Shown one piece after another: positions 1 to 64,000 of a DNA stretch of 64,000 nt (within the stretch, counting starts at the first letter, position 1; every line of letters starts with the position of its first letter). The position numbers were made by a program, and so were the translations under genes. The DNA lies in assembly GCA_030390025.1 (NCBI GenBank), contig CM059431.1, forward strand, positions 105,588,001-105,652,000, read 5' to 3'. The notes under the pieces were generated by a model. It had not been told where the DNA came from and did not search any database. It saw only the letters and a list, made by a program, of their open reading frames with translations. The stretch comes from Squalus acanthias. Taxonomy: Eukaryota.

Positions 1-434
1 TACCCAAAACTCCTTCACACAACGTTGAATCTCTCCAGAAGTCTCTCCCTCTCTCTCTCAGAATGCGTAGTTCAAAAATGCCACCAACAATAAAAGACAG
101 GAAGAGGCCCCCTTTAAATAGCGCCCCCCCCCCCCAGCCCCACAGCGATTGATAGCGTTCCAGTCTTCTGGTCGTTGGAAGCGCCAGGCAGTAAGGCAGG
201 GGGCGCCACTCAATTTCCACTACGGGGCGCCACAAGGGCGTTGCACCATGGAATGTCGTCACAATCTGCGTGCGCAGGTGGTCGCAGCGGTAAGTTTTAG
301 CGCCGCCGCACAATCTCAAGTTAAGTTCTCGAGCGGCGCAAACATCGCTGCGCCCGGGCGTTAGCGGCTTTGCGCCCCATTAGCGCCCTCTTAAGGCGCT
401 AACAGGAGGCGCAACCAAGTGAATTTTTACCCCT
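1..434 (+). mobile_element. GC-rich MITE, right part (same family as 44406-45298 and 53923-54809)
   Basis: Starts tacccaaaactccttcacac, as seen at about 54388 and in reverse at about 44815-44835; ends in TIR-like gaatttttacccc. Confidence 0.75.
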
Positions 435-699
435 TTATCCCTTAGTCGGTGCAGTTTTTCTTGACCTGGGTCATGTTAAGGTAAAAACCTATTGCAGGAT
501 TATAGAGGGGAGAGTTAGCGAGAGTTGATGAAAATGCACACAACCTGTTGTTTAACCGAACACAGCACAGGAGGAGGCGATCTGCCCCTTCACGTCTGTT
601 CTAGATATTGCTACAGCCATCCAACACACAGGAAATAGTATTTCTGGGAACAAGGTGGGGTTTCATTCATGTGCAATACTTATGCAGGGGCTGAAGCTG

Positions 700-1660
700 A
701 GATTAATGGAAACACTCATCAATGAGTGCCTGCTCCACCATATTTCTTGGCTGCACCGCTGCTTCCTTCATTGCCTCCTCTTCCTCGGCCTTCTCTTCTG
801 CTGCTGCATTAGGGACCTCCTCTTGGTCCTGCTATATGCTTACTCGTATATGTGTTGCCAAGATATACAGCAGACAGCGATTATTTTGGACAGCTTCCTT
901 GGACTAAAGAGAAGCAGCTTGACCAAAGCCGTCCAAAAAGTGGGATCTTCAATTAGGTTCCCCAATAGCGTGCTCTAGAATAATTCAGCTTGATTTATGC
1001 GCCTCATTGTGTTAAACCGAGGTCCCATTTGCTCTCTCAGGTGGATGTAAAAGATCCCCTTGGCATTATTTCGAAGATAAACAGGGGAGCTCTCCCCAGT
1101 GTCCTGGGCCAACATTTATCCCTCAATCAACATCACTAAAAAAAATTATCCGGTCATTAACACATTACTGTTTGTGGGAGCTTACTGTGTGCAAATTGGC
1201 TGCCATGTTTCCCACATTACAACAGTGACCACATTTCAAAAGTACTTCATTGGCTGTAAGGCGCTTTGGGATGTCCGGTGGTCATGAAATGGCGCTATAT
1301 AAATGCAAGTCTTTCTTTCTCACTGCTGTTCGGGGATTTTTTTTTTTATGGGGTCATCAGGCATGGCTGCAAAGGACAGCCCTGATCTTCCAGCAGCTAT
1401 CATTTCAGTCTATTTGAAGCTCCAGATAATGCAGGCATCGTGACCACAGCATTATGCAAGCGGTCAAAACCTTCCAAGCCACCACAGGGAATAGCGACCA
1501 CCTGAATGTTTATTAGAATGGAAGCGCTTCCTGTTTTCACAGGCAAAGGGGTTGATGTGAAGAACCCTGATGCTTGCATGGGTGCGATTGTCCATGCCCA
1601 GGACCCTTGGCCATCCTGCCACCCAGTAGACATCTTGTATCCTGTCCCGATGATGCCTCC
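700..1660 (-). pseudogene. Highly decayed PIF/Harbinger DDE transposase remnant, interrupted by a SINE
   Basis: Minus-strand fragments VLGMDNRTHA (cf. GAIDCTH), NRKRFHS..NIQVV, GHDACII (cf. GSCHDAFIL), HNEAH..IILEHAIG, SKIIAVCC, then an acidic tail; the order is collinear with Harbinger transposases. Confidence 0.65.
1012..1320 (+). mobile_element. Deu-domain SINE, 5'-truncated
   Basis: Matches the core and tail of the full copy at 43251-43722. Confidence 0.8.
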
Positions 1661-2227
1661 TTTACACAAGTCAAGTGATGACGTGGTTGCCCCTCGCAAA
1701 TATAGTGGGCTGGAATTTCCTCGATACAACTTACACCAAAATTAGACTCAAATTTACTCCAGTTTCTACGTGAACTTTGCAGACAGCAACTTACACCGAA
1801 ATTTCCTGAGAATCTCATTAGCATCTTCCATAACCCAAAAACCAGCGTCGAACAAATGCTAATCAGTGTAAACAATCTAGAGCCCAAGGGAAGTGTGGAA
1901 CATGCACCATCTTCCCTCTCTAAGTCCCTCTTTATCTTATTGATGTTATGAAAATTAAAGCTTGAAGCCATTAAACCATCATTTATGTATATTAAGCAAA
2001 GCATGTTTCAGAAAATGCAATTGTGGAACCACTTCACTGTTAAATGCAACAGATTCTGATGCCATAAAAAGTATTCAAAGGTGTGGGAAATATAGTGGAG
2101 GTCTTACAAAGGAGAAATTAAATAAAAATGCTAAAAAATATATATAAAATTATTGAACACCAGAAATAGCAACTTTGGCTCGCGCTGCCTAATATCATTG
2201 GTGTAAATTTACACTTTTTTAAAATTA

Positions 2228-4226
2228 GCTTATGGGATGCGGGAGTCGCTGCCAAAGTCAGTATTTATTGCCCATCCCGAATTGCCCTGGAGAAGGTGGT
2301 GGTGAGCCGCCGGTGTAGGAATATACTATATAAGGAACTCTACCTTATAAATTCTTTAAAACATGACAAACTGGGTTTTGAAATTTAGAAATATAAAATA
2401 AGGAACACCTGCCCTTCACACCGTTTTATATGGTGACCCCAGAACATCTGGAGATGAGACAAGATTCTGGAATATTACAAGCTGATGTGGCAGTAAGAGT
2501 TGCAGAGGTCGGCAGAAAATGAATAGGGATAATTAACTTGCATCAGCAGAAAACCTTAAAGGAAGTACAACTTAAAAGGGTATAAATATTGAAGTTTCAA
2601 ACGAGATAGCAGACTCGCTTTAATCGGGCAAAGCGATTCTCGACCACAGAGGCGGCTCTGTGGTCTCCAACTCTTTGTACCTTGGGGATCAAAGGTATTT
2701 GATATTGATGGATATCCTGTATAGAAAACTTTAAGAACTGTAATACTGTAGCGAAGTTAAGATTTAAAAGTAAGATTCTCTGTTAATAAGATAGTATTTT
2801 TTCTCTTTTTAGAACTGTTAACGTTGCGATTGACTGATTCACCAACTGTAAATTGCAAGTCGGTTCTTTCAATAAATCTATATATATATTTTTAGAATTG
2901 TCTCACATAAGTCTTCTGTATCAATAACACGTGCAATCAATCTCTGTACACTCTTTGGTGAAGAGTTACAGAATTCTGAAGGAGTTCTCCAGACCCTCAT
3001 AATATGCGGGACGTTACAGTCTAGCTAAACTTTATTAAAAGTGCTTTCTGGAGGACGGTAACATTTTCGGGTTGTTCCTTTCTTTTAGGGAGAGATAGCC
3101 CGGACCTTTAGACCCAATTAAGCGTCTTTAGGATTTGGCTACCTCAAACTTTAGTTGAAAGTGAACGTCTGAGAAATACGCCTAATCCGGGATAGCCCCA
3201 AAGGGGCTAGGACTAGTAAATATCCCTTCACATCTTATTGAACCGCTGCAGTCCATGTGGTGAAGGTACTCCCACAGTGCTGTTAGGGAGGGAGTTCCAG
3301 GATTTTGACCCAGTGACGATGAAGGAACAGCCGATATACTTCCAAGTCAGGATGGTGCATAACTTGGAGGGGAACTTGCAGGTAGTGGTGTTTCCATGCA
3401 CCTATTGCCCTTGTCCTTCGAGGTGGTAAAGGTCGCGGGTTTGGGAGGTGCTGCCAAAGAAGCCTTGGCGAGTTGCTGCAGTGCATCTTGTAGATGGTAC
3501 AGACTGCACCGGTGGTGGAGGGAGTGAATGCTTAAGGTGGTGCATGGGGTGCCAATCAAGCGGGTTTCTTTGTCCTGGATGGTGTCAAGCTTCTGGAGTG
3601 TTGTTGGAGCTGCACTCATCCAGGCAAGTGGAGAGTATTCCATCACACTCCTGACTTGTGCTTTGTAGATGGTGGAAAGGCTTTGGGGAGTCAGGAGGTG
3701 AGACACTCGCCGCAGAATACCCAGTCTCTGGCCTGCTCTTGTGGCCACTGTATTTATGTGGCTGGTCCAGTTAAGTTTCTGGTCAATGATGACCCCCAGG
3801 ATGTTGATGGTGGGGGATTCGGCTATGGTAATGCATTGAATGTCAAGGGGCGGTGGTTAGACACTCGCTTGTTGGAGATAGTCATTGCCTGGCACTTGTG
3901 TGGCGCAAATGTTACCTGCCACTTATCAGCCCAAGCCTGAATGTCGTCCTGAATGCGAATGGCACTGAACACTGTGCAGTCATCAGCCAACATCCCCATT
4001 TCTGACCTTATGATGGAGGGAAGGTCATTGATGAAGCAGCTGAAGGTGGTTGGGCCAAGGACACTGCCCTGAGGAACTCCTGCAGCGATGTCCTGGGGCT
4101 GTGATGATTGACCTTCAATCAGCACAACCATCTTCCTTTGTGCTAGATATGACTCCAGCCACTGGAGAGAGTTTTCCCCCCTGATTCCCATTGATTTCAG
4201 TTTTACTAGGGCTCCTTGATGCCACA
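2228..4226 (-). mobile_element. LINE (CR1/L2 group, second family), 3' portion with RT remnant, split by a foamy solo LTR
   Basis: [18 protein letters not shown] in ORF 3823-4227 and KAQVRSVMEYS in ORF 3347-3748; the sequence is continuous across 2311/3235 when compared with the copy near 10180. Confidence 0.85.
2312..3230 (+). mobile_element. Solo LTR of the endogenous foamy-like virus family
   Basis: Collinear with LTR 14645-15777; ends atatcccttCA; TATAAA at 2581 and AATAAA at 2871; no PBS follows; degenerate 4-bp TSD cgcc/catc. Confidence 0.9.
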
Positions 4227-4557
4227 CAAGCCTATGGGGCTTGAACCCAAACCTTCGGATTTAGAGGGGAGAGTACGACCACTCAGCCAAGCTGGCAGCG
4301 ATATTAACCTTTCGAACAGAAATGGAGCATTAAGAATTCAGCAGGCTCGATCAGTGAATTCGGGCTGTGTCCCTTTTATGTTGGTGAGGCGAGTGCCAGG
4401 GCAAGAACATGTAATTCGGTGTGCTTCCCGACTACCGTAATTAGCTGGTGGTCACCAATACTGCCTCCCCTTGCTGGATATTTACCTTTACCTTGAAATG
4501 GGGCTCATGGGTCTGCTTGATATTGTGACTCACATTTAACTCTTCCAAGTTCCACCC

Positions 4558-4882
4558 TGGCCTGTGCCAGCTCTTTGAAAGAGTGATCCAATTTGTCTCA
4601 CTCCCCCCCCCCCCCCGCCACTGCTCTTTCCCCATAGCTCTGCAAATTTTTCCCCCCTCAAGTATTTATCCAATTCCCTTTTGAAAGTTACTATTGAGTC
4701 TGCTTCCACCGCCCTTTCAGGCAGCGCATTCCAGGTCATAGCAACACGCTGCATAAAAAACATATTTCTTCATGTTGTCTCTGGTTCTTGTGCCAATTAC
4801 CTTTAAATCTGTGTCCTCTGGTTGCCGACCCTTCTGCCACTGGAAACAGTTTCTCCTTACTTACTCTATCAAAACCCTTCTT
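4558..4882 (-). mobile_element. CR1 LINE 3' fragment
   Basis: TRGHRFK and FFMQRVAMTWNALP, the CR1 ORF2 C-terminus. Confidence 0.8.
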
Positions 4883-5629
4883 AACTAAGCCTTGAAACCA
4901 CAACCTTCTGATTGAGAGGCAAGAGTGTGCTACAGAAAAAGCCAAGCTGACACCAAGGTCAGCCAACCTCAAAAACATATATTTTTCTGAAATATCAGAG
5001 CAAAATATTTCAAATAACTTTCACTTCCCCAAAATTGCTTATTAAATTATTGAAAAGGAATATTCTCCAGTTCTGGCATATCTGCACTTCGTAGACTTGC
5101 AAAGACACACATCCGCCAAATTCTGTCCACTTAATGTCTCTCCCTCATGGGCCAGCCACCAGTGCCTCTTCTCTTCAGACCTTCAATCCCAACAGCAAAC
5201 CGGGAGCTTAAATCTAGATAAAGCCTGTATAAATTATAGAACCATTTGATGGCTGTGCAAATTAATATCTATATTGACATTTTGTATACTCATTGCAAGG
5301 ATTGAAACAGCTTTTCTGTGTGCAAAGCATAACGTGGTTGAAACATTTATTTTGAAGCACTTGCTAAATAGTGCAGCTGCAAGTTGTGAACAGATGCAGC
5401 CAAAATAATTCAAATCGGTGTAAAATCGCAGTTTAGTCACTACCAGAATATCATAGCAAGACTGTACCAATCTCACAACAGAAGTAACTGATAAAAAAGT
5501 GGAACATCCGAGCTGGTGGGAAATGAAATCCATTCTCACTTTAAGCCCAGAGTACCTGCAGAGTAGATTCTTGTTAAATAATGTGCTTGCATAAGCTTTG
5601 AGAATATCAGAATTGAACTGCTTGAAATA

Positions 5630-6600
5630 TAACCATGATAGGAAAGATGTGATTGCAATAGTGAAGGTACAGAGATTTACAAGGACATTGCCAGGACTGG
5701 AGAATTTTAGCTATGAGAAAAGATTGGAAACGCTGGGGTTGTTTTCTTTGGAACAGTGGAGGCTTACGGGAGACTTGATTGAGGTGTATAAAATTATGAG
5801 GGGCCTAGATAGAGTGGATAGGAAGGACCTATTTTCCCTTAGCAGAGAGATCAATAACCAGGGGGCATAGATTTAAAGTAATTGGTAGAAGGATTAGAGG
5901 GGAGTTGAGGAGAACATTTTTCTCCCAGAGGGTGGTGGGGGGTCTGGAACTCACTGCCTGAAAGGGTGGTAGAGGCAGAAACCCTCATCACATTTAAAAA
6001 GACTTTGGATATGCACTTGAAGTGTCGTAATCTTCAAGGCTACGGACCAAGAGCTGGGAAGTGGGATTAGGCTGGATAGCTCTTTTTTGGCCGGCACAGA
6101 CATGATGGGCCAAAGATAGAAAGATAGAAAGTCTTGCATTTCTATAGCGCCTTTCATGATCACCAGATGGCCCAAAGCGCTTTACAGCCAATGAAGTATT
6201 TTTTTGAAGTGCGTTCACTGTTGTAATGTAGGAAAAGCAGCAGCCAATTTGCGCGCAGCAAACTCCCACAAACAGCAATGTGATAATGACCAGATTATCT
6301 GTTTTCGTGTTGTTGATTGAAGAATAAATACTGGCCAGGACAGCGGGAATAAACTCCCCTGCTCTTCTTCGAAATACTGCCATGAGATTTTTTTTAGGTC
6401 CACTTGAGAGAGCAGACGTGGCCTCAGTTTAACGTCTCATCCGAAAGACGGCACCTCTGACAGTGCAGCACTCCCTCATTACTGCACTGGGAGTGTCGGC
6501 CTAGATTTTGTGCGCTCAAGTCTATGGAGTGGGACTTGAACCCACGACCGTCTGACTCAAACGGCCTCCTTCTGTGCCGTAAATTTCTATGATTCAATGA
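5630..6600 (+). mobile_element. CR1 LINE 3' fragment interrupted by a SINE
   Basis: VQRFTRTLPGL..LGLFSLEQ..GDLIEVYKIM; the tail resumes at about 6560. Confidence 0.8.
6113..6560 (-). mobile_element. Deu-domain tRNA-derived SINE
   Basis: Reverse complement of the 43251-43722 family. Confidence 0.85.
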
Positions 6601-7653
6601 AAGAAAAGAAAGCAGCAAAATTCGAGGCTGCCTTCAAAACAAACAAATGCCACAATAACTTTTTAGATCACAAGTCACACATAACAGCGATTTCCCCAAC
6701 ATTAACTAGTAACAGTACATATCCTATAGGCATGTTAATCTAATATTCTGCTTGATAAAGCAAAGTATTTTAATAGCTCGCCCATCAAATATTGAAAAGC
6801 AATCTCAAAACTCTGCATCAGATAATTAGGTCTGATTATCTGTAGCAAGACAGCAGGGTAAACTGAAACATATGGCACATGCATGATTAATTCACTTATG
6901 AGGGGTTTATCAGGACTTTTAAACAGCTGCTGCAATGACAGATGAAACTCCCTTCATTACTGAACTTCATTCCAAGGTGTGAATTTTAATGAACAAAGAA
7001 CAGAATGTGAACTGTCAAAATTAGGTTCTGTAAATTGCTCTGAAGTAGGAGTCAGTATTCAACGGGTTTCGCACAGACCAAACTTTGCTTCAAAGCGCTA
7101 AGTCAATAAAGCTGCCCCTCAGCTTCAGGTCAACAATATTTTGGCCAAATCTGAATTTGGAATGCAAATCCCCAATTCGAGCAAGATTTTCGAATGGACC
7201 CCAGATGCAGACTTCTTCCTTTATCATCAGTTCCAGATTTTGAAGGCATTTGCGACCCAAGTATGGAACGGTTTCCCATTTTATTTAGCTGGTGTCAGCG
7301 TCCAGTATTCCCACGTCAGGCACAGCAATAAAACCCCTTCCAGCTCCTCGACCATCTCCAACCAACCTCATGCCTTACTTAAAGTCACAAATGAGAGCTG
7401 AATTTCTTTTTTTTTTTTTAAAGGTGATTCTTCTTCCATTTGCAACTATGAACAGTGCAAATTTAGTCAAATCGAGAGTAAATAAAACCTATCTTCATGC
7501 GTGCACAGCATGCTGCCATAGGAACAGATATGGCTTCATCAATATTTTGTTTTCATCTGATTTCTCCAACGTGTGAAGACAAGTGCGAGCGATGGTGAAT
7601 GCGACGGATCCGGTTAATGGAGACGCAAGGACAGCTAGAGGGCAGGATGCAGG

Positions 7654-8210
7654 ATGCCTTATCTGAGGAAGGATGTTCTTGCCATGGAAGGAGTTCAGCG
7701 AAGATTCACAAGGCTGATACCTGGGATGGCAGGAATGACTTATGAAGAGAGATTGGGTCGATTGGGCTTATACTCGCTGGAGTTTAGAAGAATGAGAGGG
7801 GATCTCATTGAAACTTATAAAATTCTGACAGGGCAGGACAGGACAGGACAGGACAAACTAGATGCAGGAAGGATGTTCCTGATGGTCGGGGAGTCCAGAA
7901 CCAGGGGTCACAGTCTAAGGATAAGGGGTAAGCCATTTAGGACAGAAATTAGGAGGAATTTCTTCACCCAGAGAGTGGTGAACCTGTGAAATTCTCTGCC
8001 ACAGAAGGCAGTTGAGGCCAATTCATTAAATAGATTCAAGAAGGAGTTGGATATATTTCTTAAGGCTAAAGGGATCAAGGGATATGGGGAGAAAGCAGGG
8101 ACAGGGTACTGAGTTTGGATGATCAGCCATGATCGCATTGAATGGCGGAGCAGGCTAGAGGGGCCGAATGGCCTACTCCTGCTCCTATCTTCTATGCTTC
8201 TATGATTCTA
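7654..8210 (+). mobile_element. CR1 LINE 3' fragment, same subfamily as the long copy
   Basis: Nearly identical to about 63215-63740; ctatg-type tail. Confidence 0.9.
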
Positions 8211-8311
8211 GGACGGCAATGACGAGTTATTTACGGCACTAATGAGAGCCATGCAACACTCTGCATCTTTTGTCTACATTGCACATGAAACCAGTCCACA
8301 GTGCAAAAGCA

Positions 8312-9678
8312 TAGGCCTGAAATTTCCTGGATCGCACTTACGCCACAATTTAAACTCGTGTCCGCGCCGATCTTGCCAAAGGAAGTTTAGTGCGGAAAAT
8401 TTCCTGCGTTTCTCATTTGCTTACCGGCGCAAATACCATGTGACCTATTGGGGGGTCCCGGGTATCATACTATAAGAGCACGGAACAGATGCTATCATTC
8501 TAAATGAGGCTAGGGAGTGGCAGGTAAATGGTAGACTGCTTTGTCTCTAATTCTTTTTCTTTATAAATACCTTTATTCCGAGTGTTTCCAATAGATTTTT
8601 AATTTTCACAGAGAGAAATGAGCAGCCAGGAGACACCAAGCAGGAGGTGGGCCTGCAATTCCTGCCTAGAGGACACAGAGGCGAGGTGCGACTAGCTTCT
8701 GGGCTCCAGGTAGGCCAAGCCAGCCTGAATAATCAGTTGTGTGCAGGAATAAGGGGGCTCCCTTTGTGACCTCAAGAACAGCTTGGAAAAGTTTCAATGA
8801 CCTGACCAGGGCTGGGAAGGTAAGACACTCACTATGCTCTCCCTTTCTTCCTTGCCCACCATACTCCAGACTCTCTGAAACCAGTACTCACATAACTGGC
8901 ACAGCATATCACTTAAGATGGCCATTGGTTTCCTTTGTGAAGCACAGTCTTTGGAGGAATTGTTGCTCCATCAGATCTTGGCATGACATGTGCCACCTGT
9001 ACACTCTCTTGGAGGGGGGGGGGGGGTCTAGTAATCGCGAGTGGAATGCTGTTCCCTGCTGCCTCACTCTCAGGGCCTCTTGCCTCTGTTGCCCCTCTTC
9101 CTCTTCCACAATGATGCTGAAAAATAGTTTACCCATTGAGAAAGCCATTGCAGTGACTTGATCCTCCGAGAAGGTGGGGGGAGGGGAAGGGACAGGTGAC
9201 AGAGGTCCAAAAAATCTTGGGTTCAGAGACTGACGAGCACTTTTGTTAACTTTAGTGCAGGTTTCAGTGAAAAACTAAAATCACAAATAATTGCAAGAAA
9301 AATCGTAGTAAAACTGCAGAAATAAAGCTACGAATTTTGAGGCCTCTTCAAAGGCTGAAACTGCTCGATTACACCAATATAAAGAAAAGAAAAAACTTGT
9401 CATGAAAAGCACCTTATAAATGCCTCAGGAGGTCCCAAAGCACTTAACAGCCAATTAAGTACTTTTGAAATATAGTGTATATGTTGTAGTGTAAGACTAT
9501 AGGTCCTGCTGTGCCTCACTTGTTGGGAGTAAATTTATACCCTTTCAGAACTGGCATAAATGCAGGAAATTCAGATTCTCAGCTCTGCCCTATTCAGTAG
9601 GCCAATGTTAATGAGCTAAGTGGGGTTTCGACAGATGTAACTCAGGAGTGGAGTGGATGAGCGAGGAAATTTACGCCG
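8312..9678. mobile_element. Decayed PIF/Harbinger element with Myb/SANT-like (+) and transposase N-terminal (-) remnants
   Basis: KSFNDLTRAGK on + at about 8790-8820; KRVYRWHMSCQDLMEQQFLQRLCFTKET on -; imperfect TIRs ggcctgaaatttcct / aggaaatttacgcc. Confidence 0.5.
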
Positions 9679-10099
9679 TAGTTATGCCAAAACTTTCCAG
9701 GAAGTTCCATAGCTTCACAAACAACAGATGGCACATCCAAATTGTTCGATCCAGATTCTGGGTTTGAACATGAATGAGGAACGGGAGCTAACTATACTTC
9801 TGTGAAATTTCAATTGGCCACATCACGCATCATTGTCGTGTGCGTGTGTTGTGGATCTGAACCCATTAAAAACTAGATTCAAACTGGGTTACTTCAGCTA
9901 ATAACCACCATAAGTAAGATGAAATTTTCATAGGTCTGGACTGAAATCCAAGCTCCAAAATGTGAAAGCACAGTCCATACTGCCAATCCCACCCAGTGCT
10001 CAGAGCAAATGTTGATGGGACAGGGAAATAATTGAGGTCTAGTCTGAACTAAATCAACTGTTTATTTCATCCTTTGTTTTTATTTATTTATTTATTTAT

Positions 10100-10535
10100 T
10101 TATTCACGGGATGTCGGCATCACTGGCAAGGCCAACATTTATTGCCCATCCCTAATTGTCCTTGAGAAGGTGGTGGTGAGCCGCCTTCTTGAACCGCTGC
10201 AGTCCGTGTGGTGAAGGTGCTCCCAGTGTGCTGTTTTGTTGGGAGTTCCAGGATTTTGACTCAGCGACGATGAAGGATCGGCGATATATTTCCAAGTCAG
10301 GAGAGTGTGTGACTTGGAGGGGAACTTGGAGGTGGCGGTGTTCCCATGCACCTGCTGCCCTTGTCCTTCTAGGTGGAAGAGGTCGCGGGTTTGGGAGGTG
10401 CTGTCGAAGAAGCCTTGGCGAGTTGCTGCAATGCATCTTGTAGACGGTACACACTGCAGCCATAGTACGCCGGTGGTGGAGGGAGTGAATGTTTAAGGTG
10501 GTGGATGGGGTCCCAATCAAGCGAGCTGCTTTATC
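10100..10535 (-). mobile_element. LINE second family, 3' fragment
   Basis: Homologous to 2228-3570 without the LTR, so it provides the empty-site sequence. Confidence 0.85.
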
Positions 10536-11009
10536 TTGGGGTGGGGGGGGGGGGGGGGGCTGGTGGTGAAAGGGAGGGCAGGGAACGGGCCTTAACCTCT
10601 CCTACTACATGGTCACTAAAACGTTTACAATGTAGTGTGCTGTTACATACAGGAACCGAAAAAACATTCTCTGTTGCAATTGATTTCAAAAGAAGCAATT
10701 ATTGCACATGAAGAACTCACTGATGGGAACTGGATAGATGTGGGTTAGATTTCTTGGAAGAGAAAGACCTCATAACTCATCAATGACAAGGTAGATATTA
10801 TTAGGCAGGGAAATCAGACATTTGTCAGTTTAACAGAGCCATAATTGCCTGATTTGTTTTTATAGGTACTTACTCCAGCCTTTGGGTCACAGTTCTTTAG
10901 ATTAGAATCATTCTTCCACTGCATCATTAAACTTCATATAATACAAATGAGTTTTGCCCAGTTCCCCCCCCCCATACAGCCTGTGTAAAATCTACTTTAT
11001 CAAAATTTT

Positions 11010-11720
11010 GGAAAAGAAAGAAAGACTTTCACGACCACCGGACGTCCTAAAGCGCTTTACAGCCGATGAAGTACTTTTGAAGTGCAGTCACTGTTGTAAT
11101 GTAGGAAACGCAGCAGCCAATTTGCGCACAGCAAGCTCCCACAAACAGCAATGTGATAATGACCAGATAATCTGTTTTTGTTATGTGGATTGAGGGATAA
11201 ATATTGTTGCAAGGCAAGGCCACTGAAGCTGTGTTTCTGAAGAGAGAAGGGACTGTAGGCTATGGTGAAAAGGTGGGTTCGTTGTTTTGAGATCTATCAA
11301 AAGGGACAGACTTGTTGGGCCAAATAGCCATTTGCTTTCCTGAAATTCTTATCTTCTTACAAAATCTGCAGCCATATTAATATCTAATGGATATGACCAG
11401 CAAAGAGAAACTACTAACAAAAGCTATTTTTTTGTGATGTTGATTGAGGGATAAATATTGGCCAGGACACCAGGGATAACTCCCCTGCTATTCTTCGAAA
11501 TAGTGCCATGGGATCTTTTACATCCACCTGAGAGAGCAGACGGGGACTCAGTTTAACGTCTCATCTGAAAGACTGCACCTCTGACAGTGCAGCACTCCCT
11601 CAGCACTGCACTGGAGTGTCAGCCTAGATTTATGTGCTCAAGTCCCTGGAGTGGGACTTGAACCCACAACCTTCTGACTCAGAGGCAAGTGTGCTACCCA
11701 CTGAGCCACAGCTGACACTA
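11010..11720 (-). mobile_element. Deu-domain SINE, in two pieces
   Basis: tRNA-like head at about 11640-11718; core and tail present. Confidence 0.8.
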
Positions 11721-12315
11721 ATAATAGAAGATAATAAAATAGTTGGTTAAAGTTTTTCTGCATTTTTCATCTCATTCATCATGCTTGTACATTGGGTGTA
11801 GAGCAGAACTGTCTGATCCACAAATTATTCCAGAACTTGAATAAAACTGGGTGAGCCAAATAACATCAGCTCTCCTGCTCTCAGGAAGGAAGATTTCACT
11901 TCCTTAAGCATTCTCTCTCAGGCAGGGATGGTGGGCAGCACGAGGAGATCATTGAGAGGCGAAAGGGAGGATTTAAAATCAAGCCATCCAACTCCTATTT
12001 TTACTGATGACTCTTACATGCCAAACTATATTAAAACTGATTAAATCTTCACACTATTGGACACATCTTTGCACAAACTCCCAAGGAAATGAGGCAGATC
12101 CATTGGTCCCTTTCTAAGGCTGGTAGCAAATATTGGACATAATGGGGACTCGTCTAAACGCAAGACATTCGAACCTCTTACGGGAGTGACCATCACGGCT
12201 GCACCTGAGAATATTTAAGGCAAGACCTGGATTTGTAACACCAGATAAGTTGAGATCACTGCCTGTGACTCACTTCTAGCTATCTATTATTATCTATTAT
12301 TAAACCTGTCTGGTG

Positions 12316-13778
12316 TGTAAGGGGTGGCGGTTTGTGTCAGCTTCACCTCTGACCTCTGAGCGGTTCAAATCGCTCCCACTCCCTTGGTTCAAGACCTTGG
12401 ACTTATTTGGGGGTTGTGTCAAAAGGTGCAGCAGACAACTGAGTTTGATGATAGAACTTCAATCTTTATTAAAAAGTAAGACACAAATAATAACACTCTT
12501 AATACTCTAAAGGTGGGGAACACTTCAGTACAAGCGAGGGAAATGACAGCAGAACAATACTTCACCCCTCCCAACCCCACTTTACTAGCTAAGTTAGGTT
12601 TTGAAGGACCAGGGATAATGCTCACCAATCCTTTGACAGTTGGGCTAAATCACGGTTTTGGGGTTCGCTGTTTATGGTGGTTAGTGTCTGCCGTACCCCG
12701 TACGCGGTAGAGGACTTCACCTGCGTATCTGGTCAGTCTTCGCGAGTCCGCTGATGCGGTAGGATGTCGTTTTGGATTTATCTGGTGAGTACCCAATTTC
12801 TTTGGTTTAGCAGTAGGGTTTAGAGTCTTTGGGGAAAATCTTACCCAGGGGTAAGTCAGGAGTAGATTGTAGAGTGGAAACTTTGCGGTTGTTCGGGTTT
12901 TCTTCCCTTGAGTTGGTCTTTGTTGGTCGCGGTGGCCTGCGATTACCCGGTCCATTGGGGGTAATATGCGATTGTTGGTTTCTTGAGGCCTTTGGTTTCC
13001 GTGATGGTTGTAGGCCTTGTCTAGTGTGTCGGTCGACCTCGTGGAGCCGTCGGTGACTTGTTGCTCCGGGTTGGGACCGTTGTTGAAGGTCTGTTGAGCT
13101 GGTATCTTCACGAGCTGGACTCAGATGTATCTGAGTGGTGAGTGATGCCGACTCGCTTCCAGCTCGGCTTGTCTTCTTCCTTGTTTCTTCTGATGACCAC
13201 ACTGAACTGCTTAACGGGCCTTCAATTATACTGAATTGAAGTGGCCTTATCTACCCGCCAAATCTACTCAGTTCTGTGTCTGGTTTTGGCGGGCCTGTTA
13301 CCAGTAACTGCTCTAAGTGTCAAATGGCTTTTGGGATGGCTTGCATCCTGTCAATCTCCTTGATTGATCACTGGTGATTGATTTTGTGTTTGGGTTTCTA
13401 GGCTGGACTCGGTCTTTCTATAGAATGGTCCTGAGTGGGTTTTATTATGCATGTTTCTGATGGGCCCTGTATTTTGGGTGGGACTGTCTTCTCCCAGGGT
13501 CTATTGTTCAAATGTTAATGTCTGCTGGGGCTTGATTGAGGTCATCCCGGTTCCCCAGACAGTGTAATTAACTGCAATAGCCAAACTGCTTTTACAGAGG
13601 TCGAACCCATCTCCTTGTCCCTTTACAGGCCCAGACATGGTTTTAAAATGCCAAAACTTGGTTTTTGGTCTGATATTCCTTAGGTTAGGCCCAAATGCAT
13701 TTTTATCACTCTGAGGTAGTTCCAAAGTCCTTTTTTTCCCTTAGGTTTTTGGGATCTGCAAATTTTGGAAACCTTACA
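12316..13778 (-). mobile_element. Solo LTR of an unrelated LTR element (ERV or gypsy)
   Basis: Termini TGTAAGG...CCTTACA; perfect 4-bp TSD GGTG (12312-12315, 13779-13782); minus-strand TATAA at about 13226-13230 and AATAAA at 12465-12470. Confidence 0.8.
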
Positions 13779-13971
13779 GGTGCAAGTAAAGTGATTTAAT
13801 TTGATCTGTCCAACGTTTGCAGATCAAATGCACCATTTCTTTCTCATTTGTTTATATTTCCAAATGAACCAGTAGATACATCACTTGAAATGAAAGGACT
13901 ATATGGTTAAATTGAAGCACTAAAGTGGCCTTTGGGCCATTCCTGGCTGGAATTTTATAAAACTCAAATCA

Positions 13972-14103
13972 GGGTAGATTTTCAACTTGCCACCTGTTCA
14001 AACAGTTGGCATTGTGGATCAGCCGCTAGTTATAGTTTCTACAATGATGCGGTCGATCCGCAAGGCCAGTTTCACACTCAGGTGACAAGTTGAAAATCTA
14101 CCC
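13972..14103. mobile_element. Small MITE with ~25-bp TIRs
   Basis: gggtagattttcaacttgccacctg ... caggtgacaagttgaaaatctaccc. Confidence 0.8.
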
Positions 14104-14213
14104 CATTGTTTTGTGATGTTGAAAAATCTAGGTGAAGACCAGGCTTTTCATGGTTCAAGGCCAGGAATAACAGAAAGGTTGGGCAGAGTGGGAGAGGCAA
14201 CAAAGTAAATCAA

Positions 14214-14354
14214 CACAAAAGCAAAATACTGCGGATGCTGGAAATCTGAAATAGAAACAGAAAATGCTGGAAATACTGAACAGGTCAGGCAGCATCTGTG
14301 GAGAGAGAAACCGAGTTAAGGTTTCAGGTCGATTACCTTTTTCCAGTTCTGACG
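14214..14354 (-). mobile_element. Penelope-like pLTR fragment with a short inverted end
   Basis: Homologous to 39370-39480 in reverse; 12-bp TSD aaagtaaatcaa (14202-14213, 14355-14366). Confidence 0.7.
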
Positions 14355-15137
14355 AAAGTAAATCAAGACATGGCGGTTATGTGATATTAGGCTTCATTAT
14401 TGAAAGTCTGTGGATTGAAAGACTATGAGAGTTAAGCAGTATTGAGATCCTGAGAAACAATGATTTAAGAATAGGAGATGGTGGAAAGAGTTTTAACATC
14501 TATAATGAACAAGTCATGATAGCATAATGGAAGCTCGAGAGAAATAAGAATGTTCAGAAGAGCTACTTTAGGAGTATTGCTATATATAGTGAGAGATTAT
14601 ATAAGGTGTAATGGGAGAGAGGTGTTGAAGGCAAGAGGTGAGAGTGTGAAGGAATAAGCCATATAACCTATTCAGAAAAATACACTATCTTATGAAAGAA
14701 TTCTGGCCTTATTAAAACATGACAAACTGGGTTTGGACATTTAGAAACCTAACTATGAAATAGCTATGAAAGCATTCTGGCTATTGAGATAAGATAGTTG
14801 TTGTCCCTGAAAAAATAGCCTTATTGAAACAGAAGGTGAAGGGCTCCGACAGGCTGACCTTTTGGGAACAAAACAATGGTCACCCTGGATAAGGTGTTCT
14901 AATTTAAACTTCGTAAAGATAGCACATAAGATAAGGAACATCTGCCCTCGTAAAGATGACAAAGTAAGGAACTCCTGCCGTCACACCGTTTTTATATGGT
15001 AAACTTAGAACACCTAGAGATGAGACAAGATTCTGGCTGAGGTGACTGTAAGAGTTGCAGAGGTCGGCAGAAAAATGACTAGAGATAATTAGCTTGTATC
15101 AGCAGAAAACCTTAAAGGAAATACCTCTGGAAAAGGG

Positions 15138-15143
15138 TATAAA
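15138..15143 (+). promoter_or_regulatory. LTR TATA box
   Basis: gggTATAAAtattgaa is conserved in the solo LTR (2581). Confidence 0.7.
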
Positions 15144-15430
15144 TATTGAACTCTCAAATGGGATAACAGACTCGCTTTAATCGGGCAAAGCGATTCTCGG
15201 CTTCAGAGGCGGCTCTGTAGTCTACCACTTTTTTGTACCTCGGGGATCAAATGTATTTGATATTGATGGATATCCTGTATAGAGAAATTTAAGAACTGTA
15301 ATACTGTAGCGAAGTCAAGATTTAAAAGTAAGATTCTCTGTTAATAATAAGATAGCATTTTTTCTCTTTTTAGAACGGTTAATCTTGCAATTGACTGATT
15401 CACCAACTGTAAATTGCATGTCAGTTCTTT

Positions 15431-15436
15431 AATAAA
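15431..15436 (+). terminator. LTR polyadenylation signal (candidate)
   Basis: AATAAA conserved in both LTRs (2871); an ATTAAA further downstream is an alternative. Confidence 0.55.
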
Positions 15437-15779
15437 TCTATATATTTTTAGAATTGTCTCAAGACTTCTGTATCAAAAACTCGCAAACTCAATCTCTGTA
15501 CACTCTTTGGTGAGGAGTTGCAGAATTCTGAGGGAGTTTTTCCGGACCCTCATAATATCTGGGACGTTACAGTCTAGCTAAACTTATTAAAAGTGCTATC
15601 TGGAGGATGGTAACATTCTTGGGTTGTTCCTTTAGGGAGAGATAGCCCGGACCTTTAGACACGATTAAGCATCTTTAGGACTTGGCTACCTCAAACTTTA
15701 GTTGAAAGTGAACGTCTGAGAAATACACCTGATCCAGGGTAGCCCTAAAGGGGCTAGGACTAGTAAATATCCCTTCAGT

Positions 15780-15797
15780 TGGTGACCAATGTGTGTG
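15780..15797 (+). promoter_or_regulatory. Primer binding site, degenerate tRNA-Lys1,2
   Basis: TGGTGACCAATGTGTGTG lies 2 nt after the LTR CA; 12/18 match to TGGCGCCCAACGTGGGGC, and two mismatches are CpG to TpG. Confidence 0.75.
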
Positions 15798-16089
15798 TCA
15801 ATGAGTTGATACAGAACCCTACACTTATATTTATAGCTATATCCATCTCGTAGATTGTTAAGTATAGAAGGAATGTTTTACTGACAGTGGTACTACGACC
15901 CAGATTTAAGTCTCTAGAGATGACAAGTCCCTGATCAGGCCTTATATGACTTAAATCAGAACTCCCTCAATATACCATTGAGGTCTAGAAATTTCTTATA
16001 AAGTTCATACTAAATCCTAACTGAGGTTAGGTCCTGACGAAATGGCAAACCCTGTTGGAATTGGCCAAGTCTTTTTATTAGGAAATTCA

Positions 16090-16576
16090 AACAATTGCTA
16101 CCATCAAGTCATTTACTGTGATGGATCATCAATGACAATTAAAAAAGGGACATCCCAACAATCCTGGGATGGGGATAGTAGTAGGGACTTTGAGATTCCT
16201 ATTCTTTTTATCCAGGAGAATTACTGTCCATACCCCTTGGCCATAAGACAGCACCATATGCTGAAGCCGCAGCACTACGTATGCTTTAGAAAAGGCAGAC
16301 CCTATTAAACCCACTTTAATCTGTACAGATAGTGATAATTGTAAAAGAGGATATAACCAAGATCTAGTTTTCTGGGAACAAACAAACTTTACCAATCATA
16401 AGGGTAAACCCATAAAACATAAGTCATTGTGGAAAGACATTCTCCGTTCAAGGATGGAGAAACAGAATTGTCAGGTGATTCATGTAAACGGGCATACCAC
16501 TGGGACAGTACACTCAAAAGGAAACAGTCTTGCAGACGAACAAGCGAAACGTTCGGTCTGCATGACACCCCCTTGA
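16090..16576 (+). pseudogene. pol: Foamy-like Pol RNase H domain, frameshifted
   Basis: VIYCDGSS, NPGMGIVVG, SIPLGHKTAPYAEAAAL, ALEKA, ICTDS, FTNHKGKPIKHKSLWKDI, HVNGH, HSKGNSLADEQA; these parallel PFV FYTDGSA, NAGMGIV, SIPLGNHTAQMAEIAAV, ITDS, KKPLKHISKWK, GNALAD. Confidence 0.9.
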
Positions 16577-17735
16577 GAGTGGCCTGCCAATATTAGTGTT
16601 ATCACTAGGGCAGAACGGGCAGCTAATCAAGAGGAGGAACTGATTCAGCTATTAGACCCAACAAAAGAGAATCCACCAGGATATCCGTCAAAGTACTTTT
16701 ACTCGGAAACCCCTACTGGTATTGTGCTAGTTAAGTTGCCCAAGGGAAACCGAGAGGTACCCACAAGACACAAACGAGAACAGCTTGTAAAAGAAGCTCA
16801 CGAGGGCATAGGTCAAGCATATTGTGGTGCCAAAACAACATTCTGCAAATTGACTCCCTTATATTGGTGGCCAGGTATGCTTAAGGCCTGTAAAACATAC
16901 ATGGCAAATTGTGAGCCATGCAATTTAACCAATAAGTTATCTCTAATTAAGCCATCACCATTGGCTCCTGTGAAAGCTGATGAACCAATGGGAAAATTCT
17001 TTATTGACTTCATTGGACCACTTCCCCCGTCTTTGGGATTCAGACATGTTCTCGTTTGTGTAGATGGATGCACTTCCTTCTGCTGGCTGGTTCCCACAAA
17101 AACTGTTTCAGAAAACGTACTCGCCAATGCTATTACTGACATAATTACTGTAGCTGGTGCACCCAAAATCTTACACTCCGTTAAAGGCGGAGCCTTTGTC
17201 TCCAAGCTCTTCAAAGACTACTGCGAACAAAGGGGGATTGGGTTAGAGCATAACACACCACGTCATCCACAATCAGCAGGGGCTGGTGGAACGTTAAAAA
17301 CCAGGAAGTAAAAAAGCTATTGGTCAAACTGTTGAGAATCAGGGGAAATAAGTGGACCACCGTCATGCCGGAGGTACAGCTATCACTTAATAATGTGCCT
17401 GCATCTGCATCAGGGACAGTGTCCCCTAAAACTCCATATTATCTGATGTATGGGGTTGAGATGCATACACTGCTTACCCATGGTTCTTTTATTGCCTCTA
17501 CACTCTCTGATTCCTTGACCCGACAGCGACAGTTAGATTTTAAAAAAGTAACAGAGGAGATACATCAAACTGCTCAGAGGATAAGGGAGACAAATAGGCA
17601 GAAAAAATTGACAAACAAAGTATTGCAACCCCTAGCAGGAGGATGGGTGCAGGAAAAGAAGTTCGAGCAAAAACCTGGTTTAAGACCCAAGTGGAAAAAA
17701 CCTGTTCAAATACGTTCCATTATTAACGAAAGAAC
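16577..17735 (+). pseudogene. pol: Foamy-like integrase (NED, HHCC, core, part of CTD), disrupted
   Basis: ELIQLL..PGYPSKYFY, LYWWPGM, CEPC, KFFIDFIGPLPPSLG, VLVCVDG, HS(V)KGGAF, TPRHPQSAG/LVERKN after two +1 shifts at about 17280-17296, VQLSLNN, WVQEK..LRPKWKKP. Confidence 0.93.
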
Positions 17736-17837
17736 TAGGATTCGGCTACCTCAAACTTTAGTTGAAAGTGAAAGTCTGAGAAATACGCCTGATCTGGGGC
17801 AGCCCTAACAGGGTTAGGACTAGTAAATATCCCTTCA
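17736..17837 (+). repeat. 3' LTR remnant (U5 end only)
   Basis: 102 bp matching 15676-15777, with 10 mismatches by manual count. Confidence 0.9.
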
Positions 17838-18072
17838 AGAGAAGATTGGCTGGCAGATGACGAGCTTTCTCTTGTATCCTGTCGAGGAGTGCTGGAGTAG
17901 AACTGGAAGAACCTCTCCAAATATGGAAGCAGGATGGATGGACTTTATAGAGAAGTAGGAATTCTTCAACAGAAAAGAAATTTTTAAGCACTTAGAGGAA
18001 AGCAAGTTTCTTGGAGGCAACTTTAGCCATGGAGGAGATAAGGGGGTTTCAATTATATGGGGAGAAACTTAT

Positions 18073-18957
18073 AAGCCGCGATTTTGCCAGCGCTCAGAGG
18101 GCGAGTTTGGAGGCGGGTCAGAGGTTAAAGTCATTTTGATTGACGGCGGGTTTCGCACCCACCATCAACCTGCCTCCAAACAACCTTCCCAAGTGTCGGG
18201 TCCCCAATTTGCGAATGGACCAGACACCGAACGGCAGGAAATGGATTAAAGGCAATTAACTGCCCATTACCAGGTACTTAACAGTAGTGTTCAGCCTGTT
18301 TTTCGATCTTCCCACTTCTGGGTCGGGTTTCACGATGTCCGGACACCACACCAGGTAAGTGTAGCGTATTGCGAGTCTGGTCTCATGTTTGTGAAAAGAT
18401 GACAGCTGCAGAAGTGGTGTGAAGGATGCAATGTTGCACATGGTGAGTTTCAGAGCAAAGAAAATGTTGGTTACTGCATTTTTAATACATATACAGATTT
18501 CTTTAGCTTACAAGTTTTTAAATCCAACTGTATGTCCAGTGCCACCTCATTGGAACAACCTCTCTCACCAGTGACAGATCGCTTCTGTCATCTCACCTGC
18601 AGCTGCCATCTATTCCAGCATATGGAGGGAGTCATTGGAGAGCCTGAGTGCAAGAGTTCACCTTTGTGCAGTGATTGTCAGTGTTTTCAGCACCTCAATG
18701 CTGTCAAACACTGAAAAATCAACTATCAAAATAAAATTGTGCGTGGTCCCTTTAAGGAAACCGGCAGATGATGCATCATCAAATGACATCGTCAGACCCG
18801 CTTCCTGTTAATTGGTCGGTAACCCCGCAGGGCTGGCTCAACAAGGTCAATCAAGGGAAAATCACGTTTGTGCAGCGGAGGCAGCTGGGGGATGGGACTG
18901 GAAGCCGGAAACCAGCTGACCCGCACCCATCCTGACACCGAGGCGAAAATCGTGGCC
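18073..18957 (+). mobile_element. Harbinger-type MITE (copy in opposite orientation at about 46670-47530)
   Basis: TIRs gccgcgattttgcc / ggcgaaaatcgtggc; shares internal ctcaccagtgacagatcgcttctg. Confidence 0.7.
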
Positions 18958-21900
18958 AAAATCTCTGTAAAAGACTTGCATTTATATAGCACCTTTCACG
19001 ACCACCTGACGTCTCAAAGCGCTTTACAGCCAATGAAGTAGAGTCACTGTTGTAATGTGGGAAATGTGGCAGCCAATTCGCGCACAGCAAGCTCCCACAA
19101 ACAGTAATGTGATAATGACCGGATAGTCTGAGAGATAGTAGCTGTCAACTTGGAAAAGGACACCCGAGTAATTAAATATCCATATTGCACAGAGACAGAA
19201 AGGTTTAGGATTCTACTGAATTGTTCTGTCTGAAGTCTCACTTTTAACATCCTGCACTAACAGAAACAAACAAGAAAAATGTCTACCTTATTTGAGCTGT
19301 CTAATAACTGAAGCCCGCGGCTATGCCAGAAGACTGCAGCTTCACACTGGAGTATGCTCTTGCAGTAGTTTGCTGCTTTCAGTCTGTCTGCCTGCCTGCT
19401 GTACATTACTGAGAGATGGCTGAGAACTTTGCGCTCCGGAAATCTACATGCCAGGAATTATGGGAAAGAGCATGTGGCTCTGTCAACATCTGCCGCGTCC
19501 CAACGGTACGAGCACAAAATGCGTCTCACCTTCACCAGCTGTGGTCTAACAACGACTGCAATTAAAAGGAGGCAGGAATACTGCCCTAAGGCAACTTCGC
19601 GAGGTAAGAGTTTCAGACTAGTCTCCAGCACATTGCGAAAGATGAACAATAGTGCTTATTGATAGAGCAAGCAGCTTCATTCCCTTATCAGATTGAACCA
19701 TACTTATTTTTATTTTTATTTCGGACTTTATTAAACTATTAGCCGTTGCCAACTATCAAATAATGTTCGTCAAAGAGTGACAAATCTCCTTCGGAATAGT
19801 ATACAAAGTGCTGTTTTCCCCTGCAGCTTGAAAGGAATGATGTTAGACTTCACTTTCTATTAAACTATCAGCCACTCCAAGTAATTAGTAGCACGTTTCT
19901 GAAGAGTGAAAACACTTCCGTCTTACCAGCATCTGGAAGCTTTTAATTAGCTCTAACCTTCAATTGTAGTCCTTCAAACATTCAACAGTTAAACTTTTTT
20001 TTGAGGAGAAAATGCCCCAAGTCACTGTCTTTTTCCGTCTTATTCAACACAATTTGGGGACTCCATTGCGCAGTAAGGTTGTCGCCAGCATTGGCTCGGG
20101 ATGGGTACCAGGGAGTACAGTGACTTCCTGCCAACTCTACTTTTAATGAACATATAGCTGGTGTTACATTATAAAGAATTCGGTTTGATTAGTTGGATGT
20201 AGTCTCCGGGTTCTTTGGACACAACACTCTGCTCTTGTCTGTTGCTGGAAAATTGACTTGTTCGAGAGGTTCCAATGAGGAGTGACAAGTATGACTCTGA
20301 GTGAGTAAAAGAGATTTGCAAAACCTCACATGTTCATTGGAGAAAGAAAGATCGAGAGGAGAGCTGAGAGATATAATTTTTTTTAAATGGTGAGAGGAAT
20401 TGATAATCTAAGTGTAACCAAGTTATATAACGTGCAATGTGAGCACACAAAGACACAAGATAATAGTATAACATTTACAAGCTTCAACTAAAACTCGAGA
20501 TTACAGGATTTTCCCCCACAGTGCATATGATCAACAGACTCCCAGCATAATCTGTTGTGAAGGAATACAAACTATTGTACACTGATTGATTCACATAGAA
20601 TTTCAAACTGACTTCACAAACTTAAGAGTATTATACAAATATCAGAAAACGGTAGCGCTATCCCGGCCAGATATTATTCACTCATTCTAAAATCCAAGGT
20701 ATTGCAGTCGGTAAAGTCCTTATTGCATTTACTTTGTTACAAAAAGAATATTCAGCACCGGCAAATCTTGAAGTACAAATAATAAGGTATCTACCAGATG
20801 GCTGTGGGTTTAAGTCCCAGGGCTGCCTGTCAATCAAGCCGCCTGCCAATGTTGTGAATGAGTTTCATCTGCGCTCAGCTGGGCTGTTAAGTGGTGAGCC
20901 GTGGCACTTATTATTTGAAAGCGCTGGGTATTTAACCAGGGTAATTCAATGAGATTGGACATCTTGTTTATACCGACGCTCGAGGGGAACTGTGGAGTTG
21001 GGTTTCATAGGATAATATTGGACAGACATTTACCAGCCAGTATGTGTATATTTTCACTACAGAGTGTATATATTTCACTGTACACTCCATATATCTCAGC
21101 ACGCAACAGACATTTCATTACAGATAAATATTTCAAACACCTTCTCGAAGCAACATATACTTACGAGAAGGGATTGCAAAATTATATTCAAGGCTTTTTC
21201 CAAAGGATTGTATTGATATTTCATTAGAGATTTTTTTACATCATGCCAATTCACTAATAAACTAACCAAAACACAGCATCATGTGTTAACCATTCAAATA
21301 CTAAATTCACTTCGCAGCTTTGAATTATGCGCATCATTGTCTGTCTGCAAAACAGACTTTAAAATTCTCAAACTGAATGTCATTAAACAGAATTATAAAA
21401 ACAAGGGTGAAATGTTTATATCTCAAGCAGCAGCTGATCAAAAAATTGTCGTCGGAAAGACACTCACCAACCTTGTAATGAAATGAGGAGCAGCTTGGGC
21501 CACTCCTTGAGGAGAAGACTTTGTGGCCACGTTCACTGCAGACTTGACTGGAGTTGCGTCTCCATCAGTAGATCAGGCGCATCTCCAGTCAGACTGACGG
21601 TGGCCATGAATTCATCTCTGGAAAGATTCAGCTAAAGCATATCTCCTCAATTCAACATGAAGCTAGTGAGCCCCTCGCCTCTCCGATACAGCACTAACAA
21701 AACAAGCTCTCGTTGGTAACATTGATATTATTGGATATGCTTTGACGCAATAAGTCACAATATGGAAGCTGCCACGAAACAGCACTGATGTAGCACCAAA
21801 ATTTTTTAGTTTTCCTTCAAAATTGATTTGCAATGTCATTGCTACATTGCTGTGGCCAGCAATCTCATCTTTCAGACTGCAGATTGGCTTGAGTCAAGGC

Positions 21901-22916
21901 TGCCTCTTTTATTAATCTTCATCATAGAAATGGTATTTGCAATGAAAACCAGCTCACATTAATAGCATTTAAAGTGTTTTCCGGCCTCATAACATTAAGT
22001 TTCAAAACATGCCTCTCCTGTCTGATCCTCATAATCCGTTGCATTATCATAAAGTACAAGACAAACTACATCGTAAATATATTTTATCATTGGGTTTCCA
22101 TAGATTGCATGTAAACCATTTAAAAATTAAACCCTCTTGCAAAGTTTCTTCCGTTAATGCGAGCACAGAATTTATTGATCCCAATTTTTTAGCAGTCTAG
22201 AAAGAATGTGTGCTAACTGAGATATTTTATCAATGTAGAGTTAGAGGTATTTATACAATGAGTGAAACTGAATACACCAGCGACAAACATGAACATATAT
22301 TGGGGGGAAAGTTGAGGCGTCCTGCCCAGTGCAAATGGGGTGGTAGCACCCCGAAAATTATATGTCAGAGCACAACCCCCTGTTCCCCCCTGTCACTCTG
22401 ACCATCACCATTTTTCCAGAGCTCCCAGAATTTTAGGTATTTAAATTGGGGTCCCATGGCACCAATGGGGCCTCAATGCAATGTTAGGATTCCGGGCTCT
22501 ACAAAAATAACCTGGGCCACTGCTGTACCGGGTCGCCTCCCTGCCCCACCACTCCGGAACACAGACCCCCTTTCGCCTGATCTTCTTTCAGGCCCTGGTG
22601 GCGCTCACTTCCCATCACCCAGCCCCTTGTTAACTGTGGCCCGGGATACAAAATGGACCGGGCCTCCCGTCACCACTATCGGTCGGCTGGCTGGATAGTG
22701 CGCTCTGCCACCACCGCCCAAAAAAACAAAACCACACGGAAGAAAAATCTACCCCGTTGTACGAGGTTTAGATCAAGTGAGTTATATAAACATTGCCTCA
22801 GGCTGGGACCACGTGACACTCTGTTCATACAATAGGTAAGCGTATGGGGCGGAATATTACGCACAAGTGTTGTGCCCTTGTGACTGAATATAGCGTTCCT
22901 TTCGGCTTGCTGATTA

Positions 22917-23378
22917 AAAGAAAGATTTACATTTATATAGTGCCTTTCACGACCACCGGACGTTTCAAAGCACTTTACAGCAAATGAAGTACTTTTGAAG
23001 TGGCGTCACTGTTGTAATGTAGGAAACACGGCAGCCAATTTGCGCTCAGCAAGGTCCCACACACAGCAATGTGAAAATGACCAGATAATCTGTTTTTGTT
23101 ATGTTGGTTGAGGGATAAATATTGGCCAGGACACCAGGTAGGTCTCCCCTGCTCTTCTTTGAAATAGTGCTGTGGGATCTTTTACGTCCACCTGAGAGCG
23201 CAGATGGGGCCTCGGTTTAACGTCTCATCTGAAAGACGGCACCTCAACAGTGCAGCACTCCCTCAGCACTGCACTGGAGTGTCAGCCTAGCTTTATGTGC
23301 TCAAGTTCTTGGAGTGGGACTATGAACCCACAACCTTCTCAGAGGCAAGGGTGCTACCAACTGAGCCACAGCTGACAC
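22917..23378 (-). mobile_element. Deu-domain SINE, near full length
   Basis: Reverse complement of 43251-43722. Confidence 0.9.
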
Positions 23379-23779
23379 TCCAAGTTAGCCACATGATATT
23401 ATCAATTACAAACTTAACAGGCACCAATCTGTCCCCAGAACAAATGGGCCAGTTTTCCTCTTCAATACCTGGGCTATCATCCAGCGGGTTCTATATCGGC
23501 CAGTCATTCCATTTAGTCACATTATTACCCCATCGTGAAGTGGAGAAGTTAGCCCAACGACGCTGGAGTCAAGTCCCTCCCTACCTTTTGCTATAACCCT
23601 CCGTGGTCAATGACGATCTACTGGTGATCGTGTTATTTTCTTTTTAAACCCAATTATAACTAATAACGCTTGTGGGTTCCCATTTCGTCTTTACACTGAG
23701 TAACTTGGGGAATATTGGAACTGCTTGAGGTGAATTGATTGATAGACAATAGTTCTGTACCAGGTCCCCCATGCTTTCT

Positions 23780-23955
23780 AGAAGTGAGGTAAAAGCCTCC
23801 TCTGCATTGAAGCAGAAGCTAGATTAGTACATGAGGGAGAAAGGAATAGAAGGATATGTTGATAGGGTGAGATGAAGAGGGGTGAGAGGAGGCTCATGTG
23901 GAGTATAAACACTGCATGTTGGGCCAAATGGCCTGTTTCTGTGCTGTAAATTCTA
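23780..23955 (+). mobile_element. CR1 3' end fragment
   Basis: Similar to 28230-28385. Confidence 0.65.
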
Positions 23956-24489
23956 AGCAAATAGCTGAGTCAGTTGTAGCATCTTGTAGTGCTGTGTAAA
24001 GTATTTATGTTTTTTTCACACTTTTTGCGTGATATGGTAGAAAATATTTAGCAAGGACAGAAAATGAATGATACCAAGAACAGTTTGTAAACAGACCATA
24101 AATAAAACTAGCCCTCTGCTCTCAACACTGTAGAACAGGCTTGCTTTCAGGGAAATTCCCCTTGCAATACATCATCCAAGTGTGTCCACACCATTAAAAC
24201 GGGTGATGGAGAGGCTCCTCCTTGAAGCTGTACAAACATGATTTTTTTTTTTAAATATACAAATTGAACAAAAACAGCTGATGATTAACGTAGAAGTGGA
24301 AAATCTTCTGCAATTGTGTTTGCGGTGGTCCCTGACACACTCCGAATCCACTGCTTGATCCTTCTATCACAGCCAACCAGGGACTGGGGCAGTAGCTGCA
24401 GACTCAGTGCTGGCTCCGATCCCACAGCCAGCAGCCAATCAGCCATCACAGTATGGGAAGACGCCCAATAAAGGAAGGGATTTATAGAA

Positions 24490-25035
24490 GCATCATCGAA
24501 TCGTACAGTACAGAAGACCACCATTCGGCCCATCGTGCCTGTGCTGGCTCTTTGAAAGAGCTCTCCAATTAGTCCCACTCCCTTGCTCTTTCCCCGTAGC
24601 CCTGCAAATTTTTCCTTTTCAAGTATTTATCCAATTCCTTTTTTAAAGTTACTATTGAATCTGCTTCCGCTTCCCTTTCAGACAGCGCTTTCCAGATCAC
24701 AACAACTCACTGAGTAAAGAAAATTCTCCTCAACTTCCCCCTGGCTTTTTTGAAAATTATCTTAAATCTGTGTCCTCTGGTTAGCGACCCTCCTGCCAGT
24801 GGAAACAGTTTCTCCTTATCTACTCTATCAAAACTTGTCATTATTTTGAACACCTCTATTAAATCTCCTCTTAACCTTCTCTGCTCCAAAGAGAACAATC
24901 TCGAGTTCTCTTGTCTCTCCATGTAATTGAAGTCCCTTGTCCCTGGTACCAGTCTAGTAAACCTCCTCTGTACCCTCTCCAAGGCCTTGCCATCCTTCTA
25001 AAATGTGGTGCCCACAATCGGACACAATACTCTAT
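24490..25035 (-). mobile_element. CR1 LINE 3' fragment
   Basis: ERVQRRFTRLVPG..LRGDLIEVFKIM..TRGHRFK. Confidence 0.85.
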
Positions 25036-26102
25036 ATTTATTCCACATAGAGGCCTTAATCACAAGGTACATCAGGACAGCGGGACAAGGTCTGTGCACC
25101 TTGGGTGGCCCTCTCCCTGACTTGCATTAAAAGTAGTATTGCGGCATTGATGCATTGCTGTGCATGCTCCGACCAGCATCAGCTGGTGGCTCGTCTGAAG
25201 AGGATCCCAAAGGTCACTTCATCTTTATTTTTGTGGAGTGGAAGGAGCAGGAGTGCTCTTCCAGGCTCCGCAAATCCAGCCGGATCCGCTTTCGGCTTCC
25301 CCCTCGTCCAGACAGCAGGGTGCCCCCACCAACAGACCTACCTTCAGTCCAGAAACCAGCCGTGCCACCAGATCTAGTGAGGGCCTGCAGCCGGCAGGCT
25401 ACCACGGGGCACTCAATCTCCGGCTGCAGCTCGCCGTCCTGATGCTAATGAGGCCAGGCTTCAACATGGATCGGGGCATGTGGAAGACGGGAAGGTGGGG
25501 GGAATTGGGAAGACGGGGGAATGGGGTAAGAAGGGGAGAATTGGGGAAGACGGGGGAATGGGGAAAATGATGGGGGAGAAAGACGGTGGGGGGGGAATGG
25601 GTTCTAGGGCATATCCATAACTTTGATCTTCCTATCTGAGTACAAGAACATACGAGCATGGGAGGCACCAGAAGTAGAGCTAAAGGAAGACAAATAAGGT
25701 TTGGCAAAAAAAAATCTACAAAAGTCTTCAAGAGAAACCGGTAGACAGCAGGTTGAAGGATCATAGATGCAATAACAATCATGCTACTATAGGGTTATTC
25801 AAGATGAATTACTTTCACATTTACTAAGCCCTCAATGATCTCATTAGATCTATTTCCAACCAATTGCCATTATTATTTTTGAGTCATTGCTCTTTCGTCT
25901 TTCATACCGTTGGCATCTCCCCTCTATATTTAACTTTATGTAGAACTGTGCTTACTCAATAGCGTTCAGCACAGTGATGTGATACAGCCTTTCTTTTCAA
26001 TAGAGTCATATTTAAAGCTAGTACAGAGGAGAATCAAAGATGAAGATCGCATCCCTCTGACGACGCTCGGTCAAGAACATGTTTATCAGCTTTTGCTAAT
26101 TA

Positions 26103-26447
26103 AAAGAAAGAAAGACTTGCATTTATATAGCGCCTTTCATCACCACCAGACGTCTCAACGTGCTTTACAGCCAATGAAGTACTTTTTGAAGTGTAGTCAC
26201 TGTTGTAATGTGGGAAACACGGCAGCCCATTTGCGCACAGCAAGCTCCCACAAACAGCAGTGTGATAATGACTAGATAATCTGTTTTAGTGATGTTGATT
26301 GAGGGATAAATATTGTCCAGGACACCGGGGATAACTCCCCTGCTCTTCTTCGAAATAGTGCCGTGGGATCTTTTATGTCCACCTGAGAGGGCAGACGGGG
26401 CCTCGGTTTAACGTCTCATCTGAAAGACGGCACCTCCGACAGTGCAG
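26103..26447 (-). mobile_element. Deu-domain SINE, truncated
   Basis: Core and tail homology. Confidence 0.85.
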
Positions 26448-26719
26448 GTAGGTTAGTTAGTCTAAACTGTTGTCCAGTCAGTGACTCAGAAAGACATTAA
26501 ATCATCAGTCAGTGTCACAGAAAGATCTGTATTGGAAAATAAATGTGCCATACCAACTGTCGGTAGTTGTTCAGTGCAACCAAATGTATCAGTTACTGGG
26601 GTTGATCATCTCTAGATACAGGAGAAATTAGTTTACAGCACGTGCCTGAATTTGCAATACACACTCACGATGAGCGAGCATCCCTGTTGGGAGCACAATG
26701 AATTTTTTGTTACATCGGA

Positions 26720-26945
26720 TATACGGCACAGAAACAGGCCATTCGGCCCAACCAGTCCATGCCGGCGTTTATGCTCCACTCAAGCCCCCTCCCATCCCTC
26801 TTCATCTCAGCCTATCAGCATAACCCTCTATTCCCTTCTCCCTCCTCTGCTTATCTAGCTTCCCCTTAAGTGCATCTAAACTATTCGCCTCAATCACTCC
26901 CTGTGGTAGCGAGTTCCACATTCTCACCACTCTGAGTAAATAAGT
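26720..26945 (-). mobile_element. CR1 3' end fragment
   Basis: Reverse complement similar to 28170-28385. Confidence 0.7.
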
Positions 26946-28069
26946 TTCCCTGTATCACCTCTGAGATATCCCCCCCAAAATCGAGTGCAAAAGCAATTCT
27001 CAGGTCAATAAATACCGTCCCCTGCCAGCCTTCTTCCAGATGTTAGCATTCACAAATTTAATTAAAAACTTTTTTTGCAAAATTTCATGAGTGCGCACAC
27101 AGCGACCAACACTGGGACCTCATTCCTTTCCCGTGGAACTTCGAAACAACCAGAACAATAAGGCAATCCACCAAAGTGTTCATCTACATTACAGCTTCAA
27201 ATCTCATCCCCGCAATCAGACTGAAATTGAATCGGGGAAAAAATACAATGAGCAATAAGGCATAAATAATTAGAGCAGATAGTTTAGTATTTTTTAACGA
27301 CTGCCTTATCCCATTGCTCATAGACGAAGATATGCAAATAATGATAAAATACTTAAATCTGTAGTGACTAGTATTATTCAAGGAATAGTAGTCTCTACAG
27401 GAATCTATAATTGCTGATAACAGTGATCCTAACAACCTGCAATAATTAGAATCCAAACTTAGTATATCGAAAGTAATATGTTTGTCAAGTGCAAGAAATT
27501 TCTGATGTTAAATGTATTAATATTTCCGCAATTTGTTTGTGAAAACACACCTGCTTTGTGTGTTTGATTTTAAACAACAGTTTATTAAAAGGTATATTTT
27601 AATGTTTTCGAGATAAAGAATGCCAGGGATAGAAGATTTTTCTCTTGGCAGTAATAAGCATACTCGGAGAAGATTAGCACGAATGAAGTGTAAAGTTCCT
27701 TCCACATTGTTTCAATAATGTGCCTCAACCCACTTCGCAGAAAAGAACCGCCCTGTTACACCAGTGCAATACCTCAACAAATCAGCCATTTTCTGCCTTT
27801 TCTAAACGACTGTGCCAAATGATGAAAGCTATATCTTGTCAGCTGACATTCACTTGGAATTAGGTTCAGACTATCCAATGTCATGTTACTCGGAACTGGC
27901 AAAGAGGGGAGAATCGTTGTCCTAGACTTAAACCCGGATTCTAGAGGTTAAAAGGGACATTTTCTTTACATACAAGGCCCTGCACCATCCAATCCCTCTT
28001 ACAGCAGCAATCTGAATTTAGATTACAAAGTTACAATTAATCAAATATATTCCTTATAATGTCTTTGAA

Positions 28070-28390
28070 AAGATGTTTCCACTTTTGGAGGAGTCCAAAA
28101 CTAGGGGCCATAAATATAAGATAGTCACTAATAAATCCAAAAGGGAATTCAAGAGAATCTTCTTTACCCAGAGAGTGGTTAGAAGGTGCAACTCGCTCCC
28201 ACAAGGAGTCGTTGAGGTGAATAGCATTGATGCATTTAAGGGGAGGCTAGATAGGTACATGAGGGAGAAAGGAATAGAGGGATATGCTGATAGGGTGAGC
28301 TGAGGTAGGGGTGGGAGGAGGCTCGTGTGGAGCACGGACCAGTTGGGCGAATGGTCTCTTTCTGTGCTGTAAAATTCTATGTAATGTAAA
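28070..28390 (+). mobile_element. CR1 3' fragment
   Basis: TRGHKYK..FFTQRVVR..FKGRLDRYM. Confidence 0.8.
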
Positions 28391-29309
28391 ATTAAATACA
28401 CACAAGCTATGGAAAGTGCAAAAGACTTTAAAGCCATGGATATTAAGAAGGCACTTGTGCAGGGGAGGCGAAATTTCTCCATTTAAAAAAAAAAGGACTG
28501 AAAGCTGAAACACTTAGTCAGGTAGAAAATGATAGAAGGCTCAGAGATAAGAGTATAATATATGAAGGATTTGCTATGCCCTTGTCAAATGAAATGAGAT
28601 AAAACCCAACAACACTGCAGTTCTAATCATGTAAAACAACATCACCTCAGTTCAAATCAAATGAGCTGATTGCCGAAGCCATCACCATCAACCTCTATAC
28701 AACAAAAAGTCATTCCGAAAATGAAATAAATCTCCAACAAACACTCCAGCATATATTACATAGAATAGCACAGGTTGGGGTGTTTCCATTATAGAGCACG
28801 TCACTGGATCAAAATAAAACGTATAAACCATTCTAGGTCCACTCTCATGTTTACTAGTGCTATTTCTACCTCTCAATGTGTGTGCTTCAATGTTTTGTAA
28901 CATGTTCAAGGAGTTTGGATGACATCATAACCCTTAAATGCAAAGCTTACCCAGTTTCCAATCCTGTCACGCCTACTGTGGCTTTGGACACCCATCCCAG
29001 CTATTTCTTCATTCTCCCTGCTTACCACATGCTTCCATCTTTCTGTAATGGTAAGTATTAAAGTTGTTGCAGTTCATGGGTATGTTTTCCTAGTGTTTAA
29101 GCAAATTGTTTATTAAAGTAACGACAGACATTTCTTTAACTTTACACACAGAGGAAGATATACCCCACTATCTTCTATTGTCATCCTGACATTTTCATTC
29201 ACGATAGCAAATTGCCGCTGTTCTGGTCATCAAAGGTTAACATTATAGTGTTTGATCAGGGAGCTTTATTGGGAAAAAATATATGTTCATGATAAATGAG
29301 CATAATAAT

Positions 29310-29515
29310 TTAAGAAATAGGAGCAGGAGTAGGCCATTCGGCCCTTCGAACCTGCACCATCATTCAATAAGATCATGGCTGATTTCTACCTCATCTCCAC
29401 TTTCCCGCACTATCCCCATATCCCTTGATTCCTTTAATATCCAAAAATCTATCGATCTCTGTCTTGAATATACTCAACGACTGAGCCTCCACAGCCTTCC
29501 GGGGTAGAGAATTCC
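29310..29515 (-). mobile_element. CR1 3' end fragment
   Basis: aggagcaggagtaggccattcggccc tail in reverse. Confidence 0.75.
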
Positions 29516-30619
29516 AGGAAGACAGCTTTTTATTTAAATGCACTCCTTTTCACTGGGTTATAATATCTCTCTAACAGATTATTAGAAATGCGTTAAAACA
29601 ATCAACACACTTGAAGGAGTTTGGAAGACTTTGATAAATGAAGACAGCAATACTGAAGAGGTGTCAATCATCAACTCAAGATACTTTAGCCATTTTATAT
29701 TCTTTAAAATACATATATTTCCATTGGAGAACTTTCCCAATTAAATTTTGTGACTAAAATTTGTATTTTTCAGTAGCACTGCCACCATTATGGCTGCTTT
29801 TTTGTCTAACAATACTCCTGTGCAGCGCCTTGGGACATTTTACTATGTTAAAGACGCTATATAAATACAAGTTGTTGTTGTTGCTAAGATTTGCTATGTG
29901 ATTTTGTATCTGACAGGATGCTTTCAATGGATTTAACACTGTACCAGGGTTATCGTACCATTGTCTGACAAATTGAGTGAGTATCTAAAATAGATCACCC
30001 TCTCTTGCTTCAGAAAGTGTCTTTGGATATCATTTAACTCTATAAATAACGACAATTTCTGTAGCGCACATTCATTTGAAGCAAATGTACAGAGAAACTG
30101 GTTGAAAAGACCACCAGCGTGACTGGAACTGTATTACGAGGCCCATTTCACTATGGCAACTATCCCATGGCATGAGCCTTCACTAACAACTCGTCATCCC
30201 TGCATACAGCCCAAATCCACACCGGTAACGTGTTGGCTTCCCACTATCTAAAAGAAAGACTTGCATTTATAGAACATATTTCACTACCTCAGGACGTCTC
30301 AAAGCGCTTTACAGCCAATGAAGTGCTTTTGAAGTGTTGTAATGTGGGAAACGCAGCAGTCAATTTGCACACAGCATGGCCCCACAAACAGCAATGTGAT
30401 AATGACCAGATAATCTGTTTTAGTGACGGCCACTATTAATGATTTTGACCTGCAGGTGTATTAAGAAACCACTGTGAAGATACAGAAGGAAATCTCTATA
30501 AAGATTCTCTGAAATCAGTCATCAAGGTATATTATTAGAGACTGGTTTCACTCCTAAAGTCTTGCGCTAATTTTCCATTGATAAATATTTAGTATTTCTA
30601 TCTACGCAAACAAACGTAG

Positions 30620-31018
30620 TTTAGTAGAATGAGAGGTGATCTCATTGAAACATTTAAGATTCTGAGAGGGATTGACAGGGTCGAGAGGTTGTTTCCCCTG
30701 GCTGGAGAGTCTAGAACTAGGGGGCATAGTCTCAGGATAAGGGGTCGGCCATTTAAGACTGAGATGAGGAGGAATTTTTTCACTCAGAGGATTGTGAATC
30801 TTTGGAATTCTCTGCCCCAGAGTGCTGTGGATGCTGAGTTGTTGAGTATATTAAAGGCTGAGATCGATAGATTTTTGGACTCTAGAGGAATCAAGGGATA
30901 TGGGGATCGGGCAGCAAAGTGGAGTTGAGGTCGATGATCAGCCATGATCTTATTGAATGGCGGAGCAGTCTCGAGGGGGCCGTATGGCCGACTCCTGCTC
31001 CTAATTCTTACATTCTTA
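30620..31018 (+). mobile_element. CR1 3' fragment
   Basis: MRGDLIETFKILRG..TRGHSLRIRG..WNSLP. Confidence 0.85.
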
Positions 31019-31160
31019 TACAAAGTGCAGCTGTGAAAGATTGTCAATTGCATACACAATTCTCAAACACAGCTTGGATTTTGTTTAAATTTCAGAAATA
31101 GCTTAAAAGTTAGGTGACCAAATCATGTAGCGATACAGATAGGAATGACACTGCAACATC

Positions 31161-31758
31161 AATGAGAAGTCGCACAACACCAGGTTATAGTCCAACAGTT
31201 TTATTTGAAATTACGAGCTTTCGGAGCGCTGCTCCTTCATCAGGTAAAGTGAGGGAATACAAATCAGATACAAAGCATATATAGACAGAGAACAATGTGT
31301 TTGCAAAGATACAATCAGTCAGGAAGGCATTACATCAAAGACACAGCAGAATACAGCTAAGACAATGAGGTGGGGTCACAGGGGGTCCAACGTGTCAAAT
31401 GCTGCAGTCTGCAGTTAAGCTTTTTACTTTTTTTTTAAAACTGAGTAAAAAAAAAGTAAAAAGCTTAACTGCAGACTGCAGCATTTGACACATTGGACCC
31501 CGTGACCCCACCTCATTGTCTTAGCTGTATTCTGCTGTGTCTTTGATGTAATGTCTTCCTGACTGATTGTATCTTTGCAAACACATTGTTCTCTGTCTAT
31601 ATATGCTTTGTATCTGATTTGTATTCCCTCACTTTACCTGATGAAGGAGCAGCGCTCTGAAAGCTCGTAATTTCAAATAAAACTGTTGGACTATAACCTG
31701 GTGTTGTGCGACTTCTCATTTTTGTCCACCCCAGTCCAACACCGGCATCTCCGCATCA
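31161..31758. mobile_element. Penelope-like element, inverted pLTR pair forming a ~560-bp palindrome
   Basis: Arms 31161-31437 and 31446-31720; TSD cactgcaacatca (31149-31161, 31757-31769); family copy at 42631. Confidence 0.85.
31635..31670 (+). ncRNA. Minimal hammerhead ribozyme motif (mirror copy on - at 31215-31245)
   Basis: CUGAUGA-a-GGAGC-agc-GCUC(C/U)-GAAA-GC-UC. Confidence 0.7.
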
Positions 31759-32175
31759 CTGCAACATCAGGTATATGCCTACCCCTCAACTCCATCAAAC
31801 CCCTTTGAAGACCTAAAAGCTAGGCACGCATCGCTATGCATTCATAATGAACGGAGCAGACATTTTATACAGTTTTAGAATAACAGCATGAGTAAAACCA
31901 ACATAATGGAAACTAAAGGGACAGACTGAGTGCTCTTGTCATACGTTGGCTCTGCGAGCAGGCACTCAAGCTGGAACAAACTCAGTTCCAATCCTTATAA
32001 ATGTTTTACGAGTTGGACCTTTATTTAAAAGCTGAGAAATTCTGTGGCCGACATTAACAGTCAAACATTTAACTCGTTCGTACGGCTCTGCATTTGTCGG
32101 ACATCCCTGTTAAAATAACAGACAGAGGGAATGCCATATGAATGTATTTATTCATGAATGTGCCAACGTAATTCA

Positions 32176-32490
32176 GAATCATAGAATGATGCAGCCCATT
32201 GTACCTCTTTGTTAGATCTCTCCCATTAGTCCCACTCCCCCCTGCTCTTTCGCCACAGCCCTGCAAATGTTTCCTTCAAGTATTTAACCAATTCCCTTTT
32301 GAAAGTTACGATTGAATCTGCTTCCACCGCTCTTTTCAGGCAGTGAATTCCAGATCACAACAACTTGCTGAGAAAAAAAATGTCTCTTCACCCGTCTGGC
32401 TTTTTTTGCCAATTATCTGAAATCTGTGTCCTCTGGTTACCAATTCTCCTGCCAGTGGAAGCAGTTTCTCACAACCCACTCTTTCAAAAC
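32176..32490 (-). mobile_element. CR1 3' fragment
   Basis: Similar to 4558-4882 and 24490-24830. Confidence 0.75.
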
Positions 32491-33199
32491 CCCTCCAGCC
32501 AAAAATTCCTCAAAATCCAACGCTTTTGCCACAATTTGCTTCCCGCGACTATCTTTTACTACAGGTGTGGACTCACGTTTGGAGTGCAGATACATGAACA
32601 CAGACAGTCCAGCAGTATCTTGCCCCAGTAACCTTCATTCATGTGTCAGCATGGACACCAAGGGAGCCGTTTCCACTATGGGCACGGACACCAACTCAGC
32701 CATTTGCACTATCAGCATGGCCCAAAATGGAAGTTCAATGGAAAGGAAAATCGTGCCGGGTAAATAACGGGCAGTCGATCCACAACCATCAGCTTTCAGT
32801 CCGTGCCCAACGTGAAAAGTACACCCCACGTATCAGCAAATTCAACCGTAGGGCCATAATCCTCAACTGAGGGTTTCAGCTCCCTCTCCGCATTATGTTT
32901 AGTGTACCCGCTAAAGTATTTGCATAAATTTCGGTCTGTGATGCTTTACTGCAGACATTAACCCATTTTGAAATCACTTAAGCCTTGGACCTTATTGATC
33001 TGTGTGGTCCATTTATCCGCTGAATGCAAAGCATTTATAAATATATTACAGAGCTGCCAACACAGGGGTAATATTTGCAGTAGCAAATAATAGACCAGCA
33101 AGAATGACACAGATTGCAAAACTATTTCAATATATATGGATTTTTGACCTCACTCCCCCCCCACCCTCAGTGAGTTTATCAAGTACACAGCATAAGCGT

Positions 33200-33920
33200 A
33201 CGATGGGCCTAGATAGAGTGGATAGGAAGGACCTATTTCCCTTAGCAGGGAGGTCAATAACCAGGGGGCATAGATTTAAAGTAATTGGTGGAAGGTTTAG
33301 AGGGGAGTTCAGGAGAAATTTTGGAGGTAGAAGTTATGCTGCAGCTATACAAAGCGCTGGTTAGACCACACCTGGAGTACTGTGAGCAGTTCTGGGCTCA
33401 ACACCTGAGGAAGGATATATTGGCCTTGGAGGGAGTGCAGTGTAGGTTTACCAGAATGATACCCGGACTTCAAGGGTTGGTACGTGGAAAGATTACACAA
33501 ATTAGGGTTATATTCCCTAGAATTTAGAAGGTTAAGGGGTGATTTGATCAAAATTTTCAAGATATTAAGGGGAACAGATAGGGTAGATAGAGAGAAACTA
33601 TTTCCACTGGTTGGGGAGTCTAGGACTAGGGAGGCATCGTCTAAAAATTAGAGCCAGACCTTTCAGGAGTGAAATTAGGAAACACTTCTACACACAAAGG
33701 ATGGTAGAAGTTTGGAACTTTCTTCTGCAAATGGCAATCGATGCTTGATCAATTGTTAATTTTAAATCGGAGATTGATAGCTTTTTATCAACCAAAGGTA
33801 TTAAGGGATATGGGGCAAAGGCGGGTTTATGGAGTTAGATCGCAGATCAGTCATGATCTCATTGAATGACAGAACAGGTTGGAGAGGCTAAATGGCCTCC
33901 TCCTGTTCCTATGTTCCTAT
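33200..33920 (+). mobile_element. CR1 3' fragments (composite of two)
   Basis: ITRGHRFK piece followed by [13 protein letters not shown].. through to the 3' tail. Confidence 0.8.
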
Positions 33921-34154
33921 ACAGAACTTGACGGTTGCACAGTCTGTGTTGAGTTCGCTTAATGGGGACAGCAGAAGGGATGATATCATTGCCCTCAGCG
34001 CCCTTGGGTTAGGGTAGGGAAAACCTATCAGTTAGGCTCTCGTTGCTCATCACTATTGAACAACTCCTGCCAAAACCACATGTGAAGGCTAGGCGAGGAC
34101 AGGATAAGGTTGGCTGCAGTATCCGCATGGTCAAGTAGTCTGCCCCTGCTCACT

Positions 34155-34312
34155 AAAACAAAAGCAAACTACTGCTGGAAATCAGAAATTAAAAAAAAAA
34201 ATCACCTCTAACGTCTTCCAGTTCTGACCAAAGGTCATCGACCTGAAACATTAGCTCTTGCCACAGATGATGCCTGACCTGCTGAGTGTTTCCCGCATTT
34301 TCTCTTGTTATT
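34155..34312. mobile_element. Penelope-like pLTR fragment, inverted arrangement, degenerate hammerhead
   Basis: ttctgaccaaaggtcatcgacctgaaac; flanking direct repeat tgctcact. Confidence 0.6.
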
Positions 34313-36314
34313 CCCATTGCTCACTGTCTACTCTCTCACAAATAACGGCCATTTGGTAACCTGCACCCATGGGATCATAACCCAAGCAAGGAGTCAATGC
34401 CTTCAAGAGAGGGGCAGAAAAAAATGGTTACGATTTTTGTTTGAAAGACAGACAATAGGCAAAATCGGCTTTAAACCTAAATAAGTGGCGGTGACTCCTA
34501 ATGAATGATAATTGGCAGGTCTGGTACTAATAAAGTCCTCGCTTTCCTGACGGGGTGATTGTTAATTTTGCCTCTTTGCTCAGATTTCTTTTGCTATTTC
34601 AGGACCATTTCTGGCCAATCTTCCTAGTGCTTATGTTGGTATTTATGACACATGGGGACATATCACTGTACAATAGGTAACGGTTTGCACCCTGTGTGCA
34701 TCCAAATTGGTTCATAATTGCAGTCAGGAGATGATGAATGAAAAAGGTGCTCTATATAGGCAGTGCTGGTACCGTTCATTAGCAGCAAGAGGTGAGGGAG
34801 ACACTGATCAAAAGGCCAGAAGCCTTCTCATATATTGCTAGAAAGGGAGGGAAAATTGAAAGGAAAGTTACTGCTGGCTGCACTCTCACACCTCCTAGTG
34901 GTCAGTTGCAGAACAGTATTGACAGCAGCCCAGACTTAAAGTAGAGAAAAAATAATTTACTAAAGGAACTGTTATGTAGCTTTCTACATGAAGTTTGACC
35001 TAATTATAGTACTAGAATTGTACAATAACATTTTTTTTTCAATTGAGTTAACAATCTTATCGACCTCTCCAACCAGAATAATTCACAATTTTTCATCATT
35101 TTGTTGGGTGTAATCCTTCTAGCCATGTAAGAGAGGATGTACAGCAAAAATGTGCTACCTTTTCTGGTGAATGCTTATCAATGTTCAGAATACTATTGCT
35201 GGAGAACAGAACATATTTTTCTATTTCAGGCACCCGGTGCCAGTATCAAACACTCCCAAAAGTCATGTAGATCATGGTTAAAAGCAGAGGAAAGCTCCTC
35301 CAACAATATCTAGGTCAACCCCAACCTCAGGAATACACCAGCTGTGAACTCTGTGTAAAAATGCCACGTTGCGCCTCCTCAGAAGCAGGTTGAGATTACC
35401 CGAACTTATTTCATGCAGCACCCATGCAACCAGCGGGCAGAGGATTTATTCATCTCATCAAGCTGGCTTGAACTGAAGCCCGGGTTCCAGCAACGGACGT
35501 CTAACCTCCTGCAACCTCCAGCGCTGGTTACAACGAATGCTTTGTGCTTGATGTTCTGAATTTATGTAAACATTTTACAAATTTTCAGCCAATTGAAAAC
35601 AATAAAGCACCTTGCTATATTAGGAGTTGTTTCACTCTTTGGGCTCGAAAAATATAATTCTCTCCACCATGAGCGGCCGTGCCTTCAGCTGCCTAGGCCC
35701 CAAGCTATGGAGTTCCCTCTCCACCTCTCTATTCTTCATTAAGATGCTCCTTAAAACCTACCTCTTTGACCGAGCTTCTGGTCACCTGTTTTAATATCTC
35801 CTTACGTGACTCAGTGTCAAACTTTGCCTGGTACGCTCCTATGAAACACCTTGGAACTTTTACTATGCTAATGGCGCTATATAAATGCACGTTGTTGATT
35901 ATATATCAATAACATGCATTTATATAATACCATTGTTTCACAGGAACATTAGCAAAATTTGATTTCTACACAGAATTTCATGAGTTGTACCTCTCTGAAA
36001 TAGTAGCTAAATGAACACCAGCTCTCCCGTCCATACCGCAGTCTGCTTCTTCTGAACTGTCAGCTTCTCCACAATAGCCAAATGGTTGGAAAGTTCTGAC
36101 TTGTGGGCTTCTCCCAGCAGGCAAAGCTCCACTCCAAGACTTCAACTTCGTCAATTCTGCCCTTTAGTTGGCAACATCCGTGCAGTTGTTTACACAGAGA
36201 TACACATGAGCTGTACAGTCGCAGATGTTTCTGAATTTTCAACTTCTACCCAGCCAAAAAAACACAATTGTGGTTGGGGCATCCCACTCTTCCACACTCA
36301 AAAGTCTCAAGAAC

Positions 36315-36650
36315 AACTTGCATTTATATAGCACCTTTAAACTTAGTAAAACGTCCCAAGGAGCTTCACAGGCGCGTTATCAAACAAAGTTTGACACCGA
36401 GCCACATAAGGAGATATTCAGACAGGTGACCAAAAGCATGGTCAAAGAGATAGGTTTTAAGGAGCGTCTTAAAAGGAGAGGTAGAGAGGCGGAGAGGTTT
36501 AGGGAAGGGATTCCAGAGTCTCGGGCCAAGGCAGCTGAAGGCACGGCCACCAATGGTGGAGCGATGAAAGTGGCCAGAATTGGATGAGCGCAGAGATCTC
36601 AGAGGGTTGTAGGGCTGAAGGAGGTTACAAAGATACAGAGTGGCAAGGCC
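36315..36650 (-). mobile_element. L2-like LINE 3' end (related + strand piece at about 35660-35900)
   Basis: ccttaaaaccta..ctctttgacc and gctatataaatgcaagttgtt tail. Confidence 0.6.
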
Positions 36651-37394
36651 ACGGTGGCAAATAAAGCCTTACAACAGCCAGTTTCTCCAAACCCTTAGGA
36701 GACTTTATTTGTTGAAGCTATAAGACTTCTGTGCTCCTGCTGAAAGTTTGATGCACTCTACTGGCTGATCGACCAGAATTTATGATGATTACCAAGCACG
36801 TCATATATTTCTGCTCTTCCTCTCACAGCTTCAATACTTATTCTAATAAGTATTAAAACTGTTCAAAAAGTGAATGACATTGACTTTCGATATGAAACAC
36901 AGTGTTTTGATCCTACTTCCACCCCATATGGAGCTGTAATAAAATACATTTCATTTCGCACAACATCCTAGACCTCATTCTGTGCGGTTGTTGACAGCTT
37001 GTTGGAGAGACTTCCCTGTCTTTTACTTTGTGGCTGATATGTGTGATCTTCCTCTCGCATTATTGTCACAATCTAGTGGCACTTGCTCATCTGTTTGCCA
37101 AGTTCACAGTTTCCGACTGTAACTATTCCCCGTCTCCCTTTTTTTTTTTCCTGACCTGATTAGAATCAGGAATGCTCTTGTCCTGTGAGTCATTTGCCCT
37201 TCAAAATTGCACGAGCACATTTTGCTGCTCTTTTCAAATGTACCTGCTAAAAATAATCACACTTCCCACGACCACAGGACATCCCAATTATTCAAATGAG
37301 TTGACCATGGAAAACTGCAGGCAGTCAGCTCATTGTACTGTCTCGCATACTTTACCCTACCGCTATGGGGGGGGATTGTCCTATGAATGGGGGG

Positions 37395-37897
37395 ATAGTC
37401 CTATGAGGAGAGATTGAGTGGACTAGGCCTATATTCTCTAGAGTTTAGAAGAATGAGAGGTGATTTCACTGAAACATACAAAATTCTTACAGGGCTGGAC
37501 AGGGTGGATGCAGGGAGGATGTTTCCCCTGGCTGGGGAGTCTAGAATCAGGGGTCACAGTCTCAGAATAAGGGGTCAGCCATTTTAGGACTGAGATGAGG
37601 AGAAATTTCTTCACTCAGAGGGTGGTGAATCTTTGGAATTCTCTACCCCAGAGGGCTGTGGAGGCTCAGTCGTTGAGTATATTCACGACAGAGATCCATA
37701 GATTTTTGAATATTAAGGGAAGCAAGGGATATGAGGATAAGAAATAAGAAATAGGAGCAGGAGTAGACCAATCGGCCCCTCGGGATAATGCAGGAAAGTG
37801 GAGATGAGGTAGAAGATCAGCCAAGATCTTATTGAATGGCGGAGCAGGCTCGAAGGGCCAAATGGCCGACTCCTGCTCCTATTTCTTATGTTCTTAT
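37395..37897 (+). mobile_element. CR1 3' fragment containing a short inverted CR1 tail
   Basis: CR1 homology; reverse tail at 37737-37782 between ggataa repeats. Confidence 0.8.
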
Positions 37898-38110
37898 GCT
37901 AGGCAGAAAAGGCTAAACTTAGCCTCCGGAGCAGAATATTACTCCTTAAGGGCCAAACTCGGGATACTTTTGCATTCTGGGCCTACAAGGAGTCGAACCT
38001 GAAACAGCCAACCATTTATTTCACACGGGACTCTTATAAAAGGAGGAGATTTTCATCCCATCGGCCCTTGTTGGATTTGAACCCAGAGATGACCGAGGCC
38101 GTGTGCTATT

Positions 38111-38650
38111 GGCCTGGAATTTGCAGTCAGCGGCAATGCGACGGCTGACCTCGAAGAAAGCTGCCTGCAGAGATCTCGAGAGCGTCCTCGGCGTGTAATT
38201 GATTGTAGCGCTGTCAATAGGGGATTCTTAACGGAGTGCAGCTGTGACGTCATCACGCTGTCTGTGCAGCCAATCACATTGAAGAATTCTCACAGACAGC
38301 AAACCAGGAAATTAAAAACGCTGATTATCTGCATTTTTAAAAAATGTTAGAGAATGAAATAAAGATTGGGGGTTGCACATGGGACTAAGGTAGAAGCTGA
38401 AATATCATGAATAAACTTAAAAAATATATATATTTTTTAAATTGTAAATTTTAACATAATTGAAGAAATTTGACATTCCACAATTCCACAGCGCAGCCAG
38501 TGTCGGAGCAGTGAATGATCGACCGCAACTTCAGGATTTCTGTGTCTCGATGCGCATGCGCTACATCCTGAAGTTGCGGTCAGTTTCAGAGGGGTAATAA
38601 CGGCGAACGCTGACAGTTTCACCGTCATTACCCACCGCAAAATCCGGGTC
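38111..38650. mobile_element. MITE
   Basis: TIRs ggcctggaatttgcagt..aatg / catt..ccgcaaaatccgggtc. Confidence 0.55.
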
Positions 38651-39368
38651 ACTGTCTACTGCAATCCCCGATCTCCTATTTATTGCAATCCCTGATTTAC
38701 TGTAATCCCAGAAACCCTTTCTTGCCTGTTCATACCCTTACTCCCACCAATTTAGATGCGTCAAGATTTGGCTGGGCAATGGAGAGTAAACCCTCGCAAT
38801 GATAAAAATGAAAAGGAAGCAGGAATGCTGAAAAGAATGGCTCCATTCTAAATTTCAAAACGACCTAATTTTGCTGCTTTTATGGTCACTTGCACAAGAC
38901 CAGTCCCTTGGGGATATGTCAATGAGGTTGCAGTGGTTCTCCAGAGATTCCAATATAGTCTTTGCATCTAATGAGGTTAAGTGTAATTTACAACCAACTC
39001 CTTAAAACAATGGGGATTAAAAAAGAAAGATATATTTAGACATGACTTGCGCTGATAAATTGCTGTCTATGTTCCTTTTACTGAATGGGCAATCCATTCA
39101 ATTGTTACAAATGACATGGGTCCTCATCTGGGACTTCCTTGGAGTTCAACCCTGCAGGAGACATGGCAAGAAAAATCTAATGAAGGGATAATTCTGTGCC
39201 AATACTGAAAGCCCTGTGACTTAGCAGGAGCCCAAACTGCAATGCTACACTCAAAGACAAACTAACAGCAAAGAGATCCGTCAATCTGAGCTCAGCTACA
39301 AGAAGGTATAGGGCAACAGTTACGTGACTTCAGTTGTAATGCACATTCCTGGTTGATCCAAGCGTCCG

Positions 39369-39409
39369 AGAGTTCTGACGAAAGGTCATCGACCTGAAAC
39401 GTTAACTCT
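39369..39409 (+). ncRNA. Minimal type I hammerhead ribozyme motif in a Penelope-like pLTR (element extends to about 39480)
   Basis: Stem I AGAGUU/AACUCU, core CUGACGA, stem II AGGUC-auc-GACCU, then GAAA-CG-UU. Confidence 0.7.
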
Positions 39410-39559
39410 GGGTTTTTTTTCTCTCCACAGGTGCTGCCTGACCTACTAGTATTTCCAGCATTTACTGTTTTTATTTCACAGAACCTACCTTATTGTATCT
39501 CGACTTAAAATACTCAAAATGATGCTGTTGTGTGCCTTATGCCTTAGTTCTAACTTCAA

Positions 39560-40008
39560 AAGAAAAAACAACTTCCATTTATATACCGCCGTTTATGACC
39601 AAAGCGCTTTACAGCCAATGAAATATTTTTTCAAGTGTAGTCACTGTTGTAATGTAGGAAACGCAGCAGCCAATCTGCGCACAGCAAGCTCCCACAGACA
39701 GCAATGTGATAATGACCAGATAATCTGTTTTTAGTGATGTTGATTGAGGGATAAATATTGGCCCCAGGACACCAGGGAGAACTCCCCTGCTCTTCTTCAA
39801 AATAGTGTCATGGGAACTTTTACGTCGACCTGAGAGAGAAGATAGGGTTTCAGTTTAATGTCTCGTCTGAAAGACAGCACCTCCAACAGTGCAGCACTCC
39901 CTCAGCACTGCAATGGAGTGTCAGCCTATATTTTTGTGCTCTAGTCTCTGGAGTGGGACCTGAACCCACAACCTTCTGACTCAGAGGCGAGTGTGCTACT
40001 GACTGACA
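39560..40008 (-). mobile_element. Deu-domain SINE
   Basis: Homology to 43251-43722. Confidence 0.85.
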
Positions 40009-40269
40009 CGTAGTACAAATTCTAAGTGGATCACCTGCATTCCTGCTCTCTGGTGTAACCTGGAGAATATACACGCAGAGCATTTGCTGAGCGTGCACAT
40101 CTTCTGTTGGATTCATGAATCTGTTATGAGGGAGGTTGACTGTAGTGAGTTGTTGGAATGCTGCCCATCAACTACTGACCATAATCATCACATGTCCAAG
40201 TACAAAAAGTAAAGTCAGACAGCGAGCACAATCAAACAGGGGGAAATAGAACTTGGAATCAATGTTACA

Positions 40270-40765
40270 TGCAGTTCTGGGCACCATTATAGAAAGGATA
40301 ATGGAGCCATGAAAAGGGTACAGTAAAGATTAACTATAATAATAATATCAGAAATGAGAGGTTATAATCATGAAGAAAGGATCAACAAATGGGAGATTTT
40401 TTTCGCTCAAATGGAGTTCATTAAGGGGGGGGGGGGAATCTGATAGTTTTCAAAATTATAACAGGTTTTGTGGGTGTAAATTGTGAAAAATTGCTTTCAC
40501 TGATTGGAGAATCAGTAACAAGGGGATGTGGATTTAGGATTATCACTAAAAGAATGAGAAGGGAAGTTAGAACAATGTTCTTCAGACAGAGAGGGATTTT
40601 CTACCACAGGTGGCAATTGAGGTGGAGACGATAATGGCATCTAAAATAAGAATTGTTCAAATATTTGAAAAGGAAGAATTTAAAATGATGCAAGGAAAGG
40701 GCAGGGAAATAGGATTAGAGTGAAGAGGGGCGAAAAGCCTCCGTCTGTGCTGTAACTTCTACGAT
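40270..40765 (+). mobile_element. Old, degenerate CR1 3' fragment
   Basis: gcagttctgggcacca..tagaaaggata and the acaagggga motifs. Confidence 0.55.
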
Positions 40766-41349
40766 CAAAATAAACGCGACAGGAAATAATGCAGAAAAAT
40801 AAACTTACTGATGCAAGAATTATTAATTATTATAAAAGCAAGGGGAGTGAGCGGTGGTGAAAGCAACAGACAACCATGGAGAACAGAGATAAAAAAAAAC
40901 AATGAAAACATTTTTTAAAAAACGAATAGCACGTCAATCAGCACCTGAAAGACTGCGTTCGGAACATAGGAGCAGGTGGAGGCCATTCAGCCGCTCGAGC
41001 CTGTGCCACTATTCAATGAGCTCCCGGCTGATCTGTAGTTCAGCCTAGCAAAAAGAAGTAAAACACTTCCCCTATCGGCAGGTGCTGCTCAACTGCCAAT
41101 GGGGGTCATTTTCACCGTCACCACTTGGGTGATAAACTGACGGAGGGAGATAGCGCCCACCCCACCACCGTTATAGAACCCACCCAATTTTAACTTCCAG
41201 TGAAATGAACGGAAAGAAAAATCAGGCAGGTTCTTTAACATGCAGGTGAAAATTATCCCCAATATATTTCAAAATTTGACAATTCAACAACAACTTTCAT
41301 TTATATAGCGCCTTTAACATAGTTAAATGTCCCAAAACGCTTCAGTATT

Positions 41350-41720
41350 TACCGCATCTCAGATCATATCCACTGCCATTTTTTCCAGACGGCAGCTGCT
41401 GCCGATGATTCTGCCATTCCCAGTTACACCTCCTCTAGACCCATCTTTTGCTTCTTTACCTGACCCATTACCATCTCCTTTCGCCTTGCACCGTCATCCC
41501 TATTGTCTCCTGCCTTCCAGCCTATCGCCGACCTTCCCTTTTGTTCTTTCCTCCCCTCCTCCACTTTCCCTGCCTCTGCACTTGCTTAAAACCTGTTACA
41601 TCTCTAACTTTTTCCAGTTCTGACGAAAGGTCACAGATCTGAAACGTTAACTTTGTTTCTCTCTCCACAGATGCTGCCTGTCCTGCTGAGTATTTCCAGC
41701 ATTCTCTGTTTATATTTCAG
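41350..41720 (+). mobile_element. Penelope-like pLTR with hammerhead motif at 41620-41650
   Basis: ttccagttctgacgaaaggtcacagatctgaaacgttaac followed by the family tail. Confidence 0.7.
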
Positions 41721-41829
41721 TAATTCAATCGCATCTTGAGAATAATGAGGGACAGACGGAAAGAATTAGAGTGAGTAAAATAAATCTAGGACACTGCACT
41801 TCAGCTATGCTTGACTGCGACTATTCCAC

Positions 41830-42110
41830 ATAGTCTAAAAATTAGAGCCAGACCTTTCTGGAGTGAAATTAGGAAACACTTCTACACACAAAGGGTGGTA
41901 GATGTTTGGAACTCTCTTCCGCAAACCAGCAATTGATGCTAGATCAATTGTTCATTTTAAATCGGAGATTGATTGCTTTTTGTTAACCAAAGGTATTAAG
42001 GGATATGTGTCAAAGGCGGGTACATGGAGTGAGGTCACAGCTCAGCCATGATCTCATTGAATGGCGGAACAGGCTCGAGGGGCTGAATGGCCGCCTCCTG
42101 TTCCTATGTT
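41830..42110 (+). mobile_element. CR1 3' fragment
   Basis: Close to 33640-33918. Confidence 0.8.
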
Positions 42111-42539
42111 CCACACAATGCTGTGCCATTAACATTTTAGATTCATAGGAAGAGGGAAAAGAAGCTAAACTTATGTTTTCAATTTTATGGGGTTAACTTT
42201 ACAAAAGGTATTTCTCTCGCAGACTGACATCAGGAAGCAGCTGAACACTTTTTGATTGACTCTATTTACTTAGTTTGTATCAATGAAGCTGCAGCCTGTT
42301 GTGACAGATCAGTTAATACTTTCCTGTGCGATATTCTCTTTTTTCTGCTGATGTGAAATTTCCCCACTGGGGTCTATTAAAATATTAATGTCTTCGGAAT
42401 AAATCTGTTACTGGCACACGTTCTTAAATGTGTACGATGGGTTTTAAGTGTTTAAGCAAGAGCACAGAATCTTAGAACGGGATATAGGTACATTTCAGCA
42501 TTTCACATGTATTGACCCAGCACAATGCTACAAAAATTT

Positions 42540-43180
42540 ATAAAGTGCCGTTCACAACCTCAGGATGTTCCGATGCGCTTTACAGCCAATTAAGTACTTT
42601 TGAAGTGTAGTTACTGTTGTAATGTAGGACATGATGCGGAGATGCTGGTGTTGGACTGGGGTGGACAAAAGTGAGAAGTCGCACAACACCAGGTTATAGT
42701 CCAACAGTTTTATTTGAAATCACAAGCTTTCGGAGCTGCTGCCCCTTCGTCAGGTGAAGTGAAGGAATACGAATCGGCAAAGCATATATAGACAGAGAAC
42801 AATGCCTGTGTAGCGTACAATGTCAGACGACTACAGTTAATCTTTCTGACTGCCTTTTATCACATGTAGGAAACGCGGCAGCCAATTTGCACACAGCAAG
42901 CTCCCACATACAGCAATGTGATAATGACCTGTTATAGTGATTGAGGGATAAATATTGGCCAGGACACTGGGGAGAACTCTTTGAAATAGTGCCACGCAAT
43001 CTTTAACAACCACCTGAGAGGGCATTTGAGGCCACAGTCTAAAAGACATCACCTCCGACTGTGCCGCATTCCCTCAGAACTGCACTAGAGTGTAAGCCTG
43101 GACAATATGCTTAAGTTTCTGTAGTGGGATGCGAACCATCTGACACAGAGACAAGAGTGCTACCCACTGAGCCACAGGTG
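42540..43180 (-). mobile_element. Deu-domain SINE interrupted by a Penelope-like insertion
   Basis: SINE resumes after 42864. Confidence 0.75.
42630..42863 (-). mobile_element. Penelope-like pLTR fragment with hammerhead motif (about 42725-42755)
   Basis: Homologous to the 31161 family; TSD atgtagga (42622-42629, 42864-42871). Confidence 0.75.
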
Positions 43181-43250
43181 AAACTTGATGCAATATAACA
43201 AAATTTACTGGTACAAATGATCTATTCAAGAAACAAATTATAACCAAATT

Positions 43251-43722
43251 GTCAGCTGTGGCTCAGTGGGTAGCACCCTCGCCTCTGACTCAGAAGGTTT
43301 GTGGGTTCAAGTCCCACTTCAGGGACTTGAGCACATAAAGCTAGGCTGACACTCCCAGTGCAGTGCTGAGGGAGTGCTGCACTGTCGGAGGTGCCGTCTT
43401 TCAGATGAGACGTTAAACCGAGGCCCCGTCTGCCCTCGCAGGTGGACGTAAAAGATCCCACGGCACTATTTTGAAGAAGAGCAGGGAGAGTTATCCCCAG
43501 TGTCCTGGGCCAATATTTATCCCTCAATCAACATCATGAAAACAGATTATCTGGTCATTATCGCATTGCTGTTTGTGGGAGCTTGCTGTGTGCAAATTGG
43601 CTGCTGCATATCCCACATTACAACAGTGACTCCACTTCAAATAAGTCTTTAATTGGCTGTAAAGCGCTTTGAGACATCCGGTGGTCGTGAAAGGCGCTAT
43701 ATAAATGCAACTCTTTCTTTCT
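43251..43722 (+). mobile_element. Full-length tRNA-derived Deu-domain SINE (SacSINE1-like)
   Basis: Box A tggctcagtggg, box B ggttcaagtcc, core gtcggaggtgccgtctttcagatgagacgttaaaccgagg, tail gcgctatataaatgcaa(cttt)n. Confidence 0.85.
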
Positions 43723-44405
43723 TTTATATTTTGTTCATTTTCAAAGAATGGAAGATGGAATATCAATCATAGGAGTACATGAAAGATTGAGTGACTGTGG
43801 ATAGTACATGTGGGTGACAGGATAAGTGGGGAACTGTCTGAGCATAGGACAAAATGAGAATTACTGTTTGGGTGATTGAGCAGAGAGGGACCTGCATTCA
43901 ACCAAAGACTATCTAACATTTTTTTCAGTGCTTGCGTTATCTGTAATGAACAAATCATGTGCACATCAATAAAAATATGCAACAAAAGGAGGATTGCGGA
44001 TGGGTGGGAGAGTATTGCTGGGCAGGATTCCAATCTAGGAGTTAGGAAGCCATCACAAATTATGAGATGGAAACTGAAGGAGTGCGTTATTCATCTACGT
44101 CCTAAGAATGAATTACTGCTAACCATCCAGTATTTCTACGTAATATATGGGTTTTTTTTGCACTGTGTGACCATTACTTTGCCTCCATACATTAAATCAT
44201 AGGAAGTGTACATTGGCTCACCATGTTGTTTGGGATGAAGATTCATGAACTTTGCGTGCAGTGTCACGCGACCAGTCTTAATTGCTGAGGAGCACAAAAT
44301 CCAGGTCAACACTCCCAGTGCCAGTACTGAGGGAGGGCTGCACTGTCGGAGGTGCTGTCTTTCAGATGAGACGTTAAATCGAGGGCCCTCTCAGCTGAAC
44401 ATAAA

Positions 44406-45298
44406 GGGGGAAAAATTCAGTTGGTTGCGCCTCCCGTTAGCGCCTTAAGAGGGCGCTAATGGGGCGCAAAGCATCTAGCGCCCAGGCGCGGCGAAGTTTG
44501 CGCCGCTCGCGAAATTAACTAGACATTTTGCAGCGGCGCTAAACACTACCGCCACGATCTCCTGCGCCGGCAGATCATGACGTCACTCGAGTGCGCAACG
44601 CCCCGGTATCGCCCCGGAGCGGATATTGAGTGGCGCCCCCTGCCTTACCGCCTGACGCTAGCAACGACAGGTTGAGGGGAGCGCTCTGCAGTCATGAAGG
44701 GAAAGGGGGAGCGCTATTTAAAGGTGACCGCTTCCTGCCTTTTATTGTTGGTGCCATTTTTGAACTACGCATTCTGAGAGAGAGAGGGAGAGACTGCTGG
44801 AGAGATTCAACGTTGTGTGAAGGAGTTTTGGGTACTGAGCAGTACTTTGCAGGTTCATTTTGATTTGCCATTCCTTGTATCGATTTAGCAGAGATTGTGG
44901 GGGCTGCACTCTGAGCTCTTTGCCTGGTACTCTCCATTGTTCTTTCCAGCACATTTGATGTGCAGGTCTCTCCAGGCTGAGATTCAAGGCTGCAATGAGC
45001 AGGATGTGGATGGAAAGCAAGATTAACCATCCCCTTTAAGAACTGGCCCGTGCCATTGTGTGTGTGTTCCATTGCTGACTGACATTACATGAGCTTCGCC
45101 AGTGCTCTGAGGTAGCGCCTCGCTCCTCGGCCTTTGCGCCTTAAGACAGGTGTGAAGCGCCTGATTTAGCGCTCCAATCACCTCCAGGGGCGATAAAAGT
45201 CAAGTTTGCAGTCGGTGGCGATAATTAGCGCCAGGCGCTAATCTTTGCGCCCGGCCGATAATTGCGCCCCAAATGGGGCGATACTGAATTTCTCCCCC
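44406..45298 (-). mobile_element. GC-rich ~890-bp MITE (Harbinger-like) inserted in a SINE
   Basis: TIRs gggggaaaaattcagt / actgaatttctccccc; 3-bp AAA duplication; the SINE spans 44303-46240 around it. Confidence 0.8.
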
Positions 45299-45470
45299 AA
45301 AAGATCTCACAGCCACTATTGGAAAAAGAGCAGGGGGAGTTATCCCCAGTGTCCTGGGCCAATATTTATGGCTCAACCAACATCACTAAAAGCAGATTAT
45401 CTGCTCATCATCACATTGCTGTTTGTGGGAGCTTGCTGTGTGCAAATTGGCTGCCACATTTCCTGCATTA

Positions 45471-46135
45471 CCTGGGGGTCACCAATGACCAGAAACTTAA
45501 CTGGACCAGCCACATAAATACTGTGGCAACAAGAGCAGGTCAGAGGCTAGGTATTCTGCGGCGAGTGTCTCACCTCCTGACTCCCCAAAGCCTTTCCACC
45601 ATCTACAAGGCACAAGTCAGGAGCGTGATGGAATACGCTCCACTTGCCTGGATGAGTGCAGCTCCAACAACACTCAAGAAGCTTGACACCATCCAGGACA
45701 AAGCAGCCTGCTTGATTGGTACCTCATCCACCACCTTAAACATTCATTCCCTCCACCATTGGCGTACCGTGGCTCCAGTGTGTACCATCTACAAGATGCA
45801 CTGCAGCAACTCGCCAAGGCTCCTTCGGCAGCACCTCCCAAATGCGCGACCTCTTCCACCTAGAAGGACAAGGGCAGCAGGCGCATAGGAACACCACCAC
45901 CTCCAAGTTCCCCTCCAAGTCACATACCATCCTGACTTGGAAATATATCGGCCGTTCCTTCATCGGCGCTGGGTCAAAATCCTGGAACTCCCTCCCTTAC
46001 AGCATTGTGAGAGTACCTTCACCACACGGACTGCAGCGGTTCAAGAAGGTGGCTCACCTTCACCATCTCAAGGTCAATTAGGGATGGGCAATAAATGCTC
46101 GCCTTGCCAGCGACGCCCACATCCCATGAACAAAA
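45471..46135 (+). mobile_element. LINE second family, 3' fragment inserted in the same SINE
   Basis: LGVTNDQKLNWTSHI..KAQVRSVMEY. Confidence 0.85.
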
Positions 46136-46529
46136 AAAACCAGTGACAACACTCCAAAAGTACTTTATTGGCTGTAAAGCGCTTTGGGATATCCTGAAGT
46201 TGTGAAAGGCGCTATAGAAATGCAAGTCTTTTTTTCTTTCTCTTTTATTTGATCCTGTACTGATGAACATCGAGTTACCTTCTGCATATCTATCAGTCTA
46301 TGTGATTGGTTTGCGCACCTGTTTAATTTAATTAGGCGTGCTGTGAGCACATCTTGTTCTGTATACATTCTGGCCTTGTATATGTTCCAAAAATGAAAGA
46401 CATAAAGTAACGGCCACAGTAGTAATAAAAATACACAAAACTGAACCAGTATCACGGTTTGGATAACAGGCCAAATTTCAGCTAGTGTGAGCAGTATAAA
46501 ATATGACCATTGTCACAATCTACATTATG

Positions 46530-47870
46530 GGAACGGTAGCATAGTGGTTATGTTACTGGACTAGTAATCCAGAGGCCTGGACTAATGATCCCTGAGACAG
46601 GAGTTCAAATCCCACCATGGCATCTAGGGAATTTAAATACAGTTTATTAAATAAATCTGGAATAAAAAACTCAAGTGCGATCGTACCTTTCGGTGCAAGT
46701 TGGGAGCGGGTCAGCTGACTTGCGGGTTCCAATCCCGACGCACAGACGTTATTTTGCGCCAATTGGCCTTGTTAAGCCCGCCCTGCGGGCTTGCCGGCCA
46801 ATTAAGAGAAAGCCAGTGTCAGATGACGTCAGTTGATGACGCGTCATCTGCCGGTTTTCTTAAAGGGGACACGCTCATTTTTGAAGGACAAATGATTTTT
46901 CAGTGTTTGACAGCAGTGAGGTGCTGCAAACACTGACAATCACTGTACAAAGGTGAGCCCTTGCCCTAGGCTCTCCAGAGACTCTCCTCTTAGGATAAAA
47001 CAGATGGCAGCTGCAGGTGAGGTTACAGAAGCGATCTGTCACTGGTGAGAGGGGTTCTCCCAATGAGGTTGTACTACACAAACACTTCAAACCTTATTAT
47101 CTACAGGATAGTCTAAATACATTAAAAATGACTTCCCCAGCATTTCCTTACCTCTGAAACTCACCAGTGTACCATTGGATCCTTCACACCACTTCTGCAG
47201 CTGTCATCAATGAAGAAACATTACAGTAGACTCACAACAAGCCACACTTACCTGGCGTGGTGTCCAGACGTCGGGAAGCCCGCAGTCGACATGGCAAAGT
47301 TGAAAAAAGCCTCTTAACTGCCTGTTAACTACCTGTTAACAGGCAGTTAAGTGCCTATAATCCTCTTCCCGCTGCTCGGTGTCGGGTCCCTGCACAAATC
47401 AGGGACCCGACACCTGGGAAGATTGTATGGAGGTGGGTTAGAAGCGGGTTCGGGACCGGCTGTCAATCTTTGCAATTTTGCCAGCAGTCCCGCCTCCAAA
47501 CCCGCCCCCTGAGTGCTGGCAAAATTCCCCCCCCCGCCCCTAATATCAGTAATGTTGATCCATGAAACTACCAGGTTGTCGTAAAAACCCATCTGGTTCA
47601 CTAATGTCCTTTAGGGAAGGAAATCTGCCGTCCTTACCTGGCCTACATGTGACTCCAGACCCACAGAAATGTAGTTGACTCTAAAATGCCCTCGGAAATG
47701 GCCGAGCCAGCCACTCAGTTGTACCAAACCGCTATGACAAAGACCACTGTGGGAGCACCTTCACCACACGGACTGCAGCAGTTCATGAAGGCGGCTCACC
47801 ACCACCTTCTCGAGGGTAATTAGGGATGGGCAATAAATGCTGGCCCGCATTCTGTAAATTAATAAAAATA
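46530..47870 (+). mobile_element. Second tRNA-derived SINE family with LINE-derived tail, interrupted by a MITE (about 46670-47530)
   Basis: Head tagcatagtggtta..gttcaaatcc, body aaaaacccatctggttcactaatgtcc, tail attagggatgggcaataaatgc; copies at 49968-50225 and 55580-55858. Confidence 0.7.
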
Positions 47871-49139
47871 ATTAAAAAGCTGGGTGGAGACCCTGCTATC
47901 TAGTTTCACATAAAGACCCTAATAGATAATAGTCTTTCAGTCTAGCTAGAATCAAACGCAGAACCCAGAGGTGAAATGATACTCTGGTCCCCCAAACAAC
48001 TTTGCACAAAGTCCCTTCACCTCCTTTTCCAAAAATTATACTTCATCGATGCACAATGTTTAAAATGTATCAAAAGAATTACATGAAGTATCTATTCGAT
48101 AAAATATTTCTATTGCCTATGGGATGAAATCACACAATTATTAGCATGCAAATGCTTCACTTCCTCAATATCAAATTCCTTTGCCCGCTATTTTAAGGGA
48201 GACATTAACCGTTTTGTTTTAATTGGGTCAATGGCTTCATTATAATAGCCTTCCTATGCTAATGTCACACTGTATGATTTCTCCCCGCCAGAGGTATAAA
48301 ATATTAACTAAAACAGATAAAACTGGGATGCATTAGTGAAGATTTTCATCTGACCGAACCCATTCTTTCAGGTTTCTAAATCAGTTTACCCAAGCCACTT
48401 TTTTTTATCTGGCTGAACTTGGCTGAATTACATTCACCCTCATCAATAAAATAAAACTGAACCGAAGCAAGATAAATATTGCAAACATCAATGCATTATT
48501 TCTCATGTGGTTGCGGGCTGCATTGAACAGAATAAGTTAACACAGTCATTTAGCAAAAGGCAGCGCGGGGGCAGATATATAATGGTAACAGTGGGAAGCA
48601 AAAGCTAAGCCCAGGTAAAGAAGACCTCACGCAAACTTTAAGGTTATGAAGGTTTTACTTATGAATGTGCATCCCACTGTCATCCATTGTGCATGGTGCA
48701 GATAGATCATTAAAAGTATGCTATTTTATTGGCTGGCAAGCAAGCACAAATCTTTGATTCAGTTCCCGGTTCTAAAAATGTAATTTGAATTTGAAAAGCA
48801 ATGCTGTGCACATTCTTAAAAGGATTACACCTAACAAAATATCTACTAATAGCCATAAACACACAGGGTTCTCTTCTTGGATAGAAGATTTCTATCCAAT
48901 TAAAGCATTCAGCCTTTTATTTCGTGCCCTGCTCCTACCCTTAACATCCATTTATTATTACAGAGCGAGAAATGAAAATGTAATTTTTGAAGCTTTTTTT
49001 CCTCTACTCCCCTCAGTGGAATGATTAAAGTTCGAATAGGTTTTATGTTGTAGACCCATCCTCCCAGGTAATAAAAGGTGAAGAAAGTGTCAGGAGAAAG
49101 TTGTTAGCTGCAGAAAGTAATTCTGCTTCAGGCAGTTGG

Positions 49140-49625
49140 AGATAAAAACAGAAAATGCTGGAAATACTCCACAGGTCAGGCAGCATCTTTTGAGAGAGCG
49201 AGAAACAAAAGTTAACATTTCAGTTCGTTGACCTTTCATCAGAACTGGGCGTTGAGCGTGGATCTCAGGAAAGGGCGAGAGCAGTGGTTCGAGGAACGCT
49301 GAATATCACGGCGATATCCGTAATCGTGGGTGGATCCAAAGCATGAAGGATGGAACTTCAATTGGAATCCACGCGGAATAAGTCGGAGCCAGAGACAATT
49401 GCTGAGGAAAGTGATGTGGTTGTGAAAGCGAGTTTTGGTAGACACCCCTGATCAAGCACGAGAAGGGAGACAGAAAGCAATGAAGGTGAACAAGGTAAAG
49501 GAGACAAACAGAATCCCGTCGGAGAGAAGAGCAGAACTTCTTCAGGGTGGACATTGCTGGAAGAGAAGTGGCAGTGAATTAAACAAAAAAAACAAAAGCA
49601 AAATACTGCGGACACTGGAACTCTG
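49140..49625 (-). mobile_element. Penelope-like element fragment: ORF N-terminus joined to pLTR
   Basis: KTRFHNHITFLSNCLWLRLIPRGFQLKFHPS between pLTR sequences; degenerate hammerhead at about 49210-49245. Confidence 0.65.
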
Positions 49626-49779
49626 AGGGTTTTGTTTCTGTTTTGTTTTTGTTTTAGGTAGGTTAAGAATTGAGTGGATCACCATGACTGCAACAGTATG
49701 CTCAATAAGGAGAGTAAGAGAACATACAACTACTTCAAGTAAAGGGACAACCCTTGCCGGATTATTTGAAATAGGCTTG

Positions 49780-49970
49780 CGTCAGCTGTGGCTCAGTTGG
49801 TAGCACACTCGCCTCTGAATCAAAAGGTTGTGGGTTCAAGTCCCACTCCAGAGACTTGAGGGAGCGCTGCACTGTCGGAGGTGCGTCTTTCGGATGAGAC
49901 TTTAAACCAAGGCTCCCTCAGGTGGATGTAAAAGATCCCATGGCACTATTTCGAAGAAGAGCAGAGGAGT
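49780..49970 (+). mobile_element. Deu-domain SINE, 5' part with deletions
   Basis: tRNA head and core. Confidence 0.8.
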
Positions 49971-50276
49971 TAAATTAGTTCAGTTAATTAAATATATCTG
50001 GAATAAAAGCTAGTATCAGTAATGGTGACCATGAAACTACCGGATTGTTGTAAAAACCCATCTGGTTCACTAATGTCCTTCAGGGAAGGAAATCTGCCAT
50101 CCTAACCTGGTTTAGCCTAAGTGACTCCAGCCCCAGCAATGTGGTTGACTCTTAACAGCCCTCTGACATGGCCTAGCAAGCCACTCAGTTAAGGGCAATT
50201 AAGGGCGACGCTCACATCCCGTTAAAAAAAAGGTACAAGTCCGTCCTTGTGTTTATAGCACACACGGCCTGATGTA

Positions 50277-51175
50277 GATTCTGTGAGGAGGATGCAGAGA
50301 AACTCCAGGATGATTTGGACAGGTTGGGTGATTGGGCAGAAGCATGGCAGATGCAGTACAATGTGGATAAATGCGAGGTTATCCACTTTGGTGGCAAAAA
50401 CAGGAAGGCAGATTATTATCTGAACGGCAATAGATTGGGAAAAGGGGAAGTGCAACGAGATCTGGGAGTCCTTGTGCACCAGTCGCTGAAGGTAAGCATG
50501 CAGGTGCAGCAGGCGGTTAAGAAGGCAAATGGTATGTTGGCCTTCATAACGAGAGGATTCGAGTACAGGAGCAAGGATGTCTTGCTGCAGTTGTACAGGG
50601 CCTTGGTGAGATCACACCTTGAGTATTGTGTGCAGTTTTGGTCGCCTTAACTGAGGAAGGATGTTCTTGTCATGGAGGGAGTGCAACGAAGATTTACCAG
50701 ACTGATACCTGGGATGGCAGGAATGACGTATGAAGAGAGATTGGGTCAATTAGGCTTATATTCGCTAGAGTTTAGAAGAATGAGAGGGGATCTCATTGAA
50801 ACTTATAAAATTCTAACAGGACAGGACAGACTAGATGCAGGAAGCATGTTTCCGATGGCGGGGGAGTCCAGAACCAGAGGTCACAGTCTAAGGATAAGGG
50901 GTAAGCCATTTAGGACTGAGATGAGGAGGAATATCTTCACCCAGAGAGTGGTGAACCTGTGGAATTCTCTACCACAGAAGGCAGTTGAGGCCAATTCATT
51001 AAATATATTCAAGAAGGAGATAGATATATTTCTTAAGGCTAAAGGGATCAAGGGATATGGAGAGAAAGCAGGGACAGGGTACTGAATTTGGATGATCAGT
51101 CATGATCTCATTAAATGGCGAACAGGCTCGAGGGGCCGAATGGCCTACTCCTGCTCCTATCTTCTATGCTTCTAT
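50277..51175 (+). mobile_element. CR1 3' fragment (~0.9 kb), same subfamily as the long copy
   Basis: Nearly identical to about 62850-63735. Confidence 0.92.
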
Positions 51176-52399
51176 TCGGCCAAACTACTCTATGCCGGAG
51201 TTTATACTCTGTACTAGCCTCCTCCCACTCTAATTACCCCTTCCCATCCTGCCCCGATATCCCTTTCTCCCTCATGTATACAAGGACATTTTCTTAAAAG
51301 CCTCTACAGGAGGTAATTATTGATCTGCTTCTCTGGAGACAGAACAGTTTCAACAGAAAATGGCTTCTGCAAACAGCACTTGGCATTCAATCCACTATTC
51401 TGATATTCACTGAGGTTACTTAGGTACAACGTTGTCTCAGAATCCACCCTTAGCCCCCTCACATAGGCCAGCGATGACATTTCCACAGGCATGCACGGAC
51501 CTTTGACCCAACATGAGAGAAGGGCCACAGGCAGAATAACAACACGCTGTCGGCAACTTTGCAGTGTCGTCACGTGTACAAGATTGCACAGATCTTCCAG
51601 TGTTGTTTCACATGCTTGGAGAATAAACAGGCAAATTCAATACTGAAGAAACTGGCTTGTGTTACTTGCTGTAAAAGCATGCACTAGTGGCAAGGTGGTG
51701 GCATACACATGTGCAACAGCATTGCTTACAGTACAAAAGAACATACATGTTCACAAAGCAAAATCCTTTCCTACTGAAGTAAACAGAGGCAACACACATA
51801 CCGTAGATGCATGTATGGCAGCAAAACTGACTGCAGGATAATTGTATTGGGCAGTGTGTAATTATTTCTGTTTGAATGCCGTTCAGTTGTGAGATATTTT
51901 CATCAGCACAGCAGGGGTGAACTCCAGTTTGCAACTGGACATTAGTGAATGGCATATGATGAACTCTTGGAGTTCCAGCCAAAGAAATTGGGGTAGAAAT
52001 TGGTATGCTTTGGGCAGAAAATGGGCGCAAGGCACACCAATTTGGCAGTGGGACGGCCTGCACCCAAATCTGTGCAGGCGTTGGTCGACTGCTACATTTG
52101 CGAGGCCCATTTTTTTGGCGTCCTGAACGGATGCCTCAAACTGGCGTTAGGCCCGTTTAATGAGGGGGGGGGGGGGTCTTGCGCCTGTTTTAGGACCCAC
52201 TTCCAGAAATTGGGCTGGCGGCCCATTATGTTCAGGACGACCAGGTCTATCTGTGGTCTAACCACCCGTCCTTCAAGGGCACTGCAGTAAGGCCGCCGAC
52301 AAAAAAGGTAAGTTCCTTAAAAAAAATTCTTAACCTGAACATAGAGCCGGGCGGAGCTCCTTCGGGTCCACTGCAGCAGAGGGACCCTGGTTCCAAATG

Positions 52400-53185
52400 A
52401 TTCGAGGTTGACCCATATTGGGGACAGTGATTTAACTTTATTCAGCACAAGCAAGACTTAATACATTACAATATTCGAGCAGCAGTTACAGAGAATAATT
52501 GAGACTTGTATTACCACTCATACTCTGGGTAGAAGCCGCAACCGCGAGTAAGTTGCACCCTGTGTCGCTTGTCTCTCATCTCTCCTCGTCTCCCGGGTAT
52601 CCCCTTGATTCTTCCTGAAATCTTTGTGGCTGTTAAGACCTCCTTCTTATACCCTTACACTCATTCAAAACCAATGGCGTCCTCCTGAACCAATCAATGG
52701 TTGACTCCCAAAGACCAAAATCCAATCCTAAAGATGCAACGTCCGCAGCAACTTGGCTTACGCAGGCTTTTGGTCCGATGACACCCTTACATCATCTGTT
52801 TTTGACCATCAGGTCTCACATCTGGGGTGGTTACAGCAACACAAAAGCAACACGTCTCCATTGTCTCCTTGCTGTTCGCTACGAAAGGCCTATGTTTTTA
52901 ATTCACCAGATATCATAACATTCCAACACAGTGGAAGCTACACCTGACCTTGCTTCCCAGGCTAGCTGAATCTATTCGGCCGTGGCGGTCTTCTTTCTCA
53001 CCCCCAGGCTGTCTGGGTTACAGCTTTTTCACAGACTTTTAATTAAAAGCAAAAAGGGTTACATGTCATATATAATTCAGGTTATCATTGCATACAATTA
53101 ACGATTACAAACTTCTACATTAATTCTTACACACAATTATAAACCCATTACTGATGATTATAAGATACTGATGATTAAAATATAT
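52400..53185 (-). mobile_element. Possible solo LTR (continues at 55201-55247)
   Basis: Minus-strand AATAAA at about 52437-52442, TATAA at about 52646-52650, several CCAAT boxes, cttaca end at 55247; TSD not resolved. Confidence 0.35.
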
Positions 53186-53186
53186 T

Positions 53187-55200
53187 GGGCCGTATTTTGC
53201 GATCCCTACGGGTGCATATGAGGTGTATATAAGATCCTGAGAGGTCTTGACAGGGTGGATGTGGAGAGGATGTTTCCTCTTGAGAGAATCTAGAACTAGA
53301 GGTCACTGTTTAAAAATAAGGGGTCGCCCATTTAAGACAGAGATGAGGAGACATTTTTTCACAGAGGGTCGTGAGTCTTTGGAACTCTCTTCCTCAGAGG
53401 GCGGTGGAAGCAGAGTCTTTGAATATTTTTAAGGCAGAGGTAGATAGATTCTTGATAAACAAGGGGGCGAAAGGTTATCGGGGGGGGTAGGCGGGAAATG
53501 TGGAGTAATCAGATCAGCCATGATCTTATTGAATGGCGGAGCAGGCACGAGGGGCCGAGTGGCCTACTCCTGCTCCTAATTTGTATGTTCGTATGTATGT
53601 ATGTTCATGTACACAACCGTAGAGGCCGCACAGGTTCCGTGTTTAGGCATGCGAAACGCATGCGCTGAAACCCGGCACTTGCGACAGATCCTCCGCCTGC
53701 CCCGGAGACGGGCCTCTGCGGGTGGAGAGTTCCCCTATTTGCACAACTTCCGCCCATTGAATGCCTGTCAAATTCTTACGCCTGATAAAAGCAGGCGTAA
53801 GGCCTGCTTTCACCAGCATAAGAGTTTTTTAAAATAGAAAAATAACATTTTATTACTTATTTATAAATTAAAAATACTCTTCAAAAAAGGTAAGTTTATT
53901 TTTAGCCCCGTAAAAATATTTAGGGGGAGGAATTCGGTATCGCCCCGTTTGGGGCGCAATTATCGGCCGGGCGCAAAGTTTAGCGCCTGGCACTAATTAT
54001 CGCCTCCGACTGCAAACTAGGCCTCTATCGCCCCTGGAGGTGATTGGAGCGCTAAATCAGGCGCTTCACACCTGTTTTAAGGCGCAAAGGCCGAGGAGCG
54101 AGGCGCTACCTCAGAGCGCTGGCGAAGCTCATGTGATGTCAGTCAGCAATGGAACACAGACACAATGGCGCCGGCCAGTTCTTAAAGGGGAGGGTTGATG
54201 TTGCTCTCCAGCCACACCCTACTCATTGCAGCCTTGAATCTCTGCCTGGAGAGACCTGTACATCAATTCAGCTGGAAAGAACAATGGAGGCGCCCAGGGA
54301 AAGAGCTCAGAGTGCAACCCCCATAGTCTCTTCTAAATCGATGCAAGGAAGGTCAAATCAAAATGAACCTGCAAAGTGCTGCTCAGTACCCAAAACTCCT
54401 TCACACAGCGTTGAATCTCTCCAGAAGTCTCTCTCTCTCAGAATGCGTGGTGCAAAAATGTCGCTGACAAAAAATGCAGGAAGCGGCCGCCTTGAAATAG
54501 CGCTCCCCCAGTCTCTTTCCAACTACAAAACGTTCCCCTCTACTGGTCGTTGCTAGCGGCAGGCAGAAAGGCAGGGGGCGCCACTCAATATCCGGTCCGG
54601 GGCGCTACTGGGGCGTTGCACGCTCGACTGATGTCACGATTTGCGGGCGCAGGAGATCGTGGCGGTAGTGTTTAGCGCTGCCGCAAAATGTCTGGTCAAT
54701 TTCACGAGCGGCGCAAACATCGCCACGCCCAGGCGTTAGTTGCTTTGAGCCCCGTTAGCACCCTCTTAGGGCACTAACGGGAGGTGTTAATCAACCGAAA
54801 TTTTCCCCCTTCATTTTTTTTTTCCAAAAATTACATTTTTGTTTAAAATATTTAATTAATTTTAAATATGCAATGTTTTTTAAAAAAAAAATGTTTTAAT
54901 GCGTTGTTATATTTTTTTTTAAGTGATTCCCCATTCATACTTATGACAGTTCCGTATGTACAGAACTGTCAAAAGTATGAATGGGGATTCCCCTCTTTTA
55001 TTGGTTGGGCCGGCCCACGTGATCCCAGGAGTGTCTACGAACCGCTTGCGCCCCTGGGATACGTGGGGCTCTGCCCGCGCGGACCCGGCGAGACCCAGGA
55101 TCGCAAGCCTCCGTATCTCCCGGGAGACCAGGTACTTCCATGGACATTTTGCAGGTCGGAGGCGTCCGCCCGCGAAACCTCCGATCGCAAATGTTGGCCC
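53187..55200. mobile_element. MITE containing a CR1 fragment (53220-53605) and another MITE
   Basis: TIRs gggccgtattttgcgatc / gatcgcaaatgttggccc. Confidence 0.65.
53923..54809 (+). mobile_element. GC-rich ~890-bp MITE
   Basis: Reverse complement homologue of 44406-45298; TIRs gggggaggaattcggt / accgaaattttccccc. Confidence 0.8.
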
Positions 55201-58200
55201 GATAAAACAAATAATCTAAAAATCAAATAATCCATGATAATCTTACAGCGAGGACCATTGGCGGCTCCCGCTCGGGCCCCCTTCCAATTGCCTCTTGCCC
55301 TCACCTCCCCCCACCCCCTCCCTCCCCCTCCCCCCCCACCAATGGATCTACCCGAGGGCCGGGCCCGAAATTGATGCCCGCTTTGTTGGCCAGCTGCTTG
55401 GTGATGAGCAGCAGGCTTTCACAGCTCGTCGTCTAATGTAAATAAGGTCTGAGGTGCAATTTCAACTAGGCCATGAGCGTACCTGTTCTGGCTCCGGGAT
55501 CCTCCCCTGTGACTAGTTCGGGCTGGCCGGCCAGTGCTATCCAATTTCTACCCCAATAAGTTCACAGCTACCAGTGAAGCAGTAATCCAGAGACCTGGAC
55601 TAATGATCCGGAGACATGATTTCAAATCCCACAACGACAGCTGGGGAATTTAAATTCAGTTAATTAAATAAAACTGGAATAAAAAGCTAGTGTCAGTAAT
55701 GGTGACCTTGAAACTACCGGATTGTCATAAAAACCCGTCTGGTTCACTAATGTCCGTTAGGGAAGGAAATCTGCCGTCCTTACCTGGTCTGGCCTATATG
55801 TGACTCCAGACCCACAGCAATGTGGTGGACTCTTAACTGCCCCTCTGAAATGGCCTAATTCATCAAATGTAAAATCAGAACTTTGTTTATTAAGACTGAC
55901 TTCCCAATTTAATTAATTATTCGCCTAATTGGTGACTTATTTCTTGTGCGGTGATGTTCAATGGCTGTGAGTGATTCACAGAAACTGAAGCTGAATGAGC
56001 AATAATAATGCCCTCGCCCAAAAAACTTCACTGAACGCTAACAGGGCACAAATGACATGAACTATGGCCTCTAACCAAAGATCTTCAGTCTCATTTAAAC
56101 TGTGTGCACTCTAATTCAGATCCAGGCTCAGTAACACCTAGTCCAACCTCCACCGAGGTCACCATCACTAGCTAACTAAGCATTTACTAAAATCGAAATG
56201 GAAAAATTATTTAGGTCAATCATAATTCTTTGCTATTTTTCCTTTCTCAAAAGGGGTCATGAGGGCGACACTTGGATTCTTTAAAATACAGATGTACAAA
56301 TGTTGTGGGCTATTATCTTGTCATCACAGTAGAACAGTAATAACTAATTCAAAGAGAATGGTATCTATAACACTAGTAGCTTTATGGCAGATAATTAACT
56401 AGCGCTGCATTATCACCTTAGCAACAAGGGAAAGCTATTGTGAGATAATTGACTCTACATAAAAGGAACAATCGATTATGACAAAACTTATATAAAAAAA
56501 CATTTTTATCTCCATGTTACATTATGGGCAAAATAAAACAGAAGACTGTGAATTTTGGGTCGGTAGCAACGCACAATCTATCTCCCTTATCTCAGCAAAT
56601 GTTCTATATGAAGTCTGCAAGTTTCAGATTAATAGGATTTATCCGAGTCCCTTTTATGTTAGTATATAGGGAAGAACAAGGAACAGAGAACGCTACATTG
56701 CCTTTTAAGAAGAAGAAAAGATTAGGCCATCAAACCTTTAACTTCTACAAATATCTCACCACACCCCTCAATCCATTCCTCCCCCCCTCAAAAAAAAATC
56801 TAACTGTCTCTTGAACTTATTTAAACTTTTTACTTCAAAAGGTCTTCCAAGGTAACTTACTTATTTCTTTGTTCTCTGCCCTTAAATAATAAAACCCAGA
56901 AGGTTATTTGCCAAACTGCAACTAAGTATTGTGCTGAGGGCTTCATGGATTTATCTGCTATAACCCTAGGATCTCTTGCCTAATCAGCACATTGTGTCAA
57001 TGTTCGATTTAACACATAGGGGTTGAATTTCCACTGGGATTCTCCCAATTGTCCGCCATAACTTCGGGGGAAAATCTGAGAAAACCCTGGCGAAATGGCA
57101 CCTTTTCTCCAGGGCTTCCACAGATCTTCGCCTGAAGTTACTGCAGGTGAGCCGAAGAACCCAATAGTTTTGGTTCTTTGTTCTCTTATTAATTCTTGTC
57201 CACTTACCTACATTGAATTGCATCTGACACCTATCAACACAGTTACCTGAAAGTCTTTCTGAATTTGATTGCAATGTTCCTCATTAGTATCATCTGCAAT
57301 TGTGGAAAATGTTCTTATGATACCTCCATTCAAGTAATTAATTTGTATTAAATATAGCAAGGAGTACCTGGGATACCCACCTTGTGCCAATTTCCAGCAT
57401 GGCTGGAAGGTTTCCACTAATCTTCTGTGTTCCTGTGAACCAATTTCCTATTCCACAACTCCTTACCTCATCCAAGTTAAAAATCCTAATATATTGAGGA
57501 TGAATTTCGAGAGAGGTTCCCCAGCTCGCCTGCAGTAACTGTGTCAGAAGAAACTTTGGAAAAATGGCGTAAATTGGGTTTCTGCAACACTTCCACCAAA
57601 GTCACGGTGAACAAGCAGGAGAACCTCTATGGAAATTAAACCTCAACTGGATCAACCTTGTTCACATTAGTGATGTCTTTATTAAAAAAAATGCCTTCAG
57701 GTTAGTTCAACATGACCTCCCTTTCTGTGAAACATGTCCACTCTTGATTAACAAATTATGCTTTTCAATTGTTCATCCATTGGGTCTTGCAAAATGCTTC
57801 AAAGGCACACATCTGGAGTTTCCTTTTTTAACTAATGAAGTTGTCAGCCATGTTCCAATTGAGGAATCTCTACTAAATTTAGAAAATTTACAAAAATATT
57901 TGACTAATTTCAGTCCCCATCACTTTTCAGACTCACGATTCACTGAATGTTGTTGTTTTTTTTTGAAAGTGAAGCTAAGCCCATTTATAACCATACATAT
58001 CCATCCTTACTTGCTTGTTGCTTATTCCTCTGCCATTCTTAAAAATTCGATATCAGACTTGGGTAAATTTCTCTTTTTCAGAGTAGAAATGCGAGTTACT
58101 TTATTTTATAACTCTTAAGTTTCTTTCTTCCTGAATGCCAGTTTCCCATCATCATTTTAAGACCATCACTTTCTTTCATCCTTTGTTTATTGTGTAGATA

Positions 58201-58493
58201 CTTGAAAATGCCTTTATTATCACTTGAGATTTTCTCAGCAACGTTAAATTAAATGTTCTCTGGACTCCTTCGGCTTGCTTGTGCAAGTCACCTAATCCTC
58301 TTGTCTACTGGATGCCTTGTACTTCGACATGAAAGTCTTCAGATTATCCCCAATACCTTTTACATGTCTACGTAATCGCATTGGACACTATCGCCCTTTG
58401 ATTTGCTTGAGTTTGTCCACAATGAATTCCACTGGAACATAACCAAAATTTCCTTGATATTTCCCATTTTTCTGTATAGTTCTTCCAAACAAT

Positions 58494-59065
58494 GGCCCAG
58501 AAATTCCGTTCGCAGCCCTCCCGCGGGCGGAGGGCTGCGATTTGGAAAAATCTGCGCCAGGACTGGAGGGCTCCTGGGAGGCGCAGAATTCCATTGCTGT
58601 GCCTCTTCAAATTGCCGGTGTGCAGGGCACGCGTATCCCAGAGGCGCAGCTAGCTTGCAGCATCCCTGGGATCACGTGGGCCATGGGGAGCCAATCCGAG
58701 CAGGGCATCTCCCTTCATAGATTTGACAGGAAGACCTGTCAAATATATGACTAGAGATCACCTCCAAAACATAGTAAAACTTCAAATAATTTTTTTTTTT
58801 TTTAAATCACTTTTTTAAAATGACTATAAATTACATAATTACTATTTTAACAAAAATTTAAATTTTTGAAAAAAATTATTAAAGTTTTTAACGGGGCTAA
58901 AAAAAAAACTTATGTTTCTTTAAAGTATTTTAAAATGATAAATAAGTGGAAAATTTTTTCTTTTTTTTACTTTCAACTATTCTTCCGCGGGGAAGCAGGG
59001 AACGGAGTGAAATTGTTCTTCCCGGAACATAGAACTGGACCGGAATTAAGCCCAATGTTGGCCCA
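58494..59065. mobile_element. MITE, GC-rich ends and AT-rich centre
   Basis: ggcccagaaattccgt start; architecture like 53187-55200. Confidence 0.5.
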
Positions 59066-59730
59066 TTAACAGGGTCAATTTGGGAGGTGGACGTAGTGAA
59101 GGGTAACAGTTAATGTTGTTCTGTTGTCAGAGCCGGAGGCTCCCATTAAAAGAGCTGTTCACTGATCATTAGAACCACCCACAGCCATTATAAAGGTGGC
59201 TGTAGAGGTCCCGGAGGGATTTAAACACAACGGGGCAGAAATTCCGTTCCGTACGGGTGTGTACACCGGTGTCGGGAGTGGAGAGTGTGACGGTACAGTA
59301 AGTATTTAAACTCACTTGCGCGGGCTTTTTTTTTTTTGCAGAGGCCGGTGTCGGGAGTGGAGAGAGCGACAGTACAGTGAGTATTTACACTCACTTTCGC
59401 TGGCTTTTTTTTCCAGAGGCTTACCAATCTCGCAGACCGGCGGCGGCGTTGCAGAGCCATGTCACGATTCAAAAAGTGACGCGGGCAAGAGGAAGCAGCT
59501 GATTGGGTGAGTACGGCCAGGTGAGTATTTACACTACTCTATAGTTTGACAGTTAAGGTTAATAGTTTATAAAGTTTAGAAGGTCTTAATTTTGTGGTTA
59601 TAGTTTCGAAGGTCTCAGTTGTGTAGCGGGGAGTGCGAGAAAACAAGGGCCCTTGACTATCATTTAATTGTAGTGTAATTTGTGGTATTGATTTGATTTA
59701 ATTTAATTTAAATTAATTAAAGGGTAAGTC

Positions 59731-60667
59731 ATGGCAGCACAGCTCAGCCCAGTGGCAAGCATCTCCTGCACTATGTAGGAAATCAGGGACACTTCCTGTG
59801 TCCCTGATGACCATGTGTGCGGGAAGTGTATCCAGCTGCAGCTACTGGCAGCTGGAGCTGCGAATGGATACATACTGGAGCATTTGCGATGCTGAGGACG
59901 TCGTGGATATCACGTTTAATGAGTTGGTCACACCGCAGGTAAAGGCTGCACAGGCAGGAAGGGAATGGGTGACCGCCAGGCAGAGTAGTAGGCGCAGGCA
60001 GGTAGTGCAGGGGTCCCCTGTGGCCATCCCCCGCTCAAACAGATATACTGCTTTGGATATTGTTGAGAAGGATGGCTTATCGGGGGAAGGCAGCAGCAAC
60101 CAACTTCCTGGCACCATGGGTGGTTCTGCTGCACAGGACGGGAGGAAAAAGAGCGGGAGAGCTATAGTGATAGGGGATTCTATTGTAAGGGGAATAGATA
60201 GGCGTTTCTGCGGCCGCAAACGAGACTCCAGGATGGTATGTTGCCTCCCTAGTGCAAGGGTCAAGGATGTGTCGGAGCGGCTGCAGGGCATTCTGGAGGG
60301 GGAGGGTGAACAGCCAGTTGTCGTGGTGCATATAGGTACCAACGATAGAGGTGAAAAATGGGATGAGGTCCTAAAAGCTGAATATAGGGAGTTAGGAGGT
60401 AAATTAAAAAATAGGACCTCAAAGGTAGTAATCTCAGGATTGCTACCAGTGCCACGTGCTAGTCAGAGTAGAAATAGAAGGATATTTCAGATGAATACGA
60501 GGCTAGAAGAATGGTGCAAGGGGGAGGGATTCAAATTCCTGGGACAGTGGAACCGGTTCTGGGGGAGGTGGGACCAGTACAAACTGGACGGTTTGCACCT
60601 GGGCAGGACCGGGACCGATGTCCTAGGGGGAGTGTTTGCTAGTGCTGTTGGGGAGGGTTTAAACTAA
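59731..60667 (+). pseudogene. CR1 ORF1 (Cys-rich N-terminus plus SGNH esterase domain), with stop and frameshift
   Basis: SCTM*..DHVCGKC, then AIVIGDSIVR, VVVHIGTND, DGLHL. Confidence 0.9.
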
Positions 60668-60668
60668 A

Positions 60669-63645
60669 ATGGCAGGGGGTTGGGAACATGTGCAGGGAGA
60701 CAGAGGAAAGGGAAGACAGGATAGAAGCAAAAGACAGGAAGGAGAAAAGCAAAAGTGGAAGTCAGAGAAATCAAGGGTGTAAATCAAACATGGCCACAGT
60801 AAACAATAATTCTAAAAGGTCTAAGAGTGTTAAAAAAAACAAGTCTGAAGGCTTTGTGTCTTAATGCGAGGAGCATTCGTAATAAGGTGAATGAATTAGC
60901 TGTGCAAATAGATGTAAACGGATATGATTTAATTGGGATTATGGAGATATGGCTCCAGGGTGACCAAGGCTGAGAATTCAACATCCAGGGGTATTCAATA
61001 TTCAGGAAGGACAGGCAAAAAGGAAAAGGAGGTGGGGTAGCATTGCTGGTTAAAGAGGAGATTAACACAATAGTAAGGAAGGATATCAGCTCTGATGATG
61101 TGGAATCTGTATGGGTAGAGCTGAGAAATACCAAGGGGCAGAAAATGTTAGTGGGAGTTGTATACAGACCCCCAAACAGTAATGCTGAGGTTGGAGATGG
61201 CATTAAATGGAAAATTAGAGATGCATGCAATAAGGGCACAGCAGTTATCATGGGTGACTTTAATCTACATATAGATTGGGCTAACCAAATTAGTAACAAT
61301 ACTGTGGAAGAGGAATTCCTAGAGTGTATACAGGATGGTTTCCTGGACCAATATGTTGAGGAACCAACTGGAGATCAGGCCATCTTAGACTGGGTATTAT
61401 GTAATGAGAAAGGATTAATTAGCAATCTTGTTGTGCGAGGCCCCTTGGGGAGGAGCGATCATAATATGATCGAATTCTTCATTAAGATGGAGAGTGAAGT
61501 AGTAGTTGACTCAGAGACTAGGGTACTGAATTTAAATAAAGGAAACTATGATGATATTAGGCGCAAGTTGGCTGGGATGGATTGGGGAATGTTACTTAAA
61601 GGGTTGATAGTGGATAGGCAAAGGCAAACATTTAAAGATCGCATGGATGAACTACAGAATTTGTTCATCCCTGTTTGGCATAAAAATAAAACAAAGAAGG
61701 TGACTCAACTGTGGCTAACAAGGCAAATTAGGGATAGCATAAGATCCAAGTAGAGGGACATATAAATTGGCCAGAAAAAGCAGCAAACCTGAGGATTGGG
61801 AGCAGTTTAGGATTCAGCAAAGGAGGACAAAGAGATTAATTAAGAGGGGGAAAATAGAGTATGCGAGTAAGCTTGCAGGGAACATAAAAACTGACTGTAA
61901 AAGCTTCTATAGATATGTGAAGAGAAGAAGATTGGTGAAGTCAAGCGTAGGTCCCTTGCAGTCAGAATCAGGGGAATTTATAATGGGGAACAAAGAAATG
62001 GCAGACCAATTAACTACATACTTTGGTTCTGTCTTCACAAAGGAGGACAAAAATGAACTCCCAGAGATGTCGGGGAACATAGGCTCTAATGAGAGTGAGG
62101 AACTGAATGAAATCAGTATTTGTAGGGAAATGCTGTTAGGGAAATTGATGGGATTGAAGACTGATAAATCCCCAGGGCCTGATAATCTACATCCTAGGGT
62201 ACTTAAGGAAGTGGCCCTAGAAATAGTAGATGCATTGCTGGTCATCTTCCAAAATTCTATAGACTCTGGAACAGTTCCCATGGATTGGAGGGTAGCTAAT
62301 GTAACCCCACTATTTAAAAAAGGTGGTAGAGAGAAAACAGGGAATTATAGACCGGTAAGCCGGACATCAGTAGTGGGGAAAATACTAGGGTCCATTATAA
62401 AAGATGTAATTGCAGAGCACTTGGAAAACAGTGACAGGATCGGACAAAGTCAACATGGATTTACAAAAGGTAAATCATGCTTGACTAATCTACTGGAATT
62501 TTTTGAGGATGTAACTGGTAGAATAGATAAGGGAGAACCAGTGGATGTGGTGTATTTGGACTTTCAGAAGGCTTTCGATAAGGTCTCGCATAAGAGATTA
62601 ACGTGCAAAGTTAAAGCACATGGGATTGTGGGTAAGGTACTGACTTGGATAGAAAACGGTTTGGCAGACAGGAAGCAAAGAGTTGGAATAAACTGGTCTT
62701 TTTCAGAGTGGCAGGCAGTGACTAGTGGGGTACCGCAGGGATCGGTGCTAGGACCCCAGTTATTCACAATATATATTAATGATCTAGATGAGGGATGTAG
62801 ATGTAATATCTCTAAGTTTGCAGATGACACAAAGCTGGGTGGGCGTGTTGCTGTGAGGAGGATGCAGAGAAACTCCAATATGATTTGGACAGGTTGGGTG
62901 ATTGGGCAGATGCATGGCAGATGCAGTATAATGTGGATAAATGCGAGGTTATCCACTTTGGTGGCAAAAACAGGAAGGCAGATTATTATCTGAACGGCAA
63001 TAGATTGGGAAAAGGGGAAGTGCAATGAGACCTGGGTGTCCTTGTGCACCAGTCGCTGAAGGTAAGCATGCAGGTGCAGCAGGCGGTTAAGAAGGCAAAT
63101 GGTATGTTGGCCTTCATAGCGAGAGGATTCGAGTACAGGAGCAAGCATGTCTTGCTGCAGTTGTACAGGGCCTTGGTGAGACCCCACCTTGACTATTGTG
63201 TGCAGTTTTGGTCGCCTTATCTGAGGAAGGATGTTCTTGCCATGGAGGGAGTGCAGCGAGGATTCACCAGACTGATACCTGAGATGGCAGGAATGACGTA
63301 TGGAGAGAGATTGGGTCGATTAGGCTAGAGTTTAGAAGAATGAGAGGGGATCTCATTGAAACTAATAAAATTCTAACAGGACTAGACAGACTTGATGCAG
63401 GAAGGCTGTTCCCGATGGCGGGGGAGTCCAGAACCAGGGGTCACAGTCTAAGGATAAGGGGTAAGCCATTTAGGACAGAGATGAGGAGGAGTTTCTTCAC
63501 CCAGAGAGTGGTGAACCTGTGGAATTCTCTACCACAGAAGGCAGTTGAGGCCAATTCATTAAATATATTCAAGAAGGAGTTAGATATATTTCTTAAGGCT
63601 AAGGGGATCAAGGGATATGGGGAGAAAGCAGGGACAGGGTACTGA
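60669..63645 (+). pseudogene. CR1 ORF2 (APE endonuclease plus reverse transcriptase), disrupted
   Basis: [50 protein letters not shown]; stops at about 60971, 61751 and 63027, and frameshifts at about 62850 and 63325. Confidence 0.95.
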
Positions 63646-64000
63646 ATTTGGATGATCAGCCATGATCGCATTGAATGGCGGAGCAGGCTCGAGGGGCCAA
63701 ATGACCTACTCCTGCTCCTATCTTCTATGTTCTATGTTTCTATTAGCCTGGTAAAAGCAGGCCTTGCGCCTGCTTTTCTCGGCGCAGCTGTTCCCTACTT
63801 ACCTGGACTCAAGCAACTGTGAAAAAAACGGAAGTTTCTGCCGTACGCGCTGCCTATCCGGCGCAGGCGATTGACCAGTCAAGCCCTTTATGCAAAGAAC
63901 GGAAGTTCCGGTTTCCAGCGCATGCGCAGTGCATGCGGAAAACCGGCTCTTCCGTTGGCCCTACTGGTGAGTACACAGCGCGTACACACCCATAGGGAAC

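Follow-up and report, generated by a model that had tools for sequence, protein, structure and literature searches.

A probable twice-deleted foamy-like endogenous retrovirus and the amplified deletion derivatives of its family in an elasmobranch genome

Foamy viruses serve to date when retroviruses originated, and of their hosts the cartilaginous fish have been described least well. A question raised by the window analysed here, a stretch of 64,000 nucleotides, is what kind of retroviral element lies at 14645-17837 and how much of it is left. A first-pass annotation had read this interval as an endogenous foamy virus provirus in a probable shark genome. The host is an elasmobranch as judged by its RAG1 core, which is 88-91% identical to that of sharks and rays and 80% or less identical to that of bony vertebrates. 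We conclude, with a probability of about 0.8 for identity and structure, that the element is a defunct family member with two deletions, and that the family, abundant in this elasmobranch genome, is one of foamy-like (Spumaretrovirinae-related) endogenous retroviruses (ERVs).

The element consists of a 1133-bp 5' LTR, a primer site and remnants of RNase H and integrase, with AGAG on both flanks (Table 1). The ends of the 5' LTR are those of the family unit, as all 40 scored own-genome matches span about positions 1-1133 at 92-94% identity, which upholds the TG...CA ends and the LTR of about 1.1 kb annotated at first pass; these 40 were scored from 5729 first-look candidates, and such candidate counts are rough lower bounds rather than copy numbers. 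By its position, and by analogy, the leader would be part of the foamy CAS-I element, a function that we infer. The window copy is 3.2 kb long: it has no protease, reverse transcriptase (RT), env or polypurine tract, its gag stops at codon 19, and ~1030 bp of its 3' LTR are gone. The second of its two deletions, which left only 102 bp of that LTR, also took the integrase end, the polypurine tract and what remained of env. The resulting integrase-to-LTR junction is private to the window copy, in that only one of 40 scored genome places spans 17680-17800, namely the window itself, and this deletion occurred after the copy had inserted. A complete provirus was rejected on the basis of the 102-bp 3' LTR, the type A junction, the coding breaks and the private 3' deletion. 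The accompanying claim of unusually well-preserved LTR and cis elements fails as well, with the polypurine tract and most of the 3' LTR gone.

Table 1. Coordinates of the features read in the window element
Feature	Position	Strand	Basis
5' target-site duplication AGAG	14641..14644	.	Read directly; repeated after the element at 17838-17841
5' LTR, 1133 bp, TG...CA (TGTGAA...CCTTCA)	14645..15777	+	Ends defined by own-genome matches
TATA-like TATAAATA in 5' LTR	near 15138-15145	+	By eye only
AATAAA in 5' LTR	15432-15437	+	By eye only
Primer binding site TGGTGACCAATGTGTGTG, decayed tRNA-Lys1,2 type	15780..15797	+	12/18 bases match
Untranslated 5' leader	15798..16041	+	Aligns without interruption to the leader in full-length copies and in derivatives L057 and L058
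gag start, ATG and 18 further codons (MANPVGIGQVFLLGNSNNC)	16042..16099	+	Match to a longer copy's gag ORF (tblastn)
Type A deletion junction	16099/16100	+	In-frame fusion of gag codon 19 with RNase H
RNase H remnant, continuing the gag frame; Pol residues about 561-720	16100..16576	+	Pfam RNase_H, 3.5e-12
Integrase: N-terminal extension, zinc domain, catalytic core, most of C-terminal domain	16577..17735	+	PFV integrase match
3' LTR remnant, final 102 bp only, CA end	17736..17837	+	90% direct repeat of 15676-15777
3' target-site duplication AGAG	17838..17841	.	Read directly

Both coding remnants in the window are destroyed by point mutations and frameshifts. The best solved relatives of the RNase H are foamy PR-RT structures (4e-17); frameshifts disrupt its reading frame between about 16173 and 16265, and the remnant stops at an in-frame TGA, 16574-16576. 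The four acidic catalytic residues claimed for this domain are all legible in the DNA, but they are spread over three different reading frames. The match of the integrase to PFV integrase falls into two segments (E 2e-47 and 5e-12) that together extend from residue 10 to about 358, and identity to the integrase part of PFV Pol is 40%; the alignment covers the zinc domain, the core, the C-terminal domain and the N-terminal extension that the first-pass annotation had pointed out. Pfam profiles H2C2 and rve match, and SH3_11 is weak and below its cut-off. A frameshift near 17281 costs the enzyme its catalytic Glu, the last ~44 codons are missing, Y replaces the second zinc-binding His and V replaces the second catalytic Asp. 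These HHCC and DDE residues, damaged in the window, are intact in a longer family copy. A near-length search of the window integrase against predicted protein sets (134-427 aa) gave no match at 1e-20, so the family is absent from predicted protein sets of that length, and the highest identity of any protein to the family in a scan of 1.84 billion representatives is ≤41%.

Is the family truly foamy-like, or does it only resemble foamy viruses in part? The 1153-aa family Pol has the PR-RT-RNase H-IN order of the mammalian foamy viruses (PFV/SFV, FFV). Over 92% of its length it shares 37-39% identity with the simian, feline and human-derived foamy viruses (E 1e-223 to 1e-204). For gypsy-like proteins the values are ≤31% identity over ≤38%, and the scan of 1.84 billion representatives returned the same order, foamy before gypsy-like. 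A careful maximum-likelihood Pol tree (34 rows, 1056 columns) used gypsy-like rows as the outgroup, with unnamed or gene-model rows standing in for ERV-L, CoeEFV, NviFLERV, DrFV and ERV-Spuma-Sca references. In this tree a foamy and foamy-like clade of 19 rows is supported at 100/99 with the family inside, and no gypsy-like or non-foamy retroviral row is part of it. The RNase H-integrase fragment of the window, for which such a placement had been proposed, lies in this foamy clade and not with the gypsy rows, in a tree without a named ERV-L, and it groups with two own-genome copies at 100/99. Within the clade the family is placed with the tetrapod foamy group (99/94) rather than with Callorhinchus milii, and it stands nearer to the mammalian foamy viruses than do salamander, ray-finned-fish and chimaera elements (93/89 and 99/94).

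A Ty3/gypsy LTR retrotransposon, or a non-foamy ERV of class I or ERV-L-like class III, that is foamy-like in its integrase only would agree with the Integrase_H2C2 and rve domains, which are common to gypsy elements, and with the weak PDB match to Ty3 integrase (1.5e-07), and ERV-L references are absent from the tree. Yet foamy matches are better than Ty3 by 40 orders of magnitude, and family copies add an RNase_H domain, a spumavirus Gag central domain, an A9 protease and a foamy Env. Given the PDB matches, these domains and the tree, we rejected the gypsy or non-foamy origin as exceedingly improbable. Identification as a foamy-like ERV is supported by the Pol phylogeny, the Gag and Env domains of sister copies, the Lys1,2 primer site and the 4-bp duplication, and the first-pass reading of the interval is to this extent borne out.

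The last two of these features were followed across the family. Most family copies are solo LTRs flanked by 4-bp duplications. The flanks are identical at 14 of 19 LTR loci, all solo LTRs (three of the 14 being one duplicated locus), and differ by one base at three further loci; moreover, the provirus L057, which has two full LTRs, carries TGTG on both sides. A 4-bp duplication is the rule of this family, and the AGAG annotated around the window copy conforms to it. Gamma- and epsilonretroviruses also make 4-bp target duplications, so the feature is only supportive of foamy membership. Most mammalian foamy viruses have a tRNA-Lys1,2 primer binding site. Measured against the tRNA-Lys1,2 motif, the sites of 28 other copies have 3-6 mismatches, the best matching at 15 of 18 bases with the first 14 contiguous, while Lys3, Pro and Trp motifs fit worse (7-12 mismatches). 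The differences at the window site include CpG-type transitions, and its original description as Lys1,2-like holds.

The longer family copies are ordered LTR, Lys1,2 primer site, gag, pro-pol, env, LTR, and env has been lost nearly completely from most copies. In Pfam searches Gag_FV_central matches two copies (1e-13 and 8e-13), and Spuma_A9PTase and, besides RT_RNaseH, RNase_H (PF00075) are found in family copies. The Gag_spuma_N profile (PF03276) did not match the family, but it did not match the controls either. Foamy_virus_ENV (PF03408) has 11 genome matches over its cut-off, covering profile positions 120-969, and at two loci (C23 and C4) the match lies directly downstream of a family integrase match. 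The Gag central domain is accompanied by no Cys-His box (CCHC motif), and in this, as in the integrase extension, the foamy Env, the type of primer site and the target duplication, the family agrees with mammalian foamy viruses. Unlike them in their exogenous form it is endogenous and present in high copy number, and its Env is about 730 aa long, as compared with about 990 aa in PFV. Spumaretrovirinae in the strict sense express Pol from a spliced mRNA of its own, with pol in a frame other than that of gag and no fusion of Gag to Pol, and they carry an internal promoter and the accessory genes tas and bet behind env. An apparent further difference concerns L055, a natural copy whose 658-aa open frame contains both the Gag central domain and the protease; in another copy, L053, the ORF end sequences read as gag and pol frames that abut with a one-frameshift offset, and in a related 1687-aa protein (P0008) about 520 residues precede the protease within the same ORF. 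Also apparently unlike mammalian foamy viruses, no tas/bet-like ORF was found after env: in the gap of about 500-700 bp before the LTR, two decayed env-bearing copies share no ORF of ≥100 aa. The genome-wide search for full-length copies, from which gag, env and accessory genes were anticipated, thus yielded gag, pol and env, but no accessory ORF in these two copies. The expectation that endogenous foamy elements are rare does not apply to this 3.7-Gb genome, which holds hundreds of internal family copies and thousands of LTR candidates. The window copy retains, of all that a mammalian foamy virus has, the LTR, leader, 19 gag codons and RNase H-integrase only.

Elements of this kind are already known from cartilaginous fish, and it is the shortened form that is unusual. 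Foamy-like ERVs have been published for C. milii (CmiFLERV/CmiERV; PMC5512871, PMC4422223) and, as ERV-Spuma.N-Sca with many loci in supplement table S3, for Scyliorhinus canicula, the small-spotted catshark (PMC10699275), so the present family is a further member of a known group, and the first-pass suggestion of an undescribed elasmobranch lineage is weakened to that extent. The portions of these accounts drawn on here report only pol for C. milii (PMC5512871, PMC4422223), and the statement 'no Gag or Env domains' is made for shark and jawless-fish ERVs in the published reports on cartilaginous fish. Foamy-related pol is common to those elements and ours, whereas Gag and Env, going by the same portions, are detected only here. 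The family Pol shows only 34% identity with a C. milii gene model, and with the RT part of a Scyliorhinus torazame gene model the figure is 41%. The host is not a Scyliorhinus (RAG1 89% identical to S. torazame), and ERV-Spuma-Sca was compared by description only.

How, then, did the shortened form arise and multiply? Two deletion derivatives were resolved. In type A, the form seen in the window, the reading frame passes from gag codon 19 straight into RNase H, with the remainder of gag, protease and RT missing; in type B, gag codon ~39 is joined to DGSSMT. Each junction is contiguous in 40 of 40 scored places on many contigs, and that of type A also in L057 and L058, so that each type has at least 40 copies. 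Twenty-two RNase H-specific bases are present in type A and absent from type B, which indicates that the two junctions arose separately; hybrid A/B junctions also exist. What both types have kept is about 1.65 kb of 3' pol together with the LTR, the leader and the start of gag. With equal 300-bp probes from one copy, first-look candidates numbered 184 and 229 for gag, 148 for RT and 473 for integrase, figures to be taken as rough lower bounds and not as copy numbers.

A derivative of this structure could not copy itself. Its RNA would be transcribed from the LTR, packaged and reverse-transcribed from the tRNA-Lys1,2 primer, with autonomous family members supplying in trans the proteins for packaging, reverse transcription and integration, and integration of the window copy would have left the 4-bp AGAG duplication. 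Structure and dispersal make such trans-mobilisation probable. The sampled gag-pol copies are 91-93% identical to the derivative in pol and only 77-85% identical in the LTR, so a helper with a matching LTR was not identified among them. In the mouse, ETn is mobilised in trans by MusD and is not known to keep any pol sequence. By analogy, the derivatives would resemble ETn as internally deleted LTR elements that outnumber their coding relatives and depend on their proteins, and they differ from it in keeping the RNase H-integrase segment, twice independently. A title-level literature search found no report of non-autonomous or env-less foamy ERV derivatives. Could segmental duplication of a single deleted provirus have produced the junction-bearing copies instead of retrotransposition? 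Some loci are clearly duplicated: L007, L008 and L013 share flanks, and L029, L032, L039 and L049 share features and sit on small contigs. However, the scored junction copies are spread over many different contigs, the 4-bp duplication of L057 is its own and unlike that of the window, and the duplications differ among solo LTRs, all of which makes duplication a very improbable general explanation.

It is the retention of 3' pol that calls for a reason. Foamy viruses, uniquely among retroviruses, are described as needing a cis element of ~1.8 kb in the 3' pol region, and foamy transfer vectors (CAS-I, CAS-II and CAS-III) likewise keep the LTR, leader and gag start, 3' pol and the 3' end; in vectors and derivatives alike about 1.6-1.8 kb of 3' pol is kept and gag, PR-RT and env are gone, as far as the vector layout is set out in the source sections used (PMC5035957). 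By this analogy we tentatively put forward, as the leading reason, that the segment of about 1.65 kb was kept as an RNA element for packaging and Pol loading like foamy CAS-II. The derivatives differ from the vectors in being natural deletion products and in having no copy of a central polypurine tract, and the likeness to CAS-II is one of structure only. The CAS-II of PFV contains a polypurine tract copy; in the family no copy of the 3' tract (which in L057 reads ...AAGAGGGGTG ahead of the LTR) was found in the pol segment, where the sole partial resemblance is AAGAGGAGGAA at 16629-16639.

A protein-coding reason fits as well as or better than the RNA reason in one respect, namely that neither junction disturbs the frame set by the gag ATG. 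The derivatives would then express the retained RNase H-integrase as a fusion of the Gag N-terminus, RNase H and integrase, which would serve the element's own integration or shield its RNA from nonsense-mediated decay. Some derivatives are still open for 362-526 aa from the gag ATG, but a complete open frame occurs in none of the 22 derivative copies examined, the window copy is broken at several places, and two in-frame junctions would arise by chance about once in nine; a fusion protein is therefore an unlikely reason. More weight, if somewhat short of an even chance, goes to the possibility that the retained segment has no meaning and reflects breakpoint position only, through two chance deletions in elements that were later amplified or through a region prone to template switching. 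The gag and RNase H breakpoint regions are weakly similar (about 13 of 25 bases by our own count), TGA stands on both sides of the type B junction, and only two derivative types were seen. On the other hand, the type A junction has no more than one base of microhomology, both types were amplified to at least 40 scored copies, and the two breakpoint pairs are separated by no more than about 61 bases in gag and 22 in RNase H, close together for a deleted stretch of 3.3 kb. That the two independent derivatives were selected to keep exactly the foamy-vector essentials (LTR, leader with gag start, and 3' pol), and that the placement of the family implies an old cross-class jump, is possible but doubtful. 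Selective retention as an RNA element, if correct, would be natural evidence that the need for a pol-internal packaging and Pol-loading RNA already existed in foamy viruses infecting fish, and that a foamy-type virus can spawn parasitic 'mini-genomes' in the germ line.

Foamy gag, pol and env are all recognisable in the large family of the genome examined, compared with pol only in the chimaera and catshark reports as far as the sections used here describe them. With these genes recognisable, and with a primer site and target duplication that can be checked on many copies, the family offers a better reference for the elasmobranch branch. Its position closer to mammalian foamy viruses, against the host tree, bears on the co-speciation model and would point to an ancient jump between host classes. 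The two amplified deletion forms, in turn, provide a comparative handle on the foamy-specific packaging rule. As for the window copy, no retroviral function is left to it now, any remaining activity of its 5' LTR would be that of a stray promoter at most, and by itself it is an ordinary dead repeat.

The element at window 14645-17837 had been described in the first-pass annotation as an endogenous foamy virus provirus, and the overall observation is confirmed: direct reading of 14000-18600, together with a listing of repeats, showed the coordinates and features to be real, including the TG...CA ends, the target-site duplication and an LTR first put at ~1.1 kb. Neither the term provirus nor the description of the LTR and cis elements as well preserved is supported, since the 3′ LTR is a mere stump, an internal deletion joins gag to RNase H, and no polypurine tract is left in the stretch that was read.

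Positions in the window of the features of the foamy-like element
Feature	Position	Basis
5′ target-site duplication AGAG	14641-14644	read in sequence
5′ LTR, 1133 bp, TGTGAA...CCTTCA	14645-15777	sequence reading and repeat listing
Primer site TGGTGACCAATGTGTGTG, two bases after the LTR	15780-15797	sequence reading
Leader, 244 bp	between primer site and ATG 16042	sequence reading
ATG, then coding remnants	16042 to 17735	
3′ LTR stump, 102 bp, ends CA	17736-17837	90% identical to final 102 bases of LTR
3′ duplication AGAG	17838-17841	

The two LTR ends of this copy (15676-15777 and 17736-17837) differ at 10 of 102 bases, yet many other LTR copies match the 3′ remnant at 97-98% identity; either faster decay of the 5′ LTR end or separate histories of the two ends could account for this.

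Pfam comparison of the coding remnants returned RNase_H (3.5e-12), Integrase_H2C2 (1.6e-12), rve (5e-09) and, weakly, SH3_11. Against all PDB chains, the N-terminal part of the integrase matched the integrase of prototype foamy virus (PFV) at 2e-47, in an alignment beginning in the N-terminal extension domain, compared with 1.5e-07 for Ty3 and >0.1 for HIV-type cores, and the C-terminal part matched PFV integrase at 5e-12 with LRPKWKKP aligned to LRPRWHKP; the extension and the motif read earlier are both borne out by these alignments. The RNase H piece was closest to foamy PR-RT structures (4e-17), and the integrase is 40% identical (87/219) to the integrase part of PFV/HSRV Pol. When the breaks were mapped with tblastn, using a longer Pol of the family as query, only Pol residues 561-1109 were covered; the reading frame shifts somewhere from about 16173 to 16265, a TGA lies in frame at 16574-16576, and the integrase has a frameshift near 17281, where the catalytic Glu is lost. 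The four acidic RNase H residues reported previously are all readable, but they are spread over three different frames. In the integrase, Y replaces the second zinc-binding His and V the second catalytic Asp (HSVKGGAF versus HSDQGGAF).

A 1153-aa family Pol is 37-39% identical over 92% of its length to simian, human-derived and feline foamy viruses, followed by P0008, a 1687-aa database protein (35%), a newt gene model (31%) and then gypsy-like proteins; an exhaustive representative search gave the same order and nothing above 41% identity. In a careful maximum-likelihood tree (34 rows, 1056 columns, LG+C20 PMSF), whose topology was that of a quick tree and whose rows included no named reference from ERV-L, coelacanth or the published fish elements, a foamy and foamy-like clade of 19 rows was recovered at 100/99, with six of the 34 rows filled in less than half of the columns and six of odd amino-acid composition. 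Within this clade, two ray-finned-fish-type rows and a C. milii row are basal to a 16-row clade (99/94) made up of a 12-row group (93/89) together with the salamander rows. The 12-row group splits into two sister sets: an elasmobranch one, with our family, a Scyliorhinus torazame RT fragment and P0008 (95/94), and one that unites Pelodytes frog rows with the mammalian foamy viruses (100/99). With its breaks read as X, the window fragment falls with two own-genome copies (100/99), and the Pol tree upholds the foamy-like identification. In the same tree two Pelodytes ibericus gene models, P0142 and P0251, are sister to mammalian foamy viruses (100/99) and stand nearer to them than the salamander elements do. 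The S. torazame gene model P0153 fuses a foamy-like RT, 41% identical to the family, to a PRDM-type PR/SET domain and probably reflects a mistaken gene model drawn across an ERV insertion. The host, predicted to be a shark, is an elasmobranch by its RAG1 core: identity is 91% with Heterodontus, 90% with Rhincodon, 89% with S. torazame and 88% with a skate and two rays, and does not exceed 80% with bony vertebrates. None of the named elasmobranchs stands close to it.

Searches of the 3.71-Gb assembly, in which the window lies on contig C7, gave 5729 first-look candidates for the LTR, and all 40 that were scored span about 1-1133 at 92-94% identity; for the integrase piece, 150 of 150 scored matches were 83-93% identical in amino acids. 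Identical 4-bp flanks were found around solo LTRs at 14 of 19 LTR loci, three of which (L007, L008 and L013) are one duplicated locus; of the other five, three carry a one-base mismatch, one does not match and one is the 5′ LTR of the provirus L057, which has TGTG at both ends. The window AGAG is thus what the family's integrase makes, given a 4-bp duplication at most scored LTR loci and at L057. Scored against the tRNA-Lys1,2 primer-site motif, 28 other copies have 3-6 mismatches, with Lys3, Pro and Trp motifs fitting less well, and in four copies the site is TGGCGCCCAACGTG followed by TGTG. Runs coded as nine different organisms (A-I; runs X1-X20) contain 5-42% of the element's sampled 31-mers, so near-identical family sequence is probably common to several species.

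The longer natural copies total about 8.7 kb: an LTR and the leader come first, then gag and pro-pol, then a stretch of about 0.7-1 kb and a second LTR. Family copies encode Gag_FV_central (1e-13; 8e-13), Spuma_A9PTase, RVT_1, RNase_H, H2C2, rve and SH3_11, and no Cys-His box was found in family Gag. Foamy_virus_ENV (PF03408) gave 11 above-cut-off matches in the genome, spread over about seven loci and spanning profile positions 120-969, and those on contigs C23 and C4 lie directly downstream of family integrase matches. The env-bearing copies are mutually about 93% identical and share no detected ORF between env and LTR. In env-less copies the short 3′ region aligns patchily to these, which identifies the env-less form as a deletion product. 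Mammalian foamy viruses express Pol from its own mRNA in a different frame. In contrast, L055:4284-6257 carries the Gag central domain and protease-RT in one continuous frame with no stop between; by our reading of ORF end sequences L053:4998-8068 is the same apart from one frameshift, and the related P0008 has about 520 residues upstream of protease in one ORF. No 5′ LTR is present in L051+L052 (G000:C8:110022500-110038500, minus strand), which bears the 1153-aa pol frame; this frame lacks the N-terminal half of protease, and the gag of this copy is immediately preceded by a short-period tandem array of about 6.1 kb.

L057 and L058 both carry element positions 1-3092 without interruption (92-94%), and in longer copies the stretch from element position 1455 on follows the leader at a distance of about 2.4-3.4 kb. 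At the window junction (16099|16100, in region 16042-16120), the reading frame runs from gag codon 19 straight into RNase H at YHQVIYCDGSS, and all 40 places scored, from 644 candidates, aligned without a break to a 161-nt probe spanning this type A junction. In a second junction, type B, it is gag codon ~39 that meets DGSSMT, and the probe for it was likewise unbroken in all 40 places scored, at 95-100%. Among 29 integrase loci (L022-L050; for example L030:950-1110), 8 are type A or hybrid, 14 are type B, 3 have RT upstream and 4 are unclear; no complete reading frame was found in the 22 derivative copies. Type A has 22 RNase H-specific bases absent from type B, and for this reason neither type can come from the other by simple deletion. 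Hybrid junctions (YHQVIIFDGSS in L029, L032, L039 and L049) suggest that the two types have recombined. Probes of 300 bp each, all taken from a single copy, gave 184 and 229 first-look candidates for gag, 148 for RT and 473 for integrase, counts that are rough lower bounds rather than copy numbers. The integrase-LTR stump junction at 17736 was spanned in 1 of 40 scored places, the window itself, which places this deletion after insertion.

The sequences show the structure, the two dispersed junctions, the 4-bp duplications and a 3′ deletion private to the window copy. We propose that the LTR drove transcription of the derivatives and that coding members of the family mobilised them in trans. 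Why, then, was 3′ pol kept? According to a review (PMC5035957), foamy viruses are alone among retroviruses in needing a ~1.8-kb cis element within the region that codes for the C-terminal Pol domains (CAS-II), alongside CAS-I in the leader and gag start. The derivatives retain just these parts. By this analogy 3′ pol may have been retained as a CAS-II-like cis element, to which we assign a probability of about 0.35. Counting against it, no copy of the polypurine tract was found inside pol, two independent junction events are few, and the type A and B fusions are both in frame, which would also suit retention for a coding reason, an account we consider unlikely. Chance or breakpoint bias is the explanation that we would place foremost, itself at less than even odds.

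LTR-pair K2P is 0.049 in L057 and 0.045 in L058 (547 bases), LTR pairs of two longer copies are 96.6-96.8% identical, and the window LTR ends give 0.107 with a wide error over 102 bases. At a rate of 1e-9 substitutions per site per year, which is an assumption and not a result, the other copies would be roughly 16-25 million years old and the window copy older.

Foamy-like ERVs of cartilaginous fish are already published: only pol is given as detected in C. milii in PMC5512871, the C. milii element also appears in PMC4422223, and a 2018 survey took in three cartilaginous fishes (PMC6001957). The catshark ERV-Spuma.N-Sca, from a screen of 12 chondrichthyans, is described as having "no Gag or Env domains" (PMC10699275), whereas gag and env were both detected in the family here. 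The kind of element is known; this genome adds to it a family or host member that is new and has a more complete set of genes, and that may be related to the catshark family. A limited literature search found no titles on amplified foamy-like deletion derivatives. The interest is moderate and lies chiefly in the family rather than in the dead window copy.

Just upstream of the element, a 25-nt inverted repeat (arms 96% complementary, 82 nt apart) occupies window 13972-14103, and ~14190-14340 resembles a short interspersed repeat. Farther along, a LINE lies at 59717-62993 (+), with a GDSL-esterase-like ORF1 (1.8e-10), endonuclease (5e-10) and reverse transcriptase (1.5e-25), and the window shows a strong GC skew from 60 to 64 kb.
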